DNA of 64,000 bases, taken from a bacterium (GTDB lineage Bacteria > Armatimonadota > Chthonomonadetes > Chthonomonadales > CAJBBX01). The position numbers were made by a program, and so were the translations under genes. The notes under the pieces are model-generated. The model was not told the DNA's origin. It ran no database searches and saw nothing but the letters and a program-made list of their open reading frames with translations. Below, in pieces: positions 1-64,000 of this stretch; the stretch's first letter is position 1; each line of letters begins with the position of its first letter. The stretch covers positions 5,257 to 69,256 of the forward strand of contig JAJZOL010000238.1 of NCBI GenBank assembly GCA_021811565.1, given 5' to 3'.

Positions 1-476
1 TCTTTTCGTTTGAACCGCCTCATCACATCCAGTTTCATGTCGAGTATGGAAACGATGTCCACAAAGGAGGAAAGCTCCTGGTAAAGGGTGGATGCCGTTT
101 TGGTTTTTGCGCGATCGCTCGGGTTTGCCAGGATATCGAAGTATTCGGGGTTCTGTATGAGGATATCGGAAAAGAATTGGCTCACCCCGCATATGGAAAA
201 AAAGATTCGAAGAGCGATGGGATGATTCAGGAGGTTGGAATAATAGGGTGCGCGATTAGTGAGAGAGTTAAACCACCTTTCAAAATTATTGAGGGCTCGA
301 TCTGGATCGGGGCTGTTTTTCATCGCCGCAAGCAGGGAGGGAAGGAGATCATCTATCATACCATCGGTGATTCCCATTCCGGGAAGGGCTTTGAGCGTTC
401 TTAAAGCCTTGGAAGGATCGGCGCACCCAATCTCACGCATTATAGTGGTCGATATGGAATCCAATGTCTCAGGCAT
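1..476 (-). CDS. glnE: GlnE-like glutamine synthetase adenylyltransferase, N-terminal part (runs off the window; not in ORF track)
   Basis: Manual translation from ATG at 476 (GGGGAAAAG upstream): MPETLDSIST...MKNSPDPDRALNNFERWF...SQFFSDILIQNPEYFDIL...LDVMRRFKRK, open to position 1. The SPDPDxALNN, SQFxxDxLxxxP and RRFKR segments match the GlnE N-terminus. Confidence 0.7.
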   Translation of the reverse strand, partial: MPETLDSISTTIMREIGCADPSKALRTLKALPGMGITDGMIDDLLPSLLAAMKNSPDPDRALNNFERWFNSLTNRAPYYSNLLNHPIALRIFFSICGVSQFFSDILIQNPEYFDILANPSDRAKTKTASTLYQELSSFVDIVSILDMKLDVMRRFKRK

Positions 477-503
477 GGTCTTTTCCCCGAAAAGCGAACA
501 TCA

Positions 504-1868
504 TTAATGTTGAGGGGTGGGTTTTTCTTCCTGGTTCTCCGCCTTGCGTGCTCGAATCACAATAGGGGTGCCATCCAAGGGATATGTCTGTCTTAATCGA
601 TTTTCCAGATATCTATAATATGAAAAGTGAATCATATCCGGATCGTTAACGAACAGCAAAACCGTGGGCGGCTGGACGCGAGGCATCGTGGCGTAGTATA
701 TTTTAAGTTGCTTGCCATGTACAAAGCGAGGATGCGCCTCGACGGCATCCTTGATCAGACGGTTCAACTCTCCCGTTGGGATGCGATGGGCGAAATTTTC
801 CGCCGATGTAATCGTGGTGTCCAACACTTCTGTGATGCTAAATCCGAATTGAGCCGATGAAAAGACTATCGGTGCGTAAGCGAGAAACGGCATTTCGTCG
901 CGTATGGTTTTGGTGAATTCCAGCATTAACCCCCGTTTGGGAGGTCTTCCCATCGCCACCCCTGTGTCCACCAGATCCCACTTGTTGACTATGATCACCG
1001 CAGCTCTTTCGGCTTCCTGGGATAATCCTGCCACTCGTTTGTCGCCATCGGTAAGTCCTTGTCCTGCGTCAATGAGTATGGCGCAGACGTTGCAACGGTC
1101 AATCGCTGTTTTCGCTCGGAGCACTGTGTAATATTCAACGCTCCCCTGTATTTTGCCAGCTCGACGGATGCCCGCCGTATCCACTAGCAGGATGTCCTTG
1201 CCATCGCGGGTGATGCGGGTGTCAATTGCGTCGCGGGTCGTTCCCGGGATGGGGCTTACAATAACTCTCTCCTCTCCTAATACCGCATTAACGAACGAGG
1301 ATTTTCCGACATTGGGTTTGCCAATAAAAGCCAAACGAACCAGCGCTTCGTCCTCATCACCTTCCATGGATTCGGGGAGTGCCTTCAAAAGATCATCAAG
1401 GAGGTCGCCGATACCGTGTCCATGCACGGATGAAACCGTGTACAGGTCTCCCATGCCGAGGCGGTAAAAATCCACTGCGTCCTGACCTTGACGATTATTG
1501 TCAACCTTGTTGACTACAAGGAATGTCGGGGTCTTGGAATTTCTCAAGGTGTTCGCAAGTTCCTGATCCGCAGTGGTTAAACCATCCACTCCGTCGCACA
1601 TAAATAAAATGGCGTCCGCTTCATCCATTGCGATTTCAGCCTGTTGTTTCACTTGCACAGTAAGGGGGTCTTCTTCGTTGAGGATGATGCCTCCGGTATC
1701 TATGAGAGTGAATTGTTTTCCTCTCCATTCGACTGGTGCGTAAAGGCGATCGCGAGTGATACCTGGTGTATCCTCAACGATTGCGATTCTCTTTCCCGTT
1801 AATCGGTTGAAAAATGTGGATTTCCCTACGTTGGGGCGTCCAACCACGGCTACTAACGGCTTAGACAT
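504..1868 (-). CDS. der: Ribosome biogenesis GTPase Der (EngA)
   Basis: Two tandem G domains (GRPNVGKST, DTPGITRD, DTGG; GKPNVGKSS, DTAG, NKWD) and a C-terminal KH-like domain. Confidence 0.98.
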   Translation of the reverse strand: MSKPLVAVVGRPNVGKSTFFNRLTGKRIAIVEDTPGITRDRLYAPVEWRGKQFTLIDTGGIILNEEDPLTVQVKQQAEIAMDEADAILFMCDGVDGLTTADQELANTLRNSKTPTFLVVNKVDNNRQGQDAVDFYRLGMGDLYTVSSVHGHGIGDLLDDLLKALPESMEGDEDEALVRLAFIGKPNVGKSSFVNAVLGEERVIVSPIPGTTRDAIDTRITRDGKDILLVDTAGIRRAGKIQGSVEYYTVLRAKTAIDRCNVCAILIDAGQGLTDGDKRVAGLSQEAERAAVIIVNKWDLVDTGVAMGRPPKRGLMLEFTKTIRDEMPFLAYAPIVFSSAQFGFSITEVLDTTITSAENFAHRIPTGELNRLIKDAVEAHPRFVHGKQLKIYYATMPRVQPPTVLLFVNDPDMIHFSYYRYLENRLRQTYPLDGTPIVIRARKAENQEEKPTPQH

Positions 1869-1987
1869 TCAATCATTCCTCCATCCTATGGAATTAGGAT
1901 AGCACAGTTTAGCCTGCATGGCAAATCCACCGATGATTGAACCGAATATTCAAGTTCTACGGAAAATGGAGATTTGATCACTGTTAA

Positions 1988-3238
1988 TCAATATGAAACA
2001 GCGTAATACATGATTTCCGAGTCTGGAAAGTAGTGGAGGAGAATTTGACGATAGTTCATATTATATGGTGGTGACGCCATTCCCATTGCGCCATCCTGAC
2101 ACAGACCCCTTCCGTGCCCCCAACCTTTACCATCAAATGAGATTTGCCCGTCTGGTTGCGCGTTGATTGTGAAAAGAGTGGATCTCAAACGATCGAACCC
2201 CAGCATGGCGCGGAATTGCACCGCTTTGACGATATCTTCGCCCTTGTCTCCTATTAACAAAAGGTGCAATACGCGACCGGATATGTCATGATCCAGTGCA
2301 GTGATCTCTTTCAGATTTCCAACATTGTTGAGAATGTCTTCCGGCAGTGCGCGTTGAATATCCGATAGGTTTAACGACAAAGACCACTTGTGATATTTGC
2401 CATTCGTGCAATAGTCAGTGGAGGAGCCAGGGGGAGCGTCCACGACGGATGGGGGATAATCCTGCGGACCATTGCCAGGTGCTGTGATACCACCGCAATC
2501 CGCGTAATAGTCTGCAGGTACCAACTTGCCATCATGAAAAAGAACCATTCCCAGTGTGGATTCAACCGCTATATCCGATCTGGGATTATCCACATCCGCA
2601 CCTCCGTAAGCCTGGTATTGCGTGGTGTCTGTGACGTCATAGGGATAGTCGTGTGATTTCAGGCAAGTCAATGTGTAGGTTCTGGCAGTGATTGCCTGAG
2701 CTTTCAAAGCCTCCATCGGCGCGTCCGCCCCCATTTCAACAGGCAACACACCGCGCAAGTAGGTTTCCATTGGAAGTTCGTTCACGATCAGGATGCCATT
2801 ATCACCGTCAAGCGCCCATGTGGAAAGCCTGATGTCCCCTTGATAATCCGCACCGGGATAGGTTGCCAGCGATATCCTTATGGTATCCTGCGGTGAACCG
2901 GGAGTGAAAACTACGCTATCGCAGTTTATTGTCTCCATGCCTTGCAATCCGGAAACATGCAATTGATGATTTTGAAGGCTAACGTGTACGTCACTCTCCT
3001 CTTGCACTGCGATTGGAGTGGGGGATATGGATGTGGATAGCTCCGAATTTGCAGGAATCCTTACAAAAAGGTCGTTCGGATGACTGAAATGGCGGATTAA
3101 TGCAACCCTGATAATAGGATTTGCCGGAGCGGGTGGTTTCTGCAATCCATATGAGGATAGCGGGATCATGGATGATCCCGCTATTAAAATGAACAAAAAA
3201 ACGACATGTTTCATTCGGATCAATATATGCATCCTCAT
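1988..3238 (-). CDS. SpoIID/LytB-family peptidoglycan lytic transglycosylase, exported
   Basis: N-terminal hydrophobic signal; VNELPMETYLRGVLPVEM, EALKAQAITARTY, YQAYGG, GKGWGHGRGLCQDGA and ILLHYFP motifs. Confidence 0.92.
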   Translation of the reverse strand: MRMHILIRMKHVVFLFILIAGSSMIPLSSYGLQKPPAPANPIIRVALIRHFSHPNDLFVRIPANSELSTSISPTPIAVQEESDVHVSLQNHQLHVSGLQGMETINCDSVVFTPGSPQDTIRISLATYPGADYQGDIRLSTWALDGDNGILIVNELPMETYLRGVLPVEMGADAPMEALKAQAITARTYTLTCLKSHDYPYDVTDTTQYQAYGGADVDNPRSDIAVESTLGMVLFHDGKLVPADYYADCGGITAPGNGPQDYPPSVVDAPPGSSTDYCTNGKYHKWSLSLNLSDIQRALPEDILNNVGNLKEITALDHDISGRVLHLLLIGDKGEDIVKAVQFRAMLGFDRLRSTLFTINAQPDGQISFDGKGWGHGRGLCQDGAMGMASPPYNMNYRQILLHYFPDSEIMYYAVSY

Positions 3239-3250
3239 TCTAACTGAAGT

Positions 3251-6196
3251 CTATTTCTTATCCGTTGTTGTCGGAGTAAGGGATGGAAACTGTTTCGGAA
3301 GGTTCGGGAACTCTTTGACAACTCCCTTTGAGCTATCCTTCGTCATCATATCCACATCCATATCGGTTTCCACGATATGAGGAACCATGAAGATCATCAA
3401 CTCTGTCTTTTGCTTATCCGTGCTCGTAGATTGGAACAAACTTCCTATGAGCGGGAGATCCCCGAGAATCGGAACTTTGTTCACCGTCTTGGATTCAGTG
3501 GTGCTCATCATACCTCCAAGCGCCACCAATTCGTTGTTTCGCACCGCCACGCTGGTGTACGCAGTGCGTTCAGCGGTTTCCGGAGCTTGAATGGTTGCCG
3601 GAGCGCCGCTAGAATTTAGCCCGGAGGAAAGGTTGATATATCCAAGTAACTCGCTGGTAGTGGAAGCGACATCAATTGTGACAAGTCCGTTGCTTGCGAT
3701 GTGAGGGTCAACTTCCAATTGCACGCCAACGGGCAGGAAAGAGTAATTCACATTCGACCCGCCGGTATTCAGTATACCACCGGAGTAGGAGCTAGTCACA
3801 TAAGGCACATCGGTTGTAATCTGAATTTCAGCCGTTTGATTATTAGCGGTGAATATTTTTGGCGTCGATATGATATGCACCTTTTGGTCAGTTTTCAAAG
3901 CCTGCAGCAAAGCATCGAAATTGCCGTTTAAAGCGGACAATCCGTATTGGAAACCAGGTGTCATGGGTGAACCTGTATTGGATGAATAGGTTCCTCCGGA
4001 TATGGAGAAGTTGCTAGACCCGCCGTGATTCACCTCCGTGCCGAGGAATTTACCAATACCGTGTGCATCGAACTGGAATCCGAGCTTTTCAGCGGCGTCC
4101 AAGGAGGCTTCCGCGATAATCACCTCAATCATCACCTGCTTAGGCGCAACGTCGAGTTTCGCGACAATCTCTTTGACGGCGGCGATTGCGTCGGGGGTGC
4201 CATTCACGATGAGTGAGTTTGTAGTGGTATCCGGTATGATACTCACGTTATTACTCAGGTCTATCAATCCAGTGTACTCCCCGGTTTGTCCCCGTCCCCA
4301 TTGAATACCGGCGGTGGTATTATTCGTGCCGCTTCGATTAAATGAGTTCATCATATTTCTGATGAACGGACCTTGTCGCGAAAGGTTGTTGTTTGGAGCG
4401 TTCGGGTCAGTTGTCGTATCCGGAACGAAACCGTGGTTTGTAAGCACCCCAGGGATACCTTGATCGTTTGTGGTGGGATCATTGGAGGAGATAGTCGAAC
4501 CATTTGCCGATGAGACGCCTCTGCCGATGCCTACGGAACGTCCCATGGTGTTGGTGTTCAATCCGAAGCTTGAATTCCGATTTGTGCTCGACCCGAAAGT
4601 TGAACTGTTAAACATACTCGAAGTGGTGAGGTTATTAAGATTGACGTTGGCGCCGAAAGCCGTGTTCAGCATGCTCGCAATATTCGACGCTTGGACATTT
4701 TGCAAAGCAATCACCGCCGTAGTCGCCTGGGCGGGAACATCGACGTCAAGCTCTTTGATGATCGCATCTATCTTCTGCATTCTGTCAGCATTGGCTGTGA
4801 TGATCAACGAATTGGTGCGCGCATCCGCGACCACATTTGAAAACTGATCTCCTTGCCCCTGAGTTAGACGGCTGGCAATGAGTCCGAAAAACCCGCCTCT
4901 TCCTGCGTTGTTGCTTGTTGAATTGGAAGTAACCGCTTCGTTGATAATGCTTGCCGCATCGGTGGCGTCCGCGTATTTCAACTTTACAATCTTGGTGGAC
5001 ATGGGACCATTTGTGTTCTCATCCAACTGATTGATCAATGCGGTAACTTTTTCCATGTTGTCCTTGGTCGCGAGAACAATGACGGAATTAGTATTGGTGT
5101 CCGCAATGCTTGTAAAGGAGCCATGAAGTCGATTTTCCTGTTGAAAGCCCGGGCGTCCCGGTTGGGGTTGGGCAGTCTGAACGGGGTTTCCACTATTGTA
5201 CATCTGCTGGAAGACTTGATTTAGGATGCTACTGACTTCCGTAGCGTCAGAGTTTTTTAGAGTAAACACCTTAATTTCATTGCTACTCGCTGTTTTATCC
5301 AGCAGTGTGACGAGTTGGCTAATTCGTTCCACGTTGGAGGCGATATCCGTGACAATTAGGGAATTTGTTCCGGAGCTTGCGGTTAAACTCGCCCCTACGT
5401 TTATTACGGGCTGAAGCTCTTTCGCCAGCGTGGCGGCGTCCGCGTTTTGAATAGGAATGACGAGAGTTACAACTTGATCGGATAGATCGCTTAAATTAGT
5501 CGTATTTGTTTGCAACAGCGTGGTGCTCTGAACCGCACGCGCGAGGGGGACAATCTTCAAAATGACATTATTTCCGGTGTTGTCGAATTGCCCAATGAAC
5601 CCTCTCACCTGTAGCGTGGATTGAAGCACTTGGAACGCCTGGTCAATACTCAACGGGTGAGGGCAGATAATTGTAACCGTTCCCGATAAGCTAGGATCCG
5701 GGATGATCTGCCAGTTCGTCGCCATTGCGAAAAACTTCAAAACATTGTTAATGTCTGCGTTCCTGAAATCCATCGTCACCGTGCCGCTGAGGTTGGAGGG
5801 GATGTTATTCGGCGGAACGACCGTGCCTGCAGTGTTCTGAGAACCCTGATTGCCGGATCCCGGAGGTGGTACGGTGGCAGGTTGTTGGGGAGGCTGCGAA
5901 CCGGCACCCGTTTGCCCTCCAGGTGGATTGGTCGCTGGATTGGGAGTGGTAGGGGCGGGTTGCGTTACGCCGCCTTGTTGTCCCGCTGGCGGCTTTGGTG
6001 CGGGTGGATTTGGCGTTGGAGTGGTTTGAGCGTACCCTAAGGCGAGCAAACCCAGCAAGCATATTAGGGGCGGTATGAATCGAAGCCCCAGCCGCAGTCC
6101 CCTCATCCACAACATGGGCAAGCGTATTGGATTTGTAGTTATTAACTTTCTCTTCATGCTAGATTTGTCATCCTTCCGCCGAAATATTAAGATCAC
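3251..6196 (-). CDS. gspD: Type II secretion system secretin GspD
   Basis: Signal peptide, P/Q/T-rich linker, N0 (MDFRNADINNVL), Secretin_N repeats, secretin core (QVMIEVIIAE, STPKIFT, KVPILGDLPLIGSLF, ELMIFMVPHIV). Start is uncertain (GTG 6196 or a downstream ATG). Confidence 0.95.
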   Translation of the reverse strand: MILIFRRKDDKSSMKRKLITTNPIRLPMLWMRGLRLGLRFIPPLICLLGLLALGYAQTTPTPNPPAPKPPAGQQGGVTQPAPTTPNPATNPPGGQTGAGSQPPQQPATVPPPGSGNQGSQNTAGTVVPPNNIPSNLSGTVTMDFRNADINNVLKFFAMATNWQIIPDPSLSGTVTIICPHPLSIDQAFQVLQSTLQVRGFIGQFDNTGNNVILKIVPLARAVQSTTLLQTNTTNLSDLSDQVVTLVIPIQNADAATLAKELQPVINVGASLTASSGTNSLIVTDIASNVERISQLVTLLDKTASSNEIKVFTLKNSDATEVSSILNQVFQQMYNSGNPVQTAQPQPGRPGFQQENRLHGSFTSIADTNTNSVIVLATKDNMEKVTALINQLDENTNGPMSTKIVKLKYADATDAASIINEAVTSNSTSNNAGRGGFFGLIASRLTQGQGDQFSNVVADARTNSLIITANADRMQKIDAIIKELDVDVPAQATTAVIALQNVQASNIASMLNTAFGANVNLNNLTTSSMFNSSTFGSSTNRNSSFGLNTNTMGRSVGIGRGVSSANGSTISSNDPTTNDQGIPGVLTNHGFVPDTTTDPNAPNNNLSRQGPFIRNMMNSFNRSGTNNTTAGIQWGRGQTGEYTGLIDLSNNVSIIPDTTTNSLIVNGTPDAIAAVKEIVAKLDVAPKQVMIEVIIAEASLDAAEKLGFQFDAHGIGKFLGTEVNHGGSSNFSISGGTYSSNTGSPMTPGFQYGLSALNGNFDALLQALKTDQKVHIISTPKIFTANNQTAEIQITTDVPYVTSSYSGGILNTGGSNVNYSFLPVGVQLEVDPHIASNGLVTIDVASTTSELLGYINLSSGLNSSGAPATIQAPETAERTAYTSVAVRNNELVALGGMMSTTESKTVNKVPILGDLPLIGSLFQSTSTDKQKTELMIFMVPHIVETDMDVDMMTKDSSKGVVKEFPNLPKQFPSLTPTTTDKK

Positions 6197-6242
6197 GTCT
6201 GTTTATCCTTGATTGTAAGGGCACATTGAACCTCAGCGATTT

Positions 6243-6989
6243 TTAACCGCCAAAACCACCTGGAGGGGGCGGGAAACCTCCGGGTCCGCCTTGAAAGCGT
6301 CCTCGGAAACGTCCGCGAAATTGCTGGAAAAAATTCGCACGATTGAAGTTCTGGTTATCATTGTTATTGTCCGTCTCGGTCTTGTTATCCGTCTTCCCTT
6401 TTTCAGGCGTGGCTTCGGTCTGCTTTGGCATTACCGCGTCCTTGTCCAATGGAACTAGTTTGAAGTTGTCGGTTTTATCCATGGTGCGAGGTTTTCCGGC
6501 GATCGTCAACGTGATAGAAGAGTCGGTAATGGATTTCACGCTTCCCCCTAGGAAGGTATCCCCGCATTTCAGATATTGCCCGTCATTGGTTTTTTTATTC
6601 TCAACAAGGGCGAGCGTTTGTCCATCGAATGTAACCGTTCCGGTGTAGCTGTAATCACCTAGCGGATCAACCACAACGGGAGCGGAATTCACAGGGGGCA
6701 ACTGCGTCGCTGTCGTAGATACGGGAGCGGTTTCATTAGCTGGATTTGTGAAAAGGTTCCCGCTCACACCGGTTTGATAATAGGCGAGTGAAGGACGTTG
6801 TGTTGCCACCAAGTTCTGTTTTTGAGTGGAATTTGCACTCGCCACGGAATTCGCCTTTACGTTGGAACGGGTGCTTTCCGGTTTGCGCGTGGAGGCGTAA
6901 ACAATAGCCAATAGAGCCACAATCGCAACAACCAAAAATACCATCACGTTGATATTCCGTCTGTTTTTTCTTGTTTTCATATCTTCCAC
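6243..6989 (-). CDS. GspC/PilP-like bitopic T2SS protein
   Basis: N-terminal TM helix, linker, and an HR-like beta domain (YSYTGTV..LALVE..GQYLKCGD); lies directly upstream of gspD. Confidence 0.6.
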   Translation of the reverse strand: MEDMKTRKNRRNINVMVFLVVAIVALLAIVYASTRKPESTRSNVKANSVASANSTQKQNLVATQRPSLAYYQTGVSGNLFTNPANETAPVSTTATQLPPVNSAPVVVDPLGDYSYTGTVTFDGQTLALVENKKTNDGQYLKCGDTFLGGSVKSITDSSITLTIAGKPRTMDKTDNFKLVPLDKDAVMPKQTEATPEKGKTDNKTETDNNNDNQNFNRANFFQQFRGRFRGRFQGGPGGFPPPPGGFGG

Positions 6990-7021
6990 CTATTCCGCTT
7001 TCTATTCCACATGCATGATCG

Positions 7022-7555
7022 CTACTGGGTTTGGGTGTATGCGGCGATCTGCGCATTCATGTCCACTACGTTAGCATTTGTGCCAGAGGAGGATATGTCC
7101 ACTCTATCCACCACCATCTTGCTCGAGGGATCCTCCAAATAATACAGGAAGGCGATTGCCTTGTCGAAGGGGCATTCGCATCGGATACTGATCGGGATCA
7201 TTGCCAATTTATCATTTTGAATGGTGCGCAAAGGACGTATCTCAATCAAGTGAACCCCACCCTTAACGGATTGCTTCTGGAGGCTGTCTATGAGTTGAGG
7301 GATCAGTGCATCCGGATTGGAATGGAAAGTCCATTCGCTCAGCTTTTGCTTCATCCGCTTTCCATCCACAATCATCTCCTTATTTTGCTCCACCGCTTGC
7401 TGGTATTTTTGACGTGCAACATTGGCGGGTAATAACGCTTTGGTCAATCCCGACGTTGGCGTGAACATGAACGGTACCGAGGTGATAATGGATAACACCG
7501 CCATGACTATTAACCAACGCTCTCTTTTGTTGCGCGCTTCCCAAAACTCTTTCAT
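7022..7555 (-). CDS. GspM/PilO-like inner-membrane platform protein
   Basis: RERWL followed by a TM helix, a coiled coil and a ferredoxin-like fold (FLYYLE...VVDRVDIS); overlaps the upstream gene by 4 nt. Confidence 0.75.
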   Translation of the reverse strand: MKEFWEARNKRERWLIVMAVLSIITSVPFMFTPTSGLTKALLPANVARQKYQQAVEQNKEMIVDGKRMKQKLSEWTFHSNPDALIPQLIDSLQKQSVKGGVHLIEIRPLRTIQNDKLAMIPISIRCECPFDKAIAFLYYLEDPSSKMVVDRVDISSSGTNANVVDMNAQIAAYTQTQ

Positions 7556-9222
7556 TCCATATTTCCTTTGGCCGTTAGAAGAGTATGCTTGACAAAAACC
7601 GATTTGCTATCCATGACATATCGAGATGTGGACGATCCCACATCTCGAACCTGACAGGTAATCAGGAAATTAGTTTGCGTTGGACCAGAGGAACCATTCA
7701 ATGCGGGGTCCTGACCTACGGGTGTTCCGGATTTGCCCAGAGGCGCCAAAGGTGTCGTTTTTTTTACGATTGGCGCATTCATACCACTGTTCTGTGAATC
7801 TCCTAAATAACCGATATGTATTTCGCTGAATAAGCCGCATTGCTCCAAGGACTGAGCATACTTTGTAGCGTCCAGCGGAGTGTTCGCATTGCCTCTCAAG
7901 GTAATAATCCCACCCGCACCGTAAGATAGGCGAGTCAGGTATAACGTTTGATGGTTAGGCACTGCGTCCCCGACAGCTTTGATGATGCTAACCATGTCCG
8001 GACGGGATACCGCGCTGGAATTCAGGCTTGTTATCATTTTTTGAAGGATGTCGTTATCCTCCTTTAACTCCTTGATTCTCTTGTTAGCCTGATCCAAGCT
8101 CAAATTCCAGCGTACAGCCTCTTTTCTCTGTGCGTTCTCGGTGGAGATAAACTGTGTCACTAACCAAACTAATGCGATAACCGCAATCGCCCCGAGAGCC
8201 ATCAAGGCGGTGCGATTCATCTTCCTCTTTTGCAGTTCTCGCTTATCCTGGTGCGTGGGTGGGATAAGGTTTATTGGATGAGATTTGCGTAAAGCCTCTC
8301 CGACGCAGAGCCCAATGCACACCGCATAGTCCAACGTATCCGGATTTGCGGCGGGAAAAAGATTGCCGTCCAGATTTTTGAATGCGATGCTGAAAATATC
8401 GTTAAGCTGTGAAAGCAACACGGAATAAAAACGGTGCTCTCCGCAAACGGAGAGTTCTTTTATCTCCACATCCCGGCGCTCATTTTGAAACGCAGCGAGT
8501 GTGCGCGCCAACTCATCGGATATAGGTCCGATATCCGTGTCGTTATTGGATTGTTCATGATAAATCGCGGAGCGAGTGAAAATCGCATTCCCGTTTTCGA
8601 TCACAGTCAATCCTAGTTCTCCAGGCTCCAACTGAAGAATGGCGCGGTGCTCCTCCTCCTGACCGGGAATATCCACCAAAGCAAGCGACGAAATGGATAA
8701 CCTTCGCACGGAGATGTTGACCTTGTCAAAAATACGCAGAAAATCAATTACCGTTTGGGTTCGAGCGGCTGCGATCATCACGGTGGTCATATCATTTTTC
8801 ACGGAAGGGAAGGACTGATGTGAAATGACCACTTCTTCAATGGGGAATGGAATATATTGTTGAGCTTCAAACTGCACCAGCCCCTCGATCTGCTCCTCGC
8901 TAGCTTTCGGCAGATTGGCGAATTTCAAGGTCACCAATCGTCTCGGAATTGCCACCACCACACGATTGGCGGATATCCCCGCTCCGCTCATGGCGGTTTT
9001 CAACGCTTGGCTGAAATCATCCACGTGCGCGGGAAGGTCATCCCAGAAGGAGATAGGATATGGCGACGCGCCGTGTTTGATCACTCTGCAGGTGTCACCA
9101 TGAAATTCCACCTCAGCCACTTTAACCGCTCCAACTCCGAACTCCACTCCCACATACCGTTTTGAGTGAGCGGGCAAATTCGACTTGGACCTATTTTGTT
9201 TTGACAGACCGATTGATATCAT
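7552..9222 (-). CDS. GspL-equivalent PilM-like actin-fold domain fused to a PilN-like TM/periplasmic domain
   Basis: VGVEFGVGAVKVAE, FEAQQYIPFPIEEV, INLIP followed by a TM helix, then a PilN-like YLTRLSY..ITLRGNA segment. Confidence 0.8.
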   Translation of the reverse strand: MISIGLSKQNRSKSNLPAHSKRYVGVEFGVGAVKVAEVEFHGDTCRVIKHGASPYPISFWDDLPAHVDDFSQALKTAMSGAGISANRVVVAIPRRLVTLKFANLPKASEEQIEGLVQFEAQQYIPFPIEEVVISHQSFPSVKNDMTTVMIAAARTQTVIDFLRIFDKVNISVRRLSISSLALVDIPGQEEEHRAILQLEPGELGLTVIENGNAIFTRSAIYHEQSNNDTDIGPISDELARTLAAFQNERRDVEIKELSVCGEHRFYSVLLSQLNDIFSIAFKNLDGNLFPAANPDTLDYAVCIGLCVGEALRKSHPINLIPPTHQDKRELQKRKMNRTALMALGAIAVIALVWLVTQFISTENAQRKEAVRWNLSLDQANKRIKELKEDNDILQKMITSLNSSAVSRPDMVSIIKAVGDAVPNHQTLYLTRLSYGAGGIITLRGNANTPLDATKYAQSLEQCGLFSEIHIGYLGDSQNSGMNAPIVKKTTPLAPLGKSGTPVGQDPALNGSSGPTQTNFLITCQVRDVGSSTSRYVMDSKSVFVKHTLLTAKGNME

Positions 9223-9236
9223 CTATTGGTAACACC

Positions 9237-10598
9237 TCAAGGAAATTGTGTATTAAACGGAGAAGCGGCTTGATTGGATCCAAGAGTCGTGTTTGACGGG
9301 TTGATCACCACGTTTTGATTGGTTGTCAGCCATTCATCCCAACCTGGTTCCTGCGGCACTTCTCTGAACTGTCTGATCACAGGGGCGGGATAGTTCCCCT
9401 GATTGCTGGATGAGCTGGAAGATCCCGTATTCGATGGAGCATTCATCTCAACCATCGCTTCGGCGGCGCGAGTGCGTTTCTCGCCTGGAAGACGAACCTT
9501 CACACGGATGAGATATACAGAGGATTTCACGCAAAACATGGATGCGAGTACCCGTATCTCCACCGTCGATAACCCTTGGATGGAAAAAAGATCATTTAAA
9601 GTTTGAAATGGATTTGATTCACGGGCGTTGATGATGGCGTCCACGAGATTTTGATCGTTATTGGTGACGATATCCATCACCTCCTCCGGGGCGGTGTTCG
9701 CGTTGATCATTCCCGGTAAGTATGTCGCCGTGGATGTGGTGATGTTATCCGCCACCTTCGCCATCGTGGACTGATCGATGCCTGGAACATTCATCACATC
9801 GGCTATGGAACCGAAGGTGTGACCCGACTGCCCCCTCCAGTTAACGATTGCATTCGCCTGTGCGCCTGTGAAACCCGCTCTTTCCAATGCTGATGCGTTC
9901 GCAGTGGTGATGTTAACGCGAGCCGTATTATTCGAGGACATATTTAGTTCTTCGGAATAAGTGGTGATCATCTCCGACAAAGGAAGAGGCTGACCGTTGG
10001 ATGTCGAGTAAGATATGTTTGTTCCCTGGTAAGGGGTGTACAGCAAGCTGGGAGTAAATCCATCCACAAGCAAAAGTTCGTTTATGGTTTCAAAGGGTTG
10101 TCGCTTCGAATCGTACGGAGGATTCAAAGACTCATAATAGGACTCGTAAGAGGGATCTGGCTGAGATCCTCTCCAATCCAACACGGCGTTAACCAAATCC
10201 GTATTTTGCTGGAACGCGGGTATGTTCTCAAGTATGTTCTGAGTTGCGGTGTTGATATCGATTCGCGATGCTGTGTCGCAGAAGAAAGGCTTGTACCATC
10301 CTCCCCCCATGGGATACCATCCATTTGAGTCTGCGGTTGTTACGGTGTTCATTATGGGAGGCGTAACCCCACCGCTGGTTGCCACCTCCAATTGCTCCGC
10401 TTCCAATTGAACGACACCAGTCTCGATATACCATGCCCTCGTATTGTTCACTGTCTCCTGCGCCTGAAGCATTTGCTGATGCGCGATGGAAACGGTCATC
10501 AACCCGAAAGTTGTTAGAATGAGAGTTACAAAGATCACCGGCACTAAAGCCTGCCCCCTCTCAGTGCGAGTTTTTAAAGCGACGGATGGTTTCATCAC
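9237..10598 (-). CDS. gspK: Minor pseudopilin GspK
   Basis: ERG|QALVPV class III signal without E5; RIDINTA, AVLDWR, KRQPFETINELLLVDG, helix-hairpin-helix repeats, ININTAP-like MINANTAP. Confidence 0.9.
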   Translation of the reverse strand: MMKPSVALKTRTERGQALVPVIFVTLILTTFGLMTVSIAHQQMLQAQETVNNTRAWYIETGVVQLEAEQLEVATSGGVTPPIMNTVTTADSNGWYPMGGGWYKPFFCDTASRIDINTATQNILENIPAFQQNTDLVNAVLDWRGSQPDPSYESYYESLNPPYDSKRQPFETINELLLVDGFTPSLLYTPYQGTNISYSTSNGQPLPLSEMITTYSEELNMSSNNTARVNITTANASALERAGFTGAQANAIVNWRGQSGHTFGSIADVMNVPGIDQSTMAKVADNITTSTATYLPGMINANTAPEEVMDIVTNNDQNLVDAIINARESNPFQTLNDLFSIQGLSTVEIRVLASMFCVKSSVYLIRVKVRLPGEKRTRAAEAMVEMNAPSNTGSSSSSSNQGNYPAPVIRQFREVPQEPGWDEWLTTNQNVVINPSNTTLGSNQAASPFNTQFP

Positions 10599-11419
10599 AT
10601 GCCTCCAGGCGTTGATGATCCCGTCGAACTAGTGGAAGTGGATGCACCGAACGCATAGGTCATAGCCGGAGTTACGGAAGCTGAGTATTGTTTCTCGCTA
10701 CCGTCAGGGAACTTCATCATAATTTGAATCTGCATGACGCTAGGAAACTGTGTCTGGGTATCCGGTGTGATCTGAGTGCCCATTGGATCAAAATCCCAAT
10801 CCGAATAGTTATTTCCGTTCTGATCGTAAAATGTGAATTCGATATTCTTTATATGGCTGGAAATCAATCTTCCGTAATCCGTGACGGTGGACACGCTTGT
10901 GGAGGACATTGAGTTTCCGGGGCTAAGCCCTGGCACCAAAGAGCGATTTGGCGCACATGTGGCGAAACGTCGCAGCTCTCCCGTCTGCTGATCAAAGTAA
11001 TAGCTGACAAGCGAAAGGTCGGATTGAACGGGCTGATTTTGGGAGCCTGCAGGCGAACTCATAAGATTGGTATTCATTGGATTCGAGTTGTAACCGGAAT
11101 CCATTTGGATAAGATGATCACGTGTGCTAAGCATAAGAATATTGCCATCGGTGCTTCCGGGACAAACAAAAAACGTGTTTTGATTGTTTTGAGAAACATA
11201 TGCGGATCCAATATCCTTTAAGAGGTAATCCATTACCGTTCTCGCCTCCTGATCATCCTCCGCATTGTTATGGATAACGGTTTGCACCTTGATGCCGGCG
11301 CCGATTGACGTGGCAACCGCAGCGGTAATGATAGCGAACATGATTGACACGGTAAGCAACTCCACCATTGTGAACCCGCGATTTCTTCCGTATTTGGTTT
11401 TATGAATGGCAAGGTTCAT
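10595..11419 (-). CDS. gspJ: Minor pseudopilin GspJ-like
   Basis: NRG|FTMVELL prepilin motif; position between gspI and gspK. Confidence 0.75.
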   Translation of the reverse strand: MNLAIHKTKYGRNRGFTMVELLTVSIMFAIITAAVATSIGAGIKVQTVIHNNAEDDQEARTVMDYLLKDIGSAYVSQNNQNTFFVCPGSTDGNILMLSTRDHLIQMDSGYNSNPMNTNLMSSPAGSQNQPVQSDLSLVSYYFDQQTGELRRFATCAPNRSLVPGLSPGNSMSSTSVSTVTDYGRLISSHIKNIEFTFYDQNGNNYSDWDFDPMGTQITPDTQTQFPSVMQIQIMMKFPDGSEKQYSASVTPAMTYAFGASTSTSSTGSSTPGGM

Positions 11420-11421
11420 GA

Positions 11422-11883
11422 TCAGAATCCACTCCCCATATTCATATTGGATGAAAATGGTGAGGTCGGCGTGCTATTGGTAGTCGTCGGCGCCTGTCCA
11501 TAAGTTTCTAATTGCAAGGATTTTTTCACGGAACCATCCATCCATGAGATGGTGAGCGTGACATGCATTAAATTCGGGTAATTGGTGGGATCGGGTTGGT
11601 CCACATCGCATTCCCATGTATAGTTCGGGTCATCCGGGCTGAAATCCCCGTTATGGCTACCAACGGTCATGTCGTCGGAGTTGCTTAGGATAGTGGTCAT
11701 CTGCTCTCTGCCCAGATACGCCGCTCGGTTATACTCCTTGGCTAATGCGGAGGTACGGGCGGCGTGAGTGAGACATATTTGCGCGCCCACAATACCAATG
11801 GCGAGCAGAAACGTCGCTACAAGCATCTCCACCAAAGTGAAGCCGTAAATATGATCTTGAGAAGTGAACCTTTTTACATTCAT
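11422..11883 (-). CDS. gspI: Minor pseudopilin GspI-like
   Basis: YG|FTLVEML prepilin motif; YTWE..V and LMHVTLTISW segments typical of GspI. Confidence 0.75.
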   Translation of the reverse strand: MNVKRFTSQDHIYGFTLVEMLVATFLLAIGIVGAQICLTHAARTSALAKEYNRAAYLGREQMTTILSNSDDMTVGSHNGDFSPDDPNYTWECDVDQPDPTNYPNLMHVTLTISWMDGSVKKSLQLETYGQAPTTTNSTPTSPFSSNMNMGSGF

Positions 11884-12500
11884 GATCCACTTCCGCCGCC
11901 TTCCGTCACATCCACATCGCCCGTACCGGCGTGAATTACAAAGACCGCCACATACCCCTCCGGAGACTGGAAATAAAACTGTGTGTTTATCGCGGAGCCA
12001 TCCGGGTAAAAAGTGGTTTGATTGTTGCTGTCGGATGAGTAGTATTGATTTGTATCGGAACTTGTATCCACTTGAAAGTTCGATATGGAAAACCCATTTT
12101 GAAGGTCAAAGTTTTCCGTTATGGTCTGTGACGTTTGAGCTCCAAGCGGATTGCTCAAGGATGACGTAAACGAACCCTGTGAATTGGATGTATTGTCGGT
12201 GTTCTGCAATGCGACGGGTTGATCGGGATCAGGCGGATATTGCTGACCACTCATCTGCAACTCGTTGTTCGTCGGATCCCATGTGATGGTGACAGGTTGA
12301 CTGGTGCTGACCGCAGTCCTTTTGGCGTTATACAGAAAATTCTGCAGTTTCTCCGTTTGATCCATGAAGATAACATGCTGTCGCATTTTCGACCACATGG
12401 GTACGACAGCCCCGGAGAGGATAGCCATGATAAAAACTATCGTCAGCACCTCGATCAACGTAAATGCTCGCCTGTTATGTTTGTGTCGCATGTTGCACAC
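11880..12500 (-). CDS. gspH: Minor pseudopilin GspH/FimT-like
   Basis: RRA|FTLIEVL prepilin motif, AKRTAVS, and a TTFYPDGS motif. Confidence 0.8.
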   Translation of the reverse strand: MCNMRHKHNRRAFTLIEVLTIVFIMAILSGAVVPMWSKMRQHVIFMDQTEKLQNFLYNAKRTAVSTSQPVTITWDPTNNELQMSGQQYPPDPDQPVALQNTDNTSNSQGSFTSSLSNPLGAQTSQTITENFDLQNGFSISNFQVDTSSDTNQYYSSDSNNQTTFYPDGSAINTQFYFQSPEGYVAVFVIHAGTGDVDVTEGGGSGS

Positions 12501-12514
12501 AACGCACCATCCTA

Positions 12515-12952
12515 TTACTTTTCGATATTCCAGTTGGCGATATCATCCGATGTGCCTGGCTGTCCGTCCGGACCGGCGGAATAGAGGTCGTATTCCAGTC
12601 CATGATCTCCGGGATATTTATACAAATAGGGATGGCCCCATGGATCCATTGGCAATCCGTTCTTGAGATATGGGCCGTTCCAGCTTGTAGCGTCGGAAGG
12701 CTTGGTCACCAGCGCCTGTAATCCGTCCTGAGTGGAAGGATAACTGCCGTTATCCAACTTGTATGCATCCAAACATGAATCGATTGTGGCTATGTCGCTT
12801 TGAGCCCGAGCCACGCGCGCATCCTCCGTACGGTTGATAACCCGTGGGATAACCACGGCTGCGAGTATCGCCAGGATGACAATTACCACTAACAGTTCAA
12901 TAAGCGTAAATGCCGCTTGTCGACGTTTTTGATTTGAAATTTGAGGTGTCAA
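12515..12952 (-). CDS. gspG: Major pseudopilin GspG
   Basis: AA|FTLIELLVVIVILAIL, LDAYKLDNGSYPST..GLQALV, WNGPYL, DPWGHPY, DLYSAGPDGQPGTSDDI; TTG start with GGAG RBS. Confidence 0.97.
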   Translation of the reverse strand: MTPQISNQKRRQAAFTLIELLVVIVILAILAAVVIPRVINRTEDARVARAQSDIATIDSCLDAYKLDNGSYPSTQDGLQALVTKPSDATSWNGPYLKNGLPMDPWGHPYLYKYPGDHGLEYDLYSAGPDGQPGTSDDIANWNIEK

Positions 12953-12973
12953 AGTTGCATCTCCCTTTCTTCG

Positions 12974-14206
12974 CTATTTGACGATTGTGTCCGCTTGAAA
13001 TATGGGCAACAGAATTGAGAGTACGATAAATCCCACAAATCCCCCCATGAAAAGCACCACCAAAGGCTCCACGAGACTGGTGAGGCGCCTTAGAGCGGTG
13101 TCAATTTCCAAGTCCAAAGTGTTTGCTGTTCTGATTAAAAGCAGAGGCAGTCTTCCGGTCTCCTCACCCACGGCCGTCATATGGACGATTAGGGGGAGAA
13201 AACCGGCAGTTTCCCGGAGTGATGAGGCGAGAGTTTCGCCTTGGCGCACTCTGTCCTTCGCGCTTTCAATGGCTTTGGACGTTAGGCTGTTGCCTACGGC
13301 GGACGAGGATATTTCCAGCGAATCCAAAATGGGAACGCCACCTGCGAGTAGCGTTCCTAGAGTCCGCGTGAATCTAGCCATGACGATTTTCACGGTGATC
13401 GGACCGAGTATTGGTAGAGCTAATCGCACCTGATCTATCGTTTTTTGACCGGTGGATGTTCTGCTCCATAATCTCCATGCCACCACGCACGCAATGATAA
13501 ATCCGATAATCACCCACCAATATTGAGAAATAAATCCGGACACACCGAGCAAAATCTGCGTCGGTACTGGCAGAGCGGATCCGAGATCCTTGAATACGGA
13601 TTGCAGGCGAGGGATGACGAATGTGAGAAGACCGGTAACAGCGGATATCGCGACAACGATCAACACCATCGGGTATGTCATCGCTGCCACCAACTGGCTT
13701 TTTCTCACCTGCTCCTTTTCAAGGAAATCCGCTAGCCGAGTCATCACATCCGGCAATTGGCCGGCGACCTCTCCCGCTCTTATCATATTCGTATAAAGAA
13801 TGGGAAACTGTTTGGGAAAAGACGTCAGGGCGCTGGAAAGCGGGTTGCCCGCTCGAACCTCATCCTGCAACTTGCTTATCAGATGCTGTAGCGGAACATT
13901 GTCGGTTTGCTCGATCAATACGGTCAAGGCCCGGTCTATGGGCAATCCCGCTTCTATCAAATCCGCCAACTCACGAGTGAAAAGCAATGTCGCCATACGG
14001 TTGACTTTTTTCGTATCGGCGGCGACGTTCGATTTCTTATTGACTTGATTGGTTCGCGCTGCAGCGTTGCCTGTGGGGTTTACGGATATGGGGTAATATC
14101 CTAGGGCGCGTATCTTCTGAGCGGCATCCATCTTGTCTCTGCCGTCCATTCCGCCCGTTATCTCATGCCCGGAGGCATCCAGCGCTGTATAGTGAAAATC
14201 AGGCAT
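12974..14206 (-). CDS. gspF: T2SS inner-membrane platform protein GspF
   Basis: FTRELADLIEAGLPI, AGEVAGQL, YP followed by TM, GVPILDSL, GEETGRL, LVEP motifs. Confidence 0.96.
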   Translation of the reverse strand: MPDFHYTALDASGHEITGGMDGRDKMDAAQKIRALGYYPISVNPTGNAAARTNQVNKKSNVAADTKKVNRMATLLFTRELADLIEAGLPIDRALTVLIEQTDNVPLQHLISKLQDEVRAGNPLSSALTSFPKQFPILYTNMIRAGEVAGQLPDVMTRLADFLEKEQVRKSQLVAAMTYPMVLIVVAISAVTGLLTFVIPRLQSVFKDLGSALPVPTQILLGVSGFISQYWWVIIGFIIACVVAWRLWSRTSTGQKTIDQVRLALPILGPITVKIVMARFTRTLGTLLAGGVPILDSLEISSSAVGNSLTSKAIESAKDRVRQGETLASSLRETAGFLPLIVHMTAVGEETGRLPLLLIRTANTLDLEIDTALRRLTSLVEPLVVLFMGGFVGFIVLSILLPIFQADTIVK

Positions 14207-14317
14207 ATTTTCTTACCACTCTTGAATCATCAAATATAAGTTATGATGGTTTTTCGTATATGCAGGCGGTTGCATTATCCGGTTGACGTATTATGCAATC
14301 GCTTTGTACATACGGCA

Positions 14318-16024
14318 TCAGTTTTGAAAGTCCTCTCGCTGGCATACTCGCAATACCTCTTTGATGGTGGTGTCTCCACTCAAGACTCTATTTCGCCCAT
14401 CCTGAAGCAGCGTGGTCATGCCCTGGTTATGTATCGCATATTGTTTGATAGCGTTCGCAGGCTCTCGGTGCGTGATCATTTGCCGAATGGTGTCATCCAC
14501 GGTTAGCATCTCATAGATTCCGCTGCGTCCTCTGAAGCCTACATTCCTGCATTCGGAACATCCCATCCCCGCCATAAGCTTATGACCGTTAAGATTCTCC
14601 TGGTGGATGCCGATCTCCTCCATCGCCACCTGCTTTTCCAGGACGGGGGCGCGGCAGTTGGGGCAATTCAAGCGAACGAGTCGTTGAGCGATCACACCGA
14701 TTAAGGATGAGGCGACTAAATAGGGTTCCGCGCCCATGTCCAAAAGTCGACTTATCGCCCCTGGAGCGTCATTGGTGTGCAGCGTGCTAAATACAAGGTG
14801 ACCGGTAAGCGCGGCGTGAATAGCGATCTCCACGGTCTCCGTATCTCTGATTTCCCCCACCATGATGATGTCGGGGTCTTGACGTACAATATGCCGCAAA
14901 CCGCTAGCGAAAGTGAGATCGATCTGCGGATGGACTTGAATTTGATTGACGCCGTTCAACTGGTACTCGACCGGATCTTCAATGGTGATGATCTTCTTTT
15001 CGGAGGAGTAAATCTCGTTCAATGCGGCATAGAGGGTCGTGGTTTTGCCGGAACCGGTTGGTCCTGTAACCAAAATGATTCCATGCGGTTCCAAGATCAG
15101 CCTTCTGAAGAGGTCAAAGAGTCTGCCTTTCATTCCTAATTCCGGCAAACCCAGCATTGCAGTCTGCTTGTCAAGAATTCTCATCACCGCGCTTTCACCA
15201 TACAATGTGGGAATGGTCGATACGCGGAGGTCAATTTGCCTGCCTCCCGATCTAATCCTCATACGCCCGTCCTGAGGCAACCTGCGCTCCGCGATATTCA
15301 TATCGGAAAGGATCTTGATACGGGATATGATCGCCGGATGAAGTCGCTTTGGAGGAGCGTTTACTTCATGGAGGACGCCGTCGATGCGGTATCGAACGCG
15401 TAGCTCTTTTTCAAAAGGTTCCACATGAATGTCCGAGGCTCGATCCTGGATGGCTTGGTTTATAATGAGATTGACCATTTGGATCACAAGCTCTTCACGC
15501 GCCATCTTTTGAAGGTCGGCGACGTCCAAGCCTTCCTCCTCAAGAGAGACCTGCTCCGCCTGTTCCACATCCTGAATAATACGGTTCATGTAGAACTGTT
15601 CCAAGGAGCGACGAATATCCACCGAATTGGCTAACCTTGGGATCACATTGAAACCCGTCAGCAAGCGCAAATCATCCATGGTCTGCAAATCCAACGGATC
15701 CGCCATGGCGATGACAATGGTGTGATCGGTTTGCTGCAAGGGAATGAGTTGATGACGAAGCGCGAATTCGCTAGGAACTAGTTGCAAGGCTCTTACTTCG
15801 GGCGGGTCTGCGTTGAGGTCAACGATTGGGCAGGCGAGTTGCTTGGATAGAGCTTTCAAAAGTGCGGCTTCGGATATGAAATGCATCCCAAGAAGGATTT
15901 CACCGACTCGTTTTTGATGATCCTGTCTGGTTTGTTCATCAAGCGCCAATTGCAACTGCTGAGGTGTGATATCCCCGTTTTCCACCAGTATCTGGCCCAA
16001 TAATACGCGATTGTATGTTATCAC
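14318..16024 (-). CDS. gspE: T2SS ATPase GspE with an N-terminal MshEN-type domain
   Basis: Walker A GPTGSGKTT, TIEDPVE, RQDPDIIMVGEIRD, His box TLHTND, tetracysteine motif CPNC/CSEC; N-terminal tandem LGxxLxxxG motifs. Confidence 0.96.
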   Translation of the reverse strand: MITYNRVLLGQILVENGDITPQQLQLALDEQTRQDHQKRVGEILLGMHFISEAALLKALSKQLACPIVDLNADPPEVRALQLVPSEFALRHQLIPLQQTDHTIVIAMADPLDLQTMDDLRLLTGFNVIPRLANSVDIRRSLEQFYMNRIIQDVEQAEQVSLEEEGLDVADLQKMAREELVIQMVNLIINQAIQDRASDIHVEPFEKELRVRYRIDGVLHEVNAPPKRLHPAIISRIKILSDMNIAERRLPQDGRMRIRSGGRQIDLRVSTIPTLYGESAVMRILDKQTAMLGLPELGMKGRLFDLFRRLILEPHGIILVTGPTGSGKTTTLYAALNEIYSSEKKIITIEDPVEYQLNGVNQIQVHPQIDLTFASGLRHIVRQDPDIIMVGEIRDTETVEIAIHAALTGHLVFSTLHTNDAPGAISRLLDMGAEPYLVASSLIGVIAQRLVRLNCPNCRAPVLEKQVAMEEIGIHQENLNGHKLMAGMGCSECRNVGFRGRSGIYEMLTVDDTIRQMITHREPANAIKQYAIHNQGMTTLLQDGRNRVLSGDTTIKEVLRVCQREDFQN

Positions 16025-16440
16025 CTGATTGCTCCAAACTTAAGACAACTTAACTTTTATACCTATAACATAGACGTAATGCAAACTCTGAAGTTTTATT
16101 CAAGGTGTTTATTTGTACGCTGATAGTATACATACCCATATATGAAAATATGATGAAGAGAAAAAACGAAATGAAATTCATACGTAATGCCAGTATTTAA
16201 CGCCGGTCGATAGCTTATCGTTCATGGAAAATTCGATTAGATGAGTGCCTGCAATGACTGGTGTCATCCCTCTCCCACATGGCACGAAAGATGCACCTTA
16301 ATTCGTATTGAATTATATGTGAAATCGGTTGATGGATGTTTGCTGCGAGATGATAACTCAAGCAGATAACCGTCGTTTTACAGTTTTTGAATATATGAAA
16401 TTATATTTCGTATATTTCGTATACAAGACAGAGCACAATA

Positions 16441-17532
16441 ATGTACACGGAACATGAACAACCGGTCTACTATTTATATGGCGGATCGCATCATTCCCTT
16501 CCAGAGGGGAGGGATGGCGACTTGCCAGATGATTATAAGATGATGGATATTGAAAGCTTGGAAAACTTGTTGAGCCAGTATGACGAAAGCGAGAGTCGAC
16601 CCCTGCACCCCGCCAAGTCGCATATGGACTGTTTGTGCGAGGAGGGAACAGAAATGCATGAAGACTATTTTCCTGAGAAAAATTCCTCAATGGAACCAGG
16701 GTTGAGTTTCCATGAGTTGGCGGATACTTGGATGGCGAAGAGCGGAAAGGCGCCTCTCTTAACTGCCACCCAGGAGATTGTGCTTGCCAAACGTGTGGAA
16801 CGGGGAGATGCTCGAGCGCGTGAGGAGTTGCTTAACGCCAATGTCAGGTTGGTTGCTTCCGTGGCGCGAAAATATATGGGAAGAGGCTTGCCGTTGGAAG
16901 ACCTCATGCAGGAGGGGCTCATCGGATTATTGCGAGCGATTGAGAAGTACAATTATCGAAAGGGGTACCGGTTCAGCACCTACGCCACCCACTGGATACG
17001 TCAAGCGGTTTCCCGCGCTCTCGCCAACCAAGGCAGATCCATTCGTTTGCCCGCCCATGTGGTGGACACCATCAGCAGAGTCGCGCGAGTGAAGGATGAC
17101 CTGTTTCAAAAGACGGGTTCCTTGCCCACTCGTCAGGAACTCGCCGAAGCATGCGGGATGACCGAGAAGAAGTTGGTGCAGATTCTTCGCAATGCGGCGC
17201 AGCCGATCTCCCTTGACAGCCCGATTGGCGAGGAGGGGGAATCTCGCCTTGGGGATTTATTGCAAGCGGGATTGGAGAGCTCTCCGGCGGACAGAGTGTT
17301 TCATTTTCTTGTGCACGAAGAGTTGGAACGAGCCCTTGGAAGTCTGACGCCGAGGGAGAAGGATGTGATTGTTCTGCGGTTCGGGCTTGAGAATGAGGAT
17401 CCACATACCCTCGAAGAGACGGGCAGACGATTGCATATCACCCGCGAGCGAGCAAGGCAGATCGAAAACAAGGCGATGGAAAAGTTGCGCCACTCGCATA
17501 CGGTTGCCAGACTCAAAGAGGTGGTTAATTAA
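16441..17532 (+). CDS. RpoD/SigA-like (group 2) sigma-70 factor lacking region 1.1
   Basis: Regions 1.2, 2, 3 and 4 present (NVRLVASVARKY, DLMQEGLIGLLRAIEKY, RFSTYATHWIRQ, TLEETG...TRERARQIE). The real start may be ATG 16654 (GGAGG 8 nt upstream) or ATG 16540. Confidence 0.9.
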   Translation: MYTEHEQPVYYLYGGSHHSLPEGRDGDLPDDYKMMDIESLENLLSQYDESESRPLHPAKSHMDCLCEEGTEMHEDYFPEKNSSMEPGLSFHELADTWMAKSGKAPLLTATQEIVLAKRVERGDARAREELLNANVRLVASVARKYMGRGLPLEDLMQEGLIGLLRAIEKYNYRKGYRFSTYATHWIRQAVSRALANQGRSIRLPAHVVDTISRVARVKDDLFQKTGSLPTRQELAEACGMTEKKLVQILRNAAQPISLDSPIGEEGESRLGDLLQAGLESSPADRVFHFLVHEELERALGSLTPREKDVIVLRFGLENEDPHTLEETGRRLHITRERARQIENKAMEKLRHSHTVARLKEVVN

Positions 17533-17711
17533 CGTGTTTGCGCGGAGCGTGTCAGTTTTCATCGACGGTTATCAGGAAATTGACATCTCCGTATCAACAG
17601 CGGGGATTTGCATATAAGAAGTTTCATGGATACATTTTAATTGGAGATTGAAGAAGCCCGTTCAAGTTACTTGTCGGGCTTCAATCATATCTATTTTCAG
17701 GAGAATAGAAG

Positions 17712-19226
17712 ATGATTGTTGCGCCTTGTGAGAGCGTCCCTCAACAGAAACCTCAACCTTGCATCATGACGTTGTTTGGAGCGACCGGCGATTTAACCCG
17801 TAGGAAACTCATTCCCGCTCTATTTTCGCTTCATACGCAGGACCTGTTGCCGGAACCATTTATTATCGTCGCGTATGCTCGCAAACAGAAGGACAATGAT
17901 ATATTTCGAACAGAGATGTTAGAGGCGATTAATGAATTCGCGGATATAGGCGCCGTCCCGATGGATAAATGGCGATCGTTTGCATCCAATACCTATTATC
18001 ATCAGGCGGAACTAGGCGACGCCGATGGTTATCATTCTCTAAGGACGCTCCTGGCTGAGTTGAACAAGAGATACGGGGTATGCGGCAATCATCTTTATTA
18101 TCTGGCAACCCCGCCGGACTATTTCTCAACCATCATTAAGAATTTACGGGATTCCGGATTAACCCATGCGGAGCCGCCGAATTCGGGATGGAACCGAATC
18201 ATGATTGAGAAGCCGTTTGGTCGTGATTTGGGCTCCGCACATGAGCTGAATGAACTCTTGAAGACCGCTTTTCAAGAGAATGACATATTTCGCGTGGATC
18301 ATTACCTCGGCAAGGAGACAGTTCAGAACATATTGGTCATGAGATTCGCAAACCATCTCTTTGAATTGCTCTGGAACCACCTTTACATTGATCACATTCA
18401 AATCACGGTCGCTGAAACACTTGGGATGGAGGGTAGGGGGGCTTATTTTGACAAAGCGGGAATTTGCCGGGATATCATTCAAAATCACGCATTGCAGATT
18501 CTCACGCTTATTGCGATGGAGCCTCCGATATCCTTGAACCCAAATCACATTCGCGACGAAAAGGTGAAGGTTTTGAGGTCCATACGTCCGTTTAGAAAGG
18601 ATGAGCTTAGCGAAAACACTGTTCGAGCGCAGTATGTATCCGATGGCACGAATCCTGGATATTCGCAGGAGCCGGGAGTGCATGCGGGGTCCCAATCGGA
18701 GACATACGCCTCACTGCGATTTTATGTGGACAACTGGAGATGGTCCGGAGTTCCGTTTTATGTTCGAGCTGGGAAGAGACTTCCATCACGTGTAACGGAG
18801 GTAAGCATACAACTTAAAGCTGCGCCGGATGTTCTTTTCGCGAGAATGGACTGCATGAACATTCATCCAAATCGCATCGTTTTTCGAATTCAGCCAAACG
18901 AAGGCGTGGAGATATACGTTAGCGCCAAGGAGCCTGAAATGGGAATGTCCGTAAAGCCCGTTCGGATGCGTTTTGATTACAGCGAGGAATTCGGCAGGGC
19001 GATTCCGGATGCATATGAGCGCCTAATCTTAAACGCGATGCAGGGGGACACCTCTCTATTCGCCCGCGATGACGAGGTTGAGGAGGCTTGGAAACTTTTA
19101 CAGCCCGTTTTGGAAGGCTGGAGTGAGTCGAACACGCCACCATGCAACTATCGAATTGGCGAGTGGGGGCCTGCAAACTCCGACGCACTTTTAGCCAAGG
19201 ATGGAAGAAGATGGTGGAACAGGTAA
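17712..19226 (+). CDS. zwf: Glucose-6-phosphate 1-dehydrogenase
   Basis: FGATGDLTRRKL, EKPFG, RVDHYLGKE, RDIIQNH, WRWSGVPFYVRAGK, DAYERL. Confidence 0.98.
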   Translation: MIVAPCESVPQQKPQPCIMTLFGATGDLTRRKLIPALFSLHTQDLLPEPFIIVAYARKQKDNDIFRTEMLEAINEFADIGAVPMDKWRSFASNTYYHQAELGDADGYHSLRTLLAELNKRYGVCGNHLYYLATPPDYFSTIIKNLRDSGLTHAEPPNSGWNRIMIEKPFGRDLGSAHELNELLKTAFQENDIFRVDHYLGKETVQNILVMRFANHLFELLWNHLYIDHIQITVAETLGMEGRGAYFDKAGICRDIIQNHALQILTLIAMEPPISLNPNHIRDEKVKVLRSIRPFRKDELSENTVRAQYVSDGTNPGYSQEPGVHAGSQSETYASLRFYVDNWRWSGVPFYVRAGKRLPSRVTEVSIQLKAAPDVLFARMDCMNIHPNRIVFRIQPNEGVEIYVSAKEPEMGMSVKPVRMRFDYSEEFGRAIPDAYERLILNAMQGDTSLFARDDEVEEAWKLLQPVLEGWSESNTPPCNYRIGEWGPANSDALLAKDGRRWWNR

Positions 19227-19244
19227 TTCCTTATGCGTCGTCTT

Positions 19245-20627
19245 TCACTCAAAAGATACGAAGAAACCCTCCACTTTTCCATCCTGTCGTAACGTAAAGG
19301 TGACTGCAAGGTTACCGACGGCGTAAATCGCTTTGTAGGTGAGGATTGTGTTTTCACCTTCGACTTTTTGTCCAATCAGTTGGAGCTTTTTAAGTTCGCC
19401 TTGAGACGAAAGAATGCGTATCGCCTCCACGCCCTGATTGCCTGTTAAAACATTGTACATGTCGGAGGTGAAGTCATCGGGATCCATGTGACGCGAGGCA
19501 ATGCCTTCGAGTATCCGAGTGAGTCTTAATGTGCGTCCCGGGTTGGAGTCCGGAATGATTTTAGCTTTTATTTTCATCCCCGGCACAATCTCGTAGGCGA
19601 TATGCAGCGAGATGCCAGCGACATCCGCGTTAAAAAGATTGGTCAGCAGAATGATCGTTATGTGATCCGCCGGATACTTTGATATGATGGTGGAATATCC
19701 AGCCGTGCCTCCGGCATGTTCCACTAACAGATGCCCGTTTACATTCCCGAGAGCCCATCCCAGACCATAGCCTGTTTTGGATCCATCGTTCAGAATCGCT
19801 GGTGTCCACATCAAATTCTTTTCGGAATCGGATAATATGGTGTTTTGGTCCAGCGCTCTGTTCCATTTGATTAGATCATCCAAATCCGATAGAAGAAATC
19901 CCGCCCCGAGTACCGAATCGGAATACATGAAGGGCTCATTTTGTAAATGATGGTCATAGAGATAGCCAGGAGCACGATTTGGTACAATCTTGTCCGGTCC
20001 GGTGGGAATTGTCGCCAGCATGTGAAGCGGGGATAAGATGTTCTTGCTCATGAAATCGAACAAGCCCATGTGTGTAATTTTTTCTATGATCAGGCTGAGC
20101 AAGTAGTAATTGGTGTTACTGTATTCGTATTTGCTTCCGGGAGGGAAGTCAAGAGGGAGGCGGTTTACAAGTGAGAGTATCTTTTCCGGGGTTTCAGGGT
20201 TACGCACAATCTCAAAAAAATCGCCATGCGCTGTGAAATTAGGAACTCCTGACGTGTGGGTTAATAGTTGTTCCAGTGTGATGGGTTTCCAAGCATTCGG
20301 AATATCGACGAGATATTGAGACAGGGTGTCGGATAGGTGCAGTTTTCCTTCGCGTCTGAGTAAAAGGATGCATGTGGCGGTGAACTGCTTGGTCATCGAG
20401 CCAATCTCGAAAACATCCCTCACGTTGGCAGGCGTGCGAAGTTCCACATCGGCGACACCATAGGCTTTTTTCTTAATACATTTACCATTGCGTATGATCG
20501 CTAACGTCGCTGCAGGAATATGCTCCCTCTGCATGGCATATCGGACAATTCGGTCGTAGATATCCGCACGAGATTGAGAGCTGGATGAGAACAAAAATAG
20601 AATGCATATACCTGCGATGATTTTCAT
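19245..20627 (-). CDS. Exported serine hydrolase (beta-lactamase/AmpC-like family)
   Basis: Signal peptide; SxxK (GSMTKQF), LLTHTSG, YSN (YSNTNY), HAGG. Confidence 0.9.
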   Translation of the reverse strand: MKIIAGICILFLFSSSSQSRADIYDRIVRYAMQREHIPAATLAIIRNGKCIKKKAYGVADVELRTPANVRDVFEIGSMTKQFTATCILLLRREGKLHLSDTLSQYLVDIPNAWKPITLEQLLTHTSGVPNFTAHGDFFEIVRNPETPEKILSLVNRLPLDFPPGSKYEYSNTNYYLLSLIIEKITHMGLFDFMSKNILSPLHMLATIPTGPDKIVPNRAPGYLYDHHLQNEPFMYSDSVLGAGFLLSDLDDLIKWNRALDQNTILSDSEKNLMWTPAILNDGSKTGYGLGWALGNVNGHLLVEHAGGTAGYSTIISKYPADHITIILLTNLFNADVAGISLHIAYEIVPGMKIKAKIIPDSNPGRTLRLTRILEGIASRHMDPDDFTSDMYNVLTGNQGVEAIRILSSQGELKKLQLIGQKVEGENTILTYKAIYAVGNLAVTFTLRQDGKVEGFFVSFE

Positions 20628-20649
20628 ATAGTATGACCTGAGCCTTATG

Positions 20650-20681
20650 TTAAGAAAGCCCTTCGAAAAATATCGAAGGGC
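20650..20681 (-). terminator. Intrinsic terminator after the Hyi-family gene
   Basis: GCCCTTCGA-6nt-TCGAAGGGC perfect 9-bp stem followed by TTTCTT on the minus strand. Confidence 0.75.
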
Positions 20682-20687
20682 GAAATC

Positions 20688-21473
20688 TCATACGTTGCAA
20701 ATACGATACGCTTCACGGAGCGATGTCAAGGGGTCACGACGGGGAATGAATTCGTGAGCCACAAAACCGTCGTAACCGGAATTTGCGATCTCACGCATCA
20801 CTCTGGGATAGTATATTTCCTGTGTGTCATCAATCTCATTGCGCCCCGGATTGCCGCCGGTATGGAAATGACCGATATACTGAATATTCTCTCTTATGGT
20901 TGCGCAGATGTCTCCCTCCATGATCTGCATATGGTAGATATCGTATAGGAGCTTAAATCTTTCCGATCCAACCGCCTTCACGACTTCAGCCCCCCAGGCG
21001 GTTGAATCGCATTGGTAATCCCGATGGTCCCGTTTACTGTTTAGTAACTCCATGCATATGGTCACTTTGTACTTTTCGGCGATGGGCATAATCCTTTTCA
21101 AACCCTTCACGCAGTTTGCCAATCCGTCGTCATCGGAGATTCCATTACGGTTGCCCGAAAAAGTGATAAGGTTGGGAAATCCTGCGGAAGCGACAAGCGG
21201 GATCATATTTTCCGCCTCTTGAACCAGCTCGTCGTGGTTTTCGATGCGGTTAAATCCATCCGGTATATTGCCGATGCCGGAAGCCATCGTGCAGATCAGT
21301 CCATGTTTCCTTACGGTATCCCAATCATTCGGACCAAGAAGGTCGAGACCAACCAATCCGATTTTTTTCACTTCAATGCATAATTCATCCAAGGATAACC
21401 CACCAAAACACCAACGACTTACTGATTGTATTATCTTTCCATTACCACCTGAACCGGAAATGTCCGCAGCCAT
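20688..21473 (-). CDS. Hydroxypyruvate isomerase-family (xylose-isomerase-like TIM barrel) protein
   Basis: QSVSRWCF, ITFSGNR, CMELLNSKRDHRDYQCD, LLYDIYHMQIMEG, HFHTGGNPGRNE, HEFIP. Confidence 0.9.
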   Translation of the reverse strand: MAADISGSGGNGKIIQSVSRWCFGGLSLDELCIEVKKIGLVGLDLLGPNDWDTVRKHGLICTMASGIGNIPDGFNRIENHDELVQEAENMIPLVASAGFPNLITFSGNRNGISDDDGLANCVKGLKRIMPIAEKYKVTICMELLNSKRDHRDYQCDSTAWGAEVVKAVGSERFKLLYDIYHMQIMEGDICATIRENIQYIGHFHTGGNPGRNEIDDTQEIYYPRVMREIANSGYDGFVAHEFIPRRDPLTSLREAYRICNV

Positions 21474-21755
21474 TTAATCATCTCTCCTTCCATATATGTG
21501 TACGCATTCAGAGGAGGCATCTTATTGGATTCAGCGTCAATTTTGATGCGACCCTTCAAAGCTATGCTATTCTGTCCGACAATACGATAATCATACCCAA
21601 CGCTCTGTCAAATTAACATCACGTTTGAGTTAGCGCGTCCTTTGTTTTTATGATCCCATTAGCTTCTCATATGCCTGCCCATGTGTACGGGCGGGGACTT
21701 GGGTGGGAAACCAATATTTTCACCCTATCGAGATATTCGGTGAAAGGATTTTGTC

Positions 21756-24203
21756 ATGATTTTGGAGGTTTGGAAAAGCGGACTCGCAAGACGTTTCATA
21801 AAAATATTTCTTTTCCTTGTAACCGCGCCATTGACTATCACATTGTTGTTTCTAGTTATTACCGGCGCCCGTGAAGTCGGAACGCTCACGAATGATATCC
21901 AAAATATAGTTACCATGGCGATGACATCAGTGTGCTCGCAGTTCAAGAGAGTGGGGGCGAAATCCATCAATGAATCCACGCAAGAAAGCTCACGCATTTC
22001 CGTTGCAATATTGAAGTCAACCTATCAGAATATGGATCATTCCCAGCAGAGGATTATTGAACATTCCATGAACGGCATGCGAAATCTGGCAGAGCGATCG
22101 ATCAATGAAACATCCTCGCAAACGCTAAGGGAAAATAGAAAAGAGCTGACGACAGTAACTCGAGTAATGAACGGGATGTTCGCAAAGACAAACGCATCCA
22201 TCGAGAAATCATCGCTCTCAAGGATCGACGGATATTTGTTGGAGGAGCATGCAAAGTTGTTGCATCAATATGCTCTTGATCTTGCGAATGACATAAATGA
22301 CAGAATCCTAAGAACAAGGACTGTGATGGAACTGATAGGATCCATACAAAACAAAAGCGGACGATTTTCAAACGATCAACTAAATGTAATCAAAGCGCTG
22401 TTATCACAGCAAGACGATATTCATGGACTATCCTTGGTCGACCCGCAAGGACGCGTGTTGGAATCCGTTAGATATAATGGAAACCGTTTTCTCATTGTGG
22501 ATGATATTGAAAAAACGAGCGAAAAACATTCGAACCTGAAATTCTCAGGATCCATGCCCGAAAAGAGCCAGGGCAGTATGACGCCCCCGCTTGAAATTCA
22601 AGTTATCGCCCCTGGCCCATACTTCAACGGAAAACTAGGCGCATTAAAGTGCATGATGTCACTGGGAAGCTTGGAAAGAAACTTCCAGAAAACGATAGAT
22701 CAAAAAGACGCTCGTTTTTTCATCTCCAAAATCGGATATCACGATATCCGCGCAGACAGAATCAGATTCACGGGTTACATAACAAGTTCCGCGACGATCC
22801 CGTCGGTAAGTGAGAATATCGTCGTCATGGAATCCGCTCGTGAAATACTTCAGCCAATCTCATCATTCACCAGGAGCATCAACTCATCTTTAAATAAAGC
22901 TCAATATGATTTGAACAGACGCCTCTGCGCAGCGGTTAACAATACCAATATCAACATCAAACATGACACCGCGATATTAAACCGCAAAATATCGGAGAAG
23001 TACGAGATGTCATCCCGACGGTTGGAGCAAAACCTTCATCGTGACGCCGCGCTAAGAGCCTTCAACAAACTGGCAATGATGCGATCCGCGATATTAAAGC
23101 ACACTAATCAATTGATGATGGAAAACCAAGCGCAGATGAACCATGCGAACGAAATCGCCACTCTTAACCTCGAATCCAATTTCAAACCGATGATATCCAT
23201 GACGACCATCATGGCGGGATATGGAATGGTTAGGATGTCTCTTCTGTTGATCCTCATTGCCATCGTTATAGGGGTGATCTCGGCGATGTATCTTTCCATG
23301 CGAATAGTCACTCCCATTATTAGATTATCCACCGCGACGAATGAGATATGCCAGAAACGAATGGATGCAAAAGTGGAGGAAAATGGAGCGGATGAGATCG
23401 GGCAATTGGCGCACTCATTCAATACTATGGTGGATTCGCTATGCCAAAGTCAAGCCGAATTGAAGGATGCCGAGGCGCAATTAATCCAAAGCGCAAAAAT
23501 GGCATCTCTAGGAACTCTCTCAGCGGGGGTTGCGCATGAATTAAACCAACCACTCGCGGTTATTCGCGGAGTTGCGCAGCAAATAAAACATACGGATGGA
23601 CTTTGCAAGGATTTGACCGAAGACGTGGAATTGATCGAGGGTCAAACCACCCGTATGATGAAAATAATCAAACACCTGAGGACATTTTCGCGCATTGGAG
23701 GATCGGAATACGGGAATGTTGATCTTAATCAAGTGGTACAAAACTGTTTTATCTTTGTCGGGGAGCAATTGAAATCGCATAACATAACAGTGGAAACGGA
23801 ATTGGACCCCGCATTGCCATCCATCATTGGAGATGCGAATGAGATGGAACAGGTTTTGTTGAACCTGATAACAAATTCCCGCGACTCTCTCGATTCCATC
23901 AAAACCATGGATGACAAACGCATCCGAATTCAAACCTATCATGATGCGCATAGGGTGGTGCTGACGTTTCAAGACAACGGGGCGGGAATTCCCGAAAACA
24001 TCCTGAACAAAATATTCGATCCTTTCTTCACCACCAAAGATCCGGGCAAGGGTACGGGATTGGGGCTATCCATCAGCCATGGAATCATCAATAAGATGGG
24101 AGGATCCATTCAAGCCAAGAATGATAATGGTGCGCTGTTTATTATTTGTTTGAACCCGGTTGCCGCAGTACAGGACAATCAACGCTTGGTGGATGCGGCG
24201 TGA
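21756..24203 (+). CDS. Membrane sensor histidine kinase (2 TM, large extracytoplasmic domain, HAMP, HisKA, HATPase)
   Basis: [13 protein letters not shown] (HAMP), [11 protein letters not shown] (H box), [29 protein letters not shown]. Confidence 0.95.
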
Positions 24204-24386
24204 GTCGGAAAAAAGCATGAGTGTCATAATTCCATGGATGCATATGTTCCGTCGGAAGAGAAAAATGTGCGAAAAATGTCGCATTCCGTTCGCTCATTCA
24301 AAAGCAGGGAGTGATATCGAAAACCGGTTCATGTTTGCAAAATAAATGCACTACAAAAACGGGAGCTACTTTCCAAAAATTAAGAC

Positions 24387-25994
24387 ATGCTTCGCCTGGA
24401 TGCGAAATGGATAATGGAGCGCGATATGGCAAAAGTGCTATTAGCCGATGACGAAGCCGCTTTACGGCTATTGATGGGACGTCAACTGAGTAAAGCCGGG
24501 CATGAAGTAATTCACGCATCAGATGGTTTGGACGCCTTTCAAATAATGGAAAGGGACCCTACATTCGATGTGGTGGTGAGTGACATCAAGATGCCAAAGC
24601 TTGATGGCATGGGGTTGCTTTCGCGTGCAAAGAGCATTATTCCCGACACGGAATTTATTATATTGACCGGGCATGGTTCCATGGAGAATGCCGTGGAAGC
24701 GTTTAAAACCGGAAATGTGTTTGATTATCTTCTCAAACCGCTTGATGATATCAACGAACTGGATGCAGTGGTGGATCGCGCAGTGGAACGCAGACGGCTG
24801 AGAATGGAGAATAAGAAGCTTATCCGCGATCTCGAAATCAGAGTCCACGAGTTGGAGGCTACTCGACAGGAACTGGCAAATCTAGCCGAGCATGATGGTT
24901 TGACGGGATTGTTGAACCATCGCACAATTCATGGCAAATTAATGGATCGCGTTAATACACATCCCAACGACCATATTACAGTAATGATGATTGATATGGA
25001 TGGCTTCAAACAGTTCAATGATACATATGGTCATCAGGTTGGAGACCAGGTTTTAAAGCATATCGCGAATATCCTAAGACAGACCTTTTCCGATGAGGTG
25101 GATACCGGCAGGTGCGGCGGCGATGAATTCATGGCTATATTGCCCCGATGCAGCGCTCCGGAAGCTAGTATCATTGCGGACCGCATAAAAAGACTTCTGG
25201 TGCAGCATCCCTTCCGCAATCCTGAGGGCGTGGCGATACCAATTCGGTTGTGTTTCGGCATTTCGGATACCACCACCGCAGGCTCGTCGCCCATAAATTT
25301 AGTTGCGGCTGCGGATGCCGCGTTGTTTGAAGGCAAGAAAAAAGGCGGAGACGCCATTATGCTTCATATGACGATCAAGGAGCAAGGGGATGTTGAAAAC
25401 AGAACGACTTTCGATGTTCTCGACAGCCTCGTAACCGCGATCGATAACAAGGATCGTTACACCAAACGACACTCTGAGGATGTCACCACTTATGCGCTCT
25501 TGCTTGCCCAATCCCTTTCGCTATCCGACGAGACCTGTTCCGCCGTGCGGGTGGCAGGATTATTGCATGATGTGGGGAAAATCGGAGTGCCGGACGCCAT
25601 ACTGCGCAAGCCTGGCAAACTCAGCCCGGAAGAGTATGAGATCATGAAAAATCATGTTACGATTTCCGGGTTGATCATTCACGGTTTGCCTAGGCTGGCG
25701 GATGTGTTGGACGCGGTGACGCATCATCACGAAAGGTGGGATGGGAGAGGGTATCCCAGAGGTCTTGCTGGAGAGCAGATTCCCATGCTGGGAAGAGTGA
25801 TGGCGATTGCCGACGCCTTTTCAGCAATGACATTGGATCGGCCTTATCGAGCGGGAATGTCCGTCGAGGACGCGCTTGCTGAAATTGAGAAGGGTTACGG
25901 AACGCAGTTCGATCCAAAGCTTGCAAGGATATTCGTCGGGACTATTCAACAAAGCTCCATCATATGGAAAAGGGAGATCGCCAAGGCCGCATGA
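24387..25994 (+). CDS. REC-GGDEF-HD-GYP response-regulator diguanylate cyclase/phosphodiesterase
   Basis: REC (LLADDE, SDIKMP, LTGH, KP), GGDEF (DMDGFKQFNDTYGHQVGD, RCGGDEF), HD-GYP (HSEDV, LLHDVGK, HHERWDGRGYP). Likely start is ATG 24426 (GGAG RBS). Confidence 0.95.
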   Translation: MLRLDAKWIMERDMAKVLLADDEAALRLLMGRQLSKAGHEVIHASDGLDAFQIMERDPTFDVVVSDIKMPKLDGMGLLSRAKSIIPDTEFIILTGHGSMENAVEAFKTGNVFDYLLKPLDDINELDAVVDRAVERRRLRMENKKLIRDLEIRVHELEATRQELANLAEHDGLTGLLNHRTIHGKLMDRVNTHPNDHITVMMIDMDGFKQFNDTYGHQVGDQVLKHIANILRQTFSDEVDTGRCGGDEFMAILPRCSAPEASIIADRIKRLLVQHPFRNPEGVAIPIRLCFGISDTTTAGSSPINLVAAADAALFEGKKKGGDAIMLHMTIKEQGDVENRTTFDVLDSLVTAIDNKDRYTKRHSEDVTTYALLLAQSLSLSDETCSAVRVAGLLHDVGKIGVPDAILRKPGKLSPEEYEIMKNHVTISGLIIHGLPRLADVLDAVTHHHERWDGRGYPRGLAGEQIPMLGRVMAIADAFSAMTLDRPYRAGMSVEDALAEIEKGYGTQFDPKLARIFVGTIQQSSIIWKREIAKAA

Positions 25995-26084
25995 GATCAT
26001 GATCTGACAACCTTCAGATGAACCATCAACATGCGGTCTCAAAATCGTCCCGATGAGGTATGAAACTCAAGCCATCCCGGAAGG

Positions 26085-27210
26085 CTAACAAAGGCTATTC
26101 ATATTTTCCGCGTTACCAATGTTATCAATTGAGAACAACTCCGCCAACGCGGGCAGATACACTTTCCCTTCGGCTATATTAAGCCCCAGCATCAGCGCCT
26201 TGTCCTTCCTTACCGCGTCACGCCATTCATTCCGAGCAATTTGCACGGCGTATGGTAAAGTCACATTGGTCAAAGCGAACGTGGAGGTGCCAGCGACAGC
26301 GCCAGGCATGTTGGTGACGCAGTAATGCACAACGCCGTCTATGATATAGGTTGGCGAACTGTGAGTGGTCGGATGAGATGTTTCAAAAGCGCCTCCTTGA
26401 TCAATTGCCACATCCACGATGACCGATCCCTTCTTCATTAAACCTAGCATTTCACGGGTGACGAGTATCGGAGTCTTGGTGCCTCTGCTCAAAGCGCACC
26501 CAATCACAAGGTCCGCATTCGCCAGGCATTGTCTAATGTTTTGACGGTTGGAATAGAGGGTTCTTACATTCGGTGGCAATATGTCCGCCAAACGGCGCAA
26601 ACGATCCAAATTGACATCCAAAATGATAACATTCGCGCCCAGACCCGCCGCCATTCGCGCGGCGTTTGATCCCACCACGCCTCCACCAAGTATTACGACA
26701 TTCGCCGGCAAGACTCCCGGCACCCCCCCCCAGAAGAATACCTCTGCCTTCCATGGGCTTTTCCAAATATTTCGCACCTTCGTGCACCGCCATGCGTCCT
26801 GCCACTTCGCTCATCGGGGTAAGCAAGGGCAATGATCCATCCGGAAGCTGGATCGTTTCATACGCAATGCAAACCGCTCCGGATTTCATCATTGCAAAAG
26901 TCAAATCTTTGCTGGCGGCGAAATGAAAATAGGTGAATATCACCTGCCCTTGGCGAATCAATGGATATTCCGAAGGCTGAGGCTCCTTGACCTTCAGAAT
27001 AAGGTCGGATCGGGCATACACCTCCGCCGCAGAGGATGCGATTTGCGCTCCCATTGCGGTATAGTCCTCATTGCATAGACTAGAGCCTGCGCCCGCATCG
27101 CTTTCGACCAGGACGGTGTGTCCCTCTTCCGTCAATATCTCGGCGCCGGCGGGGACTAAAGCGACGCGATATTCATTATTCTTGATCTCTTTTGGAATGC
27201 CGATAATCAT
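26085..27210 (-). pseudogene. ald: Alanine dehydrogenase split by a +1 frameshift in a G9 homopolymer (26723-26731)
   Basis: ORF 26533..27210 encodes the N-terminal half (IGIPKEIKNNEYRVAL...GRGILLGG). ORF 26085..26777 supplies the C-terminal half in another frame (VPGV.PANVVILGGGVVG...DVAIDQGG...VTNMPGAV). Removing one G gives a 374-aa ORF. Confidence 0.9.
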
Positions 27211-27247
27211 CCTCGAAGCCCTTTCAACCGAGTCGTTTGTAAAATCC

Positions 27248-28222
27248 TCACCGATTCATCCAAGTCAGGTAATCTTTCGCATGATAAGTCAATATGATAT
27301 CCGCGCCCGCTCTCTTGATGGCGATTAATGTTTCAGTCACAGTTTTTTCCTCGTCCAGCCAGCCGTTGGCGACCGCCGCTTTGATCATTGAGTACTCACC
27401 GCTAACGTTATACGCAGCGATTGGAAGATGACAGGACTGTCGGGCTTGATAGATGAGGTCGAGGTTGGGAAGCGCGGGTTTCACCATAAGAATATCCGCC
27501 CCCTCCTGCAAATCGAGTTCCGCCTCTTTCATCGCTTCGCGCGAATTGGAACTATCCATCTGATAACTTTTCCGGTCTCCGAACTGAGGCGCACTGTCCG
27601 CCGCTTCTCTGAAAGGTCCATAAAAGGCGCTCGCATGTTTTATGGCGTAAGACATAAGAATGCGAGAGGAGAACCCGTTTGTATCCAATGCTTTGCGAAT
27701 GGCGCCGATTCTCCCATCCATCATGTCGGATGGTGCGATGATATCCGCTCCCGCCTCCGCGTAAGCCAGCGATATGCGGGTCAATAATGGCAGCGTTGCG
27801 TCGTTGTCCACGCATCCATCCCTAAGAGCGCCGCAATGTCCATGAGAAGTGTATTCGCAAAGACAGACATCCGCAACTAACAGTATCTGATCCGAAAAAG
27901 TCGTCTTCAGTCGGCGTAACGCTGTTGGAACGATGCCATCAACGTTCCACGCTTCAGAACCGATCTCATCTTTTGTATCAGGAATGCCAAATAGGATTAT
28001 TCCCGGGACACCGAGACGAATTAATTCCTCCACCTCCTTCAATAGATTGTCCACGCTGAAACGAAACACTCCGGGCATTGACGGAATAGGGGAGGTCTCA
28101 TGAGCATGCACAAAAAGAGGCTGGATCAAATCATCTTGAGTGACTTGAGTTTCACGAACCAGCCTGCGAATATTTTCAGATGCTCTCAATCTTCTAGGAC
28201 GTGAAACAGGATATGAGGACAT
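27248..28222 (-). CDS. hemB: Porphobilinogen synthase (ALA dehydratase)
   Basis: RPRRLR, DVCLCEYTSHGHCG, APSDMMDG, YGPFREA, MVKP, AYNVSGEY. Confidence 0.98.
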   Translation of the reverse strand: MSSYPVSRPRRLRASENIRRLVRETQVTQDDLIQPLFVHAHETSPIPSMPGVFRFSVDNLLKEVEELIRLGVPGIILFGIPDTKDEIGSEAWNVDGIVPTALRRLKTTFSDQILLVADVCLCEYTSHGHCGALRDGCVDNDATLPLLTRISLAYAEAGADIIAPSDMMDGRIGAIRKALDTNGFSSRILMSYAIKHASAFYGPFREAADSAPQFGDRKSYQMDSSNSREAMKEAELDLQEGADILMVKPALPNLDLIYQARQSCHLPIAAYNVSGEYSMIKAAVANGWLDEEKTVTETLIAIKRAGADIILTYHAKDYLTWMNR

Positions 28223-28225
28223 TTT

Positions 28226-29815
28226 TTACCTCCGTGTGGCGAAATATGCGACGATCTTATTCACCAATCCGGGTATGGAATGCTCCGATGCCACGATTTG
28301 CGGATCGAATCCGTATGTTTGAAGCGTGTCTGCGGTTATCGGACCGATACATGCTAATACGGTTTCACCGATGAGTTCCGATACGTTCTGTTCACCGATA
28401 GTCTGCATGAAATTATGCACCGTGGATGAGCTTGCAAAGGTGATAACGTCGATCGCTTTTTCCGCCAAATCTGAAATGATTTCATCCTTGTCCGAATCAT
28501 CCATAACCGTTTGGTAAATCGGCGTTACATCGGTCACGGCACCTATTTCCGTAAGTCTTTGAGGAAGGATCTCCCTGGCTTCCGAGGCTCTTGGAAGCAG
28601 GATACGGGCTCCTTTGATGAGATGAGCGGGGAGTTCCTCCAAAATAGCCTCCGCAACAAAGCGTGTGGGAACGAAATCCGCACGAATTCCATGTTTGCGT
28701 AAAACCTCAGCAGTTCCAGGTCCAATTGCTGCGATATGCAACCCCGCCATTGATCGCATATCATATCCGAGTTGATTTAACCGGTCCAACACAATGGTTA
28801 CCGCGTTCGCGCTGGTGAATATAATCCATGAATACAGACTGGATGATGCTTCTCCGCTTTCCGTAAGACCCGCCACGCTTGGAAACAGATGGATGGCATG
28901 ATCCAAAGATGACAAATCCGTCATTGGCAGAATACGTATCATAGGATATTCCACCGGCTCCGCGCCGAGCTTTTGTAGCATTTCGCAAAGATCGCTGCTC
29001 TGTTCCCGTGCGCGTGTCACCATGATTTTTTTTCCAAACAGCGGTTTGTCTTCAAACCAACTCAGTTTATCACGTAATCGCACCACCTCACCGACTATCG
29101 TTACACAGGGCGCGGTGAAGTTGCGACGATACGCATCCTCTTCAACCGCCGTCAAGGTGGATGTTAACGTACGTTGTTTGCTCCATGATCCCCATTGCAC
29201 GAGCGCAATCGGAGTATCCTCCGATTTGCCGTTTTCTATCAGTTTACTGACTATGGCATGAAGATTCTCAACTCCCATTAAAAAGATGATCGTGTCCGCC
29301 CCGTTGGCGATCTCTTTCCATCGGACACTGGATTCGTTTTTCAGCGGATCCTCATGCCCCGTTATCACGGTGAAGGAGGAAGCGATATTACGATGCGTTA
29401 CCGGTATTCCCGCGTATGCAGGGGCGGCAATGGCGGAGGTTATGCCAGGCACCACTTCGAATACCACATTAGCCTCCCTGCAAGCTATCGCCTCTTCTCC
29501 GCCTCTTCCGAAAACAAAAGGATCCCCTCCCTTAAGCCTGCAGACAGTTTTCCCCTTCTGCGCGTATTGCACGATCAGTTCGTTGATTTGATCCTGTCTG
29601 ATCGTATGTCGGGAGGATTCCTTGCCGACGTAGATTAACTCGGCATCCTTTTTAGCGTGCTTTAAAACGTCCGGATGAACCAAACGATCATAAACCACGA
29701 CATCGGATTGCGCGAGATATTGCATTGCTCGTAATGAAATCAAAAGCGGATCTCCTGGTCCCGCTCCCACAAGTAAAACTTTGCCTATGGATTGATCCAT
29801 ATTATGCATCCTCAT
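28226..29815 (-). CDS. cobA: Uroporphyrinogen-III C-methyltransferase / uroporphyrinogen-III synthase fusion (CobA-HemD)
   Basis: LVGAGPGDP, RLKGGDPFVFGRGGEE, then HemD motifs VTRAREQ, IFTSANAV, FASSSTV, CIGPIT. Likely start is ATG 29800. Confidence 0.95.
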   Translation of the reverse strand: MRMHNMDQSIGKVLLVGAGPGDPLLISLRAMQYLAQSDVVVYDRLVHPDVLKHAKKDAELIYVGKESSRHTIRQDQINELIVQYAQKGKTVCRLKGGDPFVFGRGGEEAIACREANVVFEVVPGITSAIAAPAYAGIPVTHRNIASSFTVITGHEDPLKNESSVRWKEIANGADTIIFLMGVENLHAIVSKLIENGKSEDTPIALVQWGSWSKQRTLTSTLTAVEEDAYRRNFTAPCVTIVGEVVRLRDKLSWFEDKPLFGKKIMVTRAREQSSDLCEMLQKLGAEPVEYPMIRILPMTDLSSLDHAIHLFPSVAGLTESGEASSSLYSWIIFTSANAVTIVLDRLNQLGYDMRSMAGLHIAAIGPGTAEVLRKHGIRADFVPTRFVAEAILEELPAHLIKGARILLPRASEAREILPQRLTEIGAVTDVTPIYQTVMDDSDKDEIISDLAEKAIDVITFASSSTVHNFMQTIGEQNVSELIGETVLACIGPITADTLQTYGFDPQIVASEHSIPGLVNKIVAYFATRR

Positions 29816-31454
29816 TGATTAATTCGGTGTCTTTGTGCCAATTGATGTCATCCCTTTTCATGCAATCCAAGTTATAATGCAATCCTCGGCTCTCTCTTCT
29901 GGCTATCGCGGATTTTACGATGAGTTCGGATAGGGTCACCATATTCCTTAACTCGAAAAGCTCCGGGTGGGGGGCGTAATCGTTCAGCCATCGGGAAACG
30001 GTTGTCTCCATTGAATTAAGTAATTCTTCAGCTTTGGCAAGATCCTTATCTGTGCGCACGATGCCCACCAAGTCATTCATGTGATGCCTTAATTCATTTC
30101 GCATACTGCGTATATCATTCAAAGGAGCCATCTTCGCGGATAGCTGGATATCCTCCAAAGGGATATTTTTCGGGAGCGGGGACGGGGGGGATGAAATAAC
30201 ATGCATGGCTGACCGGTGTCCCCAAACCATCGCCTCCAAAAGGGAATTGGATGCCAGTCTGTTAGCGCCGTGAACCCCTGTGCAACTCACTTCTCCGGCG
30301 GCGTACAACCCTTCCAATGTCGTGCAACCATTAAGGTCCGCCTTGACCCCGCCGCACATGTAGTGAGCTGCGGGCACCACCGGTATGGGCTCCTTGGTGA
30401 TGTCAATCCCGTAATCGAGACACTGTTGGTAAATGGTTGGAAATCGCTCGCGGATAAAGTCATCGTCAAGATGGGTGATATCCAAAACCACGCAAGGATC
30501 GCCTTTTTTGATACGCTCCGCGTGTATCGCTCTTGCCACGATGTCCCTGGGAGCTAGTTCAGCCAATGGGTGATACTTATGCATGAAGGTAGCACCGTCA
30601 AGCGTGCGAAGAATCCCGCCTTCGCCGCGGACGGCTTCGGAAATTAAAAAAGAATCCCCTTTGGTATGGTACAGACAGGTGGGATGAAACTGGATAAACT
30701 CCATGTTTGAAATCACTGCCCCTGCATTCCACGCCATTGCCACACCGTCACCCGTGGCGATTTCGGGGTTGGTGGTATGCAAGTAAAGTCGCCCGCACCC
30801 TCCGGTTGACAGCATCACAATCCGTGCCAAAAAAGCGTAAAGTTTTCCGTTTTGCGTATTTATAGCGATGGCGCCGACGCAACGGCGTTTACCGTCAACG
30901 TTTCTAACCAAGAGATCGATGACGAAGTAATTCTCAAGTATTTCGAGGTTAGGCATGTCCTTTACGGCGGAGAGAAGAGCCCTTTCGCATTCGTATCCAG
31001 TACGGTCCACCGCATGAACAATTCTGTTCCTTGAATGCCCCCCCTCTCTTCCTAATGCAAGGTGATGCGCACCGTGTTCATCTTCTATCATGTTAAATTG
31101 TGCGCCTAGATCAATTAACTCTCTGATGCGGTCCGGTCCTTCCGTTACTAGAGTTTTCACGGCGTCTTCCTTGCAGATTCCGGCGCCCGCGATCAAGGTG
31201 TCCTCCATGTGCAAATGAACATCGTCGTTTTCATCCATCACCCCGGCGATGCCCCCTTGAGCATAGTTACTGTTGGATTCCGCCCTGCTTTTCTTCGTCA
31301 AAATCAACGTGGAGCCGTGCGGAGCAACATTTCTGGCGAATGTCAAACCCGCTACGCCGCTTCCTATGATTAGATAGTCGACTATTTGAGCCACTGAAGA
31401 GGTAGATATCCTCATGATGGAAAAGCGTCCTTTCCGTCCTGTAAGATCGTTCAT
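29802..31454 (-). CDS. nadB: L-aspartate oxidase
   Basis: IIGSGVAGL, SNSNYAQGGIA, EGGHSRNRIVH, EFIQFHPT, LISEAVRGEG, HYMCGGV, GVHGANRLASNSLLE, ESRGLHY. Likely start is ATG 31415. Confidence 0.96.
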   Translation of the reverse strand: MNDLTGRKGRFSIMRISTSSVAQIVDYLIIGSGVAGLTFARNVAPHGSTLILTKKSRAESNSNYAQGGIAGVMDENDDVHLHMEDTLIAGAGICKEDAVKTLVTEGPDRIRELIDLGAQFNMIEDEHGAHHLALGREGGHSRNRIVHAVDRTGYECERALLSAVKDMPNLEILENYFVIDLLVRNVDGKRRCVGAIAINTQNGKLYAFLARIVMLSTGGCGRLYLHTTNPEIATGDGVAMAWNAGAVISNMEFIQFHPTCLYHTKGDSFLISEAVRGEGGILRTLDGATFMHKYHPLAELAPRDIVARAIHAERIKKGDPCVVLDITHLDDDFIRERFPTIYQQCLDYGIDITKEPIPVVPAAHYMCGGVKADLNGCTTLEGLYAAGEVSCTGVHGANRLASNSLLEAMVWGHRSAMHVISSPPSPLPKNIPLEDIQLSAKMAPLNDIRSMRNELRHHMNDLVGIVRTDKDLAKAEELLNSMETTVSRWLNDYAPHPELFELRNMVTLSELIVKSAIARRESRGLHYNLDCMKRDDINWHKDTELINEDA

Positions 31455-31533
31455 TTATCGAATAGGTTCTGTGCTATTTTTTTCACCAAGGACGATTGAT
31501 CCGATCCCGATAAGATGCATACGAATACAAGAC

Positions 31534-32436
31534 TCAGTTTTTTCCCTCTATCCCATCCATCAATTCACGCGCTATGCGATTACCCAACTCATGAGCTTTT
31601 AATATATGATCACTCCTATGAGTTCTTACGATTTTCACCCCGTCCTGGGTAGCAAGGAAAGCGTGCATACTAAGCATTTCGCCTTCGATGGATACGTATG
31701 CCCCCGCTGGAATGGAACAACCCGAACCCAACGCCGATTGGAAACATCGCTCGGCAGTGACCGCTATATGGCTATGCGGGTGATCCAACGGTTCCAAGAT
31801 GGAATGGACATCGGTGGAGTCCTTGCGTATCTCCAACGCGAGGGCTCCTTGTCCCGGAGACGGGATGAACTCGGTAGGGGGCAGCTCCTCCACGATGTTT
31901 TTTTCCAAACCAAGGCGTTTCAGTCCCGCTGCGGCTAAGATGATGGCATCGTAGTGTCCTTCCCGCCATTTGCGTAGTCGAGTGTCCACGTTTCCTCGAA
32001 TAGGTTCCATTCGGAGGTCCGGTCTAACGTTTTGAATCAAAACCATCCTTCGAGGTCCACCGACGCCTATTATCGAACCAAAAGGAAGATCGTTAAGAGC
32101 GAGCGAATGGGAAATTAATGCATCACATGGCGATTCCCTGCGAGGAATTGCGGCAATTTCCAATTCCGGGGAAAGCTCACTCGGTAAATCTTTTAAGCTA
32201 TGGACGGCGAAATCCACGCTTTTTGAGAGGAGCGCCTCCTCGATCTCCTTAACGAAGACCCCTTTTGTTATGATGTTATTTGATTGCTGTTGACTTTGAG
32301 TGTCTCCTGTGGTGCGGATGATGATCGTTTCGATATCCAAGGAAGGGTTCAGTTTTCCAAGGAATGTGATTACTTGTTTTGTTTGAGCGATGGCGAGCGC
32401 ACTGCCGCGAGTGCCCACCCTAAGTGTTCTTTTCAT
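31534..32436 (-). CDS. hemC: Hydroxymethylbilane synthase
   Basis: GTRGSALA..Q, FVKEIEEALL, AVHSLKDLP, RGNVDTRLRK, PSPGQGAL, GCSIP. Confidence 0.98.
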   Translation of the reverse strand: MKRTLRVGTRGSALAIAQTKQVITFLGKLNPSLDIETIIIRTTGDTQSQQQSNNIITKGVFVKEIEEALLSKSVDFAVHSLKDLPSELSPELEIAAIPRRESPCDALISHSLALNDLPFGSIIGVGGPRRMVLIQNVRPDLRMEPIRGNVDTRLRKWREGHYDAIILAAAGLKRLGLEKNIVEELPPTEFIPSPGQGALALEIRKDSTDVHSILEPLDHPHSHIAVTAERCFQSALGSGCSIPAGAYVSIEGEMLSMHAFLATQDGVKIVRTHRSDHILKAHELGNRIARELMDGIEGKN

Positions 32437-32579
32437 ATAGTTTACCCGTTGAGATAGGAAGCTTATCCGCAGTGAATGAAATTGAATATACTAACGGAGA
32501 AATGCACACCTCAGGATATCAGTGACCTGGCTGGAGATGCAATTTCCGGAAATCATTTTTTGAATGGATCAGGCAATCC

Positions 32580-33419
32580 TTATCTAAAGTGATGCGATCC
32601 GCTTGGAATCATAAACAGAGTTAACGAGACGAATAAACCTACCACAAGAAGAATATGCGATTTAGGCCCTCGGAATCCGGTGAAGTTCCTTAGCAGCAAA
32701 TACGAGCCATAAAGCACCCAAACTAAAAAAGAGATGATTGTGTGGGGATCCCATATCCAGTCGCCCTTGAGTCCGCCAGATAATGCTTTGATTACTCCAA
32801 ATGCCAAGCCGAGAGTAAGCAGAGGCATTGCGAAAGCGATCAAATGTAGTGCCATCGAATCCAATTTTTCCAGCGGTGGCAAACGCAGAAACATGGCTTT
32901 TCGATTGGGTCGTTTCAAGAGGCGGTATTGCCACAAGTAACAAATAGCGCAACAAGCGGCAAGCGCGAATAGTGCGAAGGAGAAAAGTACGAGCATGATA
33001 TGTAAATTGATAAAATGCTCTTGTATTTCAGGATTTTGTCGAATAGCCTCGTCCGAACGCAGTATCGCGCCAAAGATAAACGCGGAACTTAATGGCATGA
33101 GGATGGAACCGAGCGCAGGTAGCTTATAAAAGTAATCAATCGGAATAAACAGCAGCACCATTGCCCATGCTGAAACACTTAATGAGCCGAACGCGCTCGA
33201 AAATGGCGATTGGTGATAGGTGACACAAAAATGACCGATCGCCAGTGTGTGAAGTGCAAATCCGGTTAGGTATACATATCTCGCTTGAATCAGTCTTTTG
33301 GGGTCTTTTAATGCCAGATTGGCGCCGTAAAGAACAGCGGCCGTTAGATAGGCGAAAAGAACGATGCTATGAAGGATTGCACTTATCATGATTCGACGTC
33401 CTCCGAGGTGTTCGCACAA
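32580..33419 (-). CDS. CcsA/HemX-like cytochrome c assembly membrane protein
   Basis: Multiple TM helices, conserved His (NLHI), LPPLEKLD, W..DP. Likely start is ATG 33389, overlapping the hemA stop (ATGA). Confidence 0.85.
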   Translation of the reverse strand: MCEHLGGRRIMISAILHSIVLFAYLTAAVLYGANLALKDPKRLIQARYVYLTGFALHTLAIGHFCVTYHQSPFSSAFGSLSVSAWAMVLLFIPIDYFYKLPALGSILMPLSSAFIFGAILRSDEAIRQNPEIQEHFINLHIMLVLFSFALFALAACCAICYLWQYRLLKRPNRKAMFLRLPPLEKLDSMALHLIAFAMPLLTLGLAFGVIKALSGGLKGDWIWDPHTIISFLVWVLYGSYLLLRNFTGFRGPKSHILLVVGLFVSLTLFMIPSGSHHFR

Positions 33420-34723
33420 GATTGCGAATGCGTGTCAAAGGAATCGTTTTCTTCCGGGAGAGCGAATATTTCCTGTGCGGCGTCCAAAAGAGTGTATTGT
33501 TTTGATGTTTCATCTGCTGACGCCGCCTCTTTAAGCCGTCCTATCGGATCGCGCGTGATTTTTGTTGTCAAGGATTTCATGGCGGATTCAATGCACTCCC
33601 AGGAATGTTCGGACAGATCAGGGAGCTGACGCCTTAACCTTGCCAACTCCTCTTCCTTAAGTCTGTTATGTTTTCGCTGAAGCTGTGACACAATGGGGGC
33701 TGCGTTGAGGGATCTCCACCAATTCATAAACTTAATGACCTCCTCTTCAATAATCCGCTCAACCTTTTGGACTTCGAATTCGCGCCCATGAACCATATCG
33801 CTTACGATCTCTTCGAGATCATCGATGTCATAGAGGAAAAGGTTTTCGATATTCCCCGCTTCCGGCTCAATGTCTCTTGGCAAAGCGATATCAATCATGA
33901 AAACAGGTTTGCCGCGTCTTTTGCGCATCATCTGAGCCAAGCCATCTTTTCGGAGAATGAAATGAGGAGAGGATGTTGAACTAATGACGATGTCGGCGGA
34001 AAGCAGTTTCTCTGGAAAGTCATCGTATCGAATAGCTTTGCCGCCTAGTTTTTCCGCAAGCGATACAGCCCGCTCATGGGTTCGATTGGCGACGAATATC
34101 AGCTTGGCGCCACTAGAAATCAGATGATTAGCCGTTAACTCACTCATTTTCCCCGCGCCGAGAATCAATATGGATGCGTTATTCAGCGAACCGAATATCG
34201 ATTGCGCCAGTTCCACTGCCGCATGTCCCACTGAAAATCCGCCGGCTCCTATTTGGGTTTCCGTGCGAGCTCTTTTTCCGGCTGTGATGGCGGATCGGAA
34301 GAGGCCGTTTAATACACGCCCGATGCTCTGCGCGGATAACGCAGCGGCGAAAGAATCGCGCACCTGCTTCAGAATCTGCGGCTCTCCCAGAACCATGGAA
34401 TCCAATCCCGCCGCCACGCTGAATAGATGAGATACGGCAATCGATCCAGTGTGAAAATAGAGGTGCGATCGGAATATATCCGGTTGTATGTTGTGAAATT
34501 CCGAGAGGAAACAAATTAGATGATCCTCAAGAAAATCGCTTTGAGGAGAAAGAGCGATGATCTCCGTGCGATTGCATGTGGAAAGAATGGCGCATTCCGA
34601 AATGCTTGGGTGACGAGAAAGAACGGACAACGCTTCCGGCAATCTGTTTTCCGGAAACGACAACTTCTCTCGTATCTCAATGGGAGAGGTCTTATGATTT
34701 AATCCAATGACTACCAAATACAC
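33386..34723 (-). CDS. hemA: Glutamyl-tRNA reductase
   Basis: GLNHKT, LSTCNRTE, GLDSMVLGEPQILKQV, LGAGKM, NRT, DIALPRDI. Confidence 0.98.
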   Translation of the reverse strand: MYLVVIGLNHKTSPIEIREKLSFPENRLPEALSVLSRHPSISECAILSTCNRTEIIALSPQSDFLEDHLICFLSEFHNIQPDIFRSHLYFHTGSIAVSHLFSVAAGLDSMVLGEPQILKQVRDSFAAALSAQSIGRVLNGLFRSAITAGKRARTETQIGAGGFSVGHAAVELAQSIFGSLNNASILILGAGKMSELTANHLISSGAKLIFVANRTHERAVSLAEKLGGKAIRYDDFPEKLLSADIVISSTSSPHFILRKDGLAQMMRKRRGKPVFMIDIALPRDIEPEAGNIENLFLYDIDDLEEIVSDMVHGREFEVQKVERIIEEEVIKFMNWWRSLNAAPIVSQLQRKHNRLKEEELARLRRQLPDLSEHSWECIESAMKSLTTKITRDPIGRLKEAASADETSKQYTLLDAAQEIFALPEENDSFDTHSQSCANTSEDVES

Positions 34724-35334
34724 GAGAACGCTGTTTGACGCGCCTCTTCGACGCGCCCCTTCCGTATCATCTCCAGCAGGACATCCTCCTTCGCCAAGCG
34801 ATTCAGCGCATTTTTTCTCTCATGTGGATCCGAAATTTTGAGTTTGATCTCATTCCTCACATCGCGCAGAATTGTCATGAGAGCGCCGTATTCCTCTCCA
34901 TAGACAGCATCCATTTGATGAAGGATATCCTTGGCGATGGATGGGCTAGCCCCTTGCGTGGAGACGGAGATTATTAAATCTCCTTTTTGGATAAAGCCGG
35001 GGAATATCACATCGCCCTCTTCGGCATCTCCTGCGTCATTACAAAGGATACCACGTCTTTTGGCATCCCGCATGATTCCACGATTCACGTCGGAACTGTT
35101 TGTGGCTGCGATGACTAGAAAAGCTCCGTCGGTATGCGTCTCGTTGTATCTTTCCTGAATCCAAGTGACTTGAGATGTTTTTGATGCATCCTTGATTGCA
35201 GGGGTGACTTCGGGAGATACAATTGTGACTTGGGCATTTTCATTCAACAAGCACCGCATCCTGCGAGTCGCAATCGCTCCACCGCCTATAATGATGCAGC
35301 GTTTGTCAGAAAGGGATATCAATAATGGTATCAT
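34711..35334 (-). CDS. Precorrin-2 dehydrogenase/sirohydrochlorin ferrochelatase (SirC/Met8/CysG N-terminal type)
   Basis: IIIGGGAIATRR, LVIAATN, ISVSTQGASP. Confidence 0.92.
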   Translation of the reverse strand: MIPLLISLSDKRCIIIGGGAIATRRMRCLLNENAQVTIVSPEVTPAIKDASKTSQVTWIQERYNETHTDGAFLVIAATNSSDVNRGIMRDAKRRGILCNDAGDAEEGDVIFPGFIQKGDLIISVSTQGASPSIAKDILHQMDAVYGEEYGALMTILRDVRNEIKLKISDPHERKNALNRLAKEDVLLEMIRKGRVEEARQTAFSCIW

Positions 35335-35987
35335 CCTTGCTCGTTAAAAACCATATCCGTTGATAGATGGTAGGAAAGCACCGCGAGTTCCTGTACGAAT
35401 GATACGTTGCGTACCACGACATCATCGGGTACCCGCAGAATGGTTGGCGCAAAATTCAGAATCGCCCTGATGCCCGCATCAATCATCTGTTCCGTCACAT
35501 CCTGAGCTGCGGATCGAGGTACGGCTAGGATGCCGATTCTAGCCTTAAGCACGGCGTTGATTTCTGCAAGACGAGATATGTCGAGAATCTCCAACTCCCA
35601 TAACTTTCTGCCAATCTTGGCGAAGTTATTATCGAATACCGCCACAAGATTGAAATGATGCTCATTCAGACCGGGATAGCCTACAAGCGCGGATCCGAGA
35701 TTTCCAGCGCCGATCATCACCACATGCTGCTCTCTGTCAATTTTCAGGATTTTGGTGATGCGATTTTGCAACTCCGCCACATTATAGCCAACTCCAGGCT
35801 TTCCGAATTCCCCGAAATAGGATAAATCCTTGCGAAATTGAGCGGCGTTTATTCCCGTTTGCTCCTCGACATCTGACGAGGCGATGGTTTCGACATGATC
35901 TTGTTCAAGATCCAGAAGATAGCGCAAATACGTAGCCATACGTTCCAACGTCGGCACCGGAACTTTACCGGAAGGGTTGTTACCCAA
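35331..35987 (-). CDS. rex: Redox-sensing transcriptional repressor Rex
   Basis: TLERMATY, QFRKDLSYFGEFGKPGVGY, GAGNLGSAL, ILNFAP; TTG start with GGAGG RBS. Confidence 0.97.
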   Translation of the reverse strand: MGNNPSGKVPVPTLERMATYLRYLLDLEQDHVETIASSDVEEQTGINAAQFRKDLSYFGEFGKPGVGYNVAELQNRITKILKIDREQHVVMIGAGNLGSALVGYPGLNEHHFNLVAVFDNNFAKIGRKLWELEILDISRLAEINAVLKARIGILAVPRSAAQDVTEQMIDAGIRAILNFAPTILRVPDDVVVRNVSFVQELAVLSYHLSTDMVFNEQG

Positions 35988-36337
35988 AGGCTCTTCCTCC
36001 GTTTTTTTGTAAAATCAAGTAATTGCAAAAGCCCTTTTCAAAGATATCACCACGCGTGAAATGAGCGATACCAGCCTCATTTACTCTGTTTTTGCAATCA
36101 CCTCGAATGATAATAATGACACGTCGTTTCTTCGCTAAGAACACGGGCTTGCAATCAAGCAGAAGCATCCTATGGAGCGTTGCCACACGAATATCCACTG
36201 CCATCACGTAAAATTAACACGTAAATGAATAATCACGAATTATTACAATATACGTTTGGGACGTATTAATCGCTTCCCTGTTTGGCGCAATGAAACATAT
36301 CATTTATACGACCAACACATGCCCTTGAAATGACGGA

Positions 36338-37312
36338 TCAATCCTTAAAGGCTTCAGGAATGTGATGCATCGGCACGGCGAGCATTTTAATCAATGCGGC
36401 GAGCATCTGTTCGCGAAAAACAGAATTCACCGCTAAAGCCGCTTGCGTCTGTGCATAGCCGAAGGGTATGCCTATGTCCCATCTCTCCCCGATCGACTCC
36501 AATGCCAAATATCTCTCCCCAGCACACCGCAGACGCTCATGGGCACTCGTGAGTTGTATCTCGTTGTTTTCGCGCAGATCGTTATCGATCGCGTAACGAA
36601 GACTATCGAATATGGAAGGTGTGAATACATGCATTCCGAAAAAGCAAAGATACATCCCCCATAGCAATCCCTCGACACGCAACTTTTCCTCGGCGAACTC
36701 CAAAGTGGGTTTTTCCGATATGAGATCAATGTCATATACCCGTGGGTTTTGTTGAATTAATTTACCACGAACAGTCCCGAAAAGATGTAATAACTCCGCT
36801 GGAGTTTGCTGAACCGCCGATACGCTTGTCTCATATTTCTCATAAACATCCATGACTTGACGTGCGCATCGTGTCTCGGTGCCTGAAGTGTAGATATGGT
36901 CTCCAAGCATTAGTAGGAAAGGTTCATTCCCAACAAAATCTTTGGCGCACCACACCGCGTGTCCGTATCCTTCTGGTTGAGATTGTTCAACCATATGAAG
37001 CCTGGATGCGATATGTTGCATCTTAGCCGAAGCCAGCAACGCCCATTCCTTGCCTTTGAAAAGGCGAATCTCTTCGTTGGATATCGGTTTGAAATGGCTT
37101 TCGATCTGCGCACGGTTATGTTTGTTCACCACGAGGCAGACCTCCTCGATACCGCTTTCGAGAGCCTCTTCAATGATGATTTGGATCGCCGGTTTCGTAA
37201 GTCCGTCCACATCCATTAACGGAAGCATCTCTTTCTGGATCGTGCTGGTTGCGGGATACATGCGAGTACCTCTTCCCGCAGCGGTAATGACCGCCTTTCT
37301 AATTTTGTTCAT
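36338..37312 (-). CDS. UTP-glucose-1-phosphate uridylyltransferase-like nucleotidyltransferase
   Basis: KAVITAAGRGTRMYPAT...KEMLP, QPEGYGHAV, LMLGDH, EKP. Confidence 0.85.
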   Translation of the reverse strand: MNKIRKAVITAAGRGTRMYPATSTIQKEMLPLMDVDGLTKPAIQIIIEEALESGIEEVCLVVNKHNRAQIESHFKPISNEEIRLFKGKEWALLASAKMQHIASRLHMVEQSQPEGYGHAVWCAKDFVGNEPFLLMLGDHIYTSGTETRCARQVMDVYEKYETSVSAVQQTPAELLHLFGTVRGKLIQQNPRVYDIDLISEKPTLEFAEEKLRVEGLLWGMYLCFFGMHVFTPSIFDSLRYAIDNDLRENNEIQLTSAHERLRCAGERYLALESIGERWDIGIPFGYAQTQAALAVNSVFREQMLAALIKMLAVPMHHIPEAFKD

Positions 37313-37333
37313 TCGTGCAAACCTTCGAGTTTT

Positions 37334-38470
37334 TCATTTATAGCTTTTTGAAAGGGATTCCAACAAACTTAAAGCCTTTTTCAAAATTGCGTTATCCGGA
37401 TTCTCCTTTATCGCCTTCTTGAGATCGGGCATTGCATTTAGCGTATCGTCTTGGCTGGCGATGGTGAATCCATCGTTGTAAGTCTGTATCGCCATACTCT
37501 CATTGCCGCTGACAGCGTAATACAACCCTAAATTGTATTTGACATATGCCAGCTTTGGATTTAGGGACAAAGCCTTCAGACTAAATCCGATAGCATCCTT
37601 GATGTTCCCTGCCAGGTATTCAAGCCAACCGTAATTCCCCCAGCTTGTAGGGTTTTTTGGATCGGCGTTGATGACTGACTGATAGGTTTTCAATGCCATG
37701 GGATAATTCTTTTCACCGCTGTAGGCGAATGCTAGTTGTTCTTGAATATTTGAATCATTTGGCGTCTCTTTAAGGAAAGCTATGGCGGTTTGTATGGATT
37801 CGTCATAGCGTTTCGCATCATTCATTGCGGATATCAACGCCGCTTTCGCCAAAGGGTAATCCGGTTTGATTCTCAATGCCGCTTCGTATTCGGGAATTGC
37901 TTTTTCCGGGCGCTGAAAATAGGCGTAAAGTTGTCCTAACGCGAATGGTACGATCGAATCATCGGGATTCAGACCCATCGCCATGATATAAGCGTTTTCG
38001 GAATCACGAAAGTCCTTCATCTGCTTGTATGCGTCTCCAATGCCCACATAGGGGTCCGATTGATTCGGTTTAAGAATGAGGGAATGTTGAAATGCATTTA
38101 CGGCTTTGTTAGGTATGCTGGCGTTCAAATATGCTGATCCCAGATCATTATATAGATCAGGCGACGTGGGATTGAGATTCACCGCTGTTTGCATCTCCGC
38201 CACGCCCTCCTCGTTTCTTCCCATTTGCTCGTATATCTGACCTAAAATGACATGAACGGCGATATCCTTGGGGTTCATTTTAAGAGCCGCTTGGAATTCC
38301 GTGATGGCTTGATCGAGTTTTCCTTGTTGCACCAAGTTCATCCCATTCTGGACATGCTCATGTTCCGATTGCGCGAATGCGGAGGGGACGGACAGCGATA
38401 GAGCTAATAGACACGTCAGGAGTGGCAATAGGAAATATTTGAAATGGTAACTTTGGGTATTGTTGATCAT
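37334..38470 (-). CDS. Exported tetratricopeptide-repeat protein
   Basis: Signal peptide followed by about 9 TPR-like 34-aa units (e.g. A...NP.......LG..Y). Confidence 0.9.
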   Translation of the reverse strand: MINNTQSYHFKYFLLPLLTCLLALSLSVPSAFAQSEHEHVQNGMNLVQQGKLDQAITEFQAALKMNPKDIAVHVILGQIYEQMGRNEEGVAEMQTAVNLNPTSPDLYNDLGSAYLNASIPNKAVNAFQHSLILKPNQSDPYVGIGDAYKQMKDFRDSENAYIMAMGLNPDDSIVPFALGQLYAYFQRPEKAIPEYEAALRIKPDYPLAKAALISAMNDAKRYDESIQTAIAFLKETPNDSNIQEQLAFAYSGEKNYPMALKTYQSVINADPKNPTSWGNYGWLEYLAGNIKDAIGFSLKALSLNPKLAYVKYNLGLYYAVSGNESMAIQTYNDGFTIASQDDTLNAMPDLKKAIKENPDNAILKKALSLLESLSKSYK

Positions 38471-38814
38471 TGGATTTGTCTCTTATCATCTTTCAAAATA
38501 GATGTCACGCGGAATTGATAACCCTTGAATTTGGAATATTGAACGAAGGGATTGCATTTTCCTATGGATGGCATGAGCATCATGTAAAGAGTCAATGGAA
38601 ATTGTTTTTGATATCATCGCTATTTCCAAAGTGTAAATAAATCGTTCATTCCAAGCTTGGCAAGATGGCTCCACCGTATTGTGCCTATGCCTGAGTTTAT
38701 AGATAGACCATGCAATAAGTCAAATCAATCCCTATCTTGCAAGCTAATTGATAACGAATCGTAATGCTTTCGGCAATGGTTCGTATGATTGTGTACAATA
38801 GCCATTCTGTGTAT

Positions 38815-41800
38815 TTAAACGAGATTATGATCGGTGGCTTGTTCAACCCAGACGAAATTGTCACCGGTGAATTTTTTTATGTTCATGATCAATTCATCAT
38901 GATACTTCACACTATAGCCGCTTAGCACCTTTCTTTCAATTCCTTGATCTTTTACGTGCAAAATCACCGAATCATCGCCTTCGTCTTTGGCGAGTAGTTT
39001 TCGTAAGTTCATCGCTTTGCTTATCATTTCAGAATTTAATCGGATGTGAATCTCATGATGAGGTGATGGCTGAGTATCCTCCGCATCCAGAGGGGTAATG
39101 GAGTCTGCGTGAATCTCAATGGTCCTCCCGTCATTCTCCTCGTCTCTCACCGAGGCTTGCTCGGATATTTTACCCGTAACAAATACAATCGAATCCTTAA
39201 TGATATTATCCTTGCATTCCTCGTAAGTTGATGGGAACACGGTGACCGATACGGAGCCTGTCATGTCCTCCAATGTTAAATACGCCATCAATTTGCCCGT
39301 TTTTTTCGATCGATGAGGACGAATATTGCTTAACAGCCCCGCTATTGTGACTGACGCGCCGTTGTTCTTTTTGGATAATTTTTCTATCGTGTCCCGAGTT
39401 TTCATCTTAATTTGACGAATATACCTGTTTAACGGATGTTCGGAAAGATAAAGTCCAAGCAATGTGCGTTCATATTGGAGTATCTCAGCGGTGGTGTAAT
39501 CCTGAATAGTTGGGATTGTTAGTTGATGAGCGTCCTTGACGATTACATTCACGCTATCACCTCCGAATAGATCGCCTTGCCCAGATTCGCGATCCCTGTT
39601 CATCTTTGATGATATGGATATAGCGTGATCCAATACCTCGATTAAAGCTTTGCGATTGGAGTGTATTCCTTGAAACGCACCTGACTGGATAAGCGCTTCG
39701 ATTGTGGACTTGGATATGGCGCCTTCCTTTGACGTGCGGATACAAAAATCAAGCAGCGATGTGAAATTACCGCCTTCGCGTCTTGCGTTAAGAATCACAT
39801 CCACTGCGGATTTGCCGACGTTCTTGATCGCCGCCAAGCCAAAACGAATCGCGTCGTTTTCCGAACTGAAATCCGCATCGGAAAGGTTGATATCAGGAGG
39901 GAGGAGAGTCAGTTTCATGCGGGAGCACTCCTCCATGCAGGTGGCGATTTTGTCTGGTTTCTGTATGTAACACGCCAGTAGTCCTGCCATATATTCCACC
40001 GGATAGTTCGCCTTGAGATAGGCGGTCTGATATGCGACGTTGGCGTAGCAGACCGCATGCGCCTTGTTGAACGCATACCCCGCGAATGGCTCAATCTGAT
40101 CGAATATCTCCCCGGCGGTCTTCTCGTCAACTCCTTTCGCTTTCGCTCCAGCAAGGAAATTTTCCCTCTGTTTGGCCATCTCCTCCTTTTTCTTCTTACC
40201 CATGGCTCTACGCAGGATATCCGCAGCTCCCAATGTGTATCCGGCGATGACTTGAGCGATCCTCATAACCTGATCCTGGTATACGATCACGCCATAGGTT
40301 TCCTTTAACACCGGCTCCAACCAAGGATGAAGGTACTTGATTTTTTCCAGTCCATGTTTTGCGCGAATGAATGTTGGAATATGCGCCATTGGCCCCGGAC
40401 GGTACAAAGCCACCATGGCTGCGAGATCTCTTACGGAGGTTGGTTTCAGTTCAGTTATGTTTCTGCGCATTCCCGAACTTTCCAGTTGAAACACTCCGGT
40501 GGTCTCACCTCTACCTAACAATTCGAAAGTCTTTGCGTCATCCATCGGAATCTCGTTGACATTGATCTTGACGCCTTGGGATTTCCGTATGTTTTCGATG
40601 GTTCGTCCGAGAATGGCCAAATTGATAAGTCCAAGAAAATCCATCTTTAGCAATCCGAGTTTTTCGAGATTGGAGGCTGAATATTGTGTTACAAGACCGC
40701 CATTTTGCGATGAACGATGTAACGGAGTGTATTCCACAAGTGGATCGTGAGAGATAACCACTCCCGCAGCATGAACGGATGAATGCCTGGATATCCCCTC
40801 CAGTCTCATTGCGGTGTCCACCAATTCCCGAACCTGCTCGTTTTGAACATATAGATCCTTGAAATCCGTGTTGATTTCCATCGCTTCTTTGATCGTGATG
40901 TGCAGGGGTAAGCTTGGAACCATGCTTGAAATATTGTTCGCATCCTGAACGGACATGCCGAGCACCCTGGCGGCGTCTTTCAAAACGGCTTTGGCGGCGA
41001 GGGTTCCGAAAGTTACGATCTGCGCCACGTGATCCTCGCCGTATTTGTTCGTAACGTAATCGATCACTTCCGAACGTCTTGAATCCTCGAAATCCATATC
41101 GATATCAGGCATCTGAATTCGCTCGGGATTAAGAAACCTCTCGAATGTTAGCTCGTAATCCACTGGATCTATGTCCGTGATATCCACGCAGAAGGAAGTC
41201 AGCGAACCGGCGGCGGAGCCGCGCACACCGAAATATATCCCTTTGCGACGGGCGAACATGGCGAAGTCTCGAACGATGAGAAAATATTGCGCGAAGCCTG
41301 TTTGGTGAATGATATCCATTTCATAATCCAACCGTTCGCTGTATGTATCGGTGATTTTTCCAATCTTTCTTTTTAAACCTTCCTCGGCTAATTCACGCAA
41401 GTAGGATTGAGCGGTGTGGTTGTCTGGGATATCCGGCGCGGGCATCGGGGCGCGTCCGGTTTCTATGTTTAGATTGCAGAGTTCCGCAATTTTTACAGTG
41501 TTATCAAGTGCTTCGGGATACTGCTGAAAAAGCTCCAGCATTTCATCCCTGGACTTCATGTAAAACTCCTGCGCATCGTATTTCAACCTATTCTGATCGG
41601 TGACGTTCGCACCAGTTCCAATGCAAAGCAGGACATCATGCGCGTAGGCATCCTCTTTGTGAAGATAGTGGATGTCGTTGGTGCAGATTATTCCCAGTTT
41701 GAGGTCCTTGGCAATGGAGAGCAAACCCTCGTTCGCTTTTTTCTGTTCTTCCAGATGGTGGTTTTGCAGTTCAATAAAGAAATTATCCGCCCCGAATATT

Positions 41801-42297
41801 TCGCGGTATTCTCCGGCGATTTGAAGCGCTTTTTTGTAATCTTCCTTCAGTAACGCAACGCAAACTTCGCTTCCAATGCAGGCTGTGGTGGCGATAAGCC
41901 CTTCATGATATTGCCTGATCAGATCGTGGTCGATGCGAGGCTTGTAATAGAAACCTTCCACGGATGCGTAGGTCGCAAGCTTCAGGAGGTTTTTATATCC
42001 GGTTTCGTTTTTGGCGAGAAGAATCAAATGATAAGCGTTTTTTTCAGTTCTAGGCGTTTTATCACGGTAACTACCTGAAGTGACATACGCCTCTATGCCA
42101 ACAATGGGCTTTATACCCGTCTGCTTGCATTTCTGATAGAAGTCGAAACTGCCAAACATGACGCCGTGATCCGTGAGAGCCAACGCCTCCATGTTTAGGT
42201 CCACCGCGCACTGGATCAGACGATCCATCCGTGCTGCGCCGTCCAAAAGGGAAAATTCGGAGTGAGTATGCAAATGTACAAAACCTGGACCAGACAT
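38815..42297 (-). CDS. dnaE: DNA polymerase III alpha subunit
   Basis: PHP domain HLHTHSEFSLLDG, GVRGSAAGS, PDIDMDF, KMDFLGL, YAFNKAHA, and an OB fold; no intein. Confidence 0.99.
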   Translation of the reverse strand: MSGPGFVHLHTHSEFSLLDGAARMDRLIQCAVDLNMEALALTDHGVMFGSFDFYQKCKQTGIKPIVGIEAYVTSGSYRDKTPRTEKNAYHLILLAKNETGYKNLLKLATYASVEGFYYKPRIDHDLIRQYHEGLIATTACIGSEVCVALLKEDYKKALQIAGEYREIFGADNFFIELQNHHLEEQKKANEGLLSIAKDLKLGIICTNDIHYLHKEDAYAHDVLLCIGTGANVTDQNRLKYDAQEFYMKSRDEMLELFQQYPEALDNTVKIAELCNLNIETGRAPMPAPDIPDNHTAQSYLRELAEEGLKRKIGKITDTYSERLDYEMDIIHQTGFAQYFLIVRDFAMFARRKGIYFGVRGSAAGSLTSFCVDITDIDPVDYELTFERFLNPERIQMPDIDMDFEDSRRSEVIDYVTNKYGEDHVAQIVTFGTLAAKAVLKDAARVLGMSVQDANNISSMVPSLPLHITIKEAMEINTDFKDLYVQNEQVRELVDTAMRLEGISRHSSVHAAGVVISHDPLVEYTPLHRSSQNGGLVTQYSASNLEKLGLLKMDFLGLINLAILGRTIENIRKSQGVKINVNEIPMDDAKTFELLGRGETTGVFQLESSGMRRNITELKPTSVRDLAAMVALYRPGPMAHIPTFIRAKHGLEKIKYLHPWLEPVLKETYGVIVYQDQVMRIAQVIAGYTLGAADILRRAMGKKKKEEMAKQRENFLAGAKAKGVDEKTAGEIFDQIEPFAGYAFNKAHAVCYANVAYQTAYLKANYPVEYMAGLLACYIQKPDKIATCMEECSRMKLTLLPPDINLSDADFSSENDAIRFGLAAIKNVGKSAVDVILNARREGGNFTSLLDFCIRTSKEGAISKSTIEALIQSGAFQGIHSNRKALIEVLDHAISISSKMNRDRESGQGDLFGGDSVNVIVKDAHQLTIPTIQDYTTAEILQYERTLLGLYLSEHPLNRYIRQIKMKTRDTIEKLSKKNNGASVTIAGLLSNIRPHRSKKTGKLMAYLTLEDMTGSVSVTVFPSTYEECKDNIIKDSIVFVTGKISEQASVRDEENDGRTIEIHADSITPLDAEDTQPSPHHEIHIRLNSEMISKAMNLRKLLAKDEGDDSVILHVKDQGIERKVLSGYSVKYHDELIMNIKKFTGDNFVWVEQATDHNLV

Positions 42298-42503
42298 ATG
42301 GTTACCCGCCTATCATTTGGGAAAATAATCGATTACTCTCGGCTTATCCAATGTTTCAATGTTTAAGGCGTAGCCGTATTTGGGATAGATATCGATGCAA
42401 TATATTGATAACAGTATTCTCAGCATTCCATATATAGTATATCTGTTTTCAAAAGGAATTCACCTTTCCAAAGTGCGAATTATATCCCATCACTCTATTT
42501 TGA

Positions 42504-43742
42504 ATGACAGGTATACTATTTTGCAATGTCGAAACCATGAATTTCCTTTTGAACAACATTCGAATAGCCTTTGACGCCATCCGTCAGAATTTCGTTCGAT
42601 CCATTTTGACGATTTTGGGAATTGTCATCGGGGTGGGTTCCGTTACGCTTTTGGTGGGTATCGGTCAAGGGGTCAAAGAGGACATCACACGCCAAATTAA
42701 CAGTCTTGGGGTGAATGTAGCGTTCATACTCCCTGGTAAAATGGATTCGCACGGTGAGCCGGGGCCGATGAACTCTCTCGGCATATCCACTCTCACTCAG
42801 CGTGACGTGAATTCATTGCGGAAATTGCCCTGTGTTCGACTGTGCGCTCCTGTCTCTTTTGTATTCGGTATGGTGAGCTATGATTACGCCACATATTCCA
42901 CATTCGTTATCGCCACCAATCCGGATCTCTTTACCATCATCAAGAAACCACTTAGCGAAGGTGTTTATTTCAACTCGAATGACGACAATAATCCTGTGTG
43001 TGTTCTGGCAAATGAACCCAAACAGAACATATTCGGTACAGGTAGCGCACTTGGAAAAAGCGTTCAGATCAAAAACAAATCGTTCAAGGTTGTTGGGACG
43101 CTCACCAAAGAGGAGCCTAGTCTGTTCGGCGCTGGGGGATTTGCGAATATGGTCTACATCCCATTGAAAGTAAGCATGCGCGTTTTTAAGGGAACTCAAA
43201 TCAATCGTATCATCATTGAGACTGATCCACGTATCAATCCTGATATATCACTGGACCTAGTGAAGCGCACTCTCCTTGCGAACCATCACAACCAGGATGA
43301 TTTCACTGTGTGGACACAAAAACAGTTAATGACGGCGATCTTCAAGGTATTTAATATCGTCACAGCCCTTTTAGCGGGTATCAGCTTGATCTCTTTAATT
43401 GTTGCCGGAATTGGGATTATGAACATCATGCTTGTAACCGTAACGGAGAGGACGAAGGAGATAGGAATCAGGAAAACCGTGGGGGCGAAAAACAGCGATA
43501 TATTCCTGCAGTTTCTCACGGAGGCATCCATGCTGTCCTTATTGGGTGGCGCCATTGGAGTTGGATTGGCTGAGATCATATGCAGTATTATATCGATGCA
43601 TACTGTGTTGCATCCCGTTATCACCGTTGGAATCGTGGCGATGGCGTTTGGTGTCTGTTTTCTTACAGGTATTGTGTTCGGCGTGGGACCAGCCATTCGT
43701 GCATCTCGTCAGGAACCGATCCAGGCGTTGCGATGGGAATAA
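42504..43742 (+). CDS. MacB/FtsX-family ABC transporter permease
   Basis: RSILTILGIVIGV, periplasmic core, AGIGIMNIMLVTVTERTKEIGIRKTVGA, GVGPA.RASR.EPI.ALR.E. Likely start is 42537. Confidence 0.93.
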   Translation: MTGILFCNVETMNFLLNNIRIAFDAIRQNFVRSILTILGIVIGVGSVTLLVGIGQGVKEDITRQINSLGVNVAFILPGKMDSHGEPGPMNSLGISTLTQRDVNSLRKLPCVRLCAPVSFVFGMVSYDYATYSTFVIATNPDLFTIIKKPLSEGVYFNSNDDNNPVCVLANEPKQNIFGTGSALGKSVQIKNKSFKVVGTLTKEEPSLFGAGGFANMVYIPLKVSMRVFKGTQINRIIIETDPRINPDISLDLVKRTLLANHHNQDDFTVWTQKQLMTAIFKVFNIVTALLAGISLISLIVAGIGIMNIMLVTVTERTKEIGIRKTVGAKNSDIFLQFLTEASMLSLLGGAIGVGLAEIICSIISMHTVLHPVITVGIVAMAFGVCFLTGIVFGVGPAIRASRQEPIQALRWE

Positions 43743-43778
43743 ACAGACTCCCGTCCTATGACTGGAGAGTCTGTTTAT
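43739..43778. terminator. Hairpin between convergent genes (likely bidirectional terminator)
   Basis: ATAAACAGACTC / GAGTCTGTTTAT perfect 12-bp outer stem plus an inner GTC-CTAT-GAC stem. Confidence 0.7.
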
Positions 43779-43801
43779 CATGCGACTGGATATTCGTTTT
43801 C

Positions 43802-45370
43802 TTATGATTTGGTCAAATTGGCTTTATCCGCCGCCGCCGCGTTTTTACGTGCGAGTTCCGCTTCCCGCTTCATCTCCTCGACCGTTTTTGTATGCAGACG
43901 AGCGGCTCCTTCGGTTTTCCTTAACGTTACTCGTGTTCCATCCTCAAGTGCAGTCACCAGTCTTTTTTTCGCACGGGGAATCTCATTCTCGTATTGGGGA
44001 AGCCATTGGACTTGCTCAACGAGCATTTCGTCAGCCATTTGCCACACATCTTCCGGATTGCATACCGCTCCAGTCAAGGGATCGTGGAGCATCGCCTGTT
44101 TTAATAGGGTGACGTCTCCGTGAACGGCGGCTTCCATTGCCATCTGTTGCACTCGAACGCTGGCGGAGCAGGTCGCGGCGCAAGCGAGCGGCAGGTCTCC
44201 CACGACTGGCGTGTTAACACCCGTCTTATCCACATAGCAAGGGATTTCCACGACGCATCCGTCAGGCAAATTGGTGATGTGTCCAATGTTGACAACATTG
44301 AAATGACCGCGGTAGGTTCGTCCGGTTTCCAAAGCTTCGACAATGTAACTTCCGTGCTCCTCGCTTCGTTTTTCTTCTGCGAAAATTCGCGGCTCCTCTT
44401 TCATCCAGTTCGGAAAATCCGTCTCAAACCAGTTGCGCCCCTCCGTGCATACACGAAGGTATCCGCCAGTCTCTCCATTAATCCAGCTTCCGAGATCAAT
44501 CCATTTGTTTATCTCTTCAGTTCGCTTGCGATACCAGGGCAAGTATTCGCTAAGGTGCCCGTTGCTCTCGGTGCTGTAATATCCGAAACGGTTTAGAACA
44601 TCGATGCGCACCTTTTCCGTGCGTGAAAATTCCGGATGCGCAGCGAAAAGTTCAGGTAGTTTCGCGAGCATGTCCCGTCCTCGCCAAGACACCTTGATAA
44701 ACCAAGTTTGATGATTTAACCCTGCGGCGATAACATCAACCTCTTTTCGGTGCATTTTGTAATCTTCAGGTATCAATCCCTCCCGTTTCGCCCATCTGGA
44801 AATGCAATCGGTTATTTGCCAGTGAGCACCCTGCACTCCATGGCATAACCCGATGGTGTTCACACCTCCATATAAATTGCACGCCCATGTATTCATCGCC
44901 ATTGGATTTGAGTAATTTAGGAAGAGAGCGTTTGGTTTCGCCACCTCCCGGATATCCTTGCAAAATTCGAGTAGAGCCGGGATCGTGCGTTGAGCGTACA
45001 TGATCCCACCCACGCATAAGGTATCACCGACGCATTGATCCACTCCATACTTGAGAGGGATGTCGATATCCAATTGAAAGGCATCCAAACCGCCCTGCCG
45101 GATCGTGGAGATGATATAATCCGCATCGGAAATCGCTTTTCGACAATCCATAGTGGATTCGATAGTTGCTGGACTTTTGTTCGCTTGCACATCCCTTTCA
45201 CAGAGTTGAGTGACCATCTCCAAATTGCGTTCGGCTATGTCTGTCAGAGCAAAATGAGTGTTAGAGAGCTCCGGAACGGATAAAATGTCACCAATGAGGG
45301 TTCTTGTGAACCCGATTGAACCCGCCCCCACCATCGCGATTTTAATAGCCATGAAAAATTCCTCCTTCAA
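43802..45370 (-). CDS. melA: GH4 NAD+/Mn2+-dependent alpha-galactosidase (MelA-like)
   Basis: KIAMVGAGSIGF, IRQGG, QCVGDTLCVGG, LNYSNPMA, GLCHGV, AGLNH, TESNGHLSEY, HDPLT. Likely start is ATG 45352. Confidence 0.88.
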   Translation of the reverse strand: MKEEFFMAIKIAMVGAGSIGFTRTLIGDILSVPELSNTHFALTDIAERNLEMVTQLCERDVQANKSPATIESTMDCRKAISDADYIISTIRQGGLDAFQLDIDIPLKYGVDQCVGDTLCVGGIMYAQRTIPALLEFCKDIREVAKPNALFLNYSNPMAMNTWACNLYGGVNTIGLCHGVQGAHWQITDCISRWAKREGLIPEDYKMHRKEVDVIAAGLNHQTWFIKVSWRGRDMLAKLPELFAAHPEFSRTEKVRIDVLNRFGYYSTESNGHLSEYLPWYRKRTEEINKWIDLGSWINGETGGYLRVCTEGRNWFETDFPNWMKEEPRIFAEEKRSEEHGSYIVEALETGRTYRGHFNVVNIGHITNLPDGCVVEIPCYVDKTGVNTPVVGDLPLACAATCSASVRVQQMAMEAAVHGDVTLLKQAMLHDPLTGAVCNPEDVWQMADEMLVEQVQWLPQYENEIPRAKKRLVTALEDGTRVTLRKTEGAARLHTKTVEEMKREAELARKNAAAADKANLTKS

Positions 45371-45419
45371 ATGGTTTGTTCCGTGATATGTTAATCATAA
45401 GAGTCGCATCTTTGCACCG

Positions 45420-45459
45420 TAGGGAAAATACAGGTATTTTAGGGAAAATACAGGTATTT
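45420..45459. repeat. Perfect 20-bp tandem duplication (TAGGGAAAATACAGGTATTT x2), each unit containing the palindrome AAATAC-AG-GTATTT
   Basis: Read directly from the sequence; lies in the intergenic region between divergent genes. Confidence 0.95.
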
Positions 45460-45506
45460 ATAGTAAAGTTAAGTGGCTAAAAATCTCAAAAAAGGGTTCT
45501 CTCGAC

Positions 45507-46478
45507 ATGAAACGTTCAATTCCCATTTTACTTCTTATCTTAGCGGTTTGCTTCTCGGCGTATGCAAAGAAATATAATCATAAGCCAATGGCTATGAAAA
45601 AAACGATTCCGTTGGGGGTTGATGTCAGCTTGCATGGCAGACGACCGTTTCCTCCAAACAATCCTTGGAACGAGGACATCTCCAAATTACCGGTTGATCC
45701 GCACTCCGGAGCGTATATTCGGAGCATTGGATGGAACAAAGGGTTGCATCCGGATTTCGGTACGGTTTGGGGAGGTGCGCCTAATGGAATCCCATACATG
45801 GTTGTTTCCGGAAAACAGCCGAAGGTGCCCGTCACATTCACCTATGCGGATGAGAGCGACCCCGGCCCTTATCCGATTCCGCATAATGCGCCGATAGAGG
45901 GAGGACCTGCATCCACCGGTGACCGGCATGTAATCATTATCGATAGGGACCATTGGATGCTCTACGAGCTTTTCGGCGCTTATCCTTTGGATGGGGGGAA
46001 ATCCTGGAAAGCCGGTTCGGGCGCCATATTCAACCTGAATTCCAATAAGCTTCGTCCCGATGGTTGGACCTCAGCCGATGCCGCTGGTTTGCCGATTTTC
46101 CCCGGGTTGGTGCGTTATGATGAAGTAGTGGAAAATCATGCGATCGACCATGCATTGCGTTTCACATGCAATAAAACCCAACGAGGCTATATACACCCCG
46201 CGACACATTTTGCCAGCAGAAGCAACGATCCATTTCTGCCTCCAATGGGGATGAGGGTGCGTTTGAAAGCGTCTTTTGACATCTCCAAGTTTCCACCTCA
46301 GGCTAGGGTTATTTTAACCGCACTCAAGAAATACGGGATGATCCTTGCGGACAACGGTGGCGATTGGTTTATTAGCGGCGCCCCGGATCCCCGATGGAGC
46401 GACGAGGAACTATCCACACTGAAACAGGTGAAAGGCAGCGACTTGGAAGTGGTGCGAACGGGATCCATTCACCATTGA
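45507..46478 (+). CDS. Conserved exported protein of unknown function
   Basis: Signal peptide; motif-rich body (GDRHV, WTSADAAGLPIFPGLVRYDEV, IDHALRF, KKYGMILADNG) that I recall as a widespread uncharacterised family. Confidence 0.75.
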   Translation: MKRSIPILLLILAVCFSAYAKKYNHKPMAMKKTIPLGVDVSLHGRRPFPPNNPWNEDISKLPVDPHSGAYIRSIGWNKGLHPDFGTVWGGAPNGIPYMVVSGKQPKVPVTFTYADESDPGPYPIPHNAPIEGGPASTGDRHVIIIDRDHWMLYELFGAYPLDGGKSWKAGSGAIFNLNSNKLRPDGWTSADAAGLPIFPGLVRYDEVVENHAIDHALRFTCNKTQRGYIHPATHFASRSNDPFLPPMGMRVRLKASFDISKFPPQARVILTALKKYGMILADNGGDWFISGAPDPRWSDEELSTLKQVKGSDLEVVRTGSIHH

Positions 46479-46621
46479 ACTTTTCGAGTGAAAGCATTCT
46501 GTAGACCCTAACAATTTAACCGCAAGGAACCCTGTAAAAAAGATCGGGTGTTTTGATTTAGTCATCAAAAAAAATCGTCCCAATCCGTGTAAGATTATGG
46601 AACATTCCTTCAACGACCTTT

Positions 46622-46649
46622 TCAACGCTCTCATGTCGAGAGACGATTG
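46622..46649 (+). promoter_or_regulatory. Candidate sigma28/SigD promoter of flagellin 1
   Basis: TCAA-N16-GACGATTG versus consensus TAAA-N15/16-GCCGATAA; degenerate, but the spacing matches the flagellin 2 promoter. Confidence 0.35.
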
Positions 46650-46668
46650 ATATGGGAGCGCAAATCCT

Positions 46669-46724
46669 TCCGGCAGGAAGCCGGATATCTATCGAAGCGC
46701 AGAGCTTCTTAACTCATGGAGGAA
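46669..46724 (+). promoter_or_regulatory. CsrA-type sites in the flagellin 1 leader
   Basis: TCCGGC-AGGAA-GCCGGA hairpin with GGA in the loop, and a second GGA site in the SD (CATGGAGGAA). Confidence 0.65.
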
Positions 46725-46731
46725 TTGAAGA

Positions 46732-48192
46732 ATGTCACTGTACATCAACACCAACACGGATGCGATGGGAACACTTCGCAATTTGCAGAATACCAGCGAT
46801 GCCTTGTCCACGTCCATCCAAAGACTGTCATCGGGTTTGAGAATCAACAGCGCCAAGGATGATCCTGCGGGTTTGATCATCTCGGAAAACTTGAAATCCC
46901 AGATCAACGGGATGAACCAAGCCATCACCAACGCGCAGAACGCCAATAACGTAATCCAAACTGCGGATGGCGGCCTCTCCGAAGTCACCAGTCTGTTGCA
47001 ATCCATCAACCAGCTTGCGGTTGCCGCTGCCAACACTGGGGCAAACGACCCCACCGCAGTGCAAGCGGATCAGACCCAGATATCCTCGGCAATTCAAAGC
47101 ATCGATCGAATTGTCTCAGACACCCAATACGGATCAAAGAAATTGCTTGATGGCACATCCGGGGTGACTTCCGTTGTTACGAATACAACCGATCTTGGCG
47201 GGGTATCCATTGGAGGGACGTTTGCGGGTCAAGCGACTCAAGCGGGAAATGTGTCGGTAAGTGTGACAACCGCCGCGAGTTTTGCCACATCCGCCGGCGC
47301 GGCAACTTATGCATCCACCACTTCGCTTCTATCAACCGTTAATGGTGGAACGACAGGGACAGGAGGCACGATAGTAATTAACGGACAATCCATACAGGTC
47401 TCCTCCAGCGATTCCGTTCAAACCATGCTTGACAAGATCAACAATCTCAGTTCCACCACCGGTGTGAGTGCACAGTTCGTGAGTGGCGCCAGTGGAGGGC
47501 ACATAGAGTTGGACCAGACAAATTACGGATCAAACTTCAACATCAATTATTCGGAAAGCAGCACAATTCTTGGAGCCCAAACTTTTGTCGCCGGTGCGAA
47601 CGCAGTAGCCACAGTCACTGTGGGCGGGGTGTACACTACGTTTACAGGTGGTCAATCGACTGGCTCCTCAGGATTACAGCTAACGGACAGTTCAGGGAAC
47701 AGTATCCTCTTGACGGAGGCCGGGAATACGAAGTTGAACACCGCCGCGGCAGTCGTGGGTACGGTCTCTCAAGGGTCGCTCACCTTCCAGATCGGAGCGA
47801 ACGCGGGACAGAATGTATCCATCTCGATTGGCGATATGTCGACCACTAATCTGGGAAATACCGTGGTGAACGGTCAAACCCTGAATTCGATTGATGTCAC
47901 CACGGCACAAGGGGCTCAAAATGCGATCCAAATTGTCCAGCAGGCTCTCTCTCAGGTGTCTGTGCTTCGGGCTCAGTTGGGATCGTTCCAGGATAACACC
48001 CTGAACAGCACGATTAACGCATTGGGGATCACATCCGAAAACCTTACCGCTTCGCAGGCATCCATTGCAGACGCAAATGTGGCTCAGGAAGTGGTGAACA
48101 TGACTCAGAATAACATACTCCAGCAGGCGGGCATGTCTGTTTTGGCTCAGGCTAACCAGGAACCGCAGATGGTGCTGAAACTTCTGGGATAA
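46732..48192 (+). CDS. fliC: Flagellin 1
   Basis: INTN, RLSSGLRINSAKDDPAGL, QTADGGL, FQIGANAGQ, RAQLGSFQ, SIADANVAQE, LAQANQ.P..VL.LL. Confidence 0.97.
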   Translation: MSLYINTNTDAMGTLRNLQNTSDALSTSIQRLSSGLRINSAKDDPAGLIISENLKSQINGMNQAITNAQNANNVIQTADGGLSEVTSLLQSINQLAVAAANTGANDPTAVQADQTQISSAIQSIDRIVSDTQYGSKKLLDGTSGVTSVVTNTTDLGGVSIGGTFAGQATQAGNVSVSVTTAASFATSAGAATYASTTSLLSTVNGGTTGTGGTIVINGQSIQVSSSDSVQTMLDKINNLSSTTGVSAQFVSGASGGHIELDQTNYGSNFNINYSESSTILGAQTFVAGANAVATVTVGGVYTTFTGGQSTGSSGLQLTDSSGNSILLTEAGNTKLNTAAAVVGTVSQGSLTFQIGANAGQNVSISIGDMSTTNLGNTVVNGQTLNSIDVTTAQGAQNAIQIVQQALSQVSVLRAQLGSFQDNTLNSTINALGITSENLTASQASIADANVAQEVVNMTQNNILQQAGMSVLAQANQEPQMVLKLLG

Positions 48193-48213
48193 ATAGCATA
48201 TCCATTTGATTGC

Positions 48214-48256
48214 AAGGCGCCTGGGATTTTCCTATCCTGGGCGTCTTTTCCTTTTT
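48214..48256 (+). terminator. Intrinsic terminator after flagellin 1
   Basis: AAGGCGCCTGGGAT / ATCCTGGGCGTCTT 14-bp stem (3 G-U pairs) followed by TTCCTTTTT. Confidence 0.8.
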
Positions 48257-48263
48257 AAGACAT

Positions 48264-48292
48264 CTAAAGATACTTATGTGTTATGCCAATAA
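48264..48292 (+). promoter_or_regulatory. sigma28/SigD (FliA) promoter of flagellin 2
   Basis: CTAAAG...: TAAA-N16-GCCAATAA (7/8 match to GCCGATAA), directly after the flagellin 1 terminator. Confidence 0.75.
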
Positions 48293-48348
48293 TCTCTTCG
48301 AGTGTTCCAACAGAAACCGCGGTCTGTGTAACATCTCACAGTAACACA

Positions 48349-48406
48349 CCCATGCAGGATGCAGGGATGATGCGAAATACACGATTTCGCTTTTTTCACG
48401 GAGGAT
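48349..48406 (+). promoter_or_regulatory. CsrA-type sites plus a terminator-like hairpin in the flagellin 2 leader
   Basis: CCC(A)TGC-AGGAT-GCAGGG hairpin containing CAGGATG; GCGAAAT-5nt-ATTTCGC-TTTTTT; SD ACGGAGGAT. Confidence 0.6.
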
Positions 48407-48413
48407 AAATATC

Positions 48414-49877
48414 ATGTCTCTTCTCGACATCAACACCAATGTGACTGCGGAAACCGCGCTCCGCTATTTGCAGCAGAACACGAACAGTCTGTCGACGTCC
48501 ATTCAAAGGCTCTCATCGGGCTTGAGAATCAACAGCGCCTCGGATGATCCGGCGGGATTGATCATATCAACCAATCTCACGGCTCAGATCAACGGGATGA
48601 ACCAGGCGATATCCAATGCGCAGGACGCCAATAACGTGATCCAAACTGCGGATGGAGGGCTTTCCGAAATCACGAATCTGTTACAGTCTATCAACCAATT
48701 GGCTGTAGCCGCCGCCAACACCGGCGCGAACGATTCAGCGTCAGTGCAGGCGGATCAGACTCAGATACAATCCGCGTTGCAGAGCATCAATCGAATCGTT
48801 GCGGATACCCAATACGGTTCAAGAAGGTTGCTTGATGGCAGTTCCGGAGTAAGCGCGGCGGTTACGGATACCACCGACCTGAGTGGGATATCCATCGGCG
48901 GCACGTTTGGATCGGGGACCACTCAGGCGGGAAATGTAACCCTGTCATTGACACAAGCCTCGACAAGGGCGATTGGCGCCGGAACGGCGACCTATGCAAG
49001 CACCAGTTCCTTGGTTTCGGCTGTCAACGGGGGAACCACTGGCACAGGCGGGACGATTGTCATAAACGGTCAATCCATCCAGATAAGCGCAAGCGACACG
49101 GTTCAAAACATGCTGGATAAGATCAACAATCTCACCTCCACGACCGGCGTCAGTGCGCAATTTGTGAGTGGAACAAGCGGTGGAACGATTGAACTAACTC
49201 AGACAAATTATGGATCTCAGTTTTCAATCAACTACGCTGAAAGCAGCACCATGCTCGGTACGGTGACTGTAACCGCAGGGGTGAATGCAGTCGCCACGGT
49301 GCAGATCGGTAGCGCGACAGAAACTTTCACAGGGGGACAGTCTAGTAATGCCAGCGGTTTGCAACTGACGGACGCGAATGGCAACAGCATTCTGTTAACC
49401 GAAGCGGGAAACAAGTTGGCGCTGAATGCCAATACGACTGTTGCAACGGTATCCGTAGGTTCGATGCAGTTTCAGATTGGCGCCAATTCCGGACAGTATG
49501 TGAACATGTCCATTGGTAACATGGCTACTTCGCAATTAGGCAACACGGTGATTGCAGGCAAGAACCTCAGCAACATAGACGTAACCACCGCACAGGGGGC
49601 GTCGGATGCCATCAGCATGGTGCAGCAGGCGCTCTCCCAAGTGTCCGTTATGCGGGCGCAATTGGGGGCTTTTCAGGATAACACCTTGAACAGCACCATC
49701 AACGCATTGGGAATTACGTCGGAGAACCTGTCGGCCTCGAACTCTTCCATCGCCGATACGAATGTGGCGCAGGAAGTGGTGAATATGACGAAATACAACA
49801 TTCTCGAGCAGGCTGGCATGTCTGTTTTGGCGCAAGCAAACCAAGCGCCTCAGCAGGTCTTGAAACTCTTGCAGTAA
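48414..49877 (+). CDS. fliC: Flagellin 2
   Basis: Paralogue of flagellin 1 with the same terminal flagellin motifs and a similar central domain. Confidence 0.97.
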   Translation: MSLLDINTNVTAETALRYLQQNTNSLSTSIQRLSSGLRINSASDDPAGLIISTNLTAQINGMNQAISNAQDANNVIQTADGGLSEITNLLQSINQLAVAAANTGANDSASVQADQTQIQSALQSINRIVADTQYGSRRLLDGSSGVSAAVTDTTDLSGISIGGTFGSGTTQAGNVTLSLTQASTRAIGAGTATYASTSSLVSAVNGGTTGTGGTIVINGQSIQISASDTVQNMLDKINNLTSTTGVSAQFVSGTSGGTIELTQTNYGSQFSINYAESSTMLGTVTVTAGVNAVATVQIGSATETFTGGQSSNASGLQLTDANGNSILLTEAGNKLALNANTTVATVSVGSMQFQIGANSGQYVNMSIGNMATSQLGNTVIAGKNLSNIDVTTAQGASDAISMVQQALSQVSVMRAQLGAFQDNTLNSTINALGITSENLSASNSSIADTNVAQEVVNMTKYNILEQAGMSVLAQANQAPQQVLKLLQ

Positions 49878-49958
49878 AGCGGGAATAGGTCACAGGGGTG
49901 AGCGTAAATACATCTCACCCCATCCTTTCTCCTTTACAAGGAGGGTGGGAGCAACATA

Positions 49959-52304
49959 ATGAGCACAAGCGGGATAACATTTACGGGATTGGGAAGTGGT
50001 ATAGACACCACCAGCATTGTCAATCAATTGATGGCAGTGCAAAGCTTGCCTTTGAAGAACCTGCAGGCGGAACAAACGCAATTGCAGACGGAACAGGCCG
50101 CAGTACAGACGATATCTTCGGCGATGTCCAACTTTGAAACCGCTGCAAACGCTTTGGACGGACAAAGCAGTTTTAACGCTGTACAGGCTTCCAGTTCAAA
50201 CACTTCCGCTGTCTCCGTCACCGCTCAGAATGGGGCGCAGACGGGGAATCATTCGATTCAAGTGCTTCAACTGGCTCAAGCTGAGAGCATGGCGTCGGCG
50301 GCTCAATCCAGCGCATCCACCCCTTTGGGTGTTTCGGGGCAGTTAATCATTGACGGACATGCGGTGAATGTCTCATCCACCGATACCTTGCAATCTCTTG
50401 TGTCGAATATCAATTCAGCGAATGCTGGAGTTAGCGCGTCAATCATTTCAACAACGTCCAATAGTTACACGATGGTATTAACCAGTTCGAATTCCGGTAC
50501 GGTCAATGCGATATCCATATCGGATAATGTTGGTGGAGCGATAGTGCAAAACAAACTCGGGTTGGTAGGCTCCTCCACAACAAACAATACTTCCGGGAAT
50601 GCAGTGGTATCAAACCTTTTTACCGACAGCGCCACCTCTTTGGGAACCCTGATTGGCTTGACCTCTCCGCAATCTGGCACGGTTAGCATTAACGGGACAG
50701 GGGTGAGCATCGATTTATCCACGGATTCCCTCTCCACGATCGCTCAAAAGATAAACTCGGCGGGTATCTCCGGCGTTTCCGCGAATGTTGTCTCCGTGCA
50801 GAATCCAAACGGATCCGGAACCGAACAGCAACTTCAATTGACGGGAATCACATCTCTGACGGATTCCAATAACATCCTGGCTAATCTTGGGATTGTGCAG
50901 AATACTCCCACAAACTTATTGCAGAGCGCCCAGGATGCCAAGTTCACCTTGGATAATCTAAATATCACCAGAAGCAGCAATACGATATCCGACGCTCTCG
51001 CCAATGTCACCATCAATCTCCTTTCGGATAGCGGTCAGCCTACATCCAATGTCTCTATAACGTCCGACACCAGCACAATATCCGGGAATATCTCTAATTT
51101 TGTCACCGCATATAACAATCTCGTCACTGCGGTAAACGGTGTGGCATCCTATAATTCGTCCACGAAAGTTGCTGGTCCGTTATTTGGGAACTCGATAATT
51201 GAGAATATGATGAATTCGGTGTCCAATATCATTGTAGGTCAAGTGAATGGGCTTAGCGGAGCCAATTCCACATTGGCGCAAATCGGGATCACACTTGATC
51301 AGAGCGGCAATTTAAACGTAGATAGCTCAACGCTTAACAACGCATTGCAAAACAATCTCGGAGCCGTCGCGAAAATATTTCAAGCGGTTGGAACAAGCAC
51401 GGATAACACAATCAGTTACGTAAATTCCACCAGCAATACAAAGCCCAGCGGATCGGCGGGGTATCCCGTGAACATCACGCAAGTTGCCACGCAGGCCTCC
51501 GCTACGGCTGGAACCGCTCACACAAGCGATAATAATCCAAATACGGAAACTCTTACATTTTCAGGCAACATGTTCGGGAATGGCTACAATCTATTTCTGG
51601 CTCCAAACAGCACGCTGGATGGAATTATCTCTCAGATCAACGGAGATAAGACCTTATCCAACTACATCACCGCGCAAAATATCAATAATCAGTTGGTTCT
51701 AACCGCCAAACAGTATGGATCCAATTATGATTTCTCCGTGGTTTCCAATGAAGCAGCCGCTTCGAATAACAGCGGAATTGGAACAACGGCTCTGAATGCC
51801 CAGGGATTGAATGTTGCCGGAACGATCAACGGCGAGGCGGCGACCGGAAACGGCCAATTGCTGACAGGCAATTCAGGAAACGCCAACACGGACGGCTTGA
51901 CATTATTAGTGCAATCCACAACCACAGGCTCGCATGGACCAGTAATATTCAGCCAAGGTGTTGCGGATCAAATTAAAAATTTCGCCAACTCCGTTACTGA
52001 TTTCGTGAATGGAACCCTGACGCAATTTTCCAATTCATTGGGTTCCCAAATCAGTGATTTAAGTTCACAAATATCCGATATGCAGACGAACCTGAATGCG
52101 CAACAAGCGTTTTTGGAACAGGAGTTCACAAACATGGACACCGCCGTCGCCAATCTGAACGCTTCCGCAGCGAGTTTGGCAAGTTTGGCGGGGTTGAGTG
52201 GATCCTCCTCATCCTCCTCAAGTTCGGGATCAAGTGGATCGTCAAGCGGGACGAGTTCGTCATCATCCACCAATACGCCTTCTAGTACGTCAACCACGGG
52301 TTAA
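49959..52304 (+). CDS. fliD: Flagellar filament cap protein FliD
   Basis: GLGSGIDTTSIVNQLM, VLQLAQA, AQDAKFTLD, FVTAYN, LAQIGI, C-terminal QEFTNMD; extra Ser-rich tail. Confidence 0.93.
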   Translation: MSTSGITFTGLGSGIDTTSIVNQLMAVQSLPLKNLQAEQTQLQTEQAAVQTISSAMSNFETAANALDGQSSFNAVQASSSNTSAVSVTAQNGAQTGNHSIQVLQLAQAESMASAAQSSASTPLGVSGQLIIDGHAVNVSSTDTLQSLVSNINSANAGVSASIISTTSNSYTMVLTSSNSGTVNAISISDNVGGAIVQNKLGLVGSSTTNNTSGNAVVSNLFTDSATSLGTLIGLTSPQSGTVSINGTGVSIDLSTDSLSTIAQKINSAGISGVSANVVSVQNPNGSGTEQQLQLTGITSLTDSNNILANLGIVQNTPTNLLQSAQDAKFTLDNLNITRSSNTISDALANVTINLLSDSGQPTSNVSITSDTSTISGNISNFVTAYNNLVTAVNGVASYNSSTKVAGPLFGNSIIENMMNSVSNIIVGQVNGLSGANSTLAQIGITLDQSGNLNVDSSTLNNALQNNLGAVAKIFQAVGTSTDNTISYVNSTSNTKPSGSAGYPVNITQVATQASATAGTAHTSDNNPNTETLTFSGNMFGNGYNLFLAPNSTLDGIISQINGDKTLSNYITAQNINNQLVLTAKQYGSNYDFSVVSNEAAASNNSGIGTTALNAQGLNVAGTINGEAATGNGQLLTGNSGNANTDGLTLLVQSTTTGSHGPVIFSQGVADQIKNFANSVTDFVNGTLTQFSNSLGSQISDLSSQISDMQTNLNAQQAFLEQEFTNMDTAVANLNASAASLASLAGLSGSSSSSSSSGSSGSSSGTSSSSSTNTPSSTSTTG

Positions 52305-52332
52305 GATGAAATAAAGGTTAGGAATACATCAA

Positions 52333-52761
52333 ATGGGCTTATCAGCGTCATACAGAAATTATGCTCAGCAGTATCAACGCACTCAGGTGGAAACCGCCAG
52401 CCCTACTCAGTTAGTCGTCATGTTGTATGATGGTGCGATTCGTTTCCTGTATCGTGCGAAGGAACGTATGCTCGCCAAGGATATTGAAGGAAAGCACATC
52501 CATCTAATCAAGGCACAAAAGATAGTCATGGAGTTGATGTCCTCTCTGGATCGTAGCAGAGGCGGTGAAATCGCCGTTAACCTTCACAGAATCTATCAAT
52601 ACATGCTGGAGCAGTTAGTCGAAGCGAATCTCTATAACAAATCAAGTAACATCGACACAGTGCTCTCTATGCTGAAGGACCTGCGCGAGAGCTGGGCCGA
52701 GGTGGACAAGCAGCAACAAAAATCCAGAGAGGCTGATGCTCATGCAACCAAATTATACTGA
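52333..52761 (+). CDS. fliS: Flagellin export chaperone FliS
   Basis: TASPTQLVVMLYDGAIRFL, GGEIAVNL..IYQYM, LRESW. Confidence 0.97.
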   Translation: MGLSASYRNYAQQYQRTQVETASPTQLVVMLYDGAIRFLYRAKERMLAKDIEGKHIHLIKAQKIVMELMSSLDRSRGGEIAVNLHRIYQYMLEQLVEANLYNKSSNIDTVLSMLKDLRESWAEVDKQQQKSREADAHATKLY

Positions 52762-53092
52762 TCCCAAGAGGGCGTTAATACGTTTGCGTCAACTTGCGTC
52801 GGAGGAACGTTTGGCTGTTTTGCGAAATGACGATGCAATGGTATGCAGAATCGCATCCCTTCTGCCATCCGCAATTAATAGTCTGGAAGCTGATTACATT
52901 CGAAACGATCCTGCATTGCAAAGCGAAATCCATTCTCTAAGCCAATTGCAAACCGAGACCGTAACCTACCTCCGAAATAGAATGCAATCTATTGACGAAC
53001 AACTTAAATTGCGCCACCGCATGCTGCAAACATGCAAGGCTTACACAACGCCAAATAGAAGAAAGATAGCCAAGATAAACCGCATTGGATAG
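52736..53092 (+). CDS. Small helical protein, probable FliT-like chaperone
   Basis: Follows fliS with an overlap; about 116 aa, helical. Assignment rests on position only. Confidence 0.45.
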   Translation: MLMQPNYTDPKRALIRLRQLASEERLAVLRNDDAMVCRIASLLPSAINSLEADYIRNDPALQSEIHSLSQLQTETVTYLRNRMQSIDEQLKLRHRMLQTCKAYTTPNRRKIAKINRIG

Positions 53093-53115
53093 TATCCTCC
53101 GAAACACAATAGGGT

Positions 53116-54171
53116 TTACATCGCTCTCTGGATGGAGCATCCGAATGAATGCGTCTCCTTTGTAGTTATCGATTGTCCGCTGATCATCTCCCTAAGCGCA
53201 TTTTCCAAGTAAGATTTTTTGACTTTGGCAGTGTTCATATTATCGTCAATCGCCCCGTGGTACACCGCAATCCCGTGGGAGTTAATCACCCAAACCTCCG
53301 GCGTATGCGTCGCTCCGAAATGATCCGCTAACACATCACCAGTGTCCTTGTAGATTGGGAAGGGGAGGTGGTATTTGTTTTCATAGTTCGAAATGACTTT
53401 TTCCGTTTCATTCACGTTGGAGTCCAACCCCACAAAATGAACTCCCGTAAAAGAGGGTGAGTTGGCAAGTGCATCCAATCTGCCTAAGTACTCTTTGCAC
53501 ACGGGGCAACGCGTACCGAGAAACATGACTACTGCGCCTTTTTGTCCGGGATCGAACAGGCTTGTTTCTTTCCCGTTTGCATCAATTAAGGTGAAATTGG
53601 GGATCAGACCTCCTAATTTCGCTTTCCAATCGGAGAGTCTTAATGCAAGGTCTGCACTATGCCAAGTCATCAATTCTCCGCCGGATTGAGTGTATTCCGC
53701 ATTGACCGCCCAGTCAATGTCCTTTACGACGCCATTCTTGTCAATGATAACCGTTATCCTGTTCGCTCTGCCGTTGGAACCCAAGGCTCCGTATTCCTTC
53801 ACCATATGCTTGCCAGGGTCTGCAAGGATGGGAAAGGGGAGATGCAATTCCTTGGCGAATTGCTTATGAGATGCAACGGTATCCACACTCACCCCAAGAA
53901 TCACCACACCATTCGCGTGTAACTTATTTATGTTGTCTCGGAGGGATTTCATCTCGCATGTGCAACCCGGAGTCATATCCGCAGGATAAAAATTCAACAC
54001 CACAACATGTCCGGAATATTGTTTTAAACTGTGCATCACCCCGTTCTGATCGGGAAGAGTGAAGTCAGGAGCTTTTTGCCCAATCCTTAAGGCCAAAGCC
54101 CATGTCGGAAAAGCGAGCAGAAACACAAACATCATCCATGTGATATTATGCGTGCGTACCATGCGAACCAT
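53116..54171 (-). CDS. Exported two-domain redoxin: BCP-type peroxiredoxin plus a second AhpC/TSA thioredoxin-fold domain
   Basis: Signal peptide; APDFTL...FYPADMTPGCTCE; then PNFTL...CPVC...TPEVWV...Y.GAIDD...GCSI. Confidence 0.85.
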   Translation of the reverse strand: MVRMVRTHNITWMMFVFLLAFPTWALALRIGQKAPDFTLPDQNGVMHSLKQYSGHVVVLNFYPADMTPGCTCEMKSLRDNINKLHANGVVILGVSVDTVASHKQFAKELHLPFPILADPGKHMVKEYGALGSNGRANRITVIIDKNGVVKDIDWAVNAEYTQSGGELMTWHSADLALRLSDWKAKLGGLIPNFTLIDANGKETSLFDPGQKGAVVMFLGTRCPVCKEYLGRLDALANSPSFTGVHFVGLDSNVNETEKVISNYENKYHLPFPIYKDTGDVLADHFGATHTPEVWVINSHGIAVYHGAIDDNMNTAKVKKSYLENALREMISGQSITTKETHSFGCSIQRAM

Positions 54172-54293
54172 CTATCTCTCTCCTTAAAAATTATTCAAGC
54201 TAAATAAAGATACGTTTATTATGGGAACATGTTTCGCAATGATCAAACATTTCAGCTTTTCACAAGGTAAAATTTGTAAAAGAGCGAGGGATC

Positions 54294-55118
54294 ATGAATA
54301 TGAATGAGATTGGGGTAATAACCTGGAATGTGGTGGATATGCATAGGGAGCCTAACTCATCCTCGGAAAGGGTGAGCCAGGCGATTTTCGGGGAAACCGT
54401 CTCAATTCTTGATACGATGGATGACTACAAACAAATTGAAACGCCGGATGGTTACCGCGGCTGGACTATCATTCACGCTTTGCGTCCTCTGGATTCCGGA
54501 GAAACATATCCTAATCCGACGTTAGCCGCAATGGTTTCCGACCTTTTTCTTCCCGTTTTTTTCGCCCCATCTCACCGCGCCGAAAGGGTCTCCTTGTTGA
54601 CATTGGGAAGTGTCGTTGAGTTTGCAACAAACGAAACCACTGCGGATTATTATGCTATCAAGATGCCCAGTCTTCAATTCGGTTTTGTCTACGCTCATTC
54701 CTTGATCATCCCCGTATATCCATCGCATGAGGAATTCGGTCATCAAGTTGTGGTGATTGCAAAAGGGATGATCGGCGTGCCCTATCTATGGGGCGGTAGA
54801 AGTACATTTGGCATTGATTGCTCGGGATTCGTCCAAAAGGTCTATTACCTTTGCGGGATCATTTTGCCCAGGGACGCATGGCAACAGGAGATGTGGGAGG
54901 GTTTTGAACCTACGGATATCGAGAACCTGGGACAAGGGGATACCTTGTATTTTTCTTCTGATAAAACCCCTTCCCAAGAGCGAATCACTCATACGGGAAT
55001 ATCTTTGGGCGGGTCTCGTTTCATACACTCATGCGGAAGGGGCGGGGTGATGATCAGCGACCTTGACGAGGATTCTTATATGCAGAGATTGGTATCCGTC
55101 AGACGGTTGAAAAAATGA
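54294..55118 (+). CDS. SH3b + NlpC/P60 gamma-D-glutamyl endopeptidase (YkfC/dipeptidyl-peptidase VI-like)
   Basis: VSQAIFGE, DGYRGW, GVPYLWGG..FGIDCSGFVQ (catalytic Cys), ITHTGI (His), FIHS. Confidence 0.9.
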   Translation: MNMNEIGVITWNVVDMHREPNSSSERVSQAIFGETVSILDTMDDYKQIETPDGYRGWTIIHALRPLDSGETYPNPTLAAMVSDLFLPVFFAPSHRAERVSLLTLGSVVEFATNETTADYYAIKMPSLQFGFVYAHSLIIPVYPSHEEFGHQVVVIAKGMIGVPYLWGGRSTFGIDCSGFVQKVYYLCGIILPRDAWQQEMWEGFEPTDIENLGQGDTLYFSSDKTPSQERITHTGISLGGSRFIHSCGRGGVMISDLDEDSYMQRLVSVRRLKK

Positions 55119-55140
55119 GGCGTCAATGGTTGACGCCTTT
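55118..55140. terminator. Hairpin between convergent genes
   Basis: AGGCGTCAA-TGG-TTGACGCCT perfect 9-bp stem. Confidence 0.7.
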
Positions 55141-55143
55141 ATC

Positions 55144-55866
55144 CTAAGATTCTATTCGCTTTTTTTTCAAACTCCACCCGAAGGTGGTTAGCCCGATCAT
55201 GCAGGCTCCCATAAGGGCGAAAACACTCGGCTCCGGCACCGGGGGGCCGATCATGTTTTGTGCATGGTTTGTGGCGTTATTATACGTACCGCCCACCAAC
55301 CAAGTGGCGTCCGCTGTTTGGTAATTGCTGTTCGCCCATTGTGTCAGGTAAAAGTTAGCATCCGATGCGATCTGATCCGTTTTCAGGTATTGGAAATTCC
55401 CGGAGCTAAGATTTGTGCTTTCTCCGTCTGCAAGAACTTTCCAAATGGCTATTTGCAACCCTGCGGATTGATCGTATTTAGGATTGGCCGACGGTTGTAC
55501 AGAACCCATTAAATTGTTTACATACTGATCGTATAACCATGCCATCCCGCCGCCATTGGCGAGTCCGCTGATCGGTTGCATGGTCACGCAATAGGATGTG
55601 GGAACCGTGATATCGTCATTCAAATCCACGCAATACGTGTCAAAGGATGACGGATATCCTTTCGGCAATGCACTCGTCGGTGTTAGGGTTGCGGATAATG
55701 CCCCCGCATACACGTTATTGTAGGTATGGTTGTTGTAAACTAAACTTACTATGGACGTGTTTGATCCATACTTCAAATTCAACCCCATATTTAATGTGCA
55801 CGCCCAACTTGGGACGGAATATGCTGCAAGGCATGCAAACAGCAAAATGCTATTCAGTTTCTTCAT
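55144..55866 (-). CDS. PEP-CTERM (exosortase-target) surface protein with thioester-domain-like motifs
   Basis: Signal peptide; YC79VDL, LQIAIW (137-142), AQ203NMI; C-terminal VPEP, TM helix, KKKR. Confidence 0.88.
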   Translation of the reverse strand: MKKLNSILLFACLAAYSVPSWACTLNMGLNLKYGSNTSIVSLVYNNHTYNNVYAGALSATLTPTSALPKGYPSSFDTYCVDLNDDITVPTSYCVTMQPISGLANGGGMAWLYDQYVNNLMGSVQPSANPKYDQSAGLQIAIWKVLADGESTNLSSGNFQYLKTDQIASDANFYLTQWANSNYQTADATWLVGGTYNNATNHAQNMIGPPVPEPSVFALMGACMIGLTTFGWSLKKKRIES

Positions 55867-55921
55867 TATTATTCGCTCCTTCTTCGTGGTAACGGGTTCT
55901 GTGTTGCAGGATATCCTGCTA

Positions 55922-56020
55922 AATCCGCTTCGGCAGCTCGGCTGTCTCTGTATTGCGAACCGGTAAGATCCGTGGCTTTGCGTCGCCGATTTTCATCGGT
56001 TTTGCCCATTCGGCGGGAGC
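55922..56020 (-). ncRNA. Cyclic di-GMP-I (GEMM-I) riboswitch aptamer
   Basis: Minus strand reads CCGCCGAATGGGCAAAACCGAT-GAAA-ATCGGCGACGCAAAGCCACGGATCTTA...GAGACAGCCGAGCTGCCGAAGCGG. It has P1, P2 with a GAAA tetraloop, GACGCAAAG, and P3; the G20- and C92-equivalent bases are present. Confidence 0.93.
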
Positions 56021-56240
56021 TATCGCATGCGGCGCCTCCCTTTCGCCACTGCATTAGATTTATCGGATGAAAAAGAGGTAAGGCACACCCGTTGAAATGC
56101 TTGCTTTTCGGAATATCGTAAAAGGGAGGGTTGGCGGTATATTATTAGTAAGGCTATATTTGATCACTCGCGTGATCATCTCGCCCTCCCAAGGCGAAAG
56201 GAAATACAGATAATGAACGCCTCGGGAAAAGGATACAAAA

Positions 56241-57326
56241 ATGAGCGAAGTGAATGAAAAACAGGTTCTCGCGGCTTTAAGCTCCATACAGGACCCAGAT
56301 CTGCACAAAGATATCGTAAGCCTTGGTTTTATCAAGGATTTGAAAATTGAGAATGGGCATGTCTCTTTCCAAATTGAACTCACCACGCCAGCTTGTCCGG
56401 TGAAGGATAAGATGAAATCCGAGGCGGAGGAGAAGGTCTCCAAAATCCCCGGTGTTAAAGGCGTGGAAATTAGGATGACCGCCTCCGTGCGTGGCAATGC
56501 GCCAACAGGTCCTCTGATTCCCAATGTGAAAAATATAATCGCCGTCGCTAGTGGAAAGGGTGGCGTTGGCAAATCCACCGTTTCCTGCAATCTCGCCATC
56601 GCTTTGGCGGATACCGGTGCGCGCGTGGGATTGCTCGATTCCGACATCTATGGTCCCTCCATTCCCATGATGATGGGCGTGAACGAGGAACCCTATATGA
56701 TGGACAATAAAATTATCCCTGTTGAAAAGTACGGGGTGAAGATGATGTCCATGGGTTTCTTCATCGATCCGGACAAGGCCGTGCTCTGGAGAGGTCCGAT
56801 GATCGCGAAATACCTGCAGCAGGTGCTTGCGGATGTGGCTTGGGATGATTTGGATTATCTAGTCGTGGATCTGCCGCCCGGAACCGGAGACGCCCCCATG
56901 TCCTTGGCGCAATTGATTCCATTGACCGGTGTGGTGGTGGTAATGACTCCTCAGGATGTCGCCAAGGAGATTGCCAACAAGAGCATTATTATGTTCCAAA
57001 TGATGCGTGAAAGTACGGAACGGGATATCCCTATTCTTGGTATTATTGAGAACATGAGCGGATTCGTATGCCCGCATTGCGGTACGGTGACGCATCTTTT
57101 CAGCCAAGGGGGAGGGAAGAGGGCCGCGAAGGAGTTGGAGATTCCATTTCTTGGAGCGGTTCCGATTGATCCCTTGGTGTGCCAGGGTGGGGATAACGGC
57201 AAGCCCGCCATGGTCAGCGCTCCTGCTTCGGAATCCTCCAAGGCGTTTCGAGCCATAGCGCAACAGATTGCAGCTCGGATCAGCTCGGTGACATGGGAGG
57301 CTTCACAGCGAAGGGAAGGAAAGTAG
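56241..57326 (+). CDS. mrp: Mrp/ApbC Fe-S cluster carrier ATPase
   Basis: N-terminal DUF59-like domain (QDPDLHKDIVSLG, TTPACP), ASGKGGVGKST, DSDIYGPS, WRGPM, DLPPGTGD, ENMSGFVCPHC. Confidence 0.96.
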   Translation: MSEVNEKQVLAALSSIQDPDLHKDIVSLGFIKDLKIENGHVSFQIELTTPACPVKDKMKSEAEEKVSKIPGVKGVEIRMTASVRGNAPTGPLIPNVKNIIAVASGKGGVGKSTVSCNLAIALADTGARVGLLDSDIYGPSIPMMMGVNEEPYMMDNKIIPVEKYGVKMMSMGFFIDPDKAVLWRGPMIAKYLQQVLADVAWDDLDYLVVDLPPGTGDAPMSLAQLIPLTGVVVVMTPQDVAKEIANKSIIMFQMMRESTERDIPILGIIENMSGFVCPHCGTVTHLFSQGGGKRAAKELEIPFLGAVPIDPLVCQGGDNGKPAMVSAPASESSKAFRAIAQQIAARISSVTWEASQRREGK

Positions 57327-58198
57327 GCAAAATGCTCGAGACATCGGAGAGTTCGCAGCGTCTTCTGGGCGCCCATATGCCCACCACCGGGGGCTTGCAA
57401 AATAGTTTGATCAGTGGTAAATCCATTGGATGCAACGCCGTGCAACTATTCACCGCCAGCCCGCGGCAATGGAACTCCCCAGGGGTGGATACGCAGGCGG
57501 CTGAACTCTTCCGATGCACTCAAACGGAGCAAGGCATCCGGTTTACGGTCGCACATGATTCCTATCTTATCAATCTATGCGCCCCCGATCCGTCGGTGTT
57601 GCTTCGGTCAAAGAGTGCATTTCGGGGTGAACTGGATCGCGCCGAGACGTTGGGTATCCCTTGGGTGGTGACACACATGGGTTCTCACCTGAATTCGGGA
57701 GAGGAGATAGGTTTGGAACTCATATCCCGAAGCATAGATGAGGTATTGAAAGAGACAGAGGGGTATCACGCGGGAGTGGCGTTGGAAACCACGGCGGGGC
57801 AGGGGTCCAATCTTGGCTATAAGTTCGAACATCTGGCAAAGGTGATCAAGTTGTGCGATGGATCCGAACGCATAGGGGTCTGTTTGGATACCTGCCATCT
57901 TTTCGCAGCGGGATATGAACTTCGGGATGAGGATTCTTATCGTCATACATTCGATGAATTTGATAGTGTAATTGGGTTGAATCGTTTAAAAGTGATTCAT
58001 GCTAACGATGCGAAGAAGCCTTTGGGCAGCCACGTGGATCGTCACGAGCACTTGGGCGAGGGGGAAATCGGAATGGAGATGTTTTGCAGATTGGTTAACG
58101 ATCCCAATCTCTATCATATCCCGGTGATTATCGAGACGCCTGAAAGCGAAAAGATGCATCCCGTCAATTTGAAGCGATTGAAGGATTGTCTCTCGTGA
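57293..58198 (+). CDS. nfo: Endonuclease IV
   Basis: GAHM, HDSYLINL, VTHMGS, LETTAGQG, CLDTCHLFAAG, HANDAK..LGSHVDRHE, IIETP. Likely start is ATG 57332. Confidence 0.97.
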   Translation: MGGFTAKGRKVGKMLETSESSQRLLGAHMPTTGGLQNSLISGKSIGCNAVQLFTASPRQWNSPGVDTQAAELFRCTQTEQGIRFTVAHDSYLINLCAPDPSVLLRSKSAFRGELDRAETLGIPWVVTHMGSHLNSGEEIGLELISRSIDEVLKETEGYHAGVALETTAGQGSNLGYKFEHLAKVIKLCDGSERIGVCLDTCHLFAAGYELRDEDSYRHTFDEFDSVIGLNRLKVIHANDAKKPLGSHVDRHEHLGEGEIGMEMFCRLVNDPNLYHIPVIIETPESEKMHPVNLKRLKDCLS

Positions 58199-58208
58199 TC
58201 ATTAGTCA

Positions 58209-58246
58209 AGGATGGTTGTTGCATTTCCCCTTTTCAACGCCATCCT
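58209..58246 (+). terminator. Hairpin after nfo (probable terminator)
   Basis: AGGATGG(T)TGTTG / CAACGCCATCCT stem; the U-tract is weak. Confidence 0.5.
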
Positions 58247-58287
58247 GATTTAATGATTCGCTGCAATTTCCCGATGTTCAATCCCAA

Positions 58288-58316
58288 TTGACAAATCGCA
58301 TTGCTATTCCTATAAT
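58288..58316 (+). promoter_or_regulatory. Perfect sigma70 consensus promoter
   Basis: TTGACA-N17-TATAAT, 41 nt upstream of ATG 58358. Confidence 0.85.
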
Positions 58317-58345
58317 AGACGATATGCAAGGTTTAATACACGTCA

Positions 58346-59074
58346 TTGAGGTGGGATATGAAACCTAGGCAATTCGTTTCCCCTGTGATGTTGATCTGTT
58401 TGCTTGTTCTTCTATTATCCACGCAAGGTTGTTTTACAGTAGGACACCGTATCTTCAATGAGGCGGATAGCAATCCGCAACCGGATCCAAACGCTTATAA
58501 ACGCATACTGAGTGTGTGGAAGAATGGCGATCAGGCTCAAGCGGAGGCTCTCGCCGAGAAGGCGTTGGAACAAAATCCGATTGATCAAAAAATGCTTTTC
58601 TTTTACGCGGCGTGCATTCGAAGCCGATTCGATACGGAACGATCGCAGCCTTTGATGAACACTGTTCGCCAAATGGATCCGCAAACCCCGGAAGGCCAAT
58701 GCGCAGCATGTGTCTGGGATTTGGATCAAGATGTTGCGGCGGATCAAAATTTGAATTTGCTTCGCCGCATAGTGAAAGCCAACCCGAATAATCCTTTAAT
58801 ACTTTGGATGATGGCCGTGCAATGCCGCTCCTATAATCTGGATGAGGAGGGTATCCATGATTATAAAAAATTGTTGAAAATGGTTGGCAAAGGCTCCTCG
58901 CTTGTTCACACAACCTACGCAAATCTTTTAGCGGACATGGGACGGCATAAGGAGGCGTTGATTCAATACGACATCGCCCTTCATGAAGAGCCAGCGAGTT
59001 GGAGCATACGAAACTATCAGAATGATTTGAATGAAATAGAGAAGGATCAAATGGCGCATGGGAAACAGCGGTGA
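58346..59074 (+). CDS. TPR-like lipoprotein
   Basis: Lipobox-like STQG|C after a hydrophobic stretch; helical TPR-like repeats. Likely start is ATG 58358 (GAGGTG RBS). Confidence 0.7.
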   Translation: MRWDMKPRQFVSPVMLICLLVLLLSTQGCFTVGHRIFNEADSNPQPDPNAYKRILSVWKNGDQAQAEALAEKALEQNPIDQKMLFFYAACIRSRFDTERSQPLMNTVRQMDPQTPEGQCAACVWDLDQDVAADQNLNLLRRIVKANPNNPLILWMMAVQCRSYNLDEEGIHDYKKLLKMVGKGSSLVHTTYANLLADMGRHKEALIQYDIALHEEPASWSIRNYQNDLNEIEKDQMAHGKQR

Positions 59075-59139
59075 GCGAAAATCGATACCTTGATCGGTCT
59101 TGCATGACCATGCGCGTTTTTGACAACGTCTGATAACGA

Positions 59140-62100
59140 TTATTCTCTTTTCCTTACATTCACTTTTTTCAGTTGATAGCGAAGGATGAGTATTTTTCTG
59201 GACGTTCTTAAATCCCGCCGATCAAGAGATACGAGTCCGTAATGTCCCTCGCCTGTAGCGATGAGTTCTCCGTTTATGAAGAGTTTACCTTCGCTTTCCG
59301 CACCGATAATGTTATTTTTGGCATCAGTCGTTACGAACGCCGTGCCGTATTGACCGAGTTGGAACTTGACCTTCACGCTAGGCAAGGATACGGTAATCAC
59401 ATTATTCGCATTGTCCGTTCGTACAACCGAGTATAGGGTTCCGCCGTTTGTCAATGGAATGCTCATAACGCGAATCGCCGCGTCGGAGTATTGGACGGGT
59501 ATGGGATTCACTTTGGCGTACTTGAGAAATTCGGCGTAAACCGCTTTGGTGTCGGTGGAATCGCTCAGTTCGATCGGATAGGGGACATAGAACACCTTCC
59601 CCTTGCCAAGCTTCGCCTTAAGTATCCGCCCGTCCCATGGATGCTTGATCGCTTCAAAAGGCGTTATAGGGGACGTGGAGTATGGAACGCCAAGCTCCGC
59701 GCGACGCTCCAGCAACGTTGGTCGGCGCAGATCATCGAATGCCACGTCACCGGACACATATAGCGTTCCTCCGTTTCTCACCCAGTTCACCACCTTTTGA
59801 AAGCATGCGTCCGTGGGGCAGTAGGGAAGAACCCATAATAGCGTCTTGGTTTCCGAAGGCAATTGGCTGATGCAATCCTCGTCAATCACCCCGAAATTCA
59901 CATTGTTATCCATGAGACTTCCCACGCTCCGCAGCAAGGCGTTGTCAATATCATCGAAATGCGCCCCCAATCGGTTCTCATCCGGTAGCAATAGCATCGT
60001 TTTCAAGGGGGCCGGAGCGGGATGGAAGTACTGGAGAAAATCGCCTAATTCCGAGAAGGTTTTAGCCCATGGTTTGGGGAGTCCATCCTCACGCTGGAAT
60101 AACCCCCATGGGAACACCATCTCGTCGAAATCCTTTAAATCCCAGTTAAGCGTAAACGCACCCCCCAGACCTGCGCAATAGTGCACAACATCTTCAAATC
60201 GGCGGATGTTTGCATCTGTGTTGGGATTCGTATCGCCTCTGTCACGCGCATCATGCGCCTCCTGCGCACCAAACTCCCCGAGACTGAACCCCTTGCCTTC
60301 GAAGCGGCGGTCGATCAGTTTCATCTCCAATGGATAATTTACGGGGTCTCCATAATAGTGGGTAGTCTCAAAATCCAAGTGCTTGGAACCGATGATTTTA
60401 TCCGCAGAACTCATCCACTGGAGGAATCCCACGGTGCACCCTGCGTTGGGATCGCCCGCCTTGACGCCTTGCACGTTTGCTTTGATCCAGCGGTTGATCA
60501 GGAAAGCGCGGAATTGCCATAAGTCCGCTGTGTGCATATCCTCCCAATTATCCGTCATGTTTCCGAGAGACACATTCGGCATATCCGCTTCCGGCGGGTT
60601 CAAACTCCACGCCTTCCGTAGATATGAATCATCTCCGTATTTGTTTTTGAGCCATTGATTCCACAATGCACGTATAGCCGGACTGTCAGCCACTTCCAGA
60701 TTGGGTTCATTTTGGATGTCAAAGAATATTCCGGGCACGTTCTTGTATCTCGCCGCCCAGAACTTATCCCAGTTCCTTTGGTCCTGCAATTCCTGATCGG
60801 TAAGATCCATTCGTTGCCAATCATGCAATGTGAGGAGGATTGCGATGTTATGTGCATGTGCCAATTGAACGATCGCGTCAAGCTTTCGGCGAAGGAATTT
60901 TGGTCGGTTGGCGAGCTGCGAAGGAGTGTTAGCCGATTGTCCTTGTTCTCCGTTAGCGGCGAAAGGCGAAAAATGAAGAATCCGCAAGATGTGCATATGG
61001 TATCTTTCCATGCGGGTGAAATCGCGTTCCCACGTTTGCGGGTTCTCGTGCGGAGAATAGAACATCATTCCCGTTTGGTTAGAGCCAATAAGAAATTGCG
61101 GCTTGCCATTGACATGAAAGTAATTGTTTTTCCAGGCAATTCGATCTCCATTGGAAAACTCCTTTGGGTTCCACACGCAAAACGCTCCGGTTTCATAATC
61201 GACGCGTCTTTTATTCGCTCCCAACAGTTCAGCGGAGAAGTAACGAAGAATTGCACCCTGCTTCACTTTCATTGACACACTGAAGGAACGCTCGGTATTC
61301 GGAGGGACAGACACATTCATTTCCTTAAGGTATCGCCCATCGTAACGGATAATCATTTTTCCTTCGAATTCTCTTTTTCCGTAATTGGCTACATGGGATG
61401 TGATGGTTGCGGTTTCTCCTGGCTTGTAACTGGCGAAGTCGCTCTCTATCTGATACAGGAAAACATTACGCACCAAAGTATCCAGCACGGCGGTTAGAAC
61501 TTGTCTTTTAGCCGATGAATTCAATAAGATGTCCTTGCTATTGGTAATGCCGCTAAATGCCCAACTGGACCCCTTGTAAACACCATCAAAATTGCGCATC
61601 AGGGATAGAGCGGTTCCGCACAAGCGGTTCTCCTTGTCATACAGGGACAACAACGGAATCCACCTCCGATAGACGGGCGGGAACACTGCGTTGTTATCGC
61701 CGATTAAGCCGCATGCCGAGAAACCTTCCATCGGCTCCCTACCGATAACATCCCCTGAGGTCGTTTTGATGGCTCCGGAAAGAGCAGCATCCAATTTCAG
61801 CTTGAGAATTCCTCTCCGTAGAATCCGATCCAGGGGATCGAAAAGCCCGATCTGTTCAGGGGTGAATGTCATTGCATCTCCGGGCAAGCCGTATCGCGTG
61901 TTCATGAGGGATGTGGCGGGCAAGTTGGAATCCATCTCCGACGCGGTCACCCCGGCGTTTTCAGACCAACCCGTGCCATTCCAATAGATTAGTTTGTCAA
62001 ATGCGTAACCGTCCGCGGTGAGAAGGCAGCCTGTATGCTTAAGATAGGAAATAAATGCATTCCGCGCTCCAGCCGGAAAATAGGGACCATAGGGGAGGAT

Positions 62101-62865
62101 GACAACATCGAAATGCGCTTTCGTGAGTATGTTCGGGTCCGCCAAATCTCCTGCCGATAGGAGAGTGACTCCAAAGCCCTCATTACGAAGAGTTTTTGCG
62201 AGTTTGTTCGGGGGGGTTGAGGTCTGAAAACCATCCGGTAAATCGGAGAGATTCAGTATGCCAATGTTGCCGCGCTCGCCGGATTCGATTTTCAATCCGG
62301 GTGTGACGGATGGAAGTGTTGCTCTCGTACCACCTGTTTCCCATTCCATTGAACTCATCGTGAACTCCATATCTCCGTAATTGCAACCAATTAGGATCAT
62401 ATTAACCGAGGGCATATCTTTCATGCCGGTTCCGCGATTTTGAAATTGAAAGCCATTCATAGGCATGATTACTTCATGCCAGCCCGACGAAAGCGACCCC
62501 ATGCCTAGTCCACCCACGGTGACGCGTTGCAGCCATCCGTCCCCGCTCGGTTGGAATAACCAGATATGCAGTTGAGCTGTGGGAGTGGAGGAGTATTTAT
62601 ATAGGCGAAATCTCAACGCGACGGCATTGGCGGGCGCTGTGCAATCGCATTGAATATTTCCCCAATGTGGCGGGGCATCTCTGTAGATAACCCGCAAGCC
62701 ATGATGTTCCGTATCCTTGAACCATTGGCATGACACTCCTCCGTCAGGATGCACTTTCCAAAGGGATGGAGTGTTCAAAACAGGCAACGGCACGATACGA
62801 TCGTACGCGTTCGCTGAGAGACTCAATGATAAGAGTATGAAAAGCGGCAATAGATTTCGAAGCAT
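59140..62865 (-). CDS. Large exported multidomain clan GH-A glycoside hydrolase (GH5/GH42-like)
   Basis: Signal peptide, CBM-like N-terminal domain, GATase-like domain, Ig-like domain, TIM barrel with DIQNEP (acid/base) and LGEFG (nucleophile), and a GH42-trimerisation-like C-terminal region. Confidence 0.7.
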   Translation of the reverse strand: MLRNLLPLFILLSLSLSANAYDRIVPLPVLNTPSLWKVHPDGGVSCQWFKDTEHHGLRVIYRDAPPHWGNIQCDCTAPANAVALRFRLYKYSSTPTAQLHIWLFQPSGDGWLQRVTVGGLGMGSLSSGWHEVIMPMNGFQFQNRGTGMKDMPSVNMILIGCNYGDMEFTMSSMEWETGGTRATLPSVTPGLKIESGERGNIGILNLSDLPDGFQTSTPPNKLAKTLRNEGFGVTLLSAGDLADPNILTKAHFDVVILPYGPYFPAGARNAFISYLKHTGCLLTADGYAFDKLIYWNGTGWSENAGVTASEMDSNLPATSLMNTRYGLPGDAMTFTPEQIGLFDPLDRILRRGILKLKLDAALSGAIKTTSGDVIGREPMEGFSACGLIGDNNAVFPPVYRRWIPLLSLYDKENRLCGTALSLMRNFDGVYKGSSWAFSGITNSKDILLNSSAKRQVLTAVLDTLVRNVFLYQIESDFASYKPGETATITSHVANYGKREFEGKMIIRYDGRYLKEMNVSVPPNTERSFSVSMKVKQGAILRYFSAELLGANKRRVDYETGAFCVWNPKEFSNGDRIAWKNNYFHVNGKPQFLIGSNQTGMMFYSPHENPQTWERDFTRMERYHMHILRILHFSPFAANGEQGQSANTPSQLANRPKFLRRKLDAIVQLAHAHNIAILLTLHDWQRMDLTDQELQDQRNWDKFWAARYKNVPGIFFDIQNEPNLEVADSPAIRALWNQWLKNKYGDDSYLRKAWSLNPPEADMPNVSLGNMTDNWEDMHTADLWQFRAFLINRWIKANVQGVKAGDPNAGCTVGFLQWMSSADKIIGSKHLDFETTHYYGDPVNYPLEMKLIDRRFEGKGFSLGEFGAQEAHDARDRGDTNPNTDANIRRFEDVVHYCAGLGGAFTLNWDLKDFDEMVFPWGLFQREDGLPKPWAKTFSELGDFLQYFHPAPAPLKTMLLLPDENRLGAHFDDIDNALLRSVGSLMDNNVNFGVIDEDCISQLPSETKTLLWVLPYCPTDACFQKVVNWVRNGGTLYVSGDVAFDDLRRPTLLERRAELGVPYSTSPITPFEAIKHPWDGRILKAKLGKGKVFYVPYPIELSDSTDTKAVYAEFLKYAKVNPIPVQYSDAAIRVMSIPLTNGGTLYSVVRTDNANNVITVSLPSVKVKFQLGQYGTAFVTTDAKNNIIGAESEGKLFINGELIATGEGHYGLVSLDRRDLRTSRKILILRYQLKKVNVRKRE

Positions 62866-62921
62866 GGATTTTATAACCTTGTAGGCTGCCAGATTACTGT
62901 TGAAATGTTGATACGATTGAA

Positions 62922-63905
62922 TTAAAGTGTTATTGGGTTCCCGGTTCCAATGCTTTCCAATGCAGCCTCGGAAATCCTAATGGCTTCAATAGCGTCGGAA
63001 ACGGTGCAGCATGGCGGATCGCCGCTATCCATTGAGTGGAGAAAATCGATAATCATCGGCGTATAGACGTTTTCATCGGTTAGCAAGACTCTCTTTCCTG
63101 ATTCATCGCGTATCTCAGCTGCTGGGGAGGCGGGAAGGTTAAAATTATACTCCAAAAGGCCCTTGTCACCGGCGATTTCAAAGCTCATCCCGTAACCGGA
63201 AGGATCGGCCCAACTGCCTTCGACGTGCCCAAGCACACCGGATTTGAATTTGAGTGTTACAAGTGTGTAATCCATCTTCATGGGTTGACCTTCGGCTATT
63301 TCCGCGGATAGCCCTTTCGCGTACACCGATTCCACTTCGCCAAAACACCACCTCAGCCAATCGAATTCGGAAGTGAGCAGATCCAGCGTCACCCCGCCGC
63401 TTAGAGTATAATTACGTTGCCAATCATCCGTCGAATGAGGCGCCGGTCCGCTTCTGCTGGTGCGTACAACGGCGGTTTGTCCGACAGCCCCGTGTTTCAC
63501 TTGCGTGTAAGCTGTCGCATATGATGGAAAATATCTAGTTGGATGCCCCACGTAGAGCGGGATATTAGCATCAGCGCAGGCGATGGCGATTTTATTGCTA
63601 TCGGAAAGGGTTCGAGCGAAGGGGGCCTCGATAAATACGGCTTTGAATGGATGTTGAATGGCATGAAGGGCTACTTGAGAATGAGTATGCGTGGGAGTGC
63701 AGATGTCAAGGATATCCGGTTGAATCTCCTTCATCATACTTTCTATGTCTTCGTAAGCTTTCAAATGCAACATTGAGGCTATTTCATTTCTGGATTTCTC
63801 ATTTGGATCCACTACCGCGATTAATTCACACTCTTGGATTTTTGTGTATGTATATGCATGTCTTCGTCCTGTTTTACCAACGCCAGCTATCGCAACGGTT
63901 CGCAT
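62922..63905 (-). CDS. Gfo/Idh/MocA-family oxidoreductase
   Basis: VAIAGVGKTG, DICTPTHTH, FIEAPF (EKP variant), GG..LDL, VLGHVEGSW. Confidence 0.92.
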   Translation of the reverse strand: MRTVAIAGVGKTGRRHAYTYTKIQECELIAVVDPNEKSRNEIASMLHLKAYEDIESMMKEIQPDILDICTPTHTHSQVALHAIQHPFKAVFIEAPFARTLSDSNKIAIACADANIPLYVGHPTRYFPSYATAYTQVKHGAVGQTAVVRTSRSGPAPHSTDDWQRNYTLSGGVTLDLLTSEFDWLRWCFGEVESVYAKGLSAEIAEGQPMKMDYTLVTLKFKSGVLGHVEGSWADPSGYGMSFEIAGDKGLLEYNFNLPASPAAEIRDESGKRVLLTDENVYTPMIIDFLHSMDSGDPPCCTVSDAIEAIRISEAALESIGTGNPITL

Positions 63906-63955
63906 GAATGACCTCCATGAAATAATGGCATACCGGTTTCGCCTATGATGCTTGG

Positions 63956-63985
63956 ATTATACTTGTACGAGTGAGATGCATGCAA
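63956..63985 (-). promoter_or_regulatory. Candidate sigma70 promoter of the oxidoreductase/glycosidase pair
   Basis: Minus strand TTGCAT-N18-TATAAT, about 50 nt upstream of ATG 63905. Confidence 0.55.
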
Positions 63986-64000
63986 CTTTAAATCAGTTTA

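What the first reader, a model, noticed from the sequence alone, without database searches (positions are those of the whole stretch)
55144..55866. Minimal PEP-CTERM protein with the motif set of a Cys-Gln thioester domain (candidate covalent 'harpoon' adhesin in a diderm)
Seen: after the signal peptide, the ~185-aa mature domain has YC79VDL, a helical LQIAIW (137-142) and a late AQ203NMI directly before the VPEP-TM-KKKR tail. Cys23 and Cys93 could pair with each other and leave Cys79 free. Established: thioester domains (TEDs) of Gram-positive adhesins (SfbI/Cpa type) use a [YF]C cysteine, a TQxA[IV]W helix and a C-terminal Qxhh glutamine (h = hydrophobic) to form a reactive thioester that bonds covalently to targets. 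They are usually sortase-anchored on long stalks. Inference: this is a stalkless TED handled by exosortase rather than sortase, i.e. a covalent adhesin or matrix cross-linker in a non-pathogenic diderm.
Basis: partly seen in the sequence, partly recalled or inferred. Interest (0 to 1): 0.85.

Follow-up and report, generated by a model that had tools for sequence, protein, structure and literature searches.

The report
Thioester-adhesin-like domain on an exosortase cargo protein
This small exported protein of an outer-membrane-bearing soil-type bacterium (Armatimonadota) has the key residues and the likely fold of the covalent "thioester" adhesin domains described so far only in Gram-positive bacteria. 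Here the domain is joined directly to a PEP-CTERM/exosortase sorting tail, and the protein belongs to a very large family that is annotated only by that tail.

Summary
The ORF 55144-55866 (-) encodes a 240-aa protein: signal peptide, a 186-aa domain with YC79VDL, LQ138IAIW142 and AQ203NMI, then VPEP, a TM helix and KKKR.

- An exhaustive profile search finds 1,499 clusters of relatives, nearly all 200-260 aa.
- In 123 aligned relatives the only invariant columns are C79, Q138, W142 and Q203 (198-199 of 199 in a second alignment).
- 112 of 123 have that Cys as the only Cys of the mature domain, so a conserved disulfide is excluded.
- Pfam TED matches 91 of 123 members. P0001 itself is sub-threshold at 14.8 bits; member P0155 passes.
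- For the full-length AlphaFold model, the seven best PDB matches are all thioester domains, but TM is at most 0.51. A second, trimmed model kept only one weak TED hit.
- Coevolution couples T77 with M205, which puts C79 opposite Q203 on antiparallel strands.
- The genome has BamA, LpxC and two exosortases.
- A 28%-identical paralogue heads an exosortase-EpsI-sugar operon, an arrangement that recurs in three families of the phylum.

The bond itself, the target and the surface location are untested. The proposed C23-C93 pairing is clade-specific and unverified. I rate it a new variant of a known kind.

The parts
55144..55866 (-). Complete CDS (240 aa plus stop) of the TED-like PEP-CTERM protein, P0001
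   Evidence: The gene is single copy at this locus. The public gene call P0002 starts at Met27 and so lacks the signal peptide.
55876..55881 (-). Shine-Dalgarno site AAGGAG, 9 nt upstream of the ATG at 55866
   Evidence: Read directly (reverse complement of ctcctt). It supports Met1 as the start rather than Met27.
55801..55866 (-). Sec signal peptide, residues 1-22 (MKKLNSILLFACLAAYSVPSWA); cleavage is predicted after A22
   Evidence: A22 is at least 90% conserved across the family. The AF2 model has helix 3-16. There is no lipobox (S-W-A-C).
55243..55800 (-). Thioester-domain-like (TED-like) domain, residues 23-208
   Evidence: Pfam TED hit at residues 77-160. 91 of 123 relatives hit TED. AF2 pLDDT is 89. 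TED structures are the best Foldseek matches.
55630..55632 (-). Cys79 codon (in Y-C-V-D-L), the predicted thioester cysteine
   Evidence: Invariant in 123 of 123 and in 198 of 199. It is the only Cys of the mature domain in 112 of 123 relatives. It lies at the end of strand 74-79.
55441..55458 (-). L137-Q138-I-A-I-W142, the counterpart of the TED central-helix motif TQxx(Phi)W
   Evidence: Q138 and W142 are invariant; L137 and A140 are at least 90% conserved. The motif lies in helix 130-147.
55258..55260 (-). Gln203 codon (in A-Q-N-M-I), the predicted thioester glutamine
   Evidence: Invariant in 123 of 123 and 199 of 199. Coevolution T77-M205 ranks 15 of 11,428 and Y78-N204 ranks 153, which puts C79 opposite Q203 in an antiparallel register.
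55147..55242 (-). PEP-CTERM sorting signal: P209, V-P-E-P (210-213), TM helix 214-233, K-K-K-R 234-237, I-E-S
   Evidence: Pfam PF07589 scores 21.9 bits, over the cut-off. P211, E212 and P213 are each kept in 121 of 123. AF2 helix 215-239.
55118..55138 (-). Intrinsic-terminator-like hairpin (9 bp, 5 GC) plus T-run, 5 nt after the stop; shared with the convergent NlpC/P60 gene

Best explanation
P0001 is a stalkless, divergent class-I-like thioester domain (TED) carried on exosortase cargo.

Proposed path, with each step marked:
1. The protein is exported by Sec and its signal peptide is cut after A22 (inferred).
2. It is held in the inner membrane by its C-terminal helix.
3. Its 186-aa domain folds into a beta / three-helix / beta TED-like fold (predicted). 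In this fold Cys79, at the end of strand 74-79, lies opposite Gln203 on the neighbouring antiparallel strand.
4. The Cys thiol attacks the Gln side-chain amide, ammonia is lost, and an internal Cys-Gln thioester forms. Q138 and W142 of the central helix pack against it. This step is inferred by analogy with Cpa, SfbI and the TIE proteins.
5. One of the genome's two exosortases recognises VPEP-TM-KKKR and removes the anchor. The domain is released onto the cell surface or into the exopolysaccharide matrix (inferred; exosortase chemistry itself is not established).
6. There a nucleophile, either an amine or possibly a hydroxyl, of a protein or an amino sugar opens the thioester. The ligand becomes covalently bound to Gln203, only about 7 residues from the PEP processing site. 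The protein therefore acts as a covalent adhesin or matrix cross-linker.

What is shown: the residues and their conservation, the relationship to Pfam TED, the predicted topology, the presence of the exosortase machinery, and the recurrent linkage of family members to exosortase/EPS operons. What is not shown: the bond, its reactivity, the location and the target.
For: - Conservation: C79, Q138, W142 and Q203 are the only invariant columns among 123 relatives. They are kept in 198-199 of 199 in a second alignment.
- Unpaired cysteine: 112 of 123 relatives have exactly one Cys in the mature domain, so it is an unpaired, exported, invariant Cys.
- Spacing: Cys to Gln is 124 residues here and 104-139 in the family, against 129 in CpTIE and 153 in PnTIE.
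- Pfam TED: P0001 scores 14.8 bits over residues 77-160. 91 of 123 relatives match at E<=0.1, the best at 6.8e-6. P0155 scores 27 bits against a cut-off of 22, over profile positions 1-101 of 102.
- AF2: pLDDT 88.7 and pTM 0.83. Cys sits in a strand, QxxxW in the middle helix, and Gln sits just before the last strand (205-207), matching the described TED topology.
- Foldseek: the top 7 PDB matches are all TEDs (FNE 5dcq at 2.9e-5, Cpa 4c0z, SfbI 5a0l, PnTIE 5a0n). The next match is noise at E 0.7.
- Coevolution: mean-field DCA ranks A59-M205 10th, T77-M205 15th and A59-T77 32nd of 11,428 pairs. The register i+j=282 puts C79 opposite Q203.
- Exosortase: the PEP-CTERM model is passed. The genome holds two exosortases. 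All 37 family-positive genomes among 151 of the phylum have an exosortase, and 0 of the 42 exosortase-negative genomes have the family (Fisher p = 7e-7, not corrected for phylogeny).
- Linkage: a paralogue and relatives in three families of the phylum sit directly upstream of exosortase-EpsI(-EPS export) genes on the same strand.
- Envelope: BamA and LpxC are present, so the host is a diderm.
Against: - P0001 itself is below the Pfam TED cut-off (14.8 against 22 bits).
- Neither P0001 alone, the family profile, nor P0155 finds any TED chain among PDB sequences.
- No TQXA_dom (TIGR03934) hit for P0001 at E<=10, and none among the 25 most frequent NCBIfam families of the 123 members.
- Structural similarity is marginal: TM is 0.37-0.51 and rmsd 6-10 A.
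- The second, trimmed model (pLDDT 89.0) kept only one TED hit, at E 0.08 and probability 0.47.
- The motif reads LQ rather than the usual TQ.
DCA with Meff 180 is noisy and is not independent of AlphaFold's own signal.
- The window's gene is not linked to any exosortase or EPS gene.
- Its orthologue in a genome of the same genus is a pseudogene, so the gene is dispensable.
- Nothing is known about the target.
Confidence: 0.6

Rival explanations
1. The domain has a TED-derived fold, but its Cys-Gln bond is only an internal staple, or never forms. In that case the protein would bind matrix or surface components non-covalently and would be an ordinary structural PEP-CTERM matrix protein.
For: In Cpa the thioester is not needed for folding or thermal stability, and neither Q nor W of TQxAIW is needed for bond formation (PMC4450167). 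Conserved residues therefore do not prove reactivity. The Gln lies within about 7 residues of the anchor signal, an unusual place for a ligand-capturing residue. The orthologue has decayed in a sister genome.
Against: Absolute conservation of one unpaired Cys and one Gln across about 200 sequences at 25-40% identity is hard to explain without chemistry between them. All twelve TEDs tested by Walden et al. formed the bond. Known internal staples of surface proteins are isopeptide or ester bonds, not thioesters.
Confidence: 0.17
2. The invariant Cys is the nucleophile of a small secreted enzyme, for example a transglutaminase-, amidase- or peptidase-like activity acting on matrix or cell wall. 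Alternatively it is a redox or metal site. Either way it would not be a thioester partner.
For: There is an invariant Cys with a nearly invariant Asp two residues later (D81, 111 of 123) and a frequent His at position 84 (65 of 123). A neighbouring gene encodes an NlpC/P60 Cys peptidase, although it is convergent and unrelated in sequence.
Against: No invariant His or Asp could complete a catalytic triad. P0001 itself has Asp, not His, at position 84. No enzyme family is hit in Pfam or NCBIfam. The only structural neighbours are TEDs. An invariant Gln and Trp make no sense for such enzymes.
Confidence: 0.06
3. The resemblance to TEDs is convergent or spurious. On this reading the family is an unrelated PEP-CTERM family that happens to share three short motifs.
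For: No sequence search reaches a solved TED. TM-scores are at or below 0.51, and the second model lost most TED matches. P0001 is below the Pfam cut-off.
Against: With 24,736 Pfam models, TED is the only non-tail family hit repeatedly (91 of 123 members), and one member passes the curated cut-off over the full model length. Three motifs occur in the right order, spacing and secondary-structure context. TEDs head both Foldseek lists.
Confidence: 0.07

Closest known systems
Class I thioester domains (TEDs) of Gram-positive surface adhesins: S. pyogenes Cpa and SfbI/FbaB, S. pneumoniae PnTIE, C. perfringens CpTIE, S. equi FNE (Pfam PF08341; PDB 4c0z, 5a0l, 5a0n, 5dcq)
   Same: - Cys sits in a [YF]C(hydrophobic)(acidic) strand motif.
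- A central helix carries Q-x-x-(hydrophobic)-W.
- Gln sits in a (x)Q(polar)(hydrophobic)(hydrophobic) motif at the end of the domain.
- The Cys-Gln spacing is similar (124 against 129-153).
- The topology is beta / three helices / beta.
- These are the best Foldseek matches and the only recurrent Pfam domain match.
   Different: - The host is a diderm (Armatimonadota), and relatives occur in Proteobacteria, Acidobacteriota, Verrucomicrobiota and Chloroflexota.
- The anchor is PEP-CTERM/exosortase rather than LPXTG/sortase.
- There is no stalk of isopeptide or ester domains and no fibronectin-binding repeats.
- The domain is compact (about 186 aa), and the Gln lies only about 7 residues before the sorting motif.
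- The motif is LQxAIW rather than TQxAIW.
- Sequence identity to solved TEDs is 8-16% and TM is at most 0.51.
- The bond is not demonstrated.
PEP-CTERM/exosortase cargo proteins (TIGR02595/PF07589), e.g. the flocculation protein PepA of Zoogloea/Aquincola (NF033554)
   Same: - A signal peptide plus a C-terminal VPEP-TM-basic tail.
- Exosortases are present in the genome.
- Family members head exosortase-EpsI-EPS operons.
   Different: The mature domain is not PepA-like. PepA and NF038129 model matches are far below their cut-offs. They are confined to the signal-peptide end or the last 55-90 residues. No described PEP-CTERM family carries a TED.
Thioester-containing proteins of the alpha-2-macroglobulin/complement type (including bacterial A2M of Gram-negatives)
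   Same: Both have an internal Cys-Gln thioester that is opened by a nucleophile to give covalent capture. This type is the only thioester protein class so far described in Gram-negative bacteria.
   Different: The fold and motif are unrelated: a CGEQ motif in a helical TED of very large (more than 1,500 aa) proteins. No A2M family was hit.

Membership tests
Thioester domain (TED, Pfam PF08341; class I of Walden et al. 2015) | Thioester Cys in a [YFL]-C-(hydrophobic)-(hydrophilic) motif on a beta strand | tested here: met
   The motif is Y78-C79-V80-D81. C79 is invariant. It is the last residue of strand 74-79 in both AF2 models. The motif definition comes from PMC4450167.
Thioester domain (TED, Pfam PF08341; class I of Walden et al. 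2015) | [quoted passage not shown] | tested here: met
   The motif is A202-Q203-N204-M205-I206. Q203 is invariant in 123 of 123 and 199 of 199. It lies just before strand 205-207.
Thioester domain (TED, Pfam PF08341; class I of Walden et al. 2015) | [quoted passage not shown] | tested here: met
   The motif is L137-Q138-I-A-I-W142-K-V-L in helix 130-147. Q and W are invariant. T is replaced by L in 122 of 123 members.
Thioester domain (TED, Pfam PF08341; class I of Walden et al. 2015) | Score over the Pfam TED gathering cut-off (22 bits) | tested here: not met
   P0001 scores 14.8 bits, E 0.039. The family as a whole is linked: 91 of 123 members match at E<=0.1, and P0155 scores 27 bits over profile positions 1-101 of 102.
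Thioester domain (TED, Pfam PF08341; class I of Walden et al. 2015) | TED three-dimensional fold (beta-barrel subdomain plus three-helix subdomain, with the thioester at the interface) | tested here: inconclusive
   The order of secondary structure fits. For model 1 the top 7 Foldseek PDB matches are all TEDs, with probability up to 1.00 but TM 0.37-0.51. For model 2 only 5a0n is found, at E 0.08 and TM 0.40.
Thioester domain (TED, Pfam PF08341; class I of Walden et al. 2015) | Cys SG adjacent to Gln CD in the fold | tested here: inconclusive
   Model coordinates are not exposed. The proxy is DCA: T77-M205 ranks 15 and Y78-N204 ranks 153 of 11,428, and the antiparallel register i+j=282 places C79 opposite Q203. 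Meff is only 180.
Thioester domain (TED, Pfam PF08341; class I of Walden et al. 2015) | An actual autocatalytic Cys-Gln thioester bond (-17 Da) that reacts with amine nucleophiles | not testable with these tools
   This needs intact-mass MS and methylamine labelling of the recombinant domain, with C79A and Q203A controls.
TQXA domain (NCBIfam TIGR03934) | A match to the model | tested here: not met
   No hit for P0001 at E<=10. The model is not among the 25 most frequent NCBIfam families of the 123 members.
PEP-CTERM / exosortase cargo (PF07589, TIGR02595) | A C-terminal PEP motif, TM helix and basic cluster, plus an N-terminal signal peptide | tested here: met
   PF07589 scores 21.9 bits against a cut-off of 20.7. 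TIGR02595 scores 14.4 against 16, just under. VPEP is at 210-213, a helix at 215-239 and KKKR at 234-237.
PEP-CTERM / exosortase cargo (PF07589, TIGR02595) | An exosortase encoded in the same genome | tested here: met
   There are two. C25 is 553 aa and passes 8TM_EpsH at 118.5 bits against 105.55. C225 is 300 aa and is followed by EpsI. In the phylum, 37 of 37 family-positive genomes have an exosortase and 0 of 42 exosortase-negative genomes have the family.
PEP-CTERM / exosortase cargo (PF07589, TIGR02595) | Actual cleavage or transfer by exosortase and surface or matrix location | not testable with these tools
   This needs an exosortase knock-out and fractionation in a culturable carrier of the family.
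Flocculation protein PepA (NCBIfam NF033554) | A full-length match over the cut-off (80 bits) | tested here: not met
   P0001 scores 21.7 bits over residues 153-228 only. In other members the matches are limited to the signal-peptide end or the C-terminal part.

The most novel reading that the evidence does not exclude
The thioester may be the cell's own coupling chemistry for building its matrix, rather than a harpoon for foreign targets. After exosortase processing, Gln203 sits about 7 residues from the PEP site. It would then be attacked by an amine or hydroxyl of the exopolysaccharide made by the co-encoded sugar enzymes. In the paralogue's operon these are a TviC-like epimerase and a TviB/WecC-like dehydrogenase. 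The attacker could also be another cargo protein. The result would be a covalent protein-polysaccharide (or protein-protein) network. That would give the PEP-CTERM/exosortase system, whose acceptor chemistry has never been established, a first defined covalent linkage.
Probability: 0.12. Interest if true: 0.9.

Novelty: new variant of a known kind. Interest (0 to 1): 0.68.

Why it matters
The literature still describes TEDs as a Gram-positive (Firmicutes and Actinobacteria) invention. They are said to be displayed on sortase-anchored stalks and used against host proteins (PMC4450167; PMC13685950 of October 2026). No paper in the searchable library combines "thioester domain" with PEP-CTERM, and none of the nine that hold both "thioester" and "exosortase" links the two in its title or abstract.

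If the bond forms here, three things follow.
- Covalent "chemical harpoon" adhesion would be widespread in environmental diderm bacteria. The family has at least 1,499 clusters at 50% identity and occurs in 37 of 151 Armatimonadota genomes. Named relatives occur in Marinobacter, Pseudooceanicola, Akkermansiaceae, Anaerolineales and Acidobacteriaceae.
- It would give a concrete biochemical function to part of the poorly understood exosortase cargo. That bears on biofilm, floc and matrix assembly.
- It would provide very compact (about 186 aa), single-Cys TED modules for protein-ligation tools.

Public annotation names these proteins only by their sorting tail.

Tried and rejected
1. Direct sequence links to solved TEDs all found nothing. 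I tried phmmer of P0001, hmmsearch of the 123-sequence profile, and phmmer of the Pfam-positive member P0155 against PDB sequences.
2. I looked for a sequence bridge to Gram-positive TIE proteins through the long member P0086 (region 45-215, last word-index search). It found only a Gemmataceae protein.
3. A trimmed-domain AF2 model, made to sharpen the fold match, gave a weaker Foldseek result than the full-length model. Fold support is therefore reported as moderate only.
I used DCA as a proxy. The MI/DCA scores of invariant-invariant pairs, including C79-Q203 itself, are pseudocount artefacts and were discarded.
5. Relationship to floc PepA, NF038129 and other named PEP-CTERM families was rejected. 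Matches are far below their cut-offs and confined to the tail or signal region.
6. C23 as a lipoprotein Cys was rejected because S-W-A-C is not a lipobox and C23 is clade-specific. A conserved disulfide involving C79 was rejected because 112 of 123 members have a single Cys.
7. The search for related loci with the large alignment failed because no stretch was conserved enough. With the small alignment it gave two loci.
9. Local operon context of the window's gene shows no functional link. The neighbours are NlpC/P60, an AhpC-thioredoxin fusion, Mrp/NUBPL and an AP endonuclease.
Full report
**1. What is there**

The minus-strand ORF 55144..55866 is real and encodes a 240-aa protein, P0001. An AAGGAG ribosome-binding site lies 9 nt before the ATG (read). 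A GC-rich hairpin with a T-run follows 5 nt after the stop, at 55138..55118. The gene is therefore a free-standing unit.

It lies convergent to an NlpC/P60-SH3 peptidase gene. An Mrp/NUBPL ATPase gene lies upstream of it on the opposite strand (divergent). Its other neighbours are an AhpC-thioredoxin fusion and an AP endonuclease, and none has an evident functional link. The public gene call for this protein (P0002, 214 aa) starts at Met27 and so misses the signal peptide.

- signal peptide 1-22, ending SWA|C23
- Y78-C79-V-D-L
- L137-Q138-I-A-I-W142
- A202-Q203-N-M-I
- V210-P-E-P, a hydrophobic helix to residue 233, and K234-K-K-R

**2. The motifs are not chance**

Word-index searching found only three close relatives. 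The exhaustive profile search found 1,499 representative clusters at E<=1e-3, of which 222 are at E<=1e-10. Nearly all are 200-260 aa.

In an alignment of 123 of them (25-74% identical to P0001), the only invariant columns are C79, Q138, W142 and Q203. A22, G55, D81, L111, A135, L137, A140, G156 and P-E-P are at least 90% conserved. An independent L-INS-i alignment of 199 sequences keeps C79 in 198, Q138 in 199, W142 in 198 and Q203 in 199.

In 112 of 123 members the motif Cys is the only Cys of the mature domain. It cannot therefore be part of a conserved disulfide. It is an unpaired, invariant cysteine in an exported protein.

P0001 is one of the few members with extra cysteines (C23, C93). 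C93 is already replaced in the close relatives P0004 and P0005. The proposed C23-C93 disulfide is at best a clade-specific addition, and I could not test it.

**3. Relationship to thioester domains**

[quoted passage not shown] Three core helices lie between beta regions (PMC4450167).

The family consensus is F-x-x-[YF]-C-[VI]-D-L, A-[AG]-L-Q-x-A-I-W-[ED] and [GN]-Q-[DSN]-h-[IVL]-G-P. This fits all three motifs, with L in place of T. The Cys-Gln spacing is 124 residues here (family range 104-139), against 129 for CpTIE and 153 for PnTIE.

- *Pfam.* TED matches P0001 only sub-threshold (14.8 bits, E 0.039, residues 77-160 against profile positions 2-75). It is, however, the only non-tail family hit repeatedly. 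91 of 123 members match at E<=0.1, the best at 6.8e-6. Member P0155 passes the gathering cut-off with 27 bits over profile positions 1-101 of 102.
- *NCBIfam.* There is no model for the family and no TQXA_dom hit. All matches go through the sorting tail.
- *PDB sequences.* Sequence and profile searches find nothing.

**4. Structure**

AlphaFold2 with the 123-sequence alignment gave a confident model (pLDDT 88.7, pTM 0.83). Its elements run in this order: strands 22-98 (C79 ends strand 74-79), helices 105-122, 130-147 (carrying Q138 and W142) and 165-179, then strands 188-192 and 205-207 next to Q203.

Foldseek against the PDB returned seven thioester-domain chains, from four PDB entries, as its top seven hits. 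These are FNE 5dcq at 2.9e-5, Cpa N-terminal TED 4c0z, SfbI-TED 5a0l and PnTIE-TED 5a0n. The next hit is noise at E 0.7.

The similarity is not tight, with TM 0.37-0.51 and rmsd 6-10 A. A second model of the mature domain alone (pLDDT 89.0, pTM 0.88) retrieved only 5a0n, at E 0.08 and probability 0.47. I therefore rate the fold evidence as moderate: consistent in direction but dependent on the model.

**5. Are Cys79 and Gln203 neighbours?**

Known hairpin contacts are recovered: L42-V52 ranks 8 and V40-A54 ranks 22.

Among 11,428 long-range pairs, the relevant ranks are:

| Pair | Rank |
|---|---|
| A59-M205 | 10 |
| T77-M205 | 15 |
| A59-T77 | 32 |
| Y78-N204 | 153 |

The constant sum i+j=282 indicates antiparallel pairing of strand 74-79 with strand 203-207. 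In that register C79 faces Q203. This is a proxy, it is noisy, and it is not independent of what AlphaFold uses. The scores of the invariant pairs themselves are artefacts and were ignored.

**6. Sorting machinery and host**

The closest genome-collection relative is a Chthonomonadales MAG of Armatimonadota (79% identity). The window's own genome (4.0 Mb, 92% complete) encodes BamA/Omp85 and LpxC, so it is a diderm with LPS.

It encodes two exosortases. One is a 553-aa exosortase-EpsI fusion on contig C25. The other is a 300-aa exosortase followed by a separate EpsI on contig C225. Eight ORFs match the PEP-CTERM model at E<=0.01.

A second family member is a paralogue, 28% identical to P0001. 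It carries FCADI, ALQIAIWK and NQNMLGP, and a variant tail IAPELPGS...TRRRIR. It is the first gene of a same-strand cluster: paralogue, exosortase, EpsI, TviC-like epimerase, then NDP-sugar dehydrogenase.

The same order recurs elsewhere in the phylum:
- in the same-genus genome
- in a different family, as two tandem TED-like genes followed by exosortase and EpsI
- in a third family, as TED-like gene, Wzz-type kinase, polysaccharide export protein, exosortase, then EpsI

That makes four linked copies among about 53, against 0.27 expected by chance (Poisson p = 1.7e-4 for at least four). Counting the two same-genus genomes as one event gives three independent events (p about 0.003).

Across 151 genomes of the phylum, the family occurs in 37 (23 of 98 genera). 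Exosortase occurs in 109. All 37 family-positive genomes have an exosortase, and none of the 42 exosortase-negative genomes has the family. Fisher p is 7e-7, not corrected for phylogeny.

**7. Mechanism proposed**

The proposed sequence is as follows.
1. Sec export and signal-peptide cleavage after A22.
2. Folding of the TED-like domain.
3. Autocatalytic Cys79-Gln203 thioester formation with loss of NH3.
4. Exosortase recognition of VPEP-TM-KKKR and release to the surface or matrix.
5. Opening of the thioester by a nucleophile, leaving the ligand amide-linked to Gln203.

Because Q203 is about 7 residues from the PEP motif (Q to E212 is 8-16 residues across the family), any load would run through a very short segment. 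This parallels Gram-positive TEDs, where the Gln is near the C-terminal end of the domain.

The residues, conservation, topology, machinery and linkage are shown. The bond, its reactivity, the location and the target are inferred.

**8. Counter-evidence and caveats**

- P0001 is below the Pfam cut-off.
- The structural match is marginal and model-dependent.
- The window's copy is unlinked to any exosortase or EPS genes.
- Its orthologue in the same-genus MAG has three in-frame stops (at residues 16, 173 and 176) and VPEP changed to VPKS. It is therefore a pseudogene in conserved synteny, while the exosortase-linked paralogue there is intact.

**9. Novelty**

Walden et al. found TEDs "exclusively in Gram-positive bacteria". 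A Science Advances paper of October 2026 still describes them as prevalent in Firmicutes and Actinobacteria. No paper in the library holds both "thioester domain" and "PEP-CTERM". Nine hold both "thioester" and "exosortase"; none links the two in its title or abstract, and in the one I opened they are unrelated mentions.

Named members are annotated only as "PEP-CTERM/VPLPA-CTERM sorting domain-containing protein" or as hypothetical. They come from Marinobacter, Pseudooceanicola, Anaerolineales, Akkermansiaceae and others. Only 1 of 61 carries a precomputed TED domain.

Earlier notes of this same scan have flagged the family many times (37 notes in at least 34 genomes). They agree with this reading but are not independent evidence.

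I class the finding as a new variant of a known kind: a known domain in a new anchoring system, a new architecture (stalkless) and new host phyla.

Noticed in passing
G000:C225:180-968 (= L014:180-968) and downstream to 5481: A second TED-like family member lies in the same genome. It is 262 aa, 28% identical to P0001, and carries FCADI / ALQIAIWK / NQNMLGP with a variant tail IAPELPGS...TRRRIR. It heads a same-strand cluster of exosortase (300 aa, below every typed Xrt cut-off), EpsI, a TviC-like epimerase and a TviB/WecC-like NDP-sugar dehydrogenase. It may be a dedicated exosortase/cargo pair. The contig starts 180 nt upstream, so the upstream context is unknown.
   Followed up: yes
L004:4001-4723 (Chthonomonadales MAG DAIDHP010000001.1; = G109:C1:220018-220749): The orthologue of the window's gene in a genome of the same genus has three in-frame stops (residues 16, 173, 176) and VPEP changed to VPKS. 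It sits in conserved synteny with NlpC/P60, Mrp and the AP endonuclease. It is a pseudogene, while the exosortase-linked paralogue in that genome (L020:174-956) is intact.
   Followed up: yes
L021:2155-3767 (G039:C7) and L022:5352-6269 (G135:C2): In other Armatimonadota families, TED-like PEP-CTERM genes lie directly upstream of exosortase-EpsI. One case is a tandem pair. The other is followed by a Wzz-type tyrosine-kinase co-polymerase, a polysaccharide export protein, an exosortase and EpsI.
   Followed up: partly
P0086 (1251 aa, JGI metagenome) and P0206 (1013 aa, Gemmataceae MAG): These are stalked versions in Planctomycetes. A TED-like domain sits at the N-terminus (C94, ALQIAIWE in P0086). 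It is followed by Big_3_5/DUF11 or SdrD-B/SpaA-like Ig repeats, and in P0086 by a C-terminal matrixin (Peptidase_M10) domain. This is the Gram-positive 'TIE' style of architecture in a diderm, without LPXTG.
   Followed up: partly
window 55144-55866 (-): The public protein record for this gene (P0002, 214 aa) starts at Met27. It therefore lacks the signal peptide, which would hide its exported nature from annotation pipelines. The SD site before Met1 supports the longer ORF.
   Followed up: partly
window 46732-52304 (+): Two tandem flagellin genes (486 and 487 aa) are followed by a long FliD cap gene (781 aa).
   Followed up: no
window 53116-54171 (-): A 351-aa exported protein has two tandem redox domains, AhpC/TSA (peroxiredoxin) and then a thioredoxin-like domain. 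It lies about 1 kb from the TED-like gene. No link between them is shown.
   Followed up: no
window 59140-62865 (-): A 1241-aa ORF has only weak GH5 cellulase / GH42-like matches (E about 1e-5) in its middle. The rest is unannotated.
   Followed up: no
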